The notes under the pieces: generated by a model
Seen by the model: only the letters and a program-made list of their open reading frames with translations
Told to the model about the DNA's origin: nothing
The model's database searches: none
In this document: piece after piece, positions 1-64,000 of the stretch
Layout: every line of letters begins with the position of its first letter
Position numbering within the stretch: the stretch's first letter is position 1
DNA from: Lingula anatina
Taxonomy: Eukaryota; Animalia; Brachiopoda
Reading direction: 5' to 3'
Assembly (NCBI GenBank): GCA_051362555.1
Contig: CM120645.1
Coordinates: forward strand, 7,502,001-7,566,000
DNA: 64,000 nt
Position numbers and translations under genes: made by a program

Positions 1-1
1 A

Positions 2-160
2 GCTAAAGAGGATGACCAATCTGGACTGAGTAATGCAGGAGTGGAGGATGCTTTGACTTCTCCTCTCACCACACCTAAAAGAAGGAAGAAAAAGAAGTCA
101 GCACGGTCTGTGGCTAGTGCTAGCTTAGGGAAAGAAGGTGGAGCACAAGAAAATAATTAG
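2..160 (+). CDS. Terminal coding exon (partial) of an upstream gene; basic NLS-like C-terminus
   Basis: Frame 2 is open from the window edge to TAG at 158-160: AKEDDQSGLSNAGVEDALTSPLTTPKRRKKKKSARSVASASLGKEGGAQENN*. It is purine-rich and coding-like, followed by an abrupt switch to AT-rich UTR-like sequence. The gene cannot be identified. Confidence 0.6.
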   Translation, partial: AKEDDQSGLSNAGVEDALTSPLTTPKRRKKKKSARSVASASLGKEGGAQENN

Positions 161-1841
161 CTCTGTCTTTTCCAATTAAGGCTTATTATCAAGTGGTTTG
201 CTTATTGCAACTGTGTAAATATGTAGAATACTCACTACTACATTGCCAAAATCCAACAGTAAAAAACCACAAAGTTTTTTTTGTACATGTACTAATTGAT
301 TGTATGTACATATTTTTTATATACAAGTACTGTGTAAAAACATAAAACAGTACTTTTTAGGATAACCTTTTAAGAGTTGGTATATACTATTATATTACAT
401 GAGAGTTTTTTAGAAATGTCTTTATGCTATATATGATATATGTTTGGAAGAATGAAATGGGTGCCACTTGCTTAAAAGTGACATAAGAGTAACATTTTTG
501 TACATAACTAAAAAAATATGATATTATAATAATTTTTATTTTAGTCACCTGATTTCATCAGGACTAACTGTGATGTTTTAGATAATCTGTGAAAGTTTCC
601 ATACTACAGAAATATTTTATAAAGAAATCATGAACCAAAACTGTTGATTCACCAAGTGTAGTAAGCTGGTCAACACTTTTCTCATGGAGAATTAGGAGAA
701 AAAAAATTCAAAAATTGAAGATTTTGTGATATGATTTAGCTACAGAGAAATAAATTTAAAAATTGTCAGTAATAAAATGAGAGTGAAAATATTCTTTAAT
801 AAGTTATCATTGTGATGTGAAAGTGACAAACTCTGTGAGCCCTTTGGTTCATTCTTAGTGCAAATAGAACTGTGTAAACTGTGCCTAAGAGATATCTGTC
901 AGATTTATTTTTTGATACAATTCTTTCTTTATACAGATTTAGTTGTAAAATGTTTGCATAATTACTTTAAGAAATGGACCAAAATCAAATGTAAAAGTAA
1001 TGTATCAGGAACATAAACATTAAGTGAGTACATAAATCAGTATTAGGAAATGCTGGTCAGAAATTTTTGTCTTTCAGAATTTTAGATCTCACACATTTAA
1101 TGTTCGCTTTTGCATACTCTTTTATTTTATACATATATTTATTCATTTAGAAGTGAGTAGTATGTACTGGACCAGAGTATTATCTCTTTTGTGATAAAAT
1201 GTCTTAAACCGTCCATTTATCAATGACTGAATGAAGGCTTAAGGAAGAAAGAAAAGAGTTTTGTGTAGAAACCAGACACTCAAGCGAAATTTAAATCATA
1301 TATTAAGTTTTTCATAAAAGAAAAACAAGGGTATTATTCAGCAGAATTGTTTGTTAAATCTTTGTTGAGATAGGCTAAATATAGGAGGAAGAAATTTTAA
1401 TCCGCAGCTTAGATAAATCTTGGCAAACCTGAGATATATTAGACTTTTGTTATTTTATGTACTTGTTAAAACTTCGATCAGTTCTTAAACCAGGAAATAA
1501 GTTCTTACAGTAGTCATATCATATTTATGTCATTTATTGTTTAAGCTTGTATGAGTGTGTGAAAGTTACATACACCAATTTAACATGATGGCACATGCGG
1601 TCAGTGTAAAATAATTCAAATGTATGCTTTCTTTCCATTTTGCCACTATAAAGGAACTGCTGTCATCCTGCCTCTTTTAGATTGAGGTTGTTAAATACGC
1701 ACATTTGTCTTCTGGAAAACCAGCATCATCTCTCTTATTGTGTAAGATACCAGCAGTGTCTGAATGCTATAGAACATGTACCTTGTATATATATATCTGA
1801 TTGCAACTCATTATATTTCAAATTATTGAAAATTCCCAGTG

Positions 1842-1874
<33 letters not shown>

Positions 1875-2285
1875 CACTCTTATAGTTATAAATTAAGGCC
1901 TTTCATTCATATCCATATTCCTACCCCTGCTTTGGATTTTTTTCTTAGTTGTACAAGTATTATGAAGAAACGGGATATGGTTTGTAGCACGTGCTCATTG
2001 TATTTCCCGCTACCCATCTACTCGTGTAACACACATATAAATAGGCTACAGTCATACAGTCATCCATAATGCTTAACTCATTCTGATATAAGGGCCTTAT
2101 ATTAACTGTTTTTCATATATTAAAACTTTTATAGTGCAGCAAATTATGCGCTAAGGGCGTGGGTTGCCAACGTTGTCTTGACCTAGATTTTGGCTTTGTT
2201 TTGCAGTAATGATAAAATGATATATACTTATAAGACAAAATCATTGCCATTGTCTAATGGTGCCCTAATCCATTGTAGAACTCTG

Positions 2286-2291
2286 AATAAA
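2286..2291 (+). terminator. Candidate polyadenylation signal ending a ~2.1 kb 3' UTR
   Basis: AATAAA at 2286-2291 followed ~20 nt later by GU-rich GAGTTTTGTTGCTTT; the upstream stretch is U-rich and visibly CpG-poor. Confidence 0.45.
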
Positions 2292-2628
2292 CATGATGTA
2301 TATTAATACGAGTTTTGTTGCTTTATGGAGGTTTTATCTCAAAATTAGTAGGAGATCAATTATGACAAATTGTTTTAGATAAGGCATTTATTTTGAAACG
2401 GTTTTGATCGAAGTCTCAAGCCAAACACAAAGCGAAATATCTGAAATATGTGCTCAGTAAAGTTGAGATGCCTTTATCCCTCTCTCTCTCTCTAACTCTC
2501 TCACTCATCCGAAGCAAGCATTTGAGTAGTCCATTTGTGTACGTAAATGGAAATATGCACAGAGCTAGATATGATCGATACAACGTAAAATTGATAGTAA
2601 CGTGATTAAGGCCGCAGATGAAGGTAAT

Positions 2629-5600
2629 TTACTCTGCAGAGAAGCAAGTATCTTTACGCGTTATGTTCTCTCTCTGATTTATCAGGTCATTACCATAAAA
2701 GCGACCGTGGAAAAAAAAAAGCAATTCCATACAAAATCGACATAAGAACCACTTTGCAGTAGATTGAACTAATAGCTTTTTTGCATTCTTCATTGCGTAC
2801 CGCCGTCGTGAACGCTCTGTTGATTTCGTTGGCAAGACTTTCAGTATCATTAACCGTGTTTTCTCAGTTCTGTTAATAGCTCCAGTGAACTGATTTTTTT
2901 GTATGGATTTTACAATTCGATGCCCTGTAGTATTTTCAGAAGTTGTATTTGGTTGTTTCCTATATCGATTCATGTTTTGTGTCAATACAGATAGCTGCTG
3001 CACCACTGTATGTCTTGTTCTACAACAGTTACCTTTTTTAATCCGGACACTTTTAAAGCATTGGGTGTATTTGGTTAAGATTAATACTTTTAATTTCTTA
3101 TCATTTGTTTAATTTGTTTCTTAAATCAAAGACTTTGGCATGCGCAACGAATAGGTGGGATTTCCACTTGTTTCCAGCGATGCACGGCTTAATCTTGCAT
3201 CGTAGTATAGGTTATACTCACTGGCTGAACCTTCAGGAAAACAGGTATTTTGTTTGCCATTCCCTGACCCCTATCCCGCAGCGAAAGTATTACCGTAAAT
3301 ATGATGCAATTTGTAGCCTCCATCACTGTTTATCAAAATCTCGGAGAGATCAGTCATTATTTTTCTTTTTCTTCATGTTGGACGTTCATTTTAAAGAAGG
3401 AAACGGAGGAGAGGACTCTCTTGTATCCATCCGCGTGATGGGAATTTCAATTTCCCAACTGTACGAGTTAAGTGGCTTTTTCTGTTACGCAACAAATCTC
3501 ATTTGTTTAAAGGAACATTTGCTGAGCTATTAAATAGCTTTTAGTTGGCTATTATATGGACGCAATGCAAACTTAATTAAATAAGACACACAAAAAGACG
3601 CAAGACTGTCAACGTAGAGCTACCGACTGTATGGATTACATGTAGCTGCAATATTGTCACACAACTTTATAAAATAAAATAAAATAAAATGAAATGAAAT
3701 GAAATAAATAATTTTTCATATCAACAAAACATTACAAAAATATCAATTTAAAATGCAGAAAATCAGCTCTTTTTATCTTTGGGTCTTTGTTTCATTCATT
3801 CTTGCTACTAATTCTATTCAGATTTCAAAACACAAGGTCTTTTAGTATTTTATCAGTAGTGATTGAGGCACACACCCTGTCTGTTGTCCGTCTATACCGG
3901 TATCTCCCTTATTTCATATTTGCTTAAAAATTTGAAATGGGCATGGTAGTTTCTTAATAATCACATTTGCACCAAATTGGGTATCATACATGTATCAGTA
4001 TGTATAAACTCAGGAACAGGGTACCTTGCGCCCAACCCGAGTTTCATAAGGGATTTGCAATTAACTCATACCGCTTCCAGTACGCAGATAGTGAGCATCC
4101 AGTGTACTCTGGAAAGACAGTATGCACCCGGAGAACTGAGAATAACCTACACATATAGATAAACTAGTGTATACATTATGTCTGATTGTTTTCACAGTTG
4201 TTTTTCCTTACGCCCTCGCTTTATTAATACCTTTATACACAATATATCATGCTCCGTTTTCTTGCAACATCCAGCAGCAGGACACTGTATGTATGATTCA
4301 CGTGAAGGTCTATGCTCGTTCCTCAAAAGAGTTGCTGAAATTAAAGCTCGTTATTCTTGTTGAATCTGATGTGTCGCAACATCATTTATACCCCTAAACC
4401 CTCATATCACCACTACTATCAATTAACCACACTTACAAAAGCCGTTTTTAATGTCATATCAAGAAGTAGACGCTTTGTCAGCAATCCTCGTACTTCATTC
4501 CTCTAATATTGATTTAAATGGATAACAACTGTTCATTTTGGCAAAGAAAAAAAAAAAAGGATTTTCCTGGGGAAACCCATATTTTTTTCCATACTTACAT
4601 GCATTTTAATGGTTAATGAATCTGTTCCGACGTTTAAAATTATTCCACGTTTTTGTTCTAAAAAGTTTTTATGTAATAATCTCTACAGCGGCCAATTGTT
4701 CCACAGGGTAGTAGCCATCTATGGAGGTCACGTGGTCCAATGGCGAGCACAGGTTCCATAAAAATTGCGATAACCGCCGTTTGGTGGTAAAACAGAACTT
4801 ATTATATATTCTGTGAGTTGTTTACAATGTATTTATTGTGAAATATGGATCCCATACGAAGAGTTTCTATCCCTTTATGCATTTGTTATTGAAACCGCTT
4901 CTAATTCAGCCTGAATTATGCTGTACTTATACCACTCAATAACACTAGTGCCACACATACAAATCCTTCTTAGCACCAAATGCCCTCCATGCTCGAATAC
5001 CGGGCATATCGTTTGAGACACCTACGTACCATTAACTTGTGCTAATTTCCTGAACGATTATCTAACTGACAAGTTATTAATTAGAGCAAATGGAAGCTCG
5101 TGACCTTATGGAATATTTTCAGAAAATTATTCCCCTTCTGCAGTCATATACATGTAATATCTTCTTTTGATCGTGTGTTCTACTTGTTTATCAAATGCAC
5201 CGTAATATCCTCCTTTTATGAGTCAACAATCAAGTGCCTTACGTTAATTTGCTGACATTTCACCTCAATAAGTTGGGATATATTCTGGAAATGTCGACTA
5301 TTTTGTTTTTATCCACTAGGAGATCTAAAATGCTGTACTATTACGTCCCTGGGTCAAGTATCAAATGCTAAGCCTGATATTCATGTGTTGACATTTTATC
5401 TTAACAAGTTGCAGCAAATGGGTAAATTCTGGAAATGTCTGGCTTTTGGCACATATTCAACGTTTTATTATGGAATTTTGTAAGTTTGTTGAGTAAACTG
5501 TGGAAAAGAAATGTAATGTCCGATACCTGGAAATACCATTTAGACGTTTTCTGGGCCAACTTTTGTTGAAAATCGCTACACAGTGGAAGGAGTCCCCACA

Positions 5601-8128
5601 TAACATGCAAACAAACTTGCATTTTTAAGAGCCCCTTAAGCAAAAAAAAAAAAAAATAAGCAGTAAGCAGCACATGAGATACTGGATGTGTAATAGAAAA
5701 AGGGCGGAAAACATCTAATCAGACTCTTGAATTAATAAAAAAAAGCATGTATTTGTGATGATTCCAATTTTCCTCTTAATACTTGCGCAATGAAATAGCA
5801 AGAGAAAATTCTGGCAAGAGAAGGAATTCTGGGTTTTGGTGAATACTGGCCACAAGCATCTAAACGGACTCCGTATTTACCAAGCTCCAAAGGTTCTTGA
5901 AGATGTCAAGGTCATGGTCAAGGTCATATCTTCAGCTGGTTTTATGATACCAGAAAATAAGTAATGCCAGACTGTAAAACAACCTTTTCTTCGTGTCTAT
6001 CTAGTATCAATAAAAGTTCTTAAAAGCATGTACTTAAGAAGTTGTGGCAATATAAAGATTTATACTCAAAATGCGAAAATACCAACTAAAATTACCAAGT
6101 GCACGCAAGATAGGAAACACAAACTAGTAGTACAGGTATGATGAAACTACTTTGTCCGTTTAACTTTTTTTCTGAAATTTTCTGAAATGTGTACTTGAGT
6201 TAAGATAACGACTTAACAAAGGGACACACCTGGTCATAATGTCAAGCGCCAGGCCCCCGGGGGCTTGATAAATTTAGATTGTTGGTAACTCAGAATGCCG
6301 TGTTGACGATTTAATTTTCATTATTTGGAAATGACCATGCGTCAGGTGTTAGTTAACAAGTCGGTTTTCAGGTGGCTGGAAAGTAATTCCAGTGTTAGAA
6401 AAGCTGCAGGGCATGGGTCGGAGGTAAGTAATCGGAGTAACACCAGGTGAAAAGGTTCTGCTTTCTATTTGAGCGCAGCGTAAAGAAAAGAAACAATTTA
6501 CTTAAGGCAAATTGTTTCCAACTGCTGATTGCCTGTGAATGGTAACGTGAGCCGGTGATTAATGAATGTATTAATGTTCAACGCACTTGGACAGTATAGC
6601 CCTGAATTAACTGCAATTCGGTATTTCTTTGCTCCAACTAAGTACAAGTGAACTGAATTTTTTTTCTCACACGCAGGTGTAAATGAAACGTTTGCTAAAG
6701 ATGTTATTGTCAATGAAACGTTAAAATTGGCTCATCCCTTTGCCCCCCCTCCCTAATTCCAGTAGAATATATCTACCAGGGCAAACCATGCAAAGGTACA
6801 TCTAACCATCTGTATAACTTCGTAGGCGGTGTGCATATCTAGGAGAACTGTTATTTGTATGCTCATTAACCCCCCTGTATCTTGTTTCTATCTTTCATTA
6901 CTTACCGTCAATTAACTTTTCATCAGGTGTGGAAATTGCAGCGAGGATTACAGGGATACGCACCTGTATTAACCCTTTGGATACGCGGTCAAATCAGACT
7001 TTAATGTATATATATCTGAGTATACTAGCCGTTGCCGTTGGTGTAAAAGAACTGGTATTTTGATTGCTCTGTAATGTAAATTAGGGTGGTCTGACCATTA
7101 ACAGTATTAAGCCCAAGGTGATGATTATTACAGCCAAGGTATACGGAGGCAGAATCGCAGGGTGCCCATTGCCAGCTTTATCCAGTGTTGATTTTACTGC
7201 CTGTCTGGAAAATTTCCTTGAAACTTTAGAAAGATACTCTGCTCAGCGGGATTTAGATAAGAAGCGCTTTTTAAACTTCTTTTCGCCTCTGGGTTTAAAC
7301 TGTGATGACATGTTCTCCATGTTAAACCCGCCGTGGTAGATAAGAGATATTACTTTCATGTTGTAAGTTGGATTGAAGTGGAATCTATTTTGATAATAAA
7401 TTAAAAGATCAGTCATACCCTAGCTCAAAACGTATCAAAACGTTTTTTTCGTTCTAATGCAACATTTTTGCGAACTTCTCTTGTCACGACTGATACTCCA
7501 CAAGGAACACGTTAATTGTTTTGGGGTAGATAAAGTGTGTTTCATTAAACAGAATTAGTGCTACATGCACTAGGTGCACTTGTCTCTCCTTTCAAATTCT
7601 GTTTTCACTGTGCATCAAGCATAAAGCAATCACAGAGGAACAGCACTTCCATGCAGCAATGGTTCATTTTTCTCCTTGTTGGAACCAATTGCCTTTCGCC
7701 CAGGGATCCTTTGAACTTTAAGCGAACTGCAGGAATGCCACCGAGAGATATTACTTATTGCCGTTTAGCAAGAGATGGTAATTTCACTTTGATAAAAGAA
7801 TAATAATCTAGCGCAGCTATTATAAATGTGTAACATTTGGTACTTAATCTTCCTAGGAAATTCTGTTTTTCTTTTGTCAGATGAGAAAAACGAGTTTTAA
7901 GTTTTGTTTCAGAAAAAAAAAGAATGTTCCATAATATGTGTAAAGGTTAATTTGGTCTGGACATCTAACTTGGCATCGTGATACTTTTGAAAATGTAATG
8001 ATGATAAAAAGGGTGTGTTAATGCCTATAAAAAGATGGACATATCTGAAAAAAAATTTGTTAAAAACTCTTGGGTGGGTGGGGGGGGGGGGTTGATCGAC
8101 ATAGACGATTTCTTGGTCTGATACTAGC

Positions 8129-8177
<49 letters not shown>

Positions 8178-9850
8178 TTTATTTGAAACAGTGCAAAGAT
8201 GTCGAGGCTTTTAAGGATAAATTTATTCCTTGTAATAAAACAGGTAAATTATTTCACCTTTCAAATAAGGAGAAAGCTGTGGCTAACGCTTCAGGCGAAT
8301 ACTTCATTTAAGTATCCTAATGTGGATTAATCCTTAATTGAAATAGATAACGGTTTGGCCGTAAAGTTTAGAACAGTTTACGAAAGACCTGTTGTTAAGG
8401 TCCACTAAATGCATGTGTTGAAATCACTCATTTACATATTATGTTTATACTTGTAATCAGTCAGCATATTATCATTCACCTTACTTCAGTCTTGAATGAA
8501 TATTTATCATCCTCTGTATAGGTATACCTGATAAGTAGAACTGATATAACTTAAAAGTAGAAGCCCTCAATTGTTATCTATTGCATTGCAATTAGTATTT
8601 AAATGAGTTGCTGCCACTGTGGCATGCAGATAGATTCTCGGGAGATAGTGTGTATAAAGGCTGAATGCTTGGACTTAATAAAGGACTTTTAGACTTGGAA
8701 CTGAATATGTGAGTCTGTGGTTATATTCCCTCTCCCATGCATCAGTGACAGGTAAAATATTAGAAGAACCTGCGTAGGGTGGAACATGGACCCCTACACT
8801 GTACATAATGCAGCAATAATCTTTTATTTTGATATTTGACAAATTATCATGCATACAATAAATGTCACCCGATGTTCTCTGTATTAACCAGCAATAAAAC
8901 TGCTGTTAATTTTGTACAATATGTTCATAAAAATTTTCCTAAGAACTCCTTTCCTTGTAAACCTGAAAATTCTACGTGAACAGTTTTCTTAAACGCGCCT
9001 TGTATAATTTATAACATGAAATAACGTTCTTTTATTTAATTAATAAACGAATACTGCAATCTTACAAATTGTAACACAATTACTAGAACATGGGATTGAG
9101 TGGCCATTCTATTGCAATCTACGGAAAGGTACATTAACTAGCAAAAATGAATTTTTCAAGGAAAATGCGATCGAAACTCATGCACTTGGTGGGTGGCGTA
9201 CCTTTATATCCAAAGTATATTCTATTAGTTATCCTATCAGTAACGGAAAACCACGCCCACCATCAGAGGGTTAAACTAAATGTAAGGCATCTGTCAAGAC
9301 ATTTTTGTCAGCAAGAAGCATGTCCGATTCTGAAAGCGTGCTTTTTTCACCCCCAAATGAATTTCAGTTTTTTTTTCCTATTTACCAGAGAGATTAAACC
9401 ATAAAGGAAAAATCAATAGCCTACATGGTTAGAAGGATTGGTCTGTCACTTCTCATTACTTGTTACCCCGCCTTCGAAGATATAATCATCAAATATGTCC
9501 CATATTGAAGATTTTATCTTAAATGCCAATCAAACCTTTTTCGGTATGTTTCTCCACGTAATTATGGTGATTTTAAAGGCATATTTTGGACATATGTTTT
9601 ACTTCATATATGTATCAGCACTTGACGTATTGTAATTCGAGATTTTCAACTACTGTAGCGCTGACATAGAATGCTACACGAATCCTCCCTCTAGTATCGT
9701 TGGATTTTTGGCACGTCAAAACCTGTTTCTGTTGCATCGCAAATGCCGATGATCAATTATTTACCTGAGTTTTATTAGCTTCGGAATACCAGTAATAGAG
9801 TTCCACTTACTGCTGATATGCTTCTCAAAAGGCACTTGGTATATTGGCAT
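2629..9850 (-). pseudogene. Decayed LRR/TIR-like (TLR-type) receptor remnant(s)
   Basis: Hand translation of the minus strand gives broken LRR-like phrases: VENLELQY and PKYAF (~9.57-9.66 kb), ESNISYLPRRV* (~7.33-7.36 kb), DITFLFHSLLNKLTK..LNMCQ..ISRIYPFA (ORF 5401-5673), STFQNISQLIEV/MSAN (~5.25-5.30 kb). A TIR-like VLPTKS..AMKNAKKLLVQSTAKWFLCRFCME lies in ORF 2629-3006. Many stops and frameshifts. Confidence 0.4.
8128..8176. repeat. (AAT)n microsatellite
   Basis: Directly visible. Others: poly-T ~1842-1869, (GA)n ~14711-14753, (ATCT)n ~37219-37261, (AAAC)n ~44953-44993. Confidence 0.95.
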
Positions 9851-10914
9851 ATGCCTAATGAGAAAAAAGGGAGCATAGCTTCTTTAAAGCGGGAGGGAGA
9901 GGGGGGCAGGCGGCAAAAAAGCAAAGGAATTAGGCTGGAGAAGAGGGGTCCCGTCCTTCAGTTTCAGTGAGGAAATGTGCTGAGCTAAAACGCAAATGAA
10001 TACCAAGAATATGCCATCTTCCAGTTTTCTCAACCAATCTTGAACGCAGAAGTAAACGGGGTTGAGGGGGTGAGGTGGCTTGGGGTTGGGGATGTGCATG
10101 TGTGTGTGTGGGGGGGGGGGGGGGGAGGGAGGGGGGGGGGCATCCGTTAGTATAAATGCACCGTAGATGGAGTTCCGAATGCCAAGCGTATCGCGAATTA
10201 TTTTCGAACTTATATCTCCTCCCACACCATGTGTTATTGTACTTCAACATCCCGTCTTCAGCGGCGGCTGTATGGTGGATACTTATTTAATAACTGAAAT
10301 TGCATGTACAATGTTAAGTGTTGATAAAAAGCATTTGTATGTAGCTAATATCACTTTTTAATACAAAAAAGTTTATGCTGTCGGTTAAATGTAAATGAAA
10401 CACGTGTCACTGTCAACAAGAGTCAAACTGTTGCGAAAAAGAATTTTGTTGCCAACCAAGTTCCAACAGTAAAATCACATTCTAGTGCGTGTTTTACAAC
10501 TGCGTCGACTCTTCATGAACGTCATGTACGCATGACTCAACATATAAAATAAAACAAAGCTCATTTTCATTTTCTTTTACTTATTCCCCTTTTCACCATC
10601 TCCATTTAAAGGTGTTATTCACGCTCTACTGAAGACATATTATTATACAAACATCTTATGTAGATTTTCATAAAAATAAAATAAAGCCACCAGCTTGCTT
10701 TCATTTTCCCTCTTAAATTTCATCACAAATAAGCAAACACTGGCATAGGAAGTAGTAAAACGACAATTATAAGTCACAACACTGCATCATTGGTCATAAG
10801 GCAATATAGTTTTTTCTCTTGTTCCTTTTTCCAAAACTTTTTTCAAAACAACCCCTTATAAGACACGTTAAAAGTTTAATGGCACTTTTCTGTGGTTCAT
10901 TTTTTGCTTGGAAG

Positions 10915-12381
10915 TCACTCGGCTGTGCCATTTCCCCCAGTGCCGGAACCGCGAGTAAAAAAACATCTCAATTTTTCCCACTTTCTGGTGGGCGTGGTCG
11001 GATGTGACGTCGACAGTTTCTGGTGTGACATCACTGTCAAAGTGAGCTGGTCAGCGTCATGCGTGAGGTCATACGTCTCCTGTTGCATCATCCCCTCCGT
11101 ACGAACGCCATTAATCGTGAGAATTTCGTCTCCGAGATTCAACCCAGTGTCTTTCGCGTACGCAGACAGTTTTACTACTCGCATTGGTTTCGTACGGTCG
11201 TTAGCGGCAGCCACTGTGATCCCAAATGACCGGCTTGCGTCCCTAAGTATTCTGACAGTTTTTAAATACAAGCTATTCATAAACTTTCTGGAATCGATCA
11301 AATCGCTGGGGGGCTCTGCTGAGGACGTAAGTATCTTTTTATAACACACGGCTGTGTGGCCGCAGAGGAGTCTTATCTCTCTCTCTAAAAGATCGATCTT
11401 TGCCGGTTGGAATTCGACCTGCACCGCGGCATCAATGGCTTTGACCGTCGATAAGTTGATAAGCCGATGGCGCATCTGCTGAATCTTCTGGGACAGCTCC
11501 TCAGGCGAATTGAAGTCCTGATAACTTAATCTCCTTGCCGCCTGGTAGGCATCGCTGCCCTCGGCGTTGTCGAGTTTCTCTTCGATATCATCTATTCGTC
11601 TCTCCCATTCCTCTAATTCTTTCGTGTGCGCGCACTCAATCTCCTGCATGAGGTCTTTTTCGATATCCTCTAGCGTTCTTTTCATGGTCTGAATCCGCTT
11701 CATTACCGACTTTGTCGCAGCGGTTATTGAGGTTTCCATAACCCGACTTGTTTCTAAATATCGATCTCGCAGTTCTTGCACATTTTCAACTTTGTCCCGT
11801 AGTTGTGTGCTCAGTTTATCAAATTCCGTCTTGAGGTCGTCCATTGCTTGCCGCTTTTTAAGACTGACAAAAACGTGCCCTATATGCGAATCAATACAGT
11901 CCGCACACAAACTGACCTGGCATTGGTGACAAAATAGGGTCAAGCGATCTTCATGGCCGCACGAGGCATACTGCCGCCCTCTACAGTTTGTTCGATAATA
12001 GGAATTATGACCACTATTATTGGTAACAACCGGTTTTGATAGGCCACGAGCGCTGGAATCATCACCTTTGTTTTCAGCTGATTTTTCAGAAATGCTCCTC
12101 CACACCATTCTCTCCTGTAGGCCCTGCACAGCGAAATTTGTGGCGAATTCCTCCACTCCGTTTCTGGGGTAGGGGGTCTCCTTTCTACACCATGGGCAAG
12201 GGAATCGCGTCAGGTGCTTTGGGGAGGATTTGTTTGACTGAATCCATTGTTCCAGACAGGTCTTGCAATATGTGTGTCCGCAGGGTAGAACCTTGGGTTG
12301 CTTGTAAATCTCCTGGCATATCGGGCACGCCAGTTCGTCTGGTGTTGTTTTACGAACCGGTCTTGAGCCAACGCCAGCCAT
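10915..12381 (-). CDS. TRIM-like E3 ligase: RING (C3HC4) + B-box2 + coiled coil + C-terminal PDZ; coding region intronless, 488 aa
   Basis: RING CPIC..CGHTYCKTC..CPWC followed by the TRIM-typical NFAVQGL; B-box CGH..CHQC..CADC..H..H; ~150 aa charged helical region; PDZ-like KTVRILRDASRSFGITV..AKDTGLNLGDEILTING..QLTLTV (~11030-11265). Uninterrupted ORF, richer in GC than its flanks. Confidence 0.9.
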   Translation of the reverse strand: MAGVGSRPVRKTTPDELACPICQEIYKQPKVLPCGHTYCKTCLEQWIQSNKSSPKHLTRFPCPWCRKETPYPRNGVEEFATNFAVQGLQERMVWRSISEKSAENKGDDSSARGLSKPVVTNNSGHNSYYRTNCRGRQYASCGHEDRLTLFCHQCQVSLCADCIDSHIGHVFVSLKKRQAMDDLKTEFDKLSTQLRDKVENVQELRDRYLETSRVMETSITAATKSVMKRIQTMKRTLEDIEKDLMQEIECAHTKELEEWERRIDDIEEKLDNAEGSDAYQAARRLSYQDFNSPEELSQKIQQMRHRLINLSTVKAIDAAVQVEFQPAKIDLLEREIRLLCGHTAVCYKKILTSSAEPPSDLIDSRKFMNSLYLKTVRILRDASRSFGITVAAANDRTKPMRVVKLSAYAKDTGLNLGDEILTINGVRTEGMMQQETYDLTHDADQLTLTVMSHQKLSTSHPTTPTRKWEKLRCFFTRGSGTGGNGTAE

Positions 12382-12975
12382 TGATACGGTATCTATACAC
12401 TGCGCAACTTTGCAAAATCAGCCCCGACATCTATCATTGCATTACGGGCAATGCTACTATTTGTGTCACTAAGCGCAGCAAATAGAAATGCTGAAATGCA
12501 GAAAATAGAATCTCTGATGTTCAGGTACTCGAAACGCGTTGTTGAGTGAGTGCAAGCCGGCGCAGCAACTGCTTGGAAACTAGGCTTTTATGCGGAGTAC
12601 GTTAATCTGATTCAGCGAATTTCTTTAGTCCAGGCTTCTAGCTAATGGCAATCATTCATGACAATAGCCAGGCGTGCACCGAGCACAGTGCAGATGTGTC
12701 GTACATGTGGTATTAGTATATGCTAATGTGCATATCAGCTGTTCTTTTAGTGTATTACTTACTGCTCACCGAGGAAATGTTCATTGTAAGTACTGGGTGT
12801 GACATCAACCAATTGAAGAAGCTACATGTATCTATGTTCATGGGCTTCGATGGTGATACGTTGTCCTTTGTAGCAAAGAAATCGGTTAAAAAACGTAAAA
12901 TGCACAAAGGTAAGTAATGTGCGGAGTCCGTTTACGTCGCTGCTAGTAGATCTTTCTTCATCCCGAGGCTATAGA

Positions 12976-14708
12976 TTAATCAAAATTAGGATGACTTACT
13001 TTCAATGTCTTATCACCCTCTCTTATGCATTTCAATGTAAAGCAGTGAAAGAGAAAGCAACGGCTGGCCAAGCCACCTGCTCTATGCATACAATGTTCCA
13101 GTGGTAAAATGCTGTGGCACTTCAAGTGTTTCCGATCACCTGCAAACACCTGTATAAAGTAGCTCCAATCAGGTGGCCCAGTGTGCACTCTATCCACACT
13201 ACCATGACCCTCTGAAATGCCACAGTCTTTTCTCTAAAGGCCATTGCGGTGTATACTTATTGCCGGTAGTCACGCTAACCATCCTAGGGCTATAAAATCC
13301 TGCGGTTTCAAGACAATAAACAATTACATGCGCAATCTTTGTGCAGTGCTTTGTTTCCTTCGAACTTCAGTGATGTCATTTTCCACTTAACTGGTGTATC
13401 CTGACGAGTTAATCTGTGGTACCTTTCGCTCGATGCCGCTCATACGTTTCGCAGATTTCAGTAAGACGGGTGATTAAGCGACATAACGGGCACGCACCTG
13501 TTTTCTATGGAATAAACAGTTGAATTATCGATTTCAGGCATGACTCGCTCTCTTAATAATTCTTTTTCTTTCTCTCGCAGTGAAGTCGCAATGAATCACT
13601 GAGAAAAATTACACTGTTGAGCTACGAAGCCTCTGTGAAGACACTAAGTATATGTTAAATGTGTCATATATCAAACGCAAATGACCGTCTTGGTACCGAT
13701 ACCATTACCATGAATAGCGCATAGTGGGTTCAATAGGTATTCTTCTTGCAAGCACCATCAATGAATGTAGATTATTTTCATGAAGCACATATCGCATCCT
13801 CTAAGATTTCCTTGAAACACTTGGCAGCTCTAAGACTACTTTAGATTATAACGCATTATTTTCCTCTATTACATTACATTTACATGGATTTTGCAGTTGG
13901 TCTGACACGGTCTTTGGCATCATTGGTATATTAGAATTTGTAGGCCTGTTTTTAAAATTGCCAATATTCCAATACCCAATTTATTTACTGAAAAATTTCT
14001 TTATCACTCTTTTCTTTGCCTCACTTCTTTGCTAGTGATACGTACAATCCCAGACCCCCGTTGGTGCCAACCAAGCTTTTGCCCAACAATGCAAGGACGT
14101 TTAAAGGTCAACCTCATTTCCAAGATTTACACAAACTGCATGATTATCCATTTTGTAATTTGCAGCCTATTACTCCTTTGAACCCCCATCTGTTAAATAG
14201 ATACCTGCTAAATTAATGGAGAATCCTTGTTTTCGCCAACTCTAATTTCCTAGATTCCCTTTCTTCAAAGAGCATTGGGTGACCCGATATTGGCATTCCA
14301 AAACGGAACACGTCTTCGCATAGAGCCCCCGTGGAGTCATTAATTCACAAAGGGCAAGCAGATAACTGCAGAAGAAAGCCTTATCCCTAACCTCTTATAC
14401 CTTTTCACATCAATTTCGCATTAATCAAGAAGCATCTAAAGATCGGGGTCAGACCTTTGGGAATATTCATCGCAACATTGACGTCTATAGGGGGGCAATC
14501 GTTTTTGTTTACGCTAAGATTCCCTGGAAACAATTTATTCAGTAATGACGGGCGACTAATGCATCTGTATCAATAAATGGTAATATATTCTTTAGCAATC
14601 CAATGTGTTCAACATTTTCAGACGTGTCTAACAAGCATGCGACTAATGCACATCTGTGAAAGAGCAGCCACGTTAATACTTTTGGGTGTAAGCACAACTC
14701 ATAGATAT

Positions 14709-14755
<47 letters not shown>

Positions 14756-15300
14756 GTTTTTGTATACCAAAAATGTTTCTACAATTAGGCGTTTGTGCTC
14801 TTCTGATTAAGTCCTACGTTTTTGTTAATACTGTTTCTCTACCAAAGTGCAAGGCAAACGGGCTTCGTTAAATCTAAAAGTTAGAATATCACAGATAATG
14901 TTATAAAAATATTGCAAGGGCGTGTAGTACGTGTGACGATCGCAGTAACCATAAGCAAATCAGTTTGATGAAAGCTAAATAGCTCAAAAGAATGATTCCT
15001 TATTCTTTTATTTGTGATTTAGAAATGACCGTTATTTGCTTTTCTGAAATTCACGCAAAAATTGATAAATGAATAAGCGAAATAAAATAAAAAAAGATGT
15101 GAATATAAGAAAGATAAGGAAAATAAAGGAAAGATGCAATTAATGGCAAAATATTTATTTCTGCGCCAACAACAATACACTATAGTTGAAATGGATTCAG
15201 GCGGAACTGGTGGTACGGGCTAAAGAGGTGACAAATGTAAATGTCCCACTGCCTTTGAAATATAAAATGACTGACCCGAACAGAATCGGCCACGACAAAC

Positions 15301-15331
<31 letters not shown>

Positions 15332-18300
15332 TGGTATTTGCGCCCTTTACATAAACAAGGTCAATTTTTTACGCTTGTTATAGGCCTAGGTATAATAACC
15401 TCATATTGTTATATGAATAATGAAAATGAATTGTTGAAATAAGGTCTCGCTTGAATTTATTGTTGAGCCACTGACTTGCAGACTATATTATTTAATAACA
15501 ATATGATGAGTTTTGTTATTCAATAAAATTTTTATGACTTACGTATGTCATTTAAAAATAAGTCAAGTATAAGAGAAAAGAAAGTTAGAAAAAGCTCTTC
15601 ATGCCGACTGGAGAGAGACAGCAAAATATATGTCACAGTGTGTATTGGAAATGATCCAGACATCCCTTAAATTGTATGAGGAGCAGGTTTCCAATGATCT
15701 GTAAGATTATGAATGGTGAAAATTATCTGCCAAGTCGAGTTAACGTGTGTCAACCTGATCAAAATCTGTTTTACAGAATGATTTTCCTCTAGCAATTTGT
15801 CGGTTTTACCTTTTACAAATACTGCTGCCATTCGGTTTTCTTGCATATCTGTTTTTCTTCCAAGCTACTTGTTTTATCAGACTGAACCATCTGCACGCAA
15901 TTTTCTCAAAATTCAAGACGAACTCTGTCCAATATTCTTAATATTTATGCTGCATAATCCAAGGTGCCGATATATATGTTAAGCCAAACGTCGTCATTAT
16001 GATCAAAGGGATGTGAGGAGGGGGGCTTGGGAATAACCTTGTTTGCCTTGATCTAATTTCTTAGAAACCTTAATCCAGTTTACAAAACAAACCCCTTAGA
16101 GACAGTCTCAAGCTACAGTTAGAAATACACGAATAACAACGATAAGTTTGTTTACATTTGGAAAATGTCGATAGAGGGAGGTAACGGTGGACGGAGACAT
16201 CTGTTGTGTACACGTCTATTAAATCATGTAGTCAGCTGAAATTCCTTGAAGATAAAAATTTGGAATAATGGGGATAGCCCGCCAGACAAACAGTATATTA
16301 AGGCATACTCGACATGTTTCCATTGTATATTACACTGGGAAATCTCTATGTCAGCGCGTCTAGCTGTTTCTACTCGTTTTCGTGTTTATATGAATGGAAA
16401 AATACGTAAACGCTATTGTGAAAATATTTATTGTACATGTTTATGATCATGCTATAAAACATCATGGAAAAATAATCATATCATGCTTCCCCTTCCCCTA
16501 AAAAACCGTTACAAAGGTCTTGAAGCTTTCACAGAATATTCGAAACTGATGTCGTAATACTTAAATTACCTGCAATGAAGTGCAACGCATAACAGAAGGA
16601 CAAAAACCGTGGCTTAAGGCTAGAAGGCTGCTTTGAATAACAATAATCAAGGTAAAAATCATCAGCGTTTGAAATCGGATTTCTTTTTGGTTTTCACCAG
16701 ATCGCGCTCAATTTTAGTTCTCTGGCTACATGAAACCACCCCCTATTCATCATGTATATCTCACGTCTCCATTATCAATACTAAAGATTGGTTTCTAGGA
16801 ACTCAGGTGAGCCACGTTCTGTTGATTTCTACACACATGTTAACTATCTGCGTAATCTTCACTCTGGGAACCTGTTTCACAAAAAGTGTCAAGTTTTTGG
16901 ACGGGTAAATTCCTCATGCCGACAACGCAAAAGAAACTTTGCAATATCGACCCAAGAGTGTGTAAGAATGATCGTCCCACAATAAATGTATTTGGCAAAC
17001 CTAAAAGGTCCGCTGTCAACACTGAGAGCAGATACCTTGTCAAAACAAACATAATTTGCTCAAGGCTTCCCTGTCCAACCTCGGTAGTTAACTATCTTGA
17101 TACAGGTTTCAAATGAATCAGGTCACGTCTCTCGATACCCCAAAGTCGAGTCATGGAATGAATGGTGAATTTGAAAAACTTGCGATTAAGCGCGGGTTTT
17201 GATCTTTTGCTTTTTCCAAAATTGTTGCGGCGAGTTATGGCGAGTGTCAGAAAAGGAAGATTATAGGCTGGTTAGCCGGGGGAAATGCCGTTTACCCCTG
17301 TAAAATTCTATAAATAAGAATTTTTGGCGGGAAAACCCTGGCTTATAAGGCTTAAAGTAAAACTACTTCTGACATCATGCAGAAAATGCCCGCTGTCGCA
17401 TCAGTTCCACAACCTGACTCTTACGGAGAAGTGAGTCTCAAAGAACCCTGAATCCTACGGTGCTGCCCGGTGACAGCAGATGAGAGCTAGCTTCCACCAA
17501 GCTCACAATCAACAAGTTTGGCAACAGCGAAATGAAATTTTGATTTGCTTTCACCAGTTTCCCTTAAGGGAGGTTATCAATCTTCGGCACAGCTGAGAGC
17601 GATTAGTTGGTTTTTGATAACTGGCATAACACAAACATCAGAGGTATAAAGTAACCGACATGAGATGCTAGCACGTTGCTATGAGAAAAAGATTTCTATA
17701 CTATACAGCACCGAAAAAAACACACGTCAAACCAAAACAAACGAACTAACAAAAAACAATTGATTTTATTTATTTATTTATTTATTTATTTGTTTCAAAC
17801 ATCAGATTCAAACGACAAAGGTCAAACGCTATCTCTGGTCCATAAGATTCCCAGAAAATAAATTTTACCAAAGATTTATCAGTTGAAAAGACCTACCGTA
17901 CCATACTTTCAATGCAGATGGCAGTTGTTAAACCAAGAAGTGAAACACAAAAGCGTTCAAATACGACTAGAAAAGGTGACTAGAAAACGTGTGTCGTGCT
18001 ACTCGAAACCGGGATTACCTTAAACAAGGACGTCGAATTGACGTTTTTGCCTTTATGCAATAGATGTGAAATTCTATGCGCAGGGAATGATGTTCTAGAA
18101 AACGAAACAGGATATGTATCGTTAAAAACATGGTGAATATTTGCAATTGATGAAAAGGCTGCAATCCAAAACCAACCACAAGAAAAAGACCATAGTTAAA
18201 ATTGCCAGCTTTAAGTCGTTGCCGCACCACAAAATCTAATCTGCCATTGTTTCTGACTCCACTCTTCTCCAAATCCATCATAATAGCGCTTGATTTTACA

Positions 18301-19662
18301 ATGAATCGCTAGACTTTCTCCAAAGATTCCCATTCGTGGTAGGTCCTTATAAAGCAAACGCGTTTTTACATATATAATTAGGGTATTTTTCTGCAATTTT
18401 TTTCCATGAATCATCAATGCATATCCAAAGAAAATCATGAACTCTTTTTTCATCTTTGCTTACGTGACTTGTATCCTTAGGAAGAGATTCGATTCTTCTA
18501 TAAAATCAAACATTGCCAATCATAATTTTTGACAAAAAACAAACTAACTAACAAACAAACAAACTTAAACAAAAAACAATGCAAAAAACAAACAAACAAA
18601 CAAACAAACAAATGACACCGAAGTTGACATTTCTAGGAACTGAAGGGGATGCAGCGATTTACCTCGTGACAAATGGTGTGTCAAAATTGAATTTGAAAAA
18701 TACACTCGGTTTGTAATTGATCTCACCCAAGGCGCCATCTTTCAGGAAACCCAGCCTTCAATTCATATCTAAATCGATTACGTGTCTGTCTTGAAAAAAA
18801 AAAGCCAGTAAGAGAATAATTACACAAGGCAGTATAGACAAATAGACCATTGGTTAGACAAATAAGAAGGAACGGGAGGCATATACTTGTAATGAAAACA
18901 TTGAAAAAGATAAAGGAGAACATATCAGACACAAATTAGAAGAGTGAAGGCTAGATAACGAGCGTCGGAATCTTTAAATCCCCATACGTTGTCACATTGT
19001 GTCATTAAGTAGCAATTTAGGCAACACATTAAGTCAACATAAGACCATTGATTTCTTTCTAATGGCGTAATATCAGTCTCTTCTTACAGTCTGAGAAACC
19101 GATAAAAGACTTGGATTGGACTTGTGCAGAGTCAAGCGTAATGGATCTGAACACGACAAAGTTGAAAATCACATTTATTCTGTATATGACAGAATAAAAA
19201 TCAGTCTTTTCTGCCAAGACTGCATAGTTCGAACAGCTACTGAATCAGATTGAAAATCGATGCGTCTTTACTGAAACTTCGAACTGTTGCCATAGCTTGC
19301 CCTCTATAGTGTGGAGAGAAATGTACTTTTGTCCTCACATCGTTAGGGATGGTTGCTGAAAAAAATGCATCCGTTTGTGCAAGCGGTAAGGGAAGAATTC
19401 ACATACTATCTGTGCACCTGTTTGGATCTGCTTACGTCACAATGTCTCCTATTCCCAGCCCCGTCTCTACAAACAGTTGTGCTAGGGATTCAGTTTTTGG
19501 TACAGAAATGTTGATCTTGATGGCAAATGATAATATAACGCTTTCATCCACTGTGGATGGCGATTGAACACCAAATGCAACGATTTTAGTCTCGTCAGGT
19601 TGAGATGTATTGCTATAGGTGAGACCCCTTTTTAAAGCAGCTGATTGCGTTGAGTTAAACAA
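12976..19662 (-). pseudogene. Decayed LRR-receptor (TLR-like) remnant(s)
   Basis: Minus-strand LRR-like phrases: SLHPLQFLEMS (~18625-18657), IEISQCNIQ (~16322-16348), NIKNIGQSSS*ILRKLR (~15895-15945), LDLADN (15722-15739), NVEHIGLLKNILPFIDTDAL (~14557-14617). LRR-CT-like MTSLKFEGNKALHKDCACNCLL starts at 13379. An LRR-CT/TM/juxtamembrane-like stretch lies at ~18.0-18.45 kb. No long ORF survives. Confidence 0.45.
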
Positions 19663-20432
19663 CTGCAGTCCATTTTATGGTCAAAGTTTGGACATTAGAC
19701 CTACTAAATGAAACTAAGATAGGTGAATAAAAAAAATGTAACCTGCAACTACATGTACATCGTCCAAATAACGATACTAATAGGGCATGTTCAAAGGCAC
19801 AGGAGGTGAAATTTTGTTTAAATAAAGCGAGATTGTGTTCACAATTTTTGTTTGAGTTTGAGTTACGTTGTCTTTTTAAAGATGGATTTGTAGCTTGCGT
19901 GAACTAAAAGATGCACGTATTTATCTTTTTAATTTCATATCTAATTTGACAAACATTTATGTACATTAGATGTCAGTTATATAATTAGATGTCAGTTATA
20001 TAATTAGGTGTCAGTGCAAATTGGATAAAAAAATCACCATCTGTCTGAATTAAAAGAAGACAACAGCAACTTAGAAAAACTTTTGATGGATAGCATAACA
20101 GCTGTTAAGCTCAGAAAAAAAATTCACGTATAACTTAAAAAAAAAACTTAATTAAGTTTGACCACCAGAGTAAATGCCATTAGTTTGCATATTCTGTTAA
20201 CGACGCGTGGCACCTGGATAACGCCAAACTTATACATCCCTGACGAATAAAAAATAGAAAGTAAAAAAAAAAAATAAATAAATTAGGAAAGAAAATCTTC
20301 ATTCAACAACAAAGCCGCTTTAATAGGTCTAGTATGTTTTTATTTCCATTAATCTGGACATACCGTGCGTCTAGGTACAGTATTTATTAAAAAAAAAAAG
20401 CCATTGCGATGGACAGTGCCCAGTATAGGCTT

Positions 20433-21521
20433 CTATTTGGATTTAGGACAGGCCTCTTTGTTGGGAACACACCGGTTGCTGTCTCGCGAGACCCGATATT
20501 GACCGTAAGGACAGCCACATCCGATGACACACTGCATAGTGCATCTCCTTGGAAATCCTTCGGGCTCCCCACAGATGTGCGGACAGGCGGAATAACAATT
20601 GCTCCACTTCAAGTCTCCGGGGCAATCAGGAGGCACCCCTGGGACAAATATGGAATGAAAACGGAAATTTCTATGAACAAATACACAGGTCAATTGAGGT
20701 TATGGAATACATGTAGATACATTAAAATCTGTAGGTAAATTTGGAGAATAAGTGTGAGGAAAATACTGGTAACTAGGTCCAGGGTTCACACACTCAACTT
20801 TAGTGCAGAACTAAGGGGAACATGGATGGAATGTTCTTTTGGCTTTGCCTTTTTCGTTTCGTTATACTTTTTTTTAATCTTTTTTTTTTTGGGGGGGGGG
20901 GGGGGAGGAGGGTAGGCGAGGGGTGACATGTATTTTCAAAGCGATGACGAAGGGTATATAAGAATTCATAAGAAGTGAAAACATATGTGATACCTAGCGT
21001 ATCAGCTACGCACAAAATGTAAATATAAATTATCTTACTCTCATATGCAACTAGATAGCAAGTTTGATCTACATAGCACTAAGAACTTTCAATCTACGAT
21101 TTATCAAGTTGAGAGAAGTCCCTGAAAAGGAAACTGCTAAGCCGAACAAGTTTTTAGGGATCATCTAAGGCTTCATTCCCAATGAAATTATCGTTCTACG
21201 TTGATCGATCCAACTCCGTGGGAACTCTCGCTGAATGCGATCAGATTAACAGATGAACGCGCTTCCTCCTCCTGACGTTGAGTAGATTAAAGGCAAACTG
21301 GTGGTTATACCATGAAATAAGAGTAGGCGTATAAATCTGTTAATCTGATTGCATTCAGCGAGAGTCCCTGTGGAGTTGGATCGATCTACGATGAACGATT
21401 GTTTCGTTGGGGATGGCCCCTAAGCTACCATAGATTTGTAAAACCACTTACATGGTTTCAATGGGACTCTACAGTATACTTCAGCCACGATTACAAGTAA
21501 GAAGACAGCCACAGCCTTCAT
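20433..21521 (-). CDS. Secreted TIL-domain protease inhibitor 1 (subfamily A; loop CTMQC)
   Basis: Exons 21452-21521 (MKAVAVFLLVIVAEVYCRVPLKP, T|gtaag) and 20433-20638 (cag|GG; VPPDCPGDLKWSNCYSACPHICGEPEGFPRRCTMQCVIGCGCPYGQYRVSRDSNRCVPNKEACPKSK*). Ten Cys in TIL spacing; phase-1 intron; non-coding exon 1 at ~21874-21907. Confidence 0.9.
21169..21420. mobile_element. MITE (Tourist/PIF-Harbinger-like) in intron of TIL gene 1
   Basis: ~85-90 bp imperfect terminal inverted repeats (..gatcgatccaactcc..ctctcgctgaatgcgatcagattaacagat / atctgttaatctgattgcattcagcgagag..ggagttggatcgatc..), flanked by TAA at 21166-21168 and 21421-21423. Confidence 0.75.
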
Positions 21522-21873
21522 ATTATTGTTTTTCTTCTAGAGGATAAAAAAATCAACAAATAAAATAAAATAATAGCTAATAGCAATCGTAATATGTTCG
21601 GTTGAGTGTCTAAATAATATTTTTGTTATTTACATATGGAATAAAATTTAGCATAGATTATACACATTTGACATCTGTTAAAAACTTTTGTTAAATACGA
21701 GGAGGGCATTATTTTATTATTTATTTTGTGCGCTAGAGACATGTAACATTTTTTAACACAACATGTTGCTCATTTTCAAGTACCTGCAGTTTCCCTCAAA
21801 CGAAAGATTGGTTGAATCAGGTTTCCACGTTTCATACACACAACGTCTATAAATCTGAAACAACATTTCTTAC

Positions 21874-21937
21874 CTTGTCTGTCCCACGCCAAGTCGAGCA
21901 GCAATATGACTGGGTCTCAAGGTTTATCCCTTTTATA
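21874..21937 (-). promoter_or_regulatory. TATA box + Inr + non-coding exon 1 of TIL gene 1
   Basis: TATAAAA at 21937-21931; Inr-like TCATATT with the A at 21907 (30 nt downstream); donor AAG|gtaag at 21874/21873. The same layout recurs for genes 2-4. Confidence 0.75.
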
Positions 21938-23040
21938 GCGCAAATACTTTCATATTTGGAAATAAGAGTTACATGTTCTGCAATTTTCTTCCAATTTGTT
22001 TTTTTACCATTCGCGCAAAGGTAATAAGGTTTTCGTCATTATTACAGCAATTTCTGTTTTTATTTCCCAAAAAGCAAATTATTGGAGCAGTTTAAATAAC
22101 ATTTGGGCGGTTTTTATCTTATTTGAATCGTCGTAACTATCCACTTATTTAATTGGATGTGCCTGGATGCGTTACCTAAATACTAGACCTTTTCACACCC
22201 AGACAAATTGCACCCTTATCCAACATAAATGTTATAGTTTAAATGTTAAAACCTAATAAAAATAGTCTGGAATTATACACGAAATGGTATATTTAGTATT
22301 AATGGTTATACACGAACAATCCTAGGTCCTACATGTAACGTTTATTTGTCACACAGAAAATAAAATATGCCGAATTGGTAGTAACAAAAACATCTTGAGA
22401 TACATTGTCAGGCTGAAAAGCTCTTTAGAAATTTCTGTTTTTAAATTGGTTAAATGCTATTGTGTATTGTTTGAATTAATACCAAATTTATGAAGCGTTA
22501 TCGATCGATTGATTGTAACACATCACATAGTGTGCACGACGTTTATTTTAACTTTAAACCACTCTATATTATCAGACAAATAGGCCCTATCTGTCACACT
22601 AGAGTTAAAATGCCTTCGGTACGGACATTCTTAATATTATATATTCCAACAGGATATTCCAAGTTAAAGCAATCTGAAAATCTGAGTGCATTTACAATAT
22701 TCATGTCCATACTTGTGGTCGGCCCCGACGTTTTTCTCATACTCAAAACTTTCATGGTACATTCCAAGTGGAGAAATAGGGAATTGTATTCTACTTGTTT
22801 TCTAACTGAACTATGACTGCATTCCACCTAGGGCATTCCAACAGCATTAGAAACTTTTTATTTTCATTCGACGGAGAACCGAAATACTAAAATTCGAACC
22901 GATCACAAAAATAAGCCAGAATGTTTGAAATAAACTCAGATTTTTTAGAATGCACTTCGAATATCCAGGAATATACAAAGAATTTTTATGCTGCCGGCAT
23001 TCTAGCTCATACCGCCTCATCAACTGCTTTCAGGTCAGGA

Positions 23041-23330
23041 CCGACCGGATGGCCTTATGGTTAGAGTGTTAGCCTCCAGAGTGGGATGACGTGGGTTCGA
23101 CCGGCCGTCCGGGGACATGCTAGTCCTTTATAAACGGTACCTGCTGTCTCAGCCCTAAGGGGCTGAAGCAGGGGTCTGGTCTGGTAGTGGAGAAATGGTA
23201 TGTTTGCTATCTCTGAGTGCCTAATACTGCAGCCGGGCTGTATCCTCCCCAGAGAGGCGAGAGCGATAACTTAGTAGTGTGCAACAGGGGCAAAATGACT
23301 AGGCTTTATTTGAATTGGGAATTAGATAAA
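23041..23330 (+). mobile_element. tRNA-derived SINE-like element
   Basis: A-box-like TGGCCTTATGG and B-box-like GGTTCGACC with tRNA-like spacing, followed by a non-tRNA body; no full cloverleaf seen. 3' boundary approximate. Confidence 0.55.
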
Positions 23331-25083
23331 TATATGCATAACTTCAATCCTCGCGGTTGCAGTATCTCAATAAAGTTTATTTATTATTTTTAAATATAAC
23401 TGCTTCTATTTCACTGTTCCGCTTTAATACTCTATCAAAGAGAATCCTCAATTGAGCAATCCTCAATTGATACCTTGTATAGTACCCCTGAATCGAGATG
23501 ACGTCACAATCATTCAGATAATATATGTAGAAGAAAAAAAAAATAGACATTATTTGAAAATATCAAAAAGGTAGAGAAACAATAAATTGTTACTGAATAT
23601 TCTTATTTCTTTTTCACGCATAGAAGTATTATGATTAACAATAATCATCTTTAATTAATGTATTCACGGAACGTACAATGGTCATACGGCGGGACCTAAC
23701 TACTATAGTAGCGTCATTAAGGGTCAACCACTTCGTCGCAAGTAGCTGAGCAACATACGGATTGGGAGATAGTTAACATTTTTAACTGGTCCAGTAATTT
23801 GCTTTTTACCATGATGCTAACAATTATGGTGACGGTTTCCATTAAATGGAAAAAATGAAAACATGTTTGTCTAATAAAAATCACATTTACATGGAAATTG
23901 AATCTTTTGTACAGTTACGAAAAAACCTGTATGGCCGAATTTCCCATTCTTGTGTTTCTCATTTGTGTCAGTTAGTTGAATTCTATGTGCATGTGACATC
24001 GATCTTCATAATCTTCATAATAAAAGGATAAATGGAACAGAATTTTTTAAACTCTACTGGTGGAAGCTGCTCACATATATCTAAACCCTGGTATTTGTCT
24101 GTAGCAGTAAGGTGAACCCAGCCAAAGTCTAAATGTTTTAAAAGAAAAAAAGGGTTAAATATGGAAACATAAATCAATAAAAACGTTTAACTTCCGCCAG
24201 GCTTTAAAAATCCTCCAGATACCTACCGTTTTTGCGCGCTTATTCCATATTTATTATCCAAGAAGCGGTAAATACCCGGCAGACATATTTTAATGAGCAC
24301 GTGCTGAAGATGACTGGGAACAAATTTCATGAAAGATTTTGCAGAGAAAAATATGCACAAAGTAAAACGTGTGGCCTTTGATATTCTCTCTTACGCGGTA
24401 TTTTAAATTAAAAACCACATTTGGTCTATAGTATGTGGGAGCCCGTGTCATCTGTAAGTTTAAGTGGCGTTGAATAAACTATTACATAATGTATATATTT
24501 CACTTAATAGTTTTTTAAAATATGTTTTAAAATATGTATTATATTAGACAAACAGAACTTATTTGTGAAATAAGAGCTTATCACCTAATATACAAAAATC
24601 ATTGCAGACCCCAACTCCCATCTCACCAGTGATATTGTTTATTCTAAAAGCCACCACTCAAGTTCCCGTCTTACATGTCCCTATTTAGAATGTGTCAGTA
24701 CACATGATTATCTTAGATAAGGTCCTCTCCAGTTGAACACATAGGAATCCTCATGTGTAACCCCAAAAGAGCAAGTTTTTTAAAGTTTAAACACCAGCGT
24801 AAAGACAACTAATCCACGTATTCTTTTATTGACAGGTGGTTTCAAAATTACGCCAACAGTTCAAAGTGCGGTTCAAGCTACTGAAAAAATAAATAGAAAG
24901 GAAAGGTTGTACATGTGTATTCTGTACGCTTGGGAAAACTTCGTGTTTATAATCACATCCAACTACAAAGCACCTTGAAAAATATTAGAATGGTTTTTAT
25001 TTCCATTTGTTCATATGCGTGTACATAATCGTATGCACTTTCTGAAAATGGCACCATTGTGATAAAAGTAGCTACTTTTTGGG

Positions 25084-25775
25084 CTAAAGACATTCGATTC
25101 TGCTGTCAACGCATTTGTCGCTGTCCCGAGAGACCCGGATTTTGTCTCCAGGACAACCGCACCCCTCGTTACACATCAGATCGCAAATCCATGGATCTGG
25201 TTCCCCACAGACGAGCGGGCAAGAGGAATAACAGTTACTCCACTCCAAGTCCCCAGAACAATAGTGTTCTCCCCCTATTGTGAGAAATATGAAATGAAAT
25301 GGCACCACAACAAAAATGCATTTAAATAATAGAAAAAAATATAAATTGAAATAAAGATATACGATGAAGACAGTGGGTGACAGATCCACGCTAAAGGGTG
25401 GAGTGGGGGGGACACAGGGACAGAATTGGTCGAAGAAATGCAACTTAATTGCAATATATAGGGTGCAAGTACATGAGCAACCTCCCCCCCCCCAGCCCCC
25501 TTACTCCACAGGAATATTACAGAATTTAGAGTCATTATATTGTTCAGGATAAACACGTATGACAACATAGGATACAAGGGGCATTTAAAATAACAATCAA
25601 GCTCCAGTTGATCAAGTTTGCGGCTGTCCCTTTCTCTTAAATGTTTTGCCAAACAATTTATAAGTTTTTATTTCTGTTTTGTCATATATTTGCAAAACTA
25701 CTTACATTCGTTCGTAAGAGTTCTACAGTTCACTTCAGCCATGAGCACAAGTAAGAAGACTGCCACAACCTTCAT
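25084..25775 (-). CDS. Secreted TIL inhibitor 2 (subfamily A; loop CDLMC)
   Basis: Exons 25706-25775 (MKVVAVFLLVLMAEVNCRTLTNE) and 25084-25274 (W-GEHYCSGDLEWSNCYSSCPLVCGEPDPWICDLMCNEGCGCPGDKIRVSRDSDKCVDSRIECL*). Exon-1 donor at 26035/26034; TATAAAA starts at 26103. Confidence 0.9.
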
Positions 25776-26529
25776 CGTGTTGTTCTCTTCTGAAAAATAG
25801 AAATAAACAAATACAAATGGAAATAACGTTTATATCCACTTTTCAACCAGTAGAACGAATCATGTTGAAACCGTGAATGTGAACATTTGTCTGAAGTATA
25901 AATTCTTCTGAATATAGGTCCAGACGAGTGTGGAAATAAAATACAATAAGAATTAAAATAAATACAAATACGTGTCTTAAAAGAGATTTCTCTATGCTCT
26001 GGTGCCAATGCAAATATTAAATAACAATCCTTACCTTGTTTATCCTTAGGCACAGTAAGTTGTGCATCAAGATAGCCGTGTAACAAAGGCCATTCTTTTT
26101 ATAGCGCACAACCTTCCCATTTTGAAATGAGAGTAGCTCTCTTTGATTGTAATTGTCTCCTAATTTGTTTTTTATTATAAAGGAAATAAAAATAACGACA
26201 TACTAATATTTACATTGTGTGTAGTTATCATCTTCAAAGGCGGATATATGTCAGAATGGGTTTTCCAATGGACATATAATATGAGCAGTGTTTATAATGA
26301 TCATTAATCATGATATATTTCATGCACATGACTGCGCTATATATCATCATTTGGACGGTGTGTTTAATATTACATAATCGTTTCTGGATGCGCTTTCATA
26401 ATTTGGCTTTTTTTTCACCAAACAGATTACAGGTACACTTAAATGAACACCGATTTTTGAGTTAGGAACTATCCCATCGCAACAGGCAAAATATATTGAA
26501 CCTAGGTTGTGACATATACTTTGCATATG

Positions 26530-26927
26530 TGGTTCGTCCGTCGGGATCGACGAGGACCATGTAGTCATCCCACGAGTTACTGATTTGTGTTCTGAGTATG
26601 CGCTGGTAAGGCCAATCTTTGCTCGAAAGGATTTGCTGCAGTATGGGCAGGGAATGGTGGCTGCTGTCAAGGGCTTGCTGGTACTGCTTTTATTTTTCTG
26701 ACCTGTCTTTGTTTTTCTGCCTTCGGTTGGTTTCATAGGCTTTGGCGCCATACTGACCATCTGAACGCCACTTTAGTCTGTTCACTGCAGACATCTCTCA
26801 GGTGTTATGGCTGATGTTGAACGCCTTTAGCGACAGGATTTCAGGGTGTCTTGGAAGCGTTTCTTTTGACCACCAAGGGTGCGCTTTCCGTGTTGAAATT
26901 CACCATACAGCAGTATCTTGGGAAGCG
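26530..26927 (-). mobile_element. 5'-truncated RTE-clade LINE, 3' end
   Basis: Minus strand encodes LPKILLYGEFQHGKRTLGGQKKRFQDTLK and CPYCSKSFRAKIGL, characteristic of RTE ORF C-termini; frameshifted. Confidence 0.8.
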
Positions 26928-28146
26928 TAAAAAATATCTTGAAATGAATATTCTCGCTCATAATCACTTTGGAAATGACAAATCTTTTAAATGAAGATTT
27001 AAGCTGTTGTACATTGCTTTGATTCTATGACAATGTCCGAATGCACTGATATATCTTTATGTTGTACTTCTTGTTAAATACGTGTTGTGGTCACCGCCAA
27101 CAGTACTGCACTAGCAAAACTGGCCAGTCTCGGTTTTGATCCTGTTGGTGAGAGTCACCAAAAGTTAACTGATAATATTGATAAAAAGGACAGCCCAAGA
27201 AATTTTATGTCCAAGGGTCATTTGATCATTGAAGGATAAATATATGTGCCTACATTAAAACAGTTCATGCCGTGAATATAGGATTAGCAGAATTCGACAC
27301 GGGTGGTGGTGCGTTTGCGTGACTGCCCGTGTCTGAGGGGGGGGGGGGGGGGGGGGGTTACCATTTACACAAAAATAACACCAACAGATTATTAGAATTA
27401 AATGGATTTACGTGCAGAAGCACAATAGAATGAATATCATCCTTCACGAGGCACTTTATTTTTGTAGGTGGAGGGTGGGGAACACGGAATCACGGCGAAT
27501 CAAATTGCATTTTACTATAAGCAGCGACAATAAATTTAATGGATCACGAGTCACGGAGCCAGCACATGTTCTATCTCTGAGAACAGACGTCTGTATTTCG
27601 GTACAAGGAAAACACATTGAAAGCTGCAGGCGGCGACTTTCCGCCGTTATAGAACGAGTTTTGTGATTGATCACTAGCGTGATGAAAGATTTCGAACTGC
27701 GCTAGATGAAAACACTTGGTGTTGAGGATTATAAAGTAGAGGTATGTAAATAAATCCAAACAGAAATAATAAATGGGAGAAATGAAAAAAAGCATATATT
27801 ATATAGATGAATGACATTTGACATCGAGCAACATGTTTTTTTAGAGTATTTTACTCACATAGCTAAGGCATGGGGAACAACCCAAAAGAGCAGGTTAATT
27901 ATGTTTGAACTCCCAAATTGCGTCAACATTTCAAAGAGAAGTCTAATCTTGGAAACAAAAAAGAAAAAAAACGTACATGTGTATTCATTACACTAGAGAT
28001 TGATCTTCTGTTTTATAATCGTATTTTTATACAATATTTAAAAACAACAAAACAGTTTGAATTAATAATCACAGCATGGTTTTTATTTCCATTTTTCATA
28101 ACCATGTACATAAACGTATGCTATTTCAAGCAATGGTAAAAATCGA

Positions 28147-28832
28147 CTACTCTTTGGACTGAGGGCATTCCTCTCTGCTGTTCACGCACTTGTTGCCGTC
28201 CCGAGAGACCCAAATTTTGTTTTCAGGGCAGCGACAACCTATGACACACTGCAGGGTGCAAACCCATGGGTCCGGCTCCCCGCAGACGCGCGGGCAAGCG
28301 GAATAACAGGTACCCCACTTCAAATCCCCAGTGCAAGCAGCCTGCTTCCCTGGTGGAAAATATAAAACGAGAAGGTAAATATATTTTTTTCGTGATCACA
28401 ACACATATAGAATCACTAAAATAGAACAGACTGTTAAATTTATTTAAGGATATACAATAAAACAATGCGAAGCGGATTTCGCTACAGAGAAGTTTTCAGA
28501 ATGTAACTTTACTGCAAAATGTACATACATATTGATCCATATTCATCGTCCCTCTATAGTAAAAGAAAACTACAGAATTTAAAGCAATAATATTTTATGG
28601 ATGTACACGTATGGCAACAGAGGGATATTCAAAAGAACTTTCAAGCTGTAATTAATCAGGTTTGGGGTTGCCTTCTTCTTTTGAATGATCATTTCTCTTA
28701 AAGTTACACCAAACATATTTAAGTTTTCATTTCTGTTGTCATATGTTTGCAAAACTACTTACATAGGTCAATAAGATTTCTACAGTACACTTCGCTCACG
28801 AGCACAAGTAAGAAGATTGCCACAGCCTTCAT
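28147..28832 (-). CDS. Secreted TIL inhibitor 3 (subfamily A; loop CTLQC); not in the supplied ORF track
   Basis: Exons 28763-28832 (MKAVAIFLLVLVSEVYCRNLIDL) and 28147-28349 (W-KQAACTGDLKWGTCYSACPRVCGEPDPWVCTLQCVIGCRCPENKIWVSRDGNKCVNSREECPQSKE*). Exon-1 donor at 31309/31308; TATAAAA at 31376-31370. Confidence 0.9.
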
Positions 28833-31800
28833 CGTTTTGTTCTCTTCTGAGGTATTGAAACAAAAATAAAGAAAATATGGCATTTATATCTAAATGACCT
28901 ACCACTATTACGAATTACATCGAGAGCGTAAATGTTTATTAACATACCATAGAGATATCACATTAAGTGGAAAAGAGGTTGACCTACTGTTTTCAAACTT
29001 ATTACAGGAGTGATCATATTACAAAAACACAGGTTGTCTTCGAATGCATTTCTTTGAAGTTATGTAATTTTTTTTGTCTCAGTGCTCAATGGTGGAAAGT
29101 TAAAATTTTTATGTAAATTTTTTAACTTGAGGATCGAACCACTGTCCGATTTTTTTAAAAATCAATATAATTATTTACTTACGTGTTTATAAATCTATTT
29201 ATGAGAATTGTCATAATCATTTTAGTGCTATTTAATATTTCATATCGTTTTATTTGTTAATTCGGTATCATCACTATATGAGCACTATTGTATTTTAATA
29301 TCTATTTTAATATAAATATTTTAGAAAACGGAAATTTACCTCTAAATGACTGGTCAGTCATTTGAAAGATTTCAGGCAAAAAGCATACATTTGGAATCAA
29401 ACATTTTACCTTTTAACTTTACTCTATGGGATTTAAGAAAGAATTTCAAGATGCCATGCCGGGTTCTTTTACACTTTCCTTTGGGGGCCGTGAGGGAGCG
29501 TAATGTATAATCAATAAATTATATAACAGGAATCAAAATAAAAAAAAAGAGAGAGGCAAATGTTTGCACGGAGCACGTCAGATATACATCTAAAAACTAC
29601 GTTTACAGCTCACCTTTTTACAGTCTTTGGTTCGCGTGCAGCTCCGATGCGCGTTTCACCTGTCTTCTGCTGCGGTATTAATACAGTAAAGGAAATCAGG
29701 CAGTGAGAGACCAAGGAAAATCAAATTAACCTTTGTAACACACACTCAGACAAGTGGCACCCTTTCCGCCTTAATCACATTAGGAAAATCAATCAACTCG
29801 AGAAAAAGGCCCGCTTAAGTATTATCAGTTTTGCCATTGCCCTATTGTACGTATTGTACGTGCACACCCGCATGATGCCTATGTATGTTTCAGCTGATAA
29901 GTTCTAATGATTCAAAACATGTCAATCATTGAAATGTATCTTGAAGTTCAGGTTTGGATGGAAAACCGCGTAGACCGCATGCACTATATCTTGTGAGCCC
30001 AGCTAAGACGCACCTGGACAAGGATACTGTGCTTGTTAAATTTAAGTTAATTAATGATGGGGAGGTTATTCATTTCAGCGTGAGCAGAGATTAAAATCAA
30101 TACAATTATGAAAATATTAAATATGCAATCAAAAAACAAACTTGCGTCTTTCGTGTATAACCATCATTCTTAGTATTACTCTTAATAATCCTGAAACGGT
30201 CAATCTATTGGGAACTCGTTCTTAATTCTTCTGTCTTATATTTTGGTCACATTGATTTCGATCGTTTTATGGGATGCATCTGCGCGCACATTATTCTCGC
30301 CTGTTCTCAAAATAAATAAATAAATAAATAAATAAATAAACAGATAGATAAAATAAAAGATAAAAAATAAAAATAAGAATATATAAAAATAATTATAAAT
30401 ACAAATAAAAACTCCGGAACTGACAGAAATCACTGTCTGCGGCTACTTAAATACCGCAGAAGCCTGGGTTGCTGTAAAACACGATTATCTTCCACCGCAA
30501 AACCCGCTGAATTTGTTGTAAAATGATCCTCCTGCACATTTTTTTGTATTGTCGCCAAGCATGAATGCAAATATGGTGTCCGCGTCGTCAGCGTCAAAAT
30601 ACATCAGCATAACTGTCACAAGAAGACAGGGGTGGGGGCGTGATTTAGAGGTTTTTTTTTTTTGCCCTCTCGCATTAAATTCGGGGTATCCAAATTCGTC
30701 AGTGTGACGTAACGGGTGACTATAGGCAAACCCTGGCAGATTAATAATGTTGAATGAGACTCTGCCAGAAAAAGACTTACCTTTGTTATACAGTGTAATT
30801 ATTTTAAAATCCCTTTTTTTTGTCTCTTAGTCTATATATGGTATAATTTTTCTTATCAATTCAGATTTTATTGTGGCCAGGCAGTATTTTAAAATGGTAT
30901 AATACATTATGCAAAAGCAGTTCTTAAAAGTAGTTTTTAAAAGACTAATAAGTTTAAGGAAAATTAAACATCTGATATAACATCAGATCTGATATAAAGA
31001 ATGCCATAATCATCCCTTTGATTCAATCACTAAATCACCTCTCACAATGACCACCTCTCACAATTAAGATTATTTTTGGAATGTATCAAAAACAGTCATG
31101 AAGTCTAGGATTATGGTGAATTAAATGGTTCCTACTATTTTGACTTTGCTAGTTACTGATAAAAAGCAATGCATATGATGTATTTTTTCTATTTCTTTTG
31201 TAATATTACTACCTATTTACAATTTCAACCTTACCTGATCAGGTTTTGGTTGCATGGTCATATTTTAATTTGGCCTAGGCAGAATTAAAATTTAATAACA
31301 ATCCTTACCTTGTTTATCCTTTGTCAAGCTACTTGTGCATCAAAATGATCGGACAACAAAGCCCATTACTTTTATATCGCACGACCTTCCCATTTTGTTA
31401 TGAGAGTAGCTTTTTGTTGTAATTATCTCCTAATTTGTTTTGTATCATGAAGGAAATAAGAATATCGGCATTATAGGAGTTAAGTATAGTGTTAATCTCC
31501 AAAGGCAATTATATGTCGGAATGCGATGGGGTTTCCACTTTAGGTATCTATTGTAGTAGTGCTCTCAAAGCTAATGACTATTATCTTTAATTTGATGTGC
31601 CTGGATGCGGTATCATAATTTGCCCTTTTTCCTGTTAAGATATCACTTGGAAGGTGTTTTTCACACTAAATCGTCATAACAATCGGCTTAATTTTGGCCT
31701 TTTGTTACATAGCGATCCAAAAAAAAAAAATTGACATGTTAATTGGGAATCCCACCCCGTGGCATTACACTGTCACCACCACACGTTTTGTGCTCGTTTA

Positions 31801-33457
31801 AGGTCGTGTCTATCTGGACTCTCCTCTACACGCGAGTTCTGTCATTGCTGTTCTGGCCCTTTTTGAGGGCATTTGTAGTGTCCTTTTATCCGTATGTCCG
31901 ACAAATAATGAAAATGGTCCTGAACAGGGCATTTGATACATGTACAAGGTCGAACTGACCTGGGTCTGTTGGTAAATTGTAATAAGGATCAAACTCAATC
32001 TCTTTTGATAAAATAAACAAGTACGATAAAGAAATGGAAGCTCTAAAATGCTATTGTCTGTGGAAAGCTAGTACCGGGGTATATGGGGGCTTCTTCTCCG
32101 TGTATTTGTTCTACTTGTCGTTGAAGTGTGTAATATGTGACCTTGCCATTTATATTATTATTCGGTCAGAGCAAGAATACATGTATATTATTTAGGGGCG
32201 GATCCAGACAGTCTCACAGTCTTCCTAATTATCCTTTTTGATCCAGCTACCATTTTGACCGTCTCCGACAAAATTAGATGTCCGTCAATGTAAACTTGTC
32301 TGGGACTGGTGAGACTTGTGATGAAGTACGGCACCGGGCTGTCAAAAGCATTAGCAGATGTATACATGTGTTTCCCTCTCCGTGATAAGTAAGAAAGTTT
32401 TCATGAGATTTAAACCTACTAACCGAATTTGTGTGGCTCTGTGGTAACTCCGCTGTCTTGAACACTGGCAGACACTTGTACGCGGGTTCGATTTCCAAAT
32501 GTTAGATGTAACTTTTTTGCTAGAAATAAATTTCAAAAATTGTGTTGGATTACTATAAGAAGAAACACATAGCTATAGGGAATGGGTGAGTTATACATGG
32601 CGCAGTGCACGGTGGGAAAAAATCCCACAGCCGTCATCGAAAAGTCACGGAAGTCACGAGTTCAAATATCGGACGACGCATGTCACCTCACCGCAACAGC
32701 AGCCTAGTCCCAGAATCGGGAAGTCACGAGAACGAATGAGACTCGTAACATGTTCCTTTTTTCTTTTAACTCGCTGGTAATATTTGTATTTGAACCTTTT
32801 TAAGGGGGTGTCCATGCCGTTATCACCTCATCTTACTAATCTCGCCCTAAAGCGTTCTGTTCTCTGCCGTGTCCCCTCATCACCCTTTTTTGTAATAATT
32901 TGTAATACCCATATATTTTATCTCTCAGTTGATCAGAATGCGAGAATGTAAGTTGAAATAGGGCCTATATAGTCATATTTTTACCCGCTTTACAATAAAC
33001 ATATTTCACTCAGTACGTATTAAATATGCTTGAGATCAAAATACAGACCATATACTGAAAAGTCTCAGACTAAAATATGAGTGACTTAAGTTTACAATAT
33101 TTACATAACATTGTCAAATGAAGGCCTATAGGTTGTGACAATATATAACCATACCGGCAACCTGAAGATGATGATGGTGATGCACATATATTATTTATAT
33201 TTATAATAATATATTATTTATATATTTTGTTCTTCCGTTTATTATTTTTGATCTGACAAAAACAATTTATTTTGGAATAATCCGCAATTATTCAAACACT
33301 ATATTTCATTGTGCACACTGAGGATGTTGACCTGATTTACCTGATCCTGATTGTATTGGAAATATAACACGGGCCCCATTATCAAACTCCCCTCTCCCCA
33401 TTACCCAAAACTGGACGTTTCACTTTCTGATAGGTGTCATTGCGTGGGCAATGTTGT

Positions 33458-33639
33458 AGCGTATTCAGACGGCTGACTAACAGATCCGCGGATCAAATTT
33501 GGCCAACCCACTCGAATGCTTGTTGCGTTATCCGCTCGGGGAATCTATTCGATGTGTAATCGGGAATAAAGTGGCAAGCTTTTAGTTGGGTCGCCATATT
33601 TGATCCGCGGATCTGTTAGTCCGCTGTTCTGAATCCGCT
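33458..33639. mobile_element. Small MITE-like inverted repeat
   Basis: gactaacagatccgcggatcaaat at ~33475 and its reverse complement atttgatccgcggatctgttagtc at ~33598; pairing extends imperfectly on both sides. Confidence 0.65.
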
Positions 33640-33825
33640 TTTTGATACAGTCATCGCCAATTCAACACACTGTAGCTTATTTAAGAAAAACTTCAATGGA
33701 TCCTCTTGGTAAAGATAGGTAACACTCAGAAGAATTTGCATGTTATATTCAAGTATGATTTTAAAACAAAAAGTGGATTAACTTTGAACAGAAGCGTAAA
33801 CCAAATCAATTTGCATATATTACAT

Positions 33826-34103
33826 CCAGTGGCCGATTTCGGGGGTGGGGGGTGTCGGGGGGGGGGGGGGGGTCATGAGCCCCCTTCGATTTCTGAAAAA
33901 AAAGTCACACCAATGGTGCCCTCTTGAAATTAGAATTTAGATAAACTGAACCATAGCTTTAAACCTTACCAAGTGTTAGCCCTCTAAAATACCGGACTTT
34001 TCGAGGCCATTCAGCGGGCCCCGAACCCCACGCCATGGGGGAGGGGGTCGGCTTTGCTTCCGCGGACCCCCCCCCCCCCTAAAATAATCTGGATCCGCCC
34101 CTG
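33826..34103. repeat. G/C-tract MITE-like repeat (cagtggccgattt...ggatccgcccctg)
   Basis: Short imperfect inverted ends with internal poly-G and poly-C; a related end (aggggcggatccag) occurs at ~32194 and a similarly built element at ~34642-34806. Confidence 0.45.
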
Positions 34104-34348
34104 AAATGTTTCATCGACGGATGGCTCTGGACTATTTCAATATTTCAAAGTACAGTCCTGGAGTTGCAAAAACATGTAAAATTCGCTGCATGATCATCGA
34201 TCTTCGAATTCGTTTAAATAAATAACAAAGCAGGTTAACTAAAATCGACATGGATTTTATTTGCATTTCATATGGCGACATATACATTTTCAAATGTGCT
34301 TTCAGAAAATGGAACCATTTTGAAAAAGAATCGTCTATCCTTTAGACT

Positions 34349-35153
34349 TTAAGGGCAATCCTTTCTGCTGTCAACGCATTTGTCGCTCTTCCGAGAGACC
34401 CGGATTTTGCCATAAGGACAGCCACATCCTAAGACACACTGCATGGTGCAAAACCTGGCTGGTGGTTCCCCGCAGATGCTTGGACACGCGGAATTACAGC
34501 CACTCCATATCAAGTCCCCGGTGCAAGTACCCTTATCTTCAACTGTGGGAGATATAAAATGGAAATGGTAAATAAGTCTGTGAGAGCAGAACACAGTTCA
34601 ATAGCGCATATAGAATAGATTAGTACATACAATGAAAGCTACAGGAACGTAGCCAGGGGCGCTCGGTGGGTTCGAAAGAACCCCCTTTTTGCCAGGAAAA
34701 GGTCCCCTCTGGGTAAAATTTTATCTAGGTACATGAAGGTTTCATGGTAAAAGGTCCACTTTTCAGAAAAAGAACCCCCATTTTGAAATTGCTTGCTAAG
34801 GGGCTGGGCTGTGTATGTGTGTGACGAAAACGGCGGCAGATCAGGTGGTGAGGGAGAGTTGAGGCGGCACGAGGATAAAACTGTATAGTTCACGGGCGAA
34901 AAATTTTCTCTCTCGTTTTTTTTTCTTTTTTGTCATGCTTTTTGATATAGGATGGACAATTGGGTACTTTTGGAACAAAGCAGAGTAGGGCACGTGGACC
35001 ATTGCAATTGATCTAATTGAGGGTCACGCCAAGCAAACTCTCAGTAATCATTTAGACTGCCATATATTTACATAACTACTTACTTGCGTTAATTACAGTT
35101 CCACAGAACATTTGAGTCACAAGTACAAGGAAGAAGAATGTCGCAGCCTTCAT
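34349..35153 (-). CDS. Secreted TIL inhibitor 4 (subfamily A; loop CTMQC)
   Basis: Exons 35084-35153 (MKAATFFFLVLVTQMFCGTVINA) and 34349-34542 (I-EDKGTCTGDLIWSGCNSACPSICGEPPARFCTMQCVLGCGCPYGKIRVSRKSDKCVDSRKDCP*). Exon-1 donor at 35374/35373; TATAAGA at 35444-35438. Confidence 0.9.
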
Positions 35154-37218
35154 TGTGTTGTTTTCTTCTGAAAAAAGAAACAAACAAAATAACCTGGTAA
35201 CACCTGAGTATGTAATATAACCGTATATTTTTACTTTTACTTAAAATTACGTAAAATAGTCCGTTTGAAAGTGGTTATCTTCAAAGAACAATGACCAGGT
35301 TAAGGTTTTTACAAGCACTGGTGAATTTCACAGACTTGGAGTCTTAAGTTAAATATGAAGTAACAATTCTTACCTTGTATATCCCGAGTCACAGCAAGCG
35401 AAGCAACAAGATGACCGCGGGCAACAGAGACCGACACTCTTATAGCGCCTTACTCACCTGATTAGGTATCAAAATAGCGCTCTCTTATTGCCTCCTTTAT
35501 TTGATTTACGTATTAAGGTGATAAGGCTATCGTGATTATCACACCAGTTACTTTTGCTCTGCTGACTTCAAAGCTTAACATCAAAACAGGCTAATTGTAA
35601 CATTTAGACAGTGTTGATAATATGTGGATATTCACAACAATCCGCTTCTTTGATTAGATGATTCTGCATGGATGTGTGCCGTTAGTACATGTCACCATGA
35701 TTTGACTTCTTACATCTCAGTCATACACGCAGTAACGTAAAATACACTAATATACTAGAGTTGGTACATGTAGCATCAAAAACATCTTGAAATACAAAGT
35801 AACACTCGTACCCGTTAAGATCTTTTAAAATGATGACAAAAAATAAAAAAAATGTTTTTGTCTGTAGAATTCTAGTTCAAGGGACATGGGTTGCTTTTAA
35901 TCAGTGGATTAGCCATACGAGTGCTTGCCACGTGAGTGTAATGTGCAGCCTTGTCCTTGACATCAAAATGAACAGATAATGAGCATTCAGTGGATCAAAT
36001 CTTACAGTGTCCACAAGCCTGAGTACTGGTATTATAGTTATGTCATTGGGTACAGTTTTCATTAAGTAAACAGTATATGATAAATGTCTCAGTTTTACGG
36101 GAGCACAAAGCCACAATTTATTCTACGCCGTTTTACATAGAAACTTAACTCTAACCGGTTTGGTGTAGCTATACATACAGAGAAATCTCGCCGTCCTTCT
36201 GTGGAGGTAAGGCCTGCGTAGAGCAGACGTGATATCTCTTCAGCCGCTCCCTTAACAAAATATCAGGCCTACTGCAAACACTCTTGCAATTTGCTGCAAA
36301 TTTGCGAGAACATGAATATCTTGTAGCAAACTCACTCCAAACTTAGGAGGTTCTACCAAATTTGCTTCAAATTCAATACAACTCTTTCTCGCAAACTCCT
36401 GCAAACTGTTGCTGCAAAATTTTAGCTGCTAACTTTTCATTTTACTGAGGGATGTACCATTGTGATTCTCAATAAGCTTCTCTGGGTGAAACGATATATA
36501 TCCACATGTAATGGGACAGACTACGACTCAAAGGTTGCTATATTTACCTGTGATACTTGAAGTGATCTGCTCGAGATCAGATGCGCGCTAGAGAATCCAG
36601 TTTTATGACCAGATTTATTAGATTTATTCCAGAATATCCTTTGTGGGGTTTTCCTTGCCCAGTGCGTTTGGGCACCAGTCAAGGTTATGGCCTCTTTGCA
36701 ACCCCACAAATGAAATTTGTGCAAAATTGTTGGTAAATAATAACTTTTGCTGACTCGTCGCATCATAATTTGTAGGATGATGAGTCTTATTGAATATTTG
36801 ATATATAATTTTTATCCCTAAGGCCATAACATTTAATACAGGCAACAATTTGCTACATTGTTATTAAATGCGCTTGTTCTAAAAGCCAACACATTCTTGT
36901 ATTAAACTGCAAAAAAGTTAATAGATCAAGTTGCAATAGTTGAGATGCATGACGCGTACCATTGTATCTCTTTATAAGTCAGAGGCAATATTTCTGCCAC
37001 TGAAAAAACATATTTTAAGTTTAAAGTGAACACACGACTGTAGTAATTAATTCTTTTATGTAATGTTTTATAACTGCAAAAAGAAGATTGTTTTCGTTTC
37101 TTTTTACATACATTTCAATTTTTTTTCTAAATTAAAAAAAATATATAATAATAATAAATGTTGTCTGCAATTGCAACTGCAAGGGCCAATTAAGTAATAC
37201 AATAAATGCATGCGTGGC

Positions 37219-37261
<43 letters not shown>

Positions 37262-38964
37262 ATGATAATAATATTTATTGAGTGTCATCTGCAAAATAAC
37301 TGTCTTAAGATTGTGTTTGGAGATGACATCCTCAAGGGGCATATACCCTAGGTTCTACATTTCAGTTTTGCCAGCTCGATCTTGATTTCATATATAACCC
37401 ATACCAGCAAACCTGTGAAGCTATCCCATGAAAATGTTTGAATAGTTAGCAAGCTAGCTTTACAGTGGCCCTGACACTCAGGGCAGGGGCACAGTGCATG
37501 AAGTGAAAAAAGTAAAGGGCCCAGAACTGACCCCTGAGGAACACACTACAACATGTACGTAAGAGTTTCTGGGTCAGATAATAAGGACTGGATTGCTACT
37601 CCTTGTTTCTTTTCATGTGAGTGTAGAGTGTAGCCAATCAAGCATCACTCCTTTATACCAAACTGATACTGCAGCCGCTGAGGTAAAATATTGTTGAAAG
37701 ATCCATGAGAACTAAAATGACATTACAATGAATGTAAAATGAAAACATTGTATCATTGTGAACCCTCATTAAGTGTTATCAATAAACTCGCCCCGGTGTT
37801 TATCAGTTTATCTGAGGCTATCCCCAGAAAAAAAAACGAGAGAAAGTTGGAATGCAGTAATGTGGAAACGCACTGTGTTCACTGCACAATTGTCTTAGTT
37901 AGCATTATATCTACAATTTCTGTGATGCTTTAATTACCATCAATTCATTGTCCTCATCCTAAAATCAGAATTAAAAAAAAAACTCTACTATAAATATGCA
38001 TGCCTCTGTCATTTCAAGAATATTATACGGATTGTATTGTATACGACATGGGCTGATAATATACAGGTGAGTTGCCAGTCACCCGTGAAATTCAGGGTAC
38101 ATGTACATGTACTGTACGCCAGTGGTTATCCCGACGGTGGCAAAAATAATGAGAAATATAATGAATAAATAATCGTTATTAGTCTTAATTGTCAAACTTC
38201 CAATAAATAACTCATTCGACGAGCGTCCTTGATTATTTCCTGGATAATAATGTTGTGCTTTGGGATCCTATAATTTTTTGGCACTCGATGCATTTTATGC
38301 ACACTGCATACGGATTCCCATATGATACTAGAAGTAAACTACATACTTGTGTTTGTATTTGGAAACAAACCAAGACAAAGATATATTCAACACGTTAAAT
38401 CTCAATGTGTATCCAATTGCTTCATCATAAAATACAGGGTAATTGCAGGGTGATTGTTCTTAAAATATGGAAATATTCAGTCGCATCATGAAGATCATAA
38501 AATACGACAGGCCAGGATCTCGTGTGTGTATATCATTTCGTTGCATCTCGTGTGTCAAGTTTTCTTGATCCGTATATACTTGGCTAAATAAGACATCCAG
38601 CAGGCAATACAAGATAAAAAAAATACCTTTACGATCTCGACCACAAGATCATAAACGCTGGATGTGTCTTTCATTGGCATTATTTTCTAAAATTTAATTG
38701 GTTTAGTATAGTCTGGTTATATGTGATATGGACGCCCTCCGTGTTTAAGCCATTTGCTGGGTTGTCTTTGCGTTACGTTACTACATATTGTGCAGGCATA
38801 GAAGTGGGATAAGCAAGGAAATGGGTTGCATCCAGTCAGAATATTATATCAAAGAGCCCAAAAGAGACAAAATATTGCGGATAATCTCAATTCTGTTTAT
38901 TATATTTCATCTTAACTATAACCATACTTGGTGGCAGAATATTGAGACGAAAGTGATTGCCGTT

Positions 38965-39463
38965 TCACTGCGGACAGTCCTCCCTACTCTTCACGCATTG
39001 GGTGCTGGTCTCGCTGACCCGGATTTTCTTGTCCTGGGGGCAAGCACAGCCAGAGACACACATCATTATGCAGAACAATTGTTCCTCTTTCCCGCAAACC
39101 GGCGGACACGCGGAACCGCAGGAATACCACTGCAAATCCCCCGGACATACCGGTATTTTAGGCCGATTGGATCGCACCAACTTCTTCCCTTGATATGAAG
39201 CATACAGTACTAAAGCATACTCATATGGTTGAATTTATCGTCACCATGTATCAATTAGGTGATAAGAGATTAGTTTTCATAGAATTAATTGCGAAAAAAC
39301 TAATCAAAAAATTGGAAGGCAAATCAGCTTTATACAGTTGCCAGTGGTTAAAATTGACTACACCCAAATTAACATTGGACGTCACTTATGGCACTTCGTA
39401 CTTACACATCACACAGTCTGTCCCAACTGCCAGTAAAACTACCAAGACAATCACGATCTTCAT
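38965..39463 (-). CDS. Secreted TIL inhibitor 5 (subfamily B; loop CIMMC)
   Basis: Exons 39406-39463 (MKIVIVLVVLLAVGTDCVM) and 38965-39188 (W-KKLVRSNRPKIPVCPGDLQWYSCGSACPPVCGKEEQLFCIMMCVSGCACPQDKKIRVSETSTQCVKSREDCPQ*). Confidence 0.9.
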
Positions 39464-40145
39464 CGCATCAGTGTTCACCTGAAATATATGCAATGGTTTG
39501 AAATTCACGATAGAAAAAACACATGGGATGGCGTGAGATTATAATTCTTATGCAAAGTTTTTTTCGGTAAATTAAGTTTTCAGTTTGTATAAATGTTTTT
39601 TTTTTTTCAATTTTAATAAATCATAGATATTTTATCTTAATACTTTATGTTAGAAAACGAGATATAGCTGGAAGAGGCAAGCATGTATGAAGTTTGTGGC
39701 CAGAGGAAATAACGCAAGAACAAATATGTACATGCACTAAGGACCTGCGTCTTCCAAAACGGTTCCACCAGAAAAAAAATGAATTTTTTAAACTAAAAAT
39801 ATCTTGGTAAAGTAATCTGGGAATTACTGCATGTATGACGTAAGCCACAGGCCTCCTGTCCATGTTACCAAGCCTCTCAACAAACAAACATAAAAACTAT
39901 AGGAAATGTCTGCAGAAAATTTTTGACTGATCTGGGACACTTTTGCCACACGTCGTAGTTACTGTAGTGACGGTGACATTTTGTCAAGGATAAATTTAAT
40001 GAGAATAAGCAGGTAGTATGCGACGATGCTGGGTGGAACGTGTCCCTTTTGTCACTCAGTTATATAATGAGCGGAGCATTCAATGCGCAATATTAATGTC
40101 CATTTTTAGCTTAACTAGGCACCGTCGACTAAATACAAGTAAATG

Positions 40146-41797
40146 CAGACTTGACATTTAATATGGAATATTTTTTCCAAATCATTTTTCATCAGTTTTT
40201 CCTATTTTGCTGACTGTTAAATGAAAATAAGGATTAAAATCGTGTTCTAATAGCTTTTCATTATCTTTTTGATGTCATTGTGACATCAGTTCATTAATGG
40301 AATTCGCCAGAGAAGCAAACAAAACACAATGCCTATTCTACTTTATACGACAACCATTAAACGAGATATTTTGGATCTCCATACTTTCCAAATTATTGTC
40401 TGTAATAGAGTTACACGCTTCACAAAGGACCCTCATGTCAGTGTCTTGTCACAATAACAGTCGCTGTTACGCCTGGTTTCTTCTGGCTGCTACCAGCGCT
40501 CTCAAATGGCAAGGCATTCCTTATGATAGGTTTTTATCTGGAATAACATTCCAGGCATCGGTCAAAATCTGTCCAATTTGGTCCAGTTTCGTTGTAGGAC
40601 ATGTAGGCCATTGATTTGGCCAGTAATGGCCTACCCACATATTGCCAACGTGGTTCAAATATGGCGGTTTTGATGACCAGGGTAGCTGCTCATTCCCTTG
40701 GTTCTCTAAGTAATCTGCTATTAAAAGTGCTCTGTGTGAACCGGCAATCTCACCGTGCAACCTAAAATTGTTCCTAAGGTGCCCCCTTATCAAATGATAG
40801 TCAAGTGGTTCCCAGATTATTCCTTTATTTGATCTGGTTCAGGTTTTCGTCGATGACTGCCATTGGTGTTTTGGCACCAATGTGATATCCACTTCAAATA
40901 CTGACGCTGTTTATGACCTAAGTCACTTTAGACACGGCACACACTTCGTCGTTGGTCTCTTCTGGATGTCTTTAAACTCTGTTTTGACTAGTTGAGCGGT
41001 ACAGGTGAAATCTGTCTTCAATAAAGAAAGCCACGAGATTTCAGTGTTCAGCCCAGAAACGATCAAGGTCCACAATTCATTAGAGAAAAATACAACGATG
41101 TTTTGTTGTTTACAGTGGGTTCCTCGGAGGTCGTCTGGTATTCTAACTTGCTAAAACCAGTTTGGTGTTCGCTTAGGGCCTTGAAAAATGCGTTTTGGTG
41201 GCAATTTACCCCTCATTCTGAACGGACTGGGCGGTTTTTGTTTTGTTGCAACAGCATATCCTGAAAGACAGTGGGTCCTGTACCCTGGTGGTAAGATTTC
41301 AATACATTGAGTGTTGCCTCTATGTGGGTACATCATTCTGGGTATTACTCTATAAAACTGTGCGGACCGTTTCGTTTGGTGCAATTAACTGTCTGGCAAT
41401 ATCTGTCTTTTTCGCGCCATTTTGCCACAGATTAACAATTTTGTAAAGCACTGCATAGCTCATTTTACACACTGCAAAACCGACCACTTGCATGCAAAAT
41501 TTCAAATTTTTCTATGCAGTAGTTGCCGACATATGGATACTTTTTTGACAGAACCATGCTTTGCCAAAGCTAACCTTTGGCCTGCCCAAAGGAGCACTAC
41601 CCAATTAAATTACTGCATATTACATAACGCAGCAGCGCAACAAACCCGTTAGTCAGTTAATTGGAAGCGACACACCTGACTACACACTTCTCCATTCACG
41701 TATCTTATATGAGATCTGAGTTTTTTTAAAAAAAGAACGCATTTCTATCTAGGCATACCCTCGAAACTGAAATATTCCATATTAAATGTCAAGTCTG
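40146..41797 (-). mobile_element. Degenerate Tc1/mariner DNA transposon (~1.65 kb)
   Basis: TIRs cagacttgacatttaatatggaatattt (from 40146) and aaatattccatattaaatgtcaagtctg (to 41797) followed by TA. Decayed transposase LPWSSKPPYLNHVGNMW (cf. WPxxSPDLNPIENxW) in ORF 40521-40793. Paralogous spacers (~53400, ~62540) show the empty site. Confidence 0.85.
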
Positions 41798-42136
41798 TAG
41801 TTTTAAATGTTACTCTCACTCACCGTTGCAATGTCCAAACAACCGATTGGTTTTCGTTTTTGGCTTTTACAGTGTCCCTTTCGAGTTTGATTTAAACTGA
41901 TCAAAAACCGGAGTTTCCGACCAGGTTCCAGTTGTCTATACTTGAAGGAGTATATGACGGCGCAATATCACATGACACAATACACGTGATCACCAGTCAT
42001 CGCCCCTGATTACATTATAAAAACGTAATTCACTACGCCAGATTAAATGCACCCTGCACATGATTATTCTGTCATATCCGTTTATCGCTCACCGTAATAA
42101 TTTCCATACATAACCCTGGAGACAAAATTAAATTAT

Positions 42137-43470
42137 GTGTGAGATAATACACTGTCACCCGAGCGATATATGCCATAACACCTCGAGCGTTAGCGAGAGG
42201 TGTTCATGGCATATATCGCGAGAGGGTGACAGTGTATTCTTTGACATACATACCGAGAACAAATACAGTCATTTCATCCTAAAACACCCCTAAAACCGAA
42301 TAAAGTGACCCTATATCACGCTCTAGAGATGTTATACGGAATAAACTCGTCCACGTGCGCTGGTCACCTTCCGCCAAATTCTTACGTAATGTCTGACAAT
42401 TTGGTCAATTTTTGCTTAATACTTGTCGTGGACATTCAACTGGCTTGATAAGTATTTAATCAACCATCGACACTGACCATGCACGTCTCAGCTTAGCCAC
42501 ACCTAGCTGGGACTGCTGCGGAAACAAGGTCCCTCTACTTTTTAGTGACATTTCTGATAAAAAAGGAACTAATTTTTCACAAGTGCAAAGGAGAAAGAAA
42601 TTTACTTTTTGGTGATATTTCTAACAACGTGGCAGTTTCGGAATATATTCAAAATCGACGGATGTTTATTACAAGTTCACGGGAGTAATAATTTTTGTTT
42701 TTTATTTTCATTTCTGACGACGAGGCGGTTATGGAATATAGTCAAAATCAAACGGATGTTTAGTAATAATTCTACGTTTTGGTGACTATCTTTTTACTAC
42801 GAGGCGGTTTCGGAATTTACATGTGCTGGTTTTCAGAGCATTCATGTGCTACATATAATTACAAGTTCAAAGGGGGAATACATTTGATTTTTACCGATAT
42901 ATCTGATAATGAGGAAGAATGAACAGCTTAAAACAAAAGGTAAATAACACAACCCTCGTTAAAAAGTTACAGATTTACAAATAATTTGTATACACGTGTG
43001 TCTTGAATGTAAACTAATTCCCCTTTTCAAACCATACCCATATGATATGACTTAGTGTAATAAAATGATAAATAATAATTGTTAAACGTGAAAAGTCTAT
43101 GCTAATTTTTTTAAGAGCGTGAGAGATTTTAAATTTGTCTACTGCCAAAAGTGGTAAGAGACTGGTAGGTATATAACGCAAGCAGCGTCACTATTCTCTT
43201 GATGCCAAGAAGGTCACATGATCACTCTGTCTTTGGCTTTCATCATTTAAGAGACCTCGACTGATTTAACCAAGATGTAGTCGTGAAATTCTAGACTACA
43301 TCGAGGTTAAATCCGAGTTTTCCGAGAGACGCTACGCAGAAATGTCGAGTGAAGCGAGGCATTTTTGGGTAGCGGCTCGAGGTTGCCTTCGATCTTCACT
43401 GAAGCTTGCCTAAATGGACAGGCCTCAGTGATCATCATATCGCCACGGTCATATAACATTCCTAGGTATG
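42137..43470. mobile_element. Non-coding 1.3 kb interspersed element with ~100 bp subterminal hairpin (copy 1)
   Basis: Inserted into ..aaattat|acataaaagc.. (empty site at ~51645 and ~53765). Begins gtgtgagataatacactgtcaccc with a long palindrome at ~42147-42237; ends acattcctaggtatg. Second copy at 54951-56135. Confidence 0.75.
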
Positions 43471-43749
43471 TATACATAAAAGCATAACACAAAACTGACA
43501 TCTAATACGGATCATTTGTCTCCGCGTTTTAGCCCTGTGTTGTATTTGCGTTACGTTGCAATATATTGTCCAGGCATAGCACATGGGTAAACAAAAGAAG
43601 ATTGATTGCATCCGTTCAGCATCTTAAATCATAAAGCCCGAAAATGACAAAACATTACAGATAATCTCAATTCCGTTTATTACATTTCAATATAATTTAA
43701 TTTAAATCATACTCGGTTACAAAATATTGAGACAATAGTGATTGCCGTT

Positions 43750-44232
43750 TCACTGCGGACAGTCCTTCCTGCTCTTCACACATTGGGTGCTGGTCTCGCT
43801 GACCCGGATTTTCTTGTCCTGGGGGCAAGCACAGCCAGAGACACACATCATGACACAGAACAATTGTTCCTCTTTCCCGCAAATCTGCGGACACGCGGAA
43901 CCGCAGGAATACCATTGCAAATCTCCCGGGCATATTTTAGTTGGCTCGGTTGGTGTCAATTTCTTCCCTAGATGTGAATCGTAAAGTATTCTCATTTGGT
44001 TGTATTTATTGTTAGTATGTGTCACTTAGGTGGTAAGAGACTCGTTTTCAAAGAAGAAATTCAGAATTCCAATATAATATTGGAAGGCAAATCAGCTACC
44101 TGCATATATACTGTTGTCAATGGACAAAAATGACTTCGCTCAAATCAAAACCGTTACTAATGGCACTTCTTACTTACGTCTGCAGTCTATCCCAACTGCC
44201 AGTAAGAGTACAAAGACAATTACAATCTTCAT
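43750..44232 (-). CDS. Secreted TIL inhibitor 6 (subfamily B; loop CVMMC)
   Basis: Exons 44178-44232 (MKIVIVFVLLLAVGIDCR) and 43750-43967 (R-KKLTPTEPTKICPGDLQWYSCGSACPQICGKEEQLFCVMMCVSGCACPQDKKIRVSETSTQCVKSRKDCPQ*). Confidence 0.9.
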
Positions 44233-46955
44233 CTTATCAGAGTTGACCTGGAATTATGGTTTGAAATAAACTATATACAAGACGCATGAATTATGGCATT
44301 AGATTATAATTCTTAAGCAGTTTTTTCCGGTAAATTACTTTTTCAGTTTGCATTTATGCTTTTTTCTTGCAATTTTGACAAAGTAAACAAAGTTTATCAT
44401 AACACTTGATGCTTTAAAACAATGAGAAATCTGAAAGTGCTAAGTATGTATGAAGTTCGTGGCCGCAGGAAATAAAGGTTGAATGCATAATGCATTTTTC
44501 TTGCAATTTTCACAAAGTAAACAAAGTTTTATTATAACACTTGATGCTATAAAACAATGAGAAATCTGAAAGTGCTAAGCATGTATGAAGTTCGTGGCCA
44601 CAGGAAATAAAGGTTGCGTGCATAATATGAAGCTGCATAATGCATATGTTTGTGTTGTGATAAGATTGTTTCTGATATTTGACAAAAACTTGGGGTTAAA
44701 ATAGAGAATCAAATCAATGCCATTTAGCTAATACAGCATAAAGGGATCCGGTTTTCAGTCTTTCAACAACAAAGTATCAAGTAAGATGCAAGAACAAATA
44801 TGTGCATGCACTTAGAACATGTGTTTGCCAAAACGGTTCTACTGGGATTTGGAATAAAATATCCTGAATCTTAAAAATCTGGGTAAATATTCTGGGAATA
44901 AGTGCATATGTGATATAAACGACAGGCCTCCTGTTCATGTTCACGAGCATCTAAACAAACAAACAAACAAACAAACAAACAAACAAACAAACAGCCACAC
45001 ATAAAACAGAACCAAAGTAAATGACTGCGGAAAATTGTTGTCATTTTTGTCAGACGTCGAAGTTACTGTAGTGAACATGACATTTTGTCAAGGATAAATT
45101 TATTGAGAATAAGCAGGTAGTATGCGACGGTGCTGGGTGGAACGTGTCGCTTTTCTCAATCAGTTATATAATGAGCGGAGCATTCAATGTGCAATATTAA
45201 TGTTCATTTTTACTTTTCACTCGATGTGTCATTACATCAAGTCCTTTTAGATAACAAGAGTCAGAGAGTGAGAAGCCAGAATAAAAATTTAATTGCAAAT
45301 CGATCCACGTTTGCAAGTCTATATGCCTTCAACGTTCAACTTATCAAAAAATTACACGTTATTGTGTAAATGAAATGAAAAAGGTAAATGAAAAAGTACG
45401 TATTGTGATACAAACACCGACCCATCGACTTAACACAAATAAATGTTTTAATATAACTATCACCCACCGTTGCCATTTCCAAACAGCCTGTTGATCTCCT
45501 CGTTGGTCTTCAACAGTGGTCCTTTCAAGTTTGATTTAAACTGATCCACGTTTGCATGTCCATAGGGCATCAGCGTTCAACTTATCAACAAAATTAAACA
45601 ATATTGTGTAAATGTATGTACATGTACTAGTATGTATTGTATAACAAACAAGAACCCATCGACTTAACATAAATGAAAGTTTTAATATCACTATCACCCA
45701 CCGTTGCAACGAACAAACTACAAGAAACTACCTAGTAAGACGCAAGAACTAATGTGCATGCACTAAGAACATGCCTCTGCCAAAAGGTTCCACTGGGATT
45801 TGATTAAATATGTTGAATCTTAAAATATCTGGGTAAATATTCTGGGAATAAGTGCTTGCATGACATAAGGGACAAGCATCCTGTTCATGTTAAGAAGCCT
45901 CTAAACAAAGAAACAAACAAACATAAAATAGAACCATAGGAAACGCGTCTGAAGAAATTTGTTGACTGATCTGAGACATTTTGTTCACACGTCGTAGTTA
46001 CTATAGTGAATATGACATTTTTGTCAAGGATAAATTTAATGAGACGATGCAGATAGTTGGCGACGATGCTGGGTGGAACGTGCCGCTTTTGTCACTCAGT
46101 TTTGTAATGAGCGGATCATTCAGACTGCAGTATTAATGTTCATTTTTACTTTTAACTCGGTATGTCAATACATGACGTCCTTTCAGATATCAACGGTAGG
46201 ATTTAGAAGTCAGAGTGAATTTTTAAATTGCAAATCGATTAACGCTTGAAAGTCCTTATGACATCAGCTTTCAATTTACCAACAAAATTTAACGTAATTG
46301 AGTAAATGTATAGGCACATGTACTAGTGTGTATAGGAAAACAAACAATGACCCATCGACTTAACACAAATAAAAGTTGCAATTCCAAACAGCCTGTTGAT
46401 CTTGGTGCGTGTCTTCAACAGTGACCATTTCAAGTTTGATTAAAACTGATAAAAAACCAGCCATCGACCATATGTTACAGTCGTTTATACTTAAAATGAG
46501 GATATGCTGGTGCAATATCACATGACACAGATCACGTGATCACCAGTCACCGCCCCTTTGATGATTACGTCATATCAATGTTATTTACTACTCCATCTCA
46601 GATGTACCCTGTACAAGATGATTCTGTTATTTCGCTCCCCATAATGATTTCCAAACATACCAGTAAACCTGGAGACAAAATTAAATTATACATACAAGCA
46701 TAACGACAATTTTATGCCATACAAAACTGACATCTAATATGGATCATTTGTCTTCTTTTTGCTGTGTTATATTTGAGTTCGATACTAAAGTACTGAGGTA
46801 AACAAAAGGGAATGGATTGCATCCGATCAGCATCTGATATCATAATGCCCAAAAAAGACAAAGTATTGCAGATAATCTCAATTATGTTTATTATATTTCA
46901 TTTTAATTAAAATCATACATGGTGACAGAATATTGAGACAATAGTGATTGCTGTT

Positions 46956-47463
46956 TCACTGCGGACAGTCCTCCCTACTCTCCACACACTTGGTGCTGGT
47001 CTCGCTGACCCGGATTTTTTTGTCCCGGGGACAAGCACATCCAGAGGAACACCACATGTTGCAGTACGGTTTTTTCCCGCAAATCTGCGGACACGCGGAG
47101 GCGCAGGAAAACCATTGCAAATCTCCTTCACATCTATTAATTTGATTGTTTCGCACGAACTCCTTCACTAGATATGAATCGTAAAGGAAAATATTTAGGA
47201 CTAAAGTACACTCTTTTGGTAGTATTTATTGTTTCTATGTATCATTAAGATAATAAGAGACTCGTTGTCAAAAACGAACTGAAGAAATCTAATAAAAATT
47301 GGATGGCAAATCAGTTTTATACAAAAGAACAAAAATGACTTCACCAAAATCAACGTTGGACTGAATGGTTTTCTAAAAAGTTACTAATGGCACTTTATTC
47401 TTACTTACACCCGCAGTCTATCCCAGCTGCCAGTAAAACTACAAAAACAATCACGATCTTCAT
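46956..47463 (-). CDS. Secreted TIL inhibitor 7 (subfamily B; loop CNMWC, shortened C4-C5 segment)
   Basis: Exons 47409-47463 (MKIVIVFVVLLAAGIDCG) and 46956-47167 (L-KEFVRNNQINRCEGDLQWFSCASACPQICGKKPYCNMWCSSGCACPRDKKIRVSETSTKCVESREDCPQ*). Confidence 0.85.
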
Positions 47464-48079
47464 TTTATCAGAGTTGACCTAAAATATAATTGTTTGAAGT
47501 AAACGATAGACAAAACACATGAGATGACATCAGGTTATAATTCTTATGCAAAGTTTTCATCGGCAAATCAATTTTTCAGTTTACATAAATGCTTCTTTTC
47601 GGCAATTTTAGCAAAACAGATTTTATCTTATTTCTTCTGCTAAAACAATGAGATAGCAGGCAGTGGCAAGCATATATGAAGTTTGTAGCCACAGGAAATA
47701 ACGCAAGAACTATTATGTGCATGCGTCTGCCAAAACGGTTACACTGGAAATAACTGCTGTAGTAAATATGTCATTTTTGTCAACGATTAATTTAATGACA
47801 CTTAGCAGGTAGTTTGCGCCGATGCTGGATGGAACGTGCCGCTTTTGTCACTCAGTTTTTTAATGAGCGGAGCATTCAGACTGCAGTATTAATGTTCATT
47901 TTTACTTTAAACTCGGTATGTCATTACATATATGTCCTTTCAGACAACAACGGTTGGAGAGTGAGAAGTCTGAGGGAATTTTTTAAATTCCAAGTCGATC
48001 AACGTTTGGAAGTCCATATGGCTTTAGCGTTCAACTATCCCACAAAATTTAACGTTTTTGTGTAAAAGCAGGTAATTGT

Positions 48080-48748
48080 CACCCTGAGCTTCTGAGATAA
48101 CTTGACACTAACCTCTTCACAATAGCCTATCTTCATCGTGTCAAGTTACCTCTGACCACATTCGATTGCCCCCGCCGCCCGCCAATCAAATTTAAAGCCC
48201 GCACTCAATGACTCATTGAACGATCTTGCCAATGAACGCGAACGAGTCAAAGCGCGCTTTGTTCAAATCCGGACCAATCAGAGATAAGGCTCTATATCAG
48301 GGACTTGCCGTAACCTGTGGGCAGCACGCAAAATACATCATCCCTCAGTAGATAATGATGCAGGGCCTCAAACTGCTCTGGTTTCAATTCCGATATACTC
48401 ATATTTTGCAAAGAATCAAGAGATAACTTAACACATTATTTTACGTGGTCACTCGTAGAAGACGCCATGCTTTCTTTGTGTACGGTTATGCACTCGGCAC
48501 TACTCGGATGTCTCCGCACTCGACAATAACTTTGTTGTTAGTATGGAGCTTGCGGAAGCAGCCGAGGATTACCGATTGACGGTCAACCAAACAGCGTTTT
48601 CACCAAACTTTGGTGAAAAATTTTGAAACTTGGATTCGATTGGCTTATATAAACTAGGTCAAACTATTTTCGTCAGAGGTAACTTGACACGATGAAGATA
48701 GGCTATTGTGAAGAGGTTAGTGTCAAGTTATCTCTGAAGCTCAGGGTG
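48080..48748. mobile_element. Young MITE with 77-bp TIRs (CACC...GGTG)
   Basis: 48080-48156 is the reverse complement of 48672-48748 with one mismatch; no ORF; empty site visible in the paralogous spacer at ~53365-53385. Confidence 0.9.
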
Positions 48749-49122
48749 GTACATGTAATTGTGCGTATCGAAATATAAAATAGGCACCGTCGACCAAACA
48801 CATGTAAATACTTATAAATGTTACTATCACTCACCGTTGCAATGTCCAAACAGCCGATTGATTTTCGTATTTGGCTTCAACAGTGGCCCTTTTGAGTTTG
48901 ATTTAAACTGATCAAAAACCGGAGTTACGGACCATATGTTGCAGTCTCCTATACTTGAAGGAGTATATGCTGGCGCAATATCACATGACACAATACATGT
49001 GATCACCAGTCACCGCCCCTGATTATATCATAAAATGTAATTCACTACTCCAGCTAAAATGCACCATGCACAAGATGACTCTGTCACATAGTTAACCGTT
49101 ACTAATGGCAGATCTTACTTAT

Positions 49123-49177
49123 ACTTGCAGTCTATCCCAACTGCTAGTAAAAGTACAAAGGCAATCACGATCGACAT
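49123..49177 (-). pseudogene. Orphan TIL signal-peptide exon (TIL exon deleted, donor mutated)
   Basis: Reads MSIVIAFVLLLAVGIDCK; the normal donor gtaag is ataag; sequence jumps to spacer sequence at ~49090 with no TIL exon. Confidence 0.8.
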
Positions 49178-50638
49178 TTTATTAAAGTTGTCTTAAAATT
49201 ACTGTTTGTAATAAACGATAGACAAATTACATAAGATGTCATTAGATTATATTTCTTATGGAAAATTTAATCGGTTAATTAATTTTTCAGTTTGCTTATA
49301 TGCTTTTTTCGTCATTTTTAACAAATTGTAGATATTTCATCTAAATACTTGATGTTAAAAAATGAGATAGCAGGCAGTGGCAAGCATGTATGAAGTTTGT
49401 GGCCACAGGAAATAACCCAAGAACTACTATGTGCATGCACTATGAACCTGCGTCTGCCAAACCGGTTCCACTGGAAATAAAATATTTTAAATCTAAACAC
49501 ATCTTGGTAAAGTAGTCTAGGAATAAGTGCATGTGCGACATAAGCGACATACGTCCTGTTCCTGTTACCAAATTAAGCCTCATTGCATTAAGTCCTATCA
49601 GATTTCAATGGTCGAAGAGTGAGAAGCCAGAGTAAAAAATTTAGTTGCAAATCGATCCACGTTTGCATGTCCATAGGGCATCAGCGTTCAACTTATCAAC
49701 AAAATTAAACGCTGTTGTTTATATGTATGTACATGTACTAGTATGTATTGTATTACAAACAAGAACCCATCGACTTAACATAAATGAAAATTTTAATATC
49801 ACTATCACCCACCGTTGCAACAAACAATCTACAAGAAACTACCTAGTAAGACGCAAGAACTAATGTGCATGCACTAAGAACATGCCTCTGCCAAAAGGTT
49901 CCACTGGGATTGGATTAAAATATCTTGAATCTTAAAATTCTTGGTAAATATTCTGGGAATAAGTGCATGTATGACATAAGCGACAGGAATACTGTTCATG
50001 TTAACAAGCTTCCAAACATACAAACAAACAGACAAACAAACATAAAATAAAACCATAGGAAACGGCTGCAGAAAATTGTTGACTGATCTGAGACATTTTG
50101 TTCACACGTCGTAGTTACTATAGTGAATATGACATTTTTGTCAAGGATAAATTTAATGAGACGATGCAGATAGTTGGCGACGATGCTGGGTGGAACGTGC
50201 CGCTTTTGTCACTCAGTTTTTTAATGAGCGGAGCATTCAGACTGCACTATTAATGTTCATTTTTACTTTTAACTCGGTATGTCATTACATGAAGTCCTTT
50301 CAGATATCAACGGTAGGATTTAGAAGTCAGAGTGAATTTTTAAATTGCAAATCGATTAACGTTTGCAAGTCCTTATGACATCAGCGTTCAATTTACGATA
50401 CAAAACTGACATCTAATATGGATCATTTGTCTTCTTTTTGCTGTGTTGTATTTGAATTCGATACTAAAGTACTGGGGTAAACAAAAGGGAATGGATTGCA
50501 TCCGATCAGCATCTGATATCATAAAGCCCAAAAATGACAATTAAAGTATTGCAGATAATCTCAATTCTGTTAATTATATTTCATTTTAATTAAAATCATA
50601 CATAGTGACAGAATATTGAGACAATAGTGATTGCCGTT

Positions 50639-51404
50639 TCACTGCGGACAGCCTCCTTCTCGTCACACACTTGGTGCTGGTCTCGGTGACCCGGATTTTT
50701 TTTGTCCCGGGGACAAGCACATCCAGAGGAACACCACATGTTGCAGTGCGGTTTTTCCCGCAAATCTGCGGACACGCGGAGGCGCAGGAAAAACATTGCA
50801 AATCTCCTTCACATCTATTAATTTGATTGTTTCGCACGAACTCCTTCACTAGATATGAATCGTAAAGGAAAATATTTAGGACTAAAGTACACTCTTTTGG
50901 TAGTATTTATTGTTTCTATGTATCATTAAGATAATAAGAGACTCGTTGTCAAAAACGAACTGAAGAAATCGAATAAAAATTGGATGGCAAATCAGTTTTA
51001 TACAAAAGAACAAAAATGCGGACACGCGGAGGCGCAGGAAAAACATTGCAAATCTCCTTCACATCTATTAATTTGATTGTTTCTCACCAACTCCTTCACT
51101 AGATATGAATCCTAAAGGAAACTATTAATGACTTGAGTATACTCTTTTGGTAGTATCTATTGTTTCTATGTATCATTAAGATAATAAGAGACTCGTTAAA
51201 AAATAAAAGAAGAATTGTAGAAATCTAAAAAAAATGGAAGGCAAATCAAGTCAATACAATCGCCAAAGGACAAAATGGACTCCACCCAAATCAACGTCGG
51301 ACTGCATGGTTTTCTAAACAGCTACTAATGGCACTTAATTCTTACTTACACCCGCAGTCTATTCCAACTGCCAGTAAAACTACGAAGACAATTACGATCT
51401 CCAT
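50639..51404 (-). pseudogene. TIL copy 8: frameshifted, partly duplicated, chimeric pseudogene
   Basis: TIL exon 50639-50848 closely matches gene 7 but has -1 and +1 indels in T-runs, a -2 change near the 3' end and W->C. A truncated extra exon copy lies at 51017-51098 (250 bp offset). Signal exon 51350-51404 reads MEIVIVFVVLLAVGIDCG. Upstream module deleted at ~51610. Confidence 0.75.
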
Positions 51405-51929
51405 CTTATAAGTGTTGACCTGAAAATATAATAGTTTGAAATAAAAGATCGAGAAAACACATGGGATGGCTTTATATTATGATCCTTATGCAAATTGTTT
51501 TGGGCTAAATTAATTTTTTCAGTTTGCATAAATGCTTTTTTTTAATTTTAAAAAATCATAGATATTTTATCTTAACACTTTTTGCTAAAGCAATGAGATA
51601 GCTGAAAGTGATGATTCCCAAACATAACCCTGGAGACAAAACTAAATTATATATAAAAGCATAACACAAAACTGACATCTAATATGAATCATTTGTCTCC
51701 GTGTTTTAGCCCTTTGCTGTGTTGTATTTGCGTTACGTTGCAATATATTGTCCAGGCATAGTACTTGGGTAAACAAAAGAAGATTGATTGCATCCGATCA
51801 GCATCTTATATCATAAAGCCAGAAAAGGACAAAACATTACAGATAATATCAATTCCGTTTATTATATTTCAATATAATTAAAATCATACTCGGTGACAAA
51901 ATATTGAGACGAAAGTGATTGTCGTTTCA

Positions 51930-52388
51930 CTACGGACAGTCCTCCCTACTCTTCACACATTGGGTGCTGGTCTCGCTGACCCGGATTTTCTTGTCCTGGG
52001 GGCAAGCACATCCAGATACACACACCATGATGCAGAACAATTGTTCCTCTTTCCCGCAAATCTGCGGACACGCGGAACCGCAGGAAAACCACTCCAAATC
52101 TCCCGGGCATATTTTAGTTGGCTCGGTTGGTTTCAATTCCTTCCCTAGATGTGAATCGTAAAGTACTTAAGTATTCTCATTTGGCTGTATTTCTTGGTAG
52201 TATGTATCTCGTAGGTGATAAGAGACTCGTCTTCAAAGAAGAATTCTAATATAAAATTGGAAGGCAAATCAGTTATATACAGTTGTCGACTTCGCGAAAA
52301 TCAAAACCGTTACTAATGGCACTTCTTACTTACGTCTACAGTCCATCCCAACTGCCAGTAAGAGTACAAAAACAATTACAATCTTCAT
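51930..52388 (-). CDS. Secreted TIL inhibitor 9 (subfamily B; loop CIMVC)
   Basis: Exons 52334-52388 (MKIVIVFVLLLAVGMDCR) and 51930-52144 (R-KELKPTEPTKICPGDLEWFSCGSACPQICGKEEQLFCIMVCVSGCACPQDKKIRVSETSTQCVKSREDCP*). Confidence 0.9.
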
Positions 52389-54018
52389 CTTATCAGAGTT
52401 GACCTGAAAATGTAATGGTTTGAAATAAACTATATACAAGACACATGAGATATGGCATTATAATTCTTAAGCATTTTTTTCCGGTAAATTATTTTTTCAG
52501 ATTGCATATATGCTTTTTTGCAATTTTAACTAAGTAAAGATTTTTATTATAACACTTGGTGCTATAAAACAATGAGAAATCTGGAAGTGCTGCGCATGTA
52601 TGAAGTTCTTGGTCACAGAAAATAAAGGTCGTATGCATACTATGACGCTGCATACTGCATATGTTTGAGTTGTGATAAGACTGTTTCTGATATTTGACAA
52701 AACTAGGGGTTAAAAGTGAGAATCAAAACAATACCATTGAGCTACAACAAGCAAAGATTCTCAATCTTTTTACAACAAACTATCAAGTAAGACGCAAGAA
52801 TACAAATATGTACATGCACTAAGAACCTGTGTCTGCCAAAGCGGTTCTACTGGGATTTAATAAAATATCTTGAATCTAAAAAATCTGGGTAAAATCATTT
52901 TGGAATAAGTGCATGTATGGCATAAGCGACAGGCCTTCTGTTCATGTTAACAAGCCTCTAAACAAACAAACAAACAAACAAACAAACATAAAATAGAACC
53001 AAAGGAACTGCGGCATATTTTGACTGATCCAAGTCATATTTGTCACACGTAGTTGTTACTGTAGTGAATATGACATTTTGTCAAGGATAAATTTAATGAG
53101 ACTAAGCGGGTAGTATGCGACGATGCTGGGTGGAACGTGTCGCTTTTGCCACTCAGTTATATAATGAGCGGAGCATTCAATGTGCAATATTAATGTCCAT
53201 TTTTACTTTTAACTCGAAATGTCATTACATTAAGTCCTTTTAGATAACAACAGTCAGAGAGTGAGAAGCCAGAGTAAAATGTTTAATTGCAAATCGATCA
53301 ACGTTTGGAAGTCCATAGGGCTTCAACGATAAACTGTCCCACAAAATTTAACGTTTTTGTGTAAAAGCAAGCAATTGTGCGTATCGAAATCTAAAATAGG
53401 CACCGTCGACTAAACACAAATGAATATAGTTATAAATGTTACTATCACTCACCGTAGCAATGTCCAAACAACCGATTGATTTTTGTATTTGGCTTCAACA
53501 GTAGCCCTTTCGAAGTTGACTTAAACTGATCAAAAACCGAAGTTACCGACAATATGTTACAGTCGTCTATACTAGAAGGAGGATATGCTGGGGCAATGTC
53601 ACATAACACAGTACACGTGATCACCAGTCACCGCCCTTGATTACATCATAACAATGTCATTCACTACTCCAGCTAAAATGTACCCTGCACAAGATGATTC
53701 TGTCATATCCGTTTATCGCTCCCCGTAATGATCCCCAAACATAACCCTGGAGACAAAATTAAATTATACATACAAGCATAACGACAATTTTATATCATAC
53801 AAATCTGACATCTAATATGGATCATTTGTCTTGGTCTTTCTGTGTTGTATTTGCGTTTCGTTACTAGAGTACTGAGGTAAACAATATCAGCATCTTATGT
53901 AATAAAGCCCAAAAATGACAAAATATTGCAGATAATCTCAATTCTGTTTATTATATTCCATTTTGATTGAAATCATACTTGTTGACAGAATATTGAGATA
54001 ATAGTGATTGCCGTTTCA

Positions 54019-54533
54019 CTACGGACAGTCCTCCCTACTCTTCACACACTGGGTGCTGGTCTCGCTGACCCGGATCCTCTTGTCCCGGGGACAAGCACAG
54101 CCAATGGCACACATCTGGATGCAGCGGAGTTGCTCCTTTTTCCCGCAAACCAGCGGACACGCGGTACCGCAGGAGAACCACTCCAAATCTCCCGGACATA
54201 AGCTTGCTAGGTAGGTTGGCCCCAATGTTTCCACTAGATTGAATTAATTTTTTTTTAAATATGAAGTACAAAGTATACTCGTTTGGTTGTATTTATTGTT
54301 ATTATTCACATCACGGTTACAAAAGACTCGTTTTCAAAGAAAAGTTTAGAAATTTAATTTAAAAAAAAAAATGGAAAGCAAATTAGTTTTATACAATTGC
54401 CAATGAACAAAAATTACTTTACCCCAATGAACGTGAGACTGGTTTTCTTAACCGCTACTAATGGTACTTCTTACTTACTATTGCAGTCTATCCCAACTGC
54501 TAGAAAAAGCACAAAGACAGTCACGGCCTTTAT
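54019..54533 (-). pseudogene. TIL copy 10 (loop CIQMC): start codon ATG->ATA; pseudogene or signal-less variant
   Basis: Exon 54479-54533 reads (ATA)KAVTVFVLFLAVGIDCN. TIL exon 54019-54233 is intact (ETLGPTYLASLCPGDLEWFSCGTACPLVCGKKEQLRCIQMCAIGCACPRDKRIRVSETSTQCVKSREDCP*). Splicing joins A|TG into an in-frame ATG. Confidence 0.65.
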
Positions 54534-54950
54534 CTTATTAGAGTTGCCTTGGAATTACTGTTTGAAATAAACGAAAGACAAAACACATTAGATGTCATTA
54601 GATTATATTTCTTATGCAAATTTTTTATCGGTAAATTAATTTTTCAGTTTGCATATATGCTTTTTTTGTCAATTTTAACAAACTGTAGATATTTCATCTT
54701 AATACTTGATGCTAAAAAAATTAGATAGCTGGAAGTGGCAAACATGTATGAAGTTTGTGGTCACAGGAAATAACCCAAAAACTGCTACGTGCATGCAATA
54801 TGAGCGAGCACTCGTCTGCCAAAACGGTTCCACTGGAAATAAAATATCTTAAATCTAAACATATCTTGGTAAAGTAATTTGGGAATAAGTGCATGTATGA
54901 CATAAGCTACAGGCGTCCGGTTCATGATACCAAGTATCTAAACAAAGAAA

Positions 54951-56135
54951 GTGTGAGATAATACACTGTCACCCATGCGATATATGCCATAACACCTCGA
55001 GCGTCAGCGACAGATGTTCATGGCATACATGTATATCGCGAGAGGGTGACAGTGTATTATTTGACATAGGCCTACATACCGAGAACAAATATAGTCATTT
55101 CACCCTAAAACACCCCTAAAACCGAATAAACTAACCCTATATATCGATCTAGAGATGCTATATGGAATAAACTCGACCACGTGCACTGGTCACCTCCCGC
55201 CAAATTCTTACGTAATTTCTGACCAATTTTGTCAATTTTTGCTAAATACGTGTTGTGGAAGTGCAACTCGCTTGAACAGTATTTAATCAACCGTCGACAC
55301 CGACCATGTGTGTCTCAGCTGAGCCACACCTAGCTGGGACTGCTGCAGAAAAAATGTCCCAAGGCAAATCCATTTCTTTGACATTTCTGATAAACAAGGG
55401 CCGTCGGATCGGAATAAAGTCAAATTAATTTTTCACAAGTGCAAAGTAGAAAGAAATTTACGCTTTTGGAATATTTCTGACAACGAGGCAATTTCGGGAT
55501 ATAATTAAAGTCAGACGGATGTTTCTTACGAGTCCACAGGAATAATAATTCTACGTTTTAGTGATGTTTTTTACTACGAGGCGGTTTCGGAATATACATG
55601 TGCTGGTTTTCAGAGCATCCATGTGCTACATGTAAGTACAAGTCCAAAGGGATATTACTGATAAAGAGGAAGAATGAATAGCTTAAAAACAAAAGGTTCA
55701 TAACACAACCATCGTTAAAATATTTTTCGTATGCACGTGGGGTTTAAATGTAAAATAATTCCCGTTTTCAAACCATACCCATATGATATGACTTAGTGTA
55801 GAAAAATGATAAATAATAATTATTGAACATTAAAAGTTTATGCCGATTTTTAAGAGTGTGAGAGATTTTTAATTTGTCTAGGTATAAAACGCAAGCAAAG
55901 TCGCTATTCTCTTGATACCAATCTACTGATTTAACCAAGATGTAGTTGGGAAGTTCTAGACTACATCGAGGTTAAATCCGAGTTTTCCAAGAGACGCTAC
56001 GCAGAAATGTTGAGTGAAGCGAGATATTTCTGGGTAGCGGCTCGAGGTTGCCCTCGATCTTCACTGAAGCTTATCTAAATGGACAGGCTTCAGTGATCAG
56101 CATATCGCCACGGTCACATAACATCCCTAGGTATG
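54951..56135. mobile_element. Second copy of the hairpin element, followed by an inverted partial copy (~56170-56262)
   Basis: Same start gtgtgagataatacactgtcaccc and end acatccctaggtatg as 42137-43470; interrupts the upstream region of TIL copy 10. Confidence 0.75.
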
Positions 56136-56349
56136 TATCATAAGATACATAAGATGTATCATAAGATAAGTCTCTCGGAAAACTCGGATTTAATCTCGAT
56201 GTAGTCTAGAATTTCACTACCACATCTTGGTTAAATCAGTCGAGGTTTCTAAAATGCTGAAGATACATAAAATGTATCATAAGAGCTAGGCCATAAACTG
56301 GGGTTGAAAAGGCCAAGGAAAACGCACAAGGGAAAATGAAGAAGGGGTA

Positions 56350-56576
56350 TATCCTCTTTGCAACCCCACAAATGAAAATATTTGCAGTATTTGTTTTGAT
56401 ATTTATTTTTAGATATAACATTACGTAATTTTAACATTATCTAATGCTATAGGCCTATAATATCGAACACCATTCTTTACTAGTGAGACCTTTCAATAAA
56501 AGCGGCCAAATTTCGAACACTATATTTGCGTTCGTCCTTTACTTATCCTTTCGCTTGGGTTAATGAGGAGACATAC
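56350..56576. repeat. Dispersed repeat end (cctctttgcaaccccacaaatgaaa...ttaatgaggagacata)
   Basis: Near-identical copy at ~60431-60668; start motif also at 36691. Confidence 0.6.
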
Positions 56577-56955
56577 TTGTATATGTTCATTTTGACTTTT
56601 TAAAAATTAACTTTAAGATAAGGATAGCAAGAAGCCAGAGTTAATTTTTAAATTGCAAATCGGCCAACGTTTGCAAATCCATATGACATCAGCTTTCAAC
56701 TTATCAACAAAATTAAACACTATTGTGTAAATGTATGTACATGTGCAGGTACTAGTATATATTGTATTACAAACAAGGACCAATCGATTTAACACAAATG
56801 AATGTTTTAATGTAACTATCACCCACCGTTGCAATTTCCAAACAGCCTATTTATCCTCGTGCGTGTCTTCAACAGTGGTCCTTTCAAGTTTGAATTAAAC
56901 TGGTCAAAATCCAGTCATCGACCACATGTTACAGACGTCTATTATACTTGAATGA

Positions 56956-57677
56956 GCACAGGATTCAAATAACTGCGCATGCGCGAAAAATGCGCTGTTT
57001 GAAATTTAAACAAGTTGGTGAAATTGACAAAGCCTTCCGGTGTTTTCCGTCTGGTTGATTTTATCTAATTTGCTCTCTGGTGTCTTTCTGAAAATTCAAA
57101 TTAGAAATGTTCAATTGATTTTATGTTTAAAAAAGAAAATCCATTGAACTTCCTTAGATTTTTTTACCTTCATTACAAGGGGATTCCCATGGTGTTAAAT
57201 GTGGCCCCAATGGGGATTTTTCACCCCTCCCCCACTCTTGATAAATAAAATGCTCCATGGGACAGATTGAAAATGACATTGCAAAATGCATTTAAAATCG
57301 TAGGAAGGTTAATTGCAGATAATGCTGCGAGGACATCCTTATGCGAGGGCGAACTCGGCCAATATAAAATTTTTAACTTCGTTTAATGTGTTTGGAGCGC
57401 CAGTTCTAATTCTTTTGAAATCGAGGCAATGGCACCAAACAATACAATTTGTAGTTTCGTAAAAATTGCTTTTTTAAAATATAAATCATAGCACGAAGTA
57501 CATCAACTTTTTATCATTATGATCTTCAATAATAATTTAAAATATAAAATATGCGATATAATAAGTATTTTATTCTCGGCCATTTTATTAACTTAATTGA
57601 ATTTATTTTAGTATTTGGAGATTTAAAAGACAAAATTGTCTGGTTCCATATCGAGGCACCACGTATTGTTCGTGTGC
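56956..57677. mobile_element. ~720 bp insertion with 11-12 bp target-site duplication
   Basis: tacttgaatga(g) directly repeated at 56945-56955 and 57678-57688; very short inverted ends gcaca..tgtgc; paralogous spacers carry one copy of the site. Confidence 0.7.
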
Positions 57678-58155
57678 TACTTGAATGAGGACATGCTGGT
57701 GCAATATCACATGACACAGTTCACGTGATCACCAGTCACCGCCCCTTTGAAGATTACGTCATGGCGATGTTATTTACCACTCAATGTACCCTGTACAAGA
57801 TGATTCTGTTATTTCGCTCCCCGTAATAATTTCCAAACATTAACCTGGAGACAAAATTAAATTATACATACAAGCATATTATAACGACAATTTTATGCCA
57901 TACAAAACTGACATCTAATATGGATCATTTGTCTTCTTTTTGCTGTGTTGTATTTGCGCTCGTTACTAAAGTACTTGGGTAAACAAAAGGAAATAAAATG
58001 GATTGCATCCCGTCAACATCTTATATCATAAAAGCCCGAAAATGGCAAAGTATTGCAGATAATCATAATGCTGTTTCTCAATGCTGTTTATTATATTTCA
58101 TTTTAATTAAAATCATACTTGGTGACAGAATATTGAGACGATAGTGCTTGCCGTT

Positions 58156-58642
58156 TCACTGCGGACATTCCTCCCTACTCTTCACACACTGGGTGCTGGT
58201 CTCGCTGAGCCGAATTTTCTTGTCCCGGGGACAAGCACAGCCAGAGACACACACCTGGGCGCAAAGCAATTGCTCCTCTTTCCCGCAAACCGGCGGACAC
58301 GCGGAACCGCAGGAATACCACTCCAAATCTCCTTGACATATTTTACTTGGATTGTTGCTCACCAACTTCTTCACTAGATATGAATCGTACAGGAAAATAT
58401 TAAGGACTCAAGTATACTCTTTTGGTAGTATCTTTTGTTTCTATGTATCATTAAGAATTGTAGAAATCTAAAAAAATGGAAGGCAAAGTTTATACAATCG
58501 CCAAAGGACAAAATGGACTTCGCCAAAATCAGCGTCGGACTGCATGGTTTTCTAAACAGCTACTAATGGCACTTAATTCTTACTTACACGCGCAGTCTAT
58601 CCCAACTGCCAGTAAAACTACGAAGACAATTACTATCTTCAT
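58156..58642 (-). CDS. Secreted TIL inhibitor 11 (subfamily B; loop CAQVC)
   Basis: Exons 58588-58642 (MKIVIVFVVLLAVGIDCA) and 58156-58373 (L-KKLVSNNPSKICQGDLEWYSCGSACPPVCGKEEQLLCAQVCVSGCACPRDKKIRLSETSTQCVKSREECPQ*). Confidence 0.9.
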
Positions 58643-61113
58643 CTTATTAGTGTTGACCTGAAAATATAATGGTTTGAAATAAACGACTGAGAAAACACAT
58701 GGGATGGCATTATATTATGATTCTTATGCAAATTGTTTTGGGCTAAATTAATTTTTTCAGTTTCCGCAAATGCTTTTTTTTAATTTTAAAAAATCCTAGA
58801 TATTTTATCTTAACACTTTTTGCTAAAACAGTGAGATAGCTGAAAGTGACAAGCATGTATGAAGTTTGTGATGACTGAAGATAATTACACAAGAACAATT
58901 ATATGCATGCACTAAGAACATGCGTCTGCCAAAACGGTTCCACTGGGATAAGAATAAAATATTTTGATTCTTAAAATATCTTGGTAAGGTAATCTGGGGA
59001 TAAGTGCATTTATGACATAAGTGACATGCTTCCTGTTCATGCTACCAAGCCTTTCAACAAACATGCATATAATAGAGCCATAGGAAATGACTGCGGTAAA
59101 TTTTTGACTAATCTAGGTTATTTTTGTCACACTTGGCAGTTACTGTAGTGAATATGACATTTTGTAAAGGAACAATTTAATGAGACTGAGCGGGTAGTAT
59201 GCGACGATGCTGGGTGGAACGTGTCGCTTTTGTCACTCATATAATGAGCGGAGCATTCAATGTGCAATATTAATGTTCATTTTTACTTTTAACTCGAAAT
59301 GTCATTACATTAAGTCCTTTTAGATAACAACAGTCAGAGAGTAAGAAGTCGGAGTTAATTTTTAAATTGCAAATCGATCAACGTTTGCAAGTCTATATGC
59401 CATCAACGTTTATCTTATCAAAAAAAATTAAACGTTATTGTGTAAATGCAGGTAAATGAAAAATAACGTATTGTAATACAAACACCGACCCATCGACTTA
59501 ATCAAATAAATGTTTATTATATCTATCACCCACCGTTGCAATTTCCGAACAGCCCGTTGATCTTCCCGTTGGTCTTCAACAGTGGCCCTTTCAAGTTTGA
59601 TTAAAGCTATCGACCATATGTTAAAGTCGTTTATACTTAAATGAGGATATGCTGGCGCAATATCACACGACACAGTACACGTGATCACCAGTCACCACCC
59701 TTAAAGATTACGTCATGGTAATAACATAAAATATCTTGAATCATAAAGGGAAGTTTGGCGTAGACAAACGGTGTTTTATGGCGACGGTTAACTTAATTGA
59801 TTTCATGGGCCGTTGCGTACTTTCATTAGCGGGGGGAAACGGCATCTGGTATTACCAAGTTTAAGGAGTGTCAACAGGGAATGGCATCTGGAATTTACTG
59901 CAATACGCTCCTTGAAAATTATCTGTCCAATCTGGCAGACCCGGTAGCTTTGAAGCGTCACTTTTGCTGAAATTTTAGGTACGCGCTGCCGCATTTATTC
60001 AGTAAACACTGGTGCTCGGCCTCACTTTGTATAAGTTCTTAGCGGAAAGCATAGAATTCAAGATTGATTATATAAGTTGAGCCTCCTGGAAAAATTTTTT
60101 TTTCGTTTGTTTACTTCTTTACTTATTACGAATTCGTTTGTGCGACTCTTGGATCTAACCAAACTTGAATAGACTTTATTGAGAAACGGAACATTCACCA
60201 TTGCAGTTTATTCAATTTTGCCTCGCTGACGATCTTTGTTTGCGTTCCGCTTTTTGTCTGCCAGTATTTCTCTTGATCGGCTTTGTTTGAATGATTCACG
60301 GATCCAACCTAGAAGGAGACTCGTACGAGAAGCGGACCTTTCATTGTACAAGTAAGATATTCTTTTCATTACATTTAAGTTATCTTTGATCACAGTGGGC
60401 TTTTTTTGGCCTTTGCAGCCCAAGGTTTTGGCCTCTTTGCAACCTCACAAATGAAAATATTTGCACTATTTGTTTTGATATTTATTTTTTAAGATATAAC
60501 ATTACGTAATTTTAACTAATTAACATTATCTAATGCTATATAATATCTAACACCATTCTTTACTAGAGGGACCTTTCAATAAAAGCGGCCGCTACCGGCC
60601 AAATTTCGAACACTATATCTGTGTTTGTCATTTACTTATCCTTTCGCTTGGGTTAATGAGGAGACATAAAATACAGTATCTTAGTAAAATAATCTGGGAA
60701 TTAGTGCATTACATGTATGACATAAGCGACGGGCGTCCCGTTCATGTTACCAAGCCTTTAAACAAACGAACATAAAAGAGACCCAAAGGAAACGGCTGCC
60801 AAAAATTGTTGACTAATGTTAGTCATTTTTTTCACACGTAGCAGTTACTGTAGTGATTATGATATTTTATTTAGTGTAAAGTTAATGAGACTAAGCAGGT
60901 AGTATGCGACGATGCTGGATGGAACGTGCCGCTTTTGTCACTCAGTTATATAATGAACGGAGCACAAACGGTAAACAAAAGGAAAAAATTGCATCCGGCC
61001 AGCATCTTATATCATAAAGCCCGAAAATAACAAAATATTGCAAATTATCTTAATTCTGTTTATTATATTATACTTGGTGACAGAATATTGAGACAATATT
61101 GATTGCCGTTTCC

Positions 61114-61622
61114 CTACGGACAGTCCTCCCTGCTCTTCACACACTGGGTGCTGGTCTCGCTGACCCGGATTTTCTTGTCCTGGGGGCAAGCACAGCCAGA
61201 GACACACATCATGAAGCAGAAGAGTTGTTCCTCTTTCCCGCAAACCTGCGGACACGCGGAACCGCAGGAATACCACCGCAAATCTCCCGGACATATTGCA
61301 GTTGGTTTGGATTGCACCAACTTCATAACTAAATATGAATAAATTGTAAATGAATAAAAATCTAATAATATTATACTCGTATTGTAGTATCTACTGTCAC
61401 TTTGTATCGTTACGGTGACTAGAGACTCGTTTTGAAAGAAGAGTTAAGAAATTTAAAAAGAAATTGGAAAGCAAATCAGTTTTATACAATTGCCTATGAA
61501 CAAGAATGACTTCACACAAACAAACGTTGGATAATGGTTTTCTCAACTAATGGCACTTTTTACTTACACTGGCAGTCTATCCAAACTGCTAGTAAAAGTA
61601 CAAAGACAATCACGATCTTCAT
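61114..61622 (-). CDS. Secreted TIL inhibitor 12 (subfamily B; loop CFMMC)
   Basis: Exons 61568-61622 (MKIVIVFVLLLAVWIDCQ) and 61114-61328 (F-MKLVQSKPTAICPGDLRWYSCGSACPQVCGKEEQLFCFMMCVSGCACPQDKKIRVSETSTQCVKSREDCP*). Confidence 0.9.
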
Positions 61623-63043
61623 CTTCTCAAAGGTGCCCTGAAAATAGAATGGTTGCCAATCAACGATAGACAAAATACATGAGGTAGTATTAGATTTTAA
61701 TTCTTATGCATTTTTTTTTTTGGTACCGGTAAATGAACAATTCAGTTTACATAAATGCCTTTTTTTGGCAATTTTAACGATTCATTGTGATTATATCTTT
61801 AAACGTACACTATGCTTAAACATTGAGATAGCAGGAAGTAGCTGGAAGTTTGTGACCACAGGAAATATAGGTCTTGTGCATAATATGAAGCTGCACACTA
61901 CATATGTTTGTGTTGTGATTAGATCGTTTCTTAAAGACAAAGCCAGGGGTTAAAAGTGAGAATGAATACCATGTCACTGGGCTACAGCAAGAATGGATTC
62001 TCATTTTTTTACAATAAACTTGCAAGAAAGACGCAAGAGCAAATACAAATGTATATGCATACGCTAAGAGCCTGCGTCTTCCAAAATGGCTCCACTAGAA
62101 CTATAATAAAATATCTTGAATCTTAAAATATCTTGGTAAAGTAATCTGGGGATCAGTGCATGTATGACATGAGCGAAATTTCATGTTACCAATTAACAAT
62201 TACCTTACTTTTCCAGTGCTAAATTCAATGAGACTAGGCGGGTAGTATACGACGATGCTGGTGATAGATAAGAGTGAAACTTGACGCTTTTTTAACTCCA
62301 TTGTATAATGAGCGGAACATTCGGAGTACGATATGAATATTTATTGTGACTGATAACGCAGTATGTCATTACATGTAAGTCCTTTCAGACAACAACGGCC
62401 AAAGGGTTGGAAGCCAGAGTATTTTTTTTAATTCTTAATTGAATCAACGTTTGCATGTACATGCGGCATCAACTTTCAACTATCCAACGTTTTCATGTAA
62501 AAGCAGGTACTTGTGCGTATTTTAATACAAACCATCGACTAAACACAAGTAAATAGTTTTGAATGCTACTTTTACTCACCGTTGCAATTTCCAAACAATC
62601 GACTGATCTACCTGTTGGTATCCAACAGTAACCTTTTCAAGTTTGATTTAAATTGATCAGAAACAAGAGTTATCTATCGTATGTTACAGTCGTCTATACT
62701 TGAATGAGGATATGCTGGCGCAATATCACATGACACAGCTAGTACACGTGATCACAAGCCACCGCCCTTTAAATATTACGTCAAGGCAATATTATTCACT
62801 TGATGTTGATGTACGCTGTTGTTCATTCTCATATTACCAAACATTTGTCTCTGTGGCACCCACTATAGAAAACGGAAGTTAGCTGGCTTTCAGAAAATTC
62901 TTGTATTTAACACGGTTAAGGTGCCCATAGATGACTAACGTGGAGTGGGGAAAGACCAACTAAGTTTAGGTGCCATGGTGAATTCAGAGACCCAGACTCG
63001 GATGTTCCCTCCAAACCCATTAACTCTTAGAGGTACACACGCT

Positions 63044-63313
63044 TCAGGAAGTCAGTGAATTAATTTCGATCATCTCGGCAGACAGGTCTAATGTGACCTT
63101 ATCAGTGAAAACCACATGATTCCAGAGTTGGTATCTGAAACGGCTGATGGCCTCCAGTTCAATGCAGACAAGGCTTAATTGGGACCGTTTGCCTCTCAAT
63201 GGCCTGTCCCCTGGTTGTACGCTCTTGAAGCCCTGAGTGTGGACTGTACGTACTGTAGGCCCACCATTATGGGCAAAGTTTTTGAATACAGTTGGAAAGG
63301 TCCTTTGTGACAC
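63044..63313 (-). mobile_element. Possible Tc1-like transposase fragment
   Basis: RFRYQLWNHVVFTDKVTL resembles the Tc1 WxxVxFSDExxF motif; no TIRs identified. Confidence 0.4.
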
Positions 63314-64000
63314 AAAGATCTATTTGGCAATGTCCGATGTTTATTATTATTATTATCATTATTATGTGCATGTAGATGTATTGTGGTGGTCTTATAATTT
63401 GTAAAAACGTCAGTACACAGCAGTCGTTGTAACATGTATAGTAGCATATATGTGATTGAAAAGAATCAACAGAAGACACTCCAGTGTTTGATAAACGTAG
63501 GACTTTGTGTTAACATTATAGATTATCTGTCTTACCTAGATAAAGCACATTCACCAAGTTTACATTGGCTATGGTTCCACGATTTTACGATTTTAAGAAA
63601 CGGGTACCCACGTAGATACATTTATCAGTTATCGGAATTATCAAACTCGAAATACATGGCACGTTGGTTATCTATAACATTAAGGCCTACACTACACGTT
63701 TTAAAATGATGTCCATTCATGTAGTGTAGGCCTTCTTAAAAAGTGCAAAATGAACAATAAAGTAAAAAAGGGGGGGTAAGAAGCGTTCTATCCTTGAGGT
63801 TATAAAGGTTAAATGAAGTTAAATGAAATTAAAGGATATCGCTAATCTGCGCCGATATATTATGACGGTGAAAAGCTGCGGCCAGGGATGGAGCGACAAC
63901 AGCTAGCAGTCTAAATCTTTCAGATTTTTTTGACACTTTGAAGTAGTCCTCCAACATTAGAGACTTAAATAGGAGTTAGTTTAGAGTTAATGAATAGGTT

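Follow-up and report, generated by a model that had tools for sequence, protein, structure and literature searches.

A single-exon gene of Lingula anatina joins a TRIM RING, B-box and coiled coil to a PDZ domain

Can a TRIM protein end in a PDZ domain, and if so, what would such a protein do? The question is raised by a gene of the brachiopod Lingula anatina, and published schemes leave little room for it. Marin's 2012 TRIM classification has, in the text available, no PDZ class and no occurrence of the term PDZ (PMC3503706), and a 2024 review names eleven TRIM C-terminal classes, with PDZ not among them in the available text (PMC11674240). According to Flynn et al. 2011, the pairing of an N-terminal RING and C-terminal PDZ domains seems to be confined to LNX proteins; the same authors regard repeated origin as plausible and describe a separate, reversed PDZ-RING arrangement in arthropods (PMC3162930).

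The window analysed here is the whole 64-kb stretch of L. anatina DNA that contains the gene. Its open reading frame runs from 12381 to 10915 on the minus strand and encodes 488 amino acids plus a stop. Of the window's 10 ORFs with 120 or more amino acids, it alone exceeds 160, and the window is otherwise gene-poor. The features of the locus are as follows.

10400..13600, minus strand: approximate transcribed span (RNA reads)
12350..12442, minus strand: upstream ATGs, three in number, each beginning a short ORF; lengths 2, 14 and 26 codons (sequence)
10915..12381, minus strand: single-exon coding sequence, 488 aa, RING - B-box - coiled coil - PDZ (ORF and Pfam)
12187..12327, minus strand: C3HC4 RING of TRIM2/3/56 type, aa 19-65, with Arg66 after the last Cys (Pfam and structure matches)
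11875..11961, minus strand: single B-box, aa 141-169, with the B-box2 ligand pattern and a short first knuckle, C-x1-H
11566..11856, minus strand: long coiled-coil helix, about aa 176-272 (AF2, heptad test and profile match)
11326..11550, minus strand: short helices that follow the coiled coil, aa 278-352 (AF2, pLDDT mostly below 50)
11023..11271, minus strand: PDZ, aa 371-453, with loop R380...S385-F-G-I388 and alphaB residues Q433, Y437 and T440
10951..10986, minus strand: Cys-containing basic/aromatic tail motif, aa 466-477 (8/12 identical in the homologue)

The encoded protein is identical to XP_013388385.1 of L. anatina except at residue 52 (S52T); RNA reads show both letters at this residue (16/30 in run X5), so we treat the difference as allelic. 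RefSeq names the protein 'E3 ubiquitin-protein ligase TRIM13', and its precomputed domain list contains no PDZ, which may be why the RING-PDZ layout has gone unremarked. TRIM13 does share the RING, B-box and coiled coil, but as a class XI TRIM it ends in a transmembrane domain (PMC11674240, PMC3503706) that is absent from the Lingula protein: we find no transmembrane helix, the peak 19-residue hydropathy being 1.19 and lying inside the B-box, and the TRIM13 identity is rejected.

Reads from eight of nine listed RNA runs were aligned to the window. In runs X4 and X5 they span about 10,400-13,600, and the first mate lies on the plus strand almost throughout, which is what a usual stranded library should show for a minus-strand RNA. 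Read depth halves upstream of about 12548, and six molecule ends fall at 12548 in run X4 only, making this position a possible main 5' end of the transcript. No splice joint across the locus and no loose read end within the ORF occurs in any of the eight runs, which bears out the intron-free coding sequence proposed in the preliminary description. Depth at the join between coiled coil and PDZ is 55-65x in stranded reads of X4, with no joint or loose end, and 842 of the 982 reads aligned in that run are at least 99% identical, such reads covering the whole ORF. Expression is strongly sample-dependent: aligned reads per million are 103 (X4), 53 (X5) and 1.2 (X6) under a single study code, against 1.1-4.4 for the remaining five runs, three of which include repeat-derived reads, and the transcript is about 40 to 100-fold more abundant in two of the eight runs. 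Of the 5 coding variants listed (at least 5 in all), 3 are synonymous, and the PDZ contains none of the listed ones. Two alleles were also seen in X4 outside the coding sequence, a 12-base deletion in the 3' UTR at position 10,832 (30/95 reads) and a 2-base deletion upstream of the ORF at 12,970 (21/21 reads). The upstream ATGs lie within 61 bases of the start codon, and the third of their ORFs (26 codons) overlaps the main start out of frame and could damp translation.

The same fusion occurs in one other known protein. A word search of 5.8 billion proteins gave five matches among 7,997 candidates, namely the RefSeq record, three generic TRIMs and one full-length relative (P0003) of 441 amino acids, 43% identical and with the same domain layout, whose PDZ and B-box fall below the Pfam cut-offs (19.0 against 23.2 and 18.9 against 24.1 bits). 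Two further searches with the C-terminal part added no relatives. HMMER with a C-terminal profile returned 75 matches from 1.84 billion representatives, of which only the two homologues are strong; each of the other 73 owes its score to two or more stretches added together, none shows the pattern of a RING or B-box, and the 10 that were scanned with Pfam are PDZ proteins without a RING. These searches were keyed to this PDZ, and a TRIM joined to an unrelated PDZ would escape them. Protein searches also revealed no paralogue family or expansion.

Conservation between the two homologues, a single comparison of the two known sequences, follows the domains: identity is 51/80 (64%) in the PDZ, 34/55 (62%) in the RING, 19/37 in the B-box, 33/95 in the coiled coil and 9/53 in the linkers. 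The fusion is thus old enough that its linkers have drifted, and over that time the PDZ has been kept as strictly as the RING. That the gene is a chimera of the assembly, an accidental read-through or a functionless, decaying copy, as so small a set of relatives might suggest, is barely credible in view of the reads of at least 99% identity that cover the whole ORF, the three synonymous changes among the five coding variants listed, and an independent 441-aa protein that carries the same fusion, is 43% identical and is conserved domain by domain; homologue comparison and RNA reads together have already largely refuted it.

The N-terminal part of the protein is that of a TRIM. The RING (aa 19-65) scores 40.6 bits as zf-C3HC4 against a Pfam cut-off of 21, and both homologues keep all eight zinc ligands and the C-P-x-C-R motif. 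An Arg after the last RING Cys has a role in ubiquitin ligase activity. The best solved relatives of the RING are TRIM2, TRIM56 and TRIM3 (E 2e-15 to 2e-11), with LNX2 at rank 13 (E 3e-6) and LNX1 at rank 33 (E 7e-5), trailing TRIM2 by nine to eleven orders of magnitude in E-value, and its top Foldseek matches are the TRIM2 RING, TRIM2 E2~ubiquitin complexes included. The B-box match (aa 143-174) scores 26.7 bits against a cut-off of 24.1, and all eight ligands and the C-x1-H knuckle are present in both homologues. Its second ligand is His and hhalign pairs it with B-box2, the C-x1-H spacing being short; our own small B-box profiles split, giving 17.8 for B1 and 9.7 for B2 in P0001 and 6.8 and 8.6 in P0003. 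The coiled coil follows the B-box directly in protein order, as in TRIM (RBCC) proteins. AF2 places a helix at residues 160-272, with block pLDDT of 68-87 over residues 181-270, and RING, B-box and coiled coil together align with invertebrate TRIM-filamin-NHL proteins at a probability of 99.7 over 231 columns (hhalign). Weak PDB matches of the coiled-coil part (E 0.17-2, none individually significant) are TRIM chains in 9 of 11 cases. The short helices at residues 278-352 are, we presume from TRIM architecture, likely the TRIM fold-back region. A RING, B-box and coiled coil followed by a PDZ-like domain, as first described, is thus upheld by Pfam, the AF2 helix and the profile match, and it is reasonable to read the sequence as that of a putative E3 ligase which its PDZ would direct to targets.

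The C-terminal domain was expected to score and fold as a PDZ, and it does both. Its Pfam match (aa 377-451) reaches 24.6 bits against a cut-off of 23.2 and covers profile positions 3-81 of 81, rising to 26.9 bits when the last 179 amino acids are scanned alone. The leading PDB matches of the last 131 amino acids are all PDZ proteins, PALS1 first (E 2e-5). An AlphaFold2 model built from the two homologues and 32 selected PDZ domains (32 of the 73 search matches) has 73 of 119 residues at pLDDT of at least 90 and superposes on the syntenin-1 PDZ with a Z of 13.4 and an rmsd of 1.7 over 79 aligned residues. The best 50 structural matches are nearly tied (Z 12.4-13.4), and Foldseek is concordant. 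A full-length AF2 model from the two homologues alone has a mean pLDDT of 49 and an unfolded PDZ (pLDDT below 50), which we do not count against the domain because the deeper alignment folded it. PDZ proteins are matched by the Atlas model of the RefSeq record as well, 5 of 10 rows being PDZ-named on the aligned part. The Atlas feature search with the whole protein has RING/B-box clusters nearest (best score 0.76, a lead) and no PDZ family among the nearest clusters listed. Taken from the models, the C-terminal domain is a genuine PDZ fold.

It is the groove of this PDZ that sets it apart. The region reads RSFGI from residue 384 and GMMQQETYDL from residue 430, with GLNLGDEILTING between. The preliminary description had taken RSFGI as a departure from GLGF, a view that the comparison with 32 related PDZ domains does not sustain: the letters S, F, G and I occur in 16, 14, 31 and 7 of them and are ordinary. 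The carboxylate-binding loop has its R/K...X-Phi-G-Phi form (R380, S385-F-G-I388), with R or K at the R380 position in 28 of the 32 relatives and G387 in 31. The replacement of the alphaB His by Gln is real, Gln433 being present in both homologues and His in 22 of the 32 relatives. In class I PDZ domains the alphaB1 residue is His, which this domain lacks. Two further positions of helix alphaB are unusual, Tyr437, where 23 of the 32 relatives have Val, Ile or Leu and one has an aromatic residue, and Thr440, where 28 have Leu, Ile or Val. Gln433, Tyr437 and Thr440 are identical in both homologues, and so are 16 of the 20 groove-region positions, which surround strand betaB and helix alphaB, against 43% identity overall. 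The alignment with PALS1 places Tyr437 on Phe318 and Thr440 on Leu321. In PALS1, Phe318 blocks the empty groove and swings out upon binding Crumbs, Leu321 lines the pocket for the last ligand residue, and a C-terminal peptide is bound despite Phe318 (PMC4356366). The Lingula groove may be shallow or partly closed. PALS1/MPP5 is the best PDB sequence match and shares the aromatic at the groove-gating position, but it is only about 30% identical, has Leu where the Lingula protein has Thr, and gives no sign of a donor role. We also note that the best single-domain PDZ match (P0050, residues about 143-210; 42% over 55 aa) has Gln at alphaB1 and Thr at alphaB8, as in the Lingula protein, and is not grouped with it by the tree.

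These residues bear on what the protein binds. The suggestion that substrates are chosen by their C-terminal tails stands as far as the intact carboxylate loop goes, but Gln433, Tyr437 and Thr440 leave ordinary binding not assured. Because these alphaB residues are identical in both proteins, a fixed, non-class-I ligand seems likelier than fast-changing viral targets, which had also been put forward and find no support: the groove is 16/20 identical at 43% overall, and no paralogue family was found. A restriction factor that recognises PDZ-binding tails of viral or parasite proteins is accordingly an improbable account of the gene. Many TRIMs do act in innate immunity (PMC3503706), and expression differs about 40 to 85-fold within one study, which fits induction or tissue restriction equally; against this, the groove belongs to the best-conserved parts of the protein, not to the most variable, the PDZ holds none of the five coding variants listed, and the protein searches show no paralogue expansion.

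The tail that follows the PDZ raises another possibility. Its basic and aromatic residues and Cys are conserved at 8/12 positions against 9/53 in the flanking linkers, a rough P of 0.004 after allowing for 25 windows. We considered an amphipathic membrane helix and rejected it, keeping it as a weak idea: the hydrophobic moment ranks 54th of 478 windows in the Lingula protein, which is unremarkable, and 10th of 431 in the homologue. It is conceivable, if weakly so, that the basic-aromatic-Cys tail helps to hold the protein at a membrane. One might then suppose that the protein is a true ligase whose PDZ serves in localisation or assembly, through a lipid, an internal motif, another PDZ or its own tail, with substrates chosen elsewhere. 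PDZ domains that bind lipids, internal motifs and other PDZs are known (PMC4356366), the three alphaB residues of the groove all depart from the canonical ones and are the same in both homologues, and the tail is conserved; however, the carboxylate-binding loop and its upstream Arg are fully kept, and in the AF2 PDZ model the tail is unstructured and not docked on the domain (pLDDT 52-54). We consider this account somewhat doubtful.

Our preferred reading, which we hold to be probable if only somewhat so, is of an expressed single-exon TRIM with a PDZ, a ubiquitin ligase that would grip a conserved host partner through a non-class-I tail motif. TRIM dimers are antiparallel, with their C-terminal domains paired, and TRIM RINGs are activated when dimers cluster. 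Starting from the observed gene, transcript, domains, PDZ fold and conservation in one relative, and drawing on TRIM and LNX biology for the dimer, the binding and the ligase activity, we propose that the coiled coil would dimerise the protein and present two PDZ domains, that these would grip the partner by its tail motif, that the RINGs would be activated once dimers gather on a target that is itself clustered, for instance a junction scaffold or a membrane protein, and that the partner or its neighbours would be ubiquitinated, leading to endocytosis or degradation. LNX1 provides the example of a RING-PDZ protein able to ubiquitinate PDZ ligands (PMC3162930). A fuller version, which we offer tentatively, is that of a separate RING-to-PDZ ligase on a dimeric TRIM scaffold, with a bivalent Tyr-gated PDZ and a membrane-seeking tail, which would fire only on clustered membrane-protein tails and would form an undescribed TRIM C-terminal class long kept in a narrow lineage.

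By its domain layout, as read from the sequence, the protein is a TRIM and belongs neither to LNX/PDZRN nor, by its C-terminus, to class VII. Like LNX/PDZRN (LNX1-4) it has an N-terminal RING and a C-terminal PDZ, and the PDZ is likely to guide ubiquitination in the same manner (PMC3162930), but it carries a B-box and coiled coil between the two, has one PDZ where those proteins have two or four, possesses a RING far closer to TRIMs, and continues for only 35 amino acids past the PDZ, which leaves no room for the LNX3H region (150 aa) of LNX. Because the RING is of TRIM2/3/56 and not LNX type, this looks like a separate RING-to-PDZ fusion. By similarity ranks the RBCC part is closest to the TRIM-NHL group (class VII, or Marin subfamily C: TRIM2, TRIM3, TRIM32, TRIM56 and TRIM71), the RING and following helix matching TRIM2, TRIM56 and TRIM3 best. 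The relatives retrieved from the metagenome have two B-boxes against one here, and the group has a filamin/NHL C-terminus where the Lingula protein has a PDZ; neither filamin nor NHL appears among the best 25 Pfam families listed for the protein or the 3 for its last 179 amino acids. We infer that an RBCC from this group lost filamin/NHL and gained a PDZ.

A metagenome scan points to the same relatives. It gave 61 loci, all matching residues 1-275 only, and none with this PDZ (best tblastn E 4.3). At 24 of the 61, many of them near-copies from few contigs, the RING lies in an ORF of more than 700 amino acids, and the four loci scanned all have RING, two B-boxes and filamin, with NHL matches in two. 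Loci L001-L039 on these contigs are tandem single-ORF genes of about 720 amino acids with RING, two B-boxes, coiled coil and filamin (with or without NHL), and one 241-kb contig holds at least nine matches, some copies having short or broken ORFs.

The origin of the single exon can be viewed in this light. Lingula genes average 6.6 introns, by the available text of PMC4595640, and the absence of introns here may be inherited, because the nearest RBCC relatives retrieved, too, are single-ORF TRIM-filamin(-NHL) genes. Of the retroposed or shuffled origin first suggested, shuffling is supported; retroposition lacks a long A-tract or flanking direct repeat: no A-tract within 1 kb downstream exceeds 6 bases, and such repeats as occur are short and look like chance. 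The donor of the PDZ, which a phylogeny was expected to find, did not emerge: in a 34-row tree (the pair plus 32 of the 73 matches, PALS1 not included) the pair sits at the end of a long stem, 1.12 changes per column in length and with 100/99 support, and no sister to it is supported. Searches for a viral origin gave 102 pattern matches and those for a prokaryotic origin 63, none of which was confirmed.

A precedent is offered by the Branchiostoma subfamily C TRIM-MATH genes, in which one lineage acquired a new binding domain at the C-terminus and one of which is described as a short intronless ORF (PMC3503706). There, however, the domain is MATH and several genes occur in one species, whereas one TRIM-PDZ gene is known per source, kept over 43% identity. 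The pairing of TRIM and PDZ is apparently undescribed. A literature search, with subscription papers mostly beyond its reach, found no TRIM with a PDZ; the Lingula genome paper mentions neither PDZ nor tripartite in its main text and one supplement; and the available portions of PMC5549309, PMC8195603 and PMC11788884 hold nothing relevant to it. The gene is thus a counter-example, with transcript and homologue support, to RING-PDZ proteins being confined to LNX. Every part is a known module, swapped C-terminal domains are habitual in invertebrate TRIMs, and the family has two members so far. With its Gln/Tyr/Thr groove, specificity is unreadable from the usual PDZ classes, and as a small, single-exon, easily expressed protein it could test whether a TRIM scaffold turns weak PDZ-tail binding into avidity-dependent ubiquitination.

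Elsewhere in the window, twelve coding pieces for cysteine-rich, trypsin-inhibitor-like (TIL) domains were found by pattern on the minus strand between 20,430 and 61,300, and the three scanned all exceed the Pfam TIL cut-off. Most have a stop directly after the domain, so they look like small genes in tandem and not like a single long protein. In the copy at about 50,813 the pattern breaks off halfway, apparently by a frameshift. At about 8,270-8,800 lies a repeat element, with RNA reads in both orientations at 90-99% identity and loose ends at both borders.
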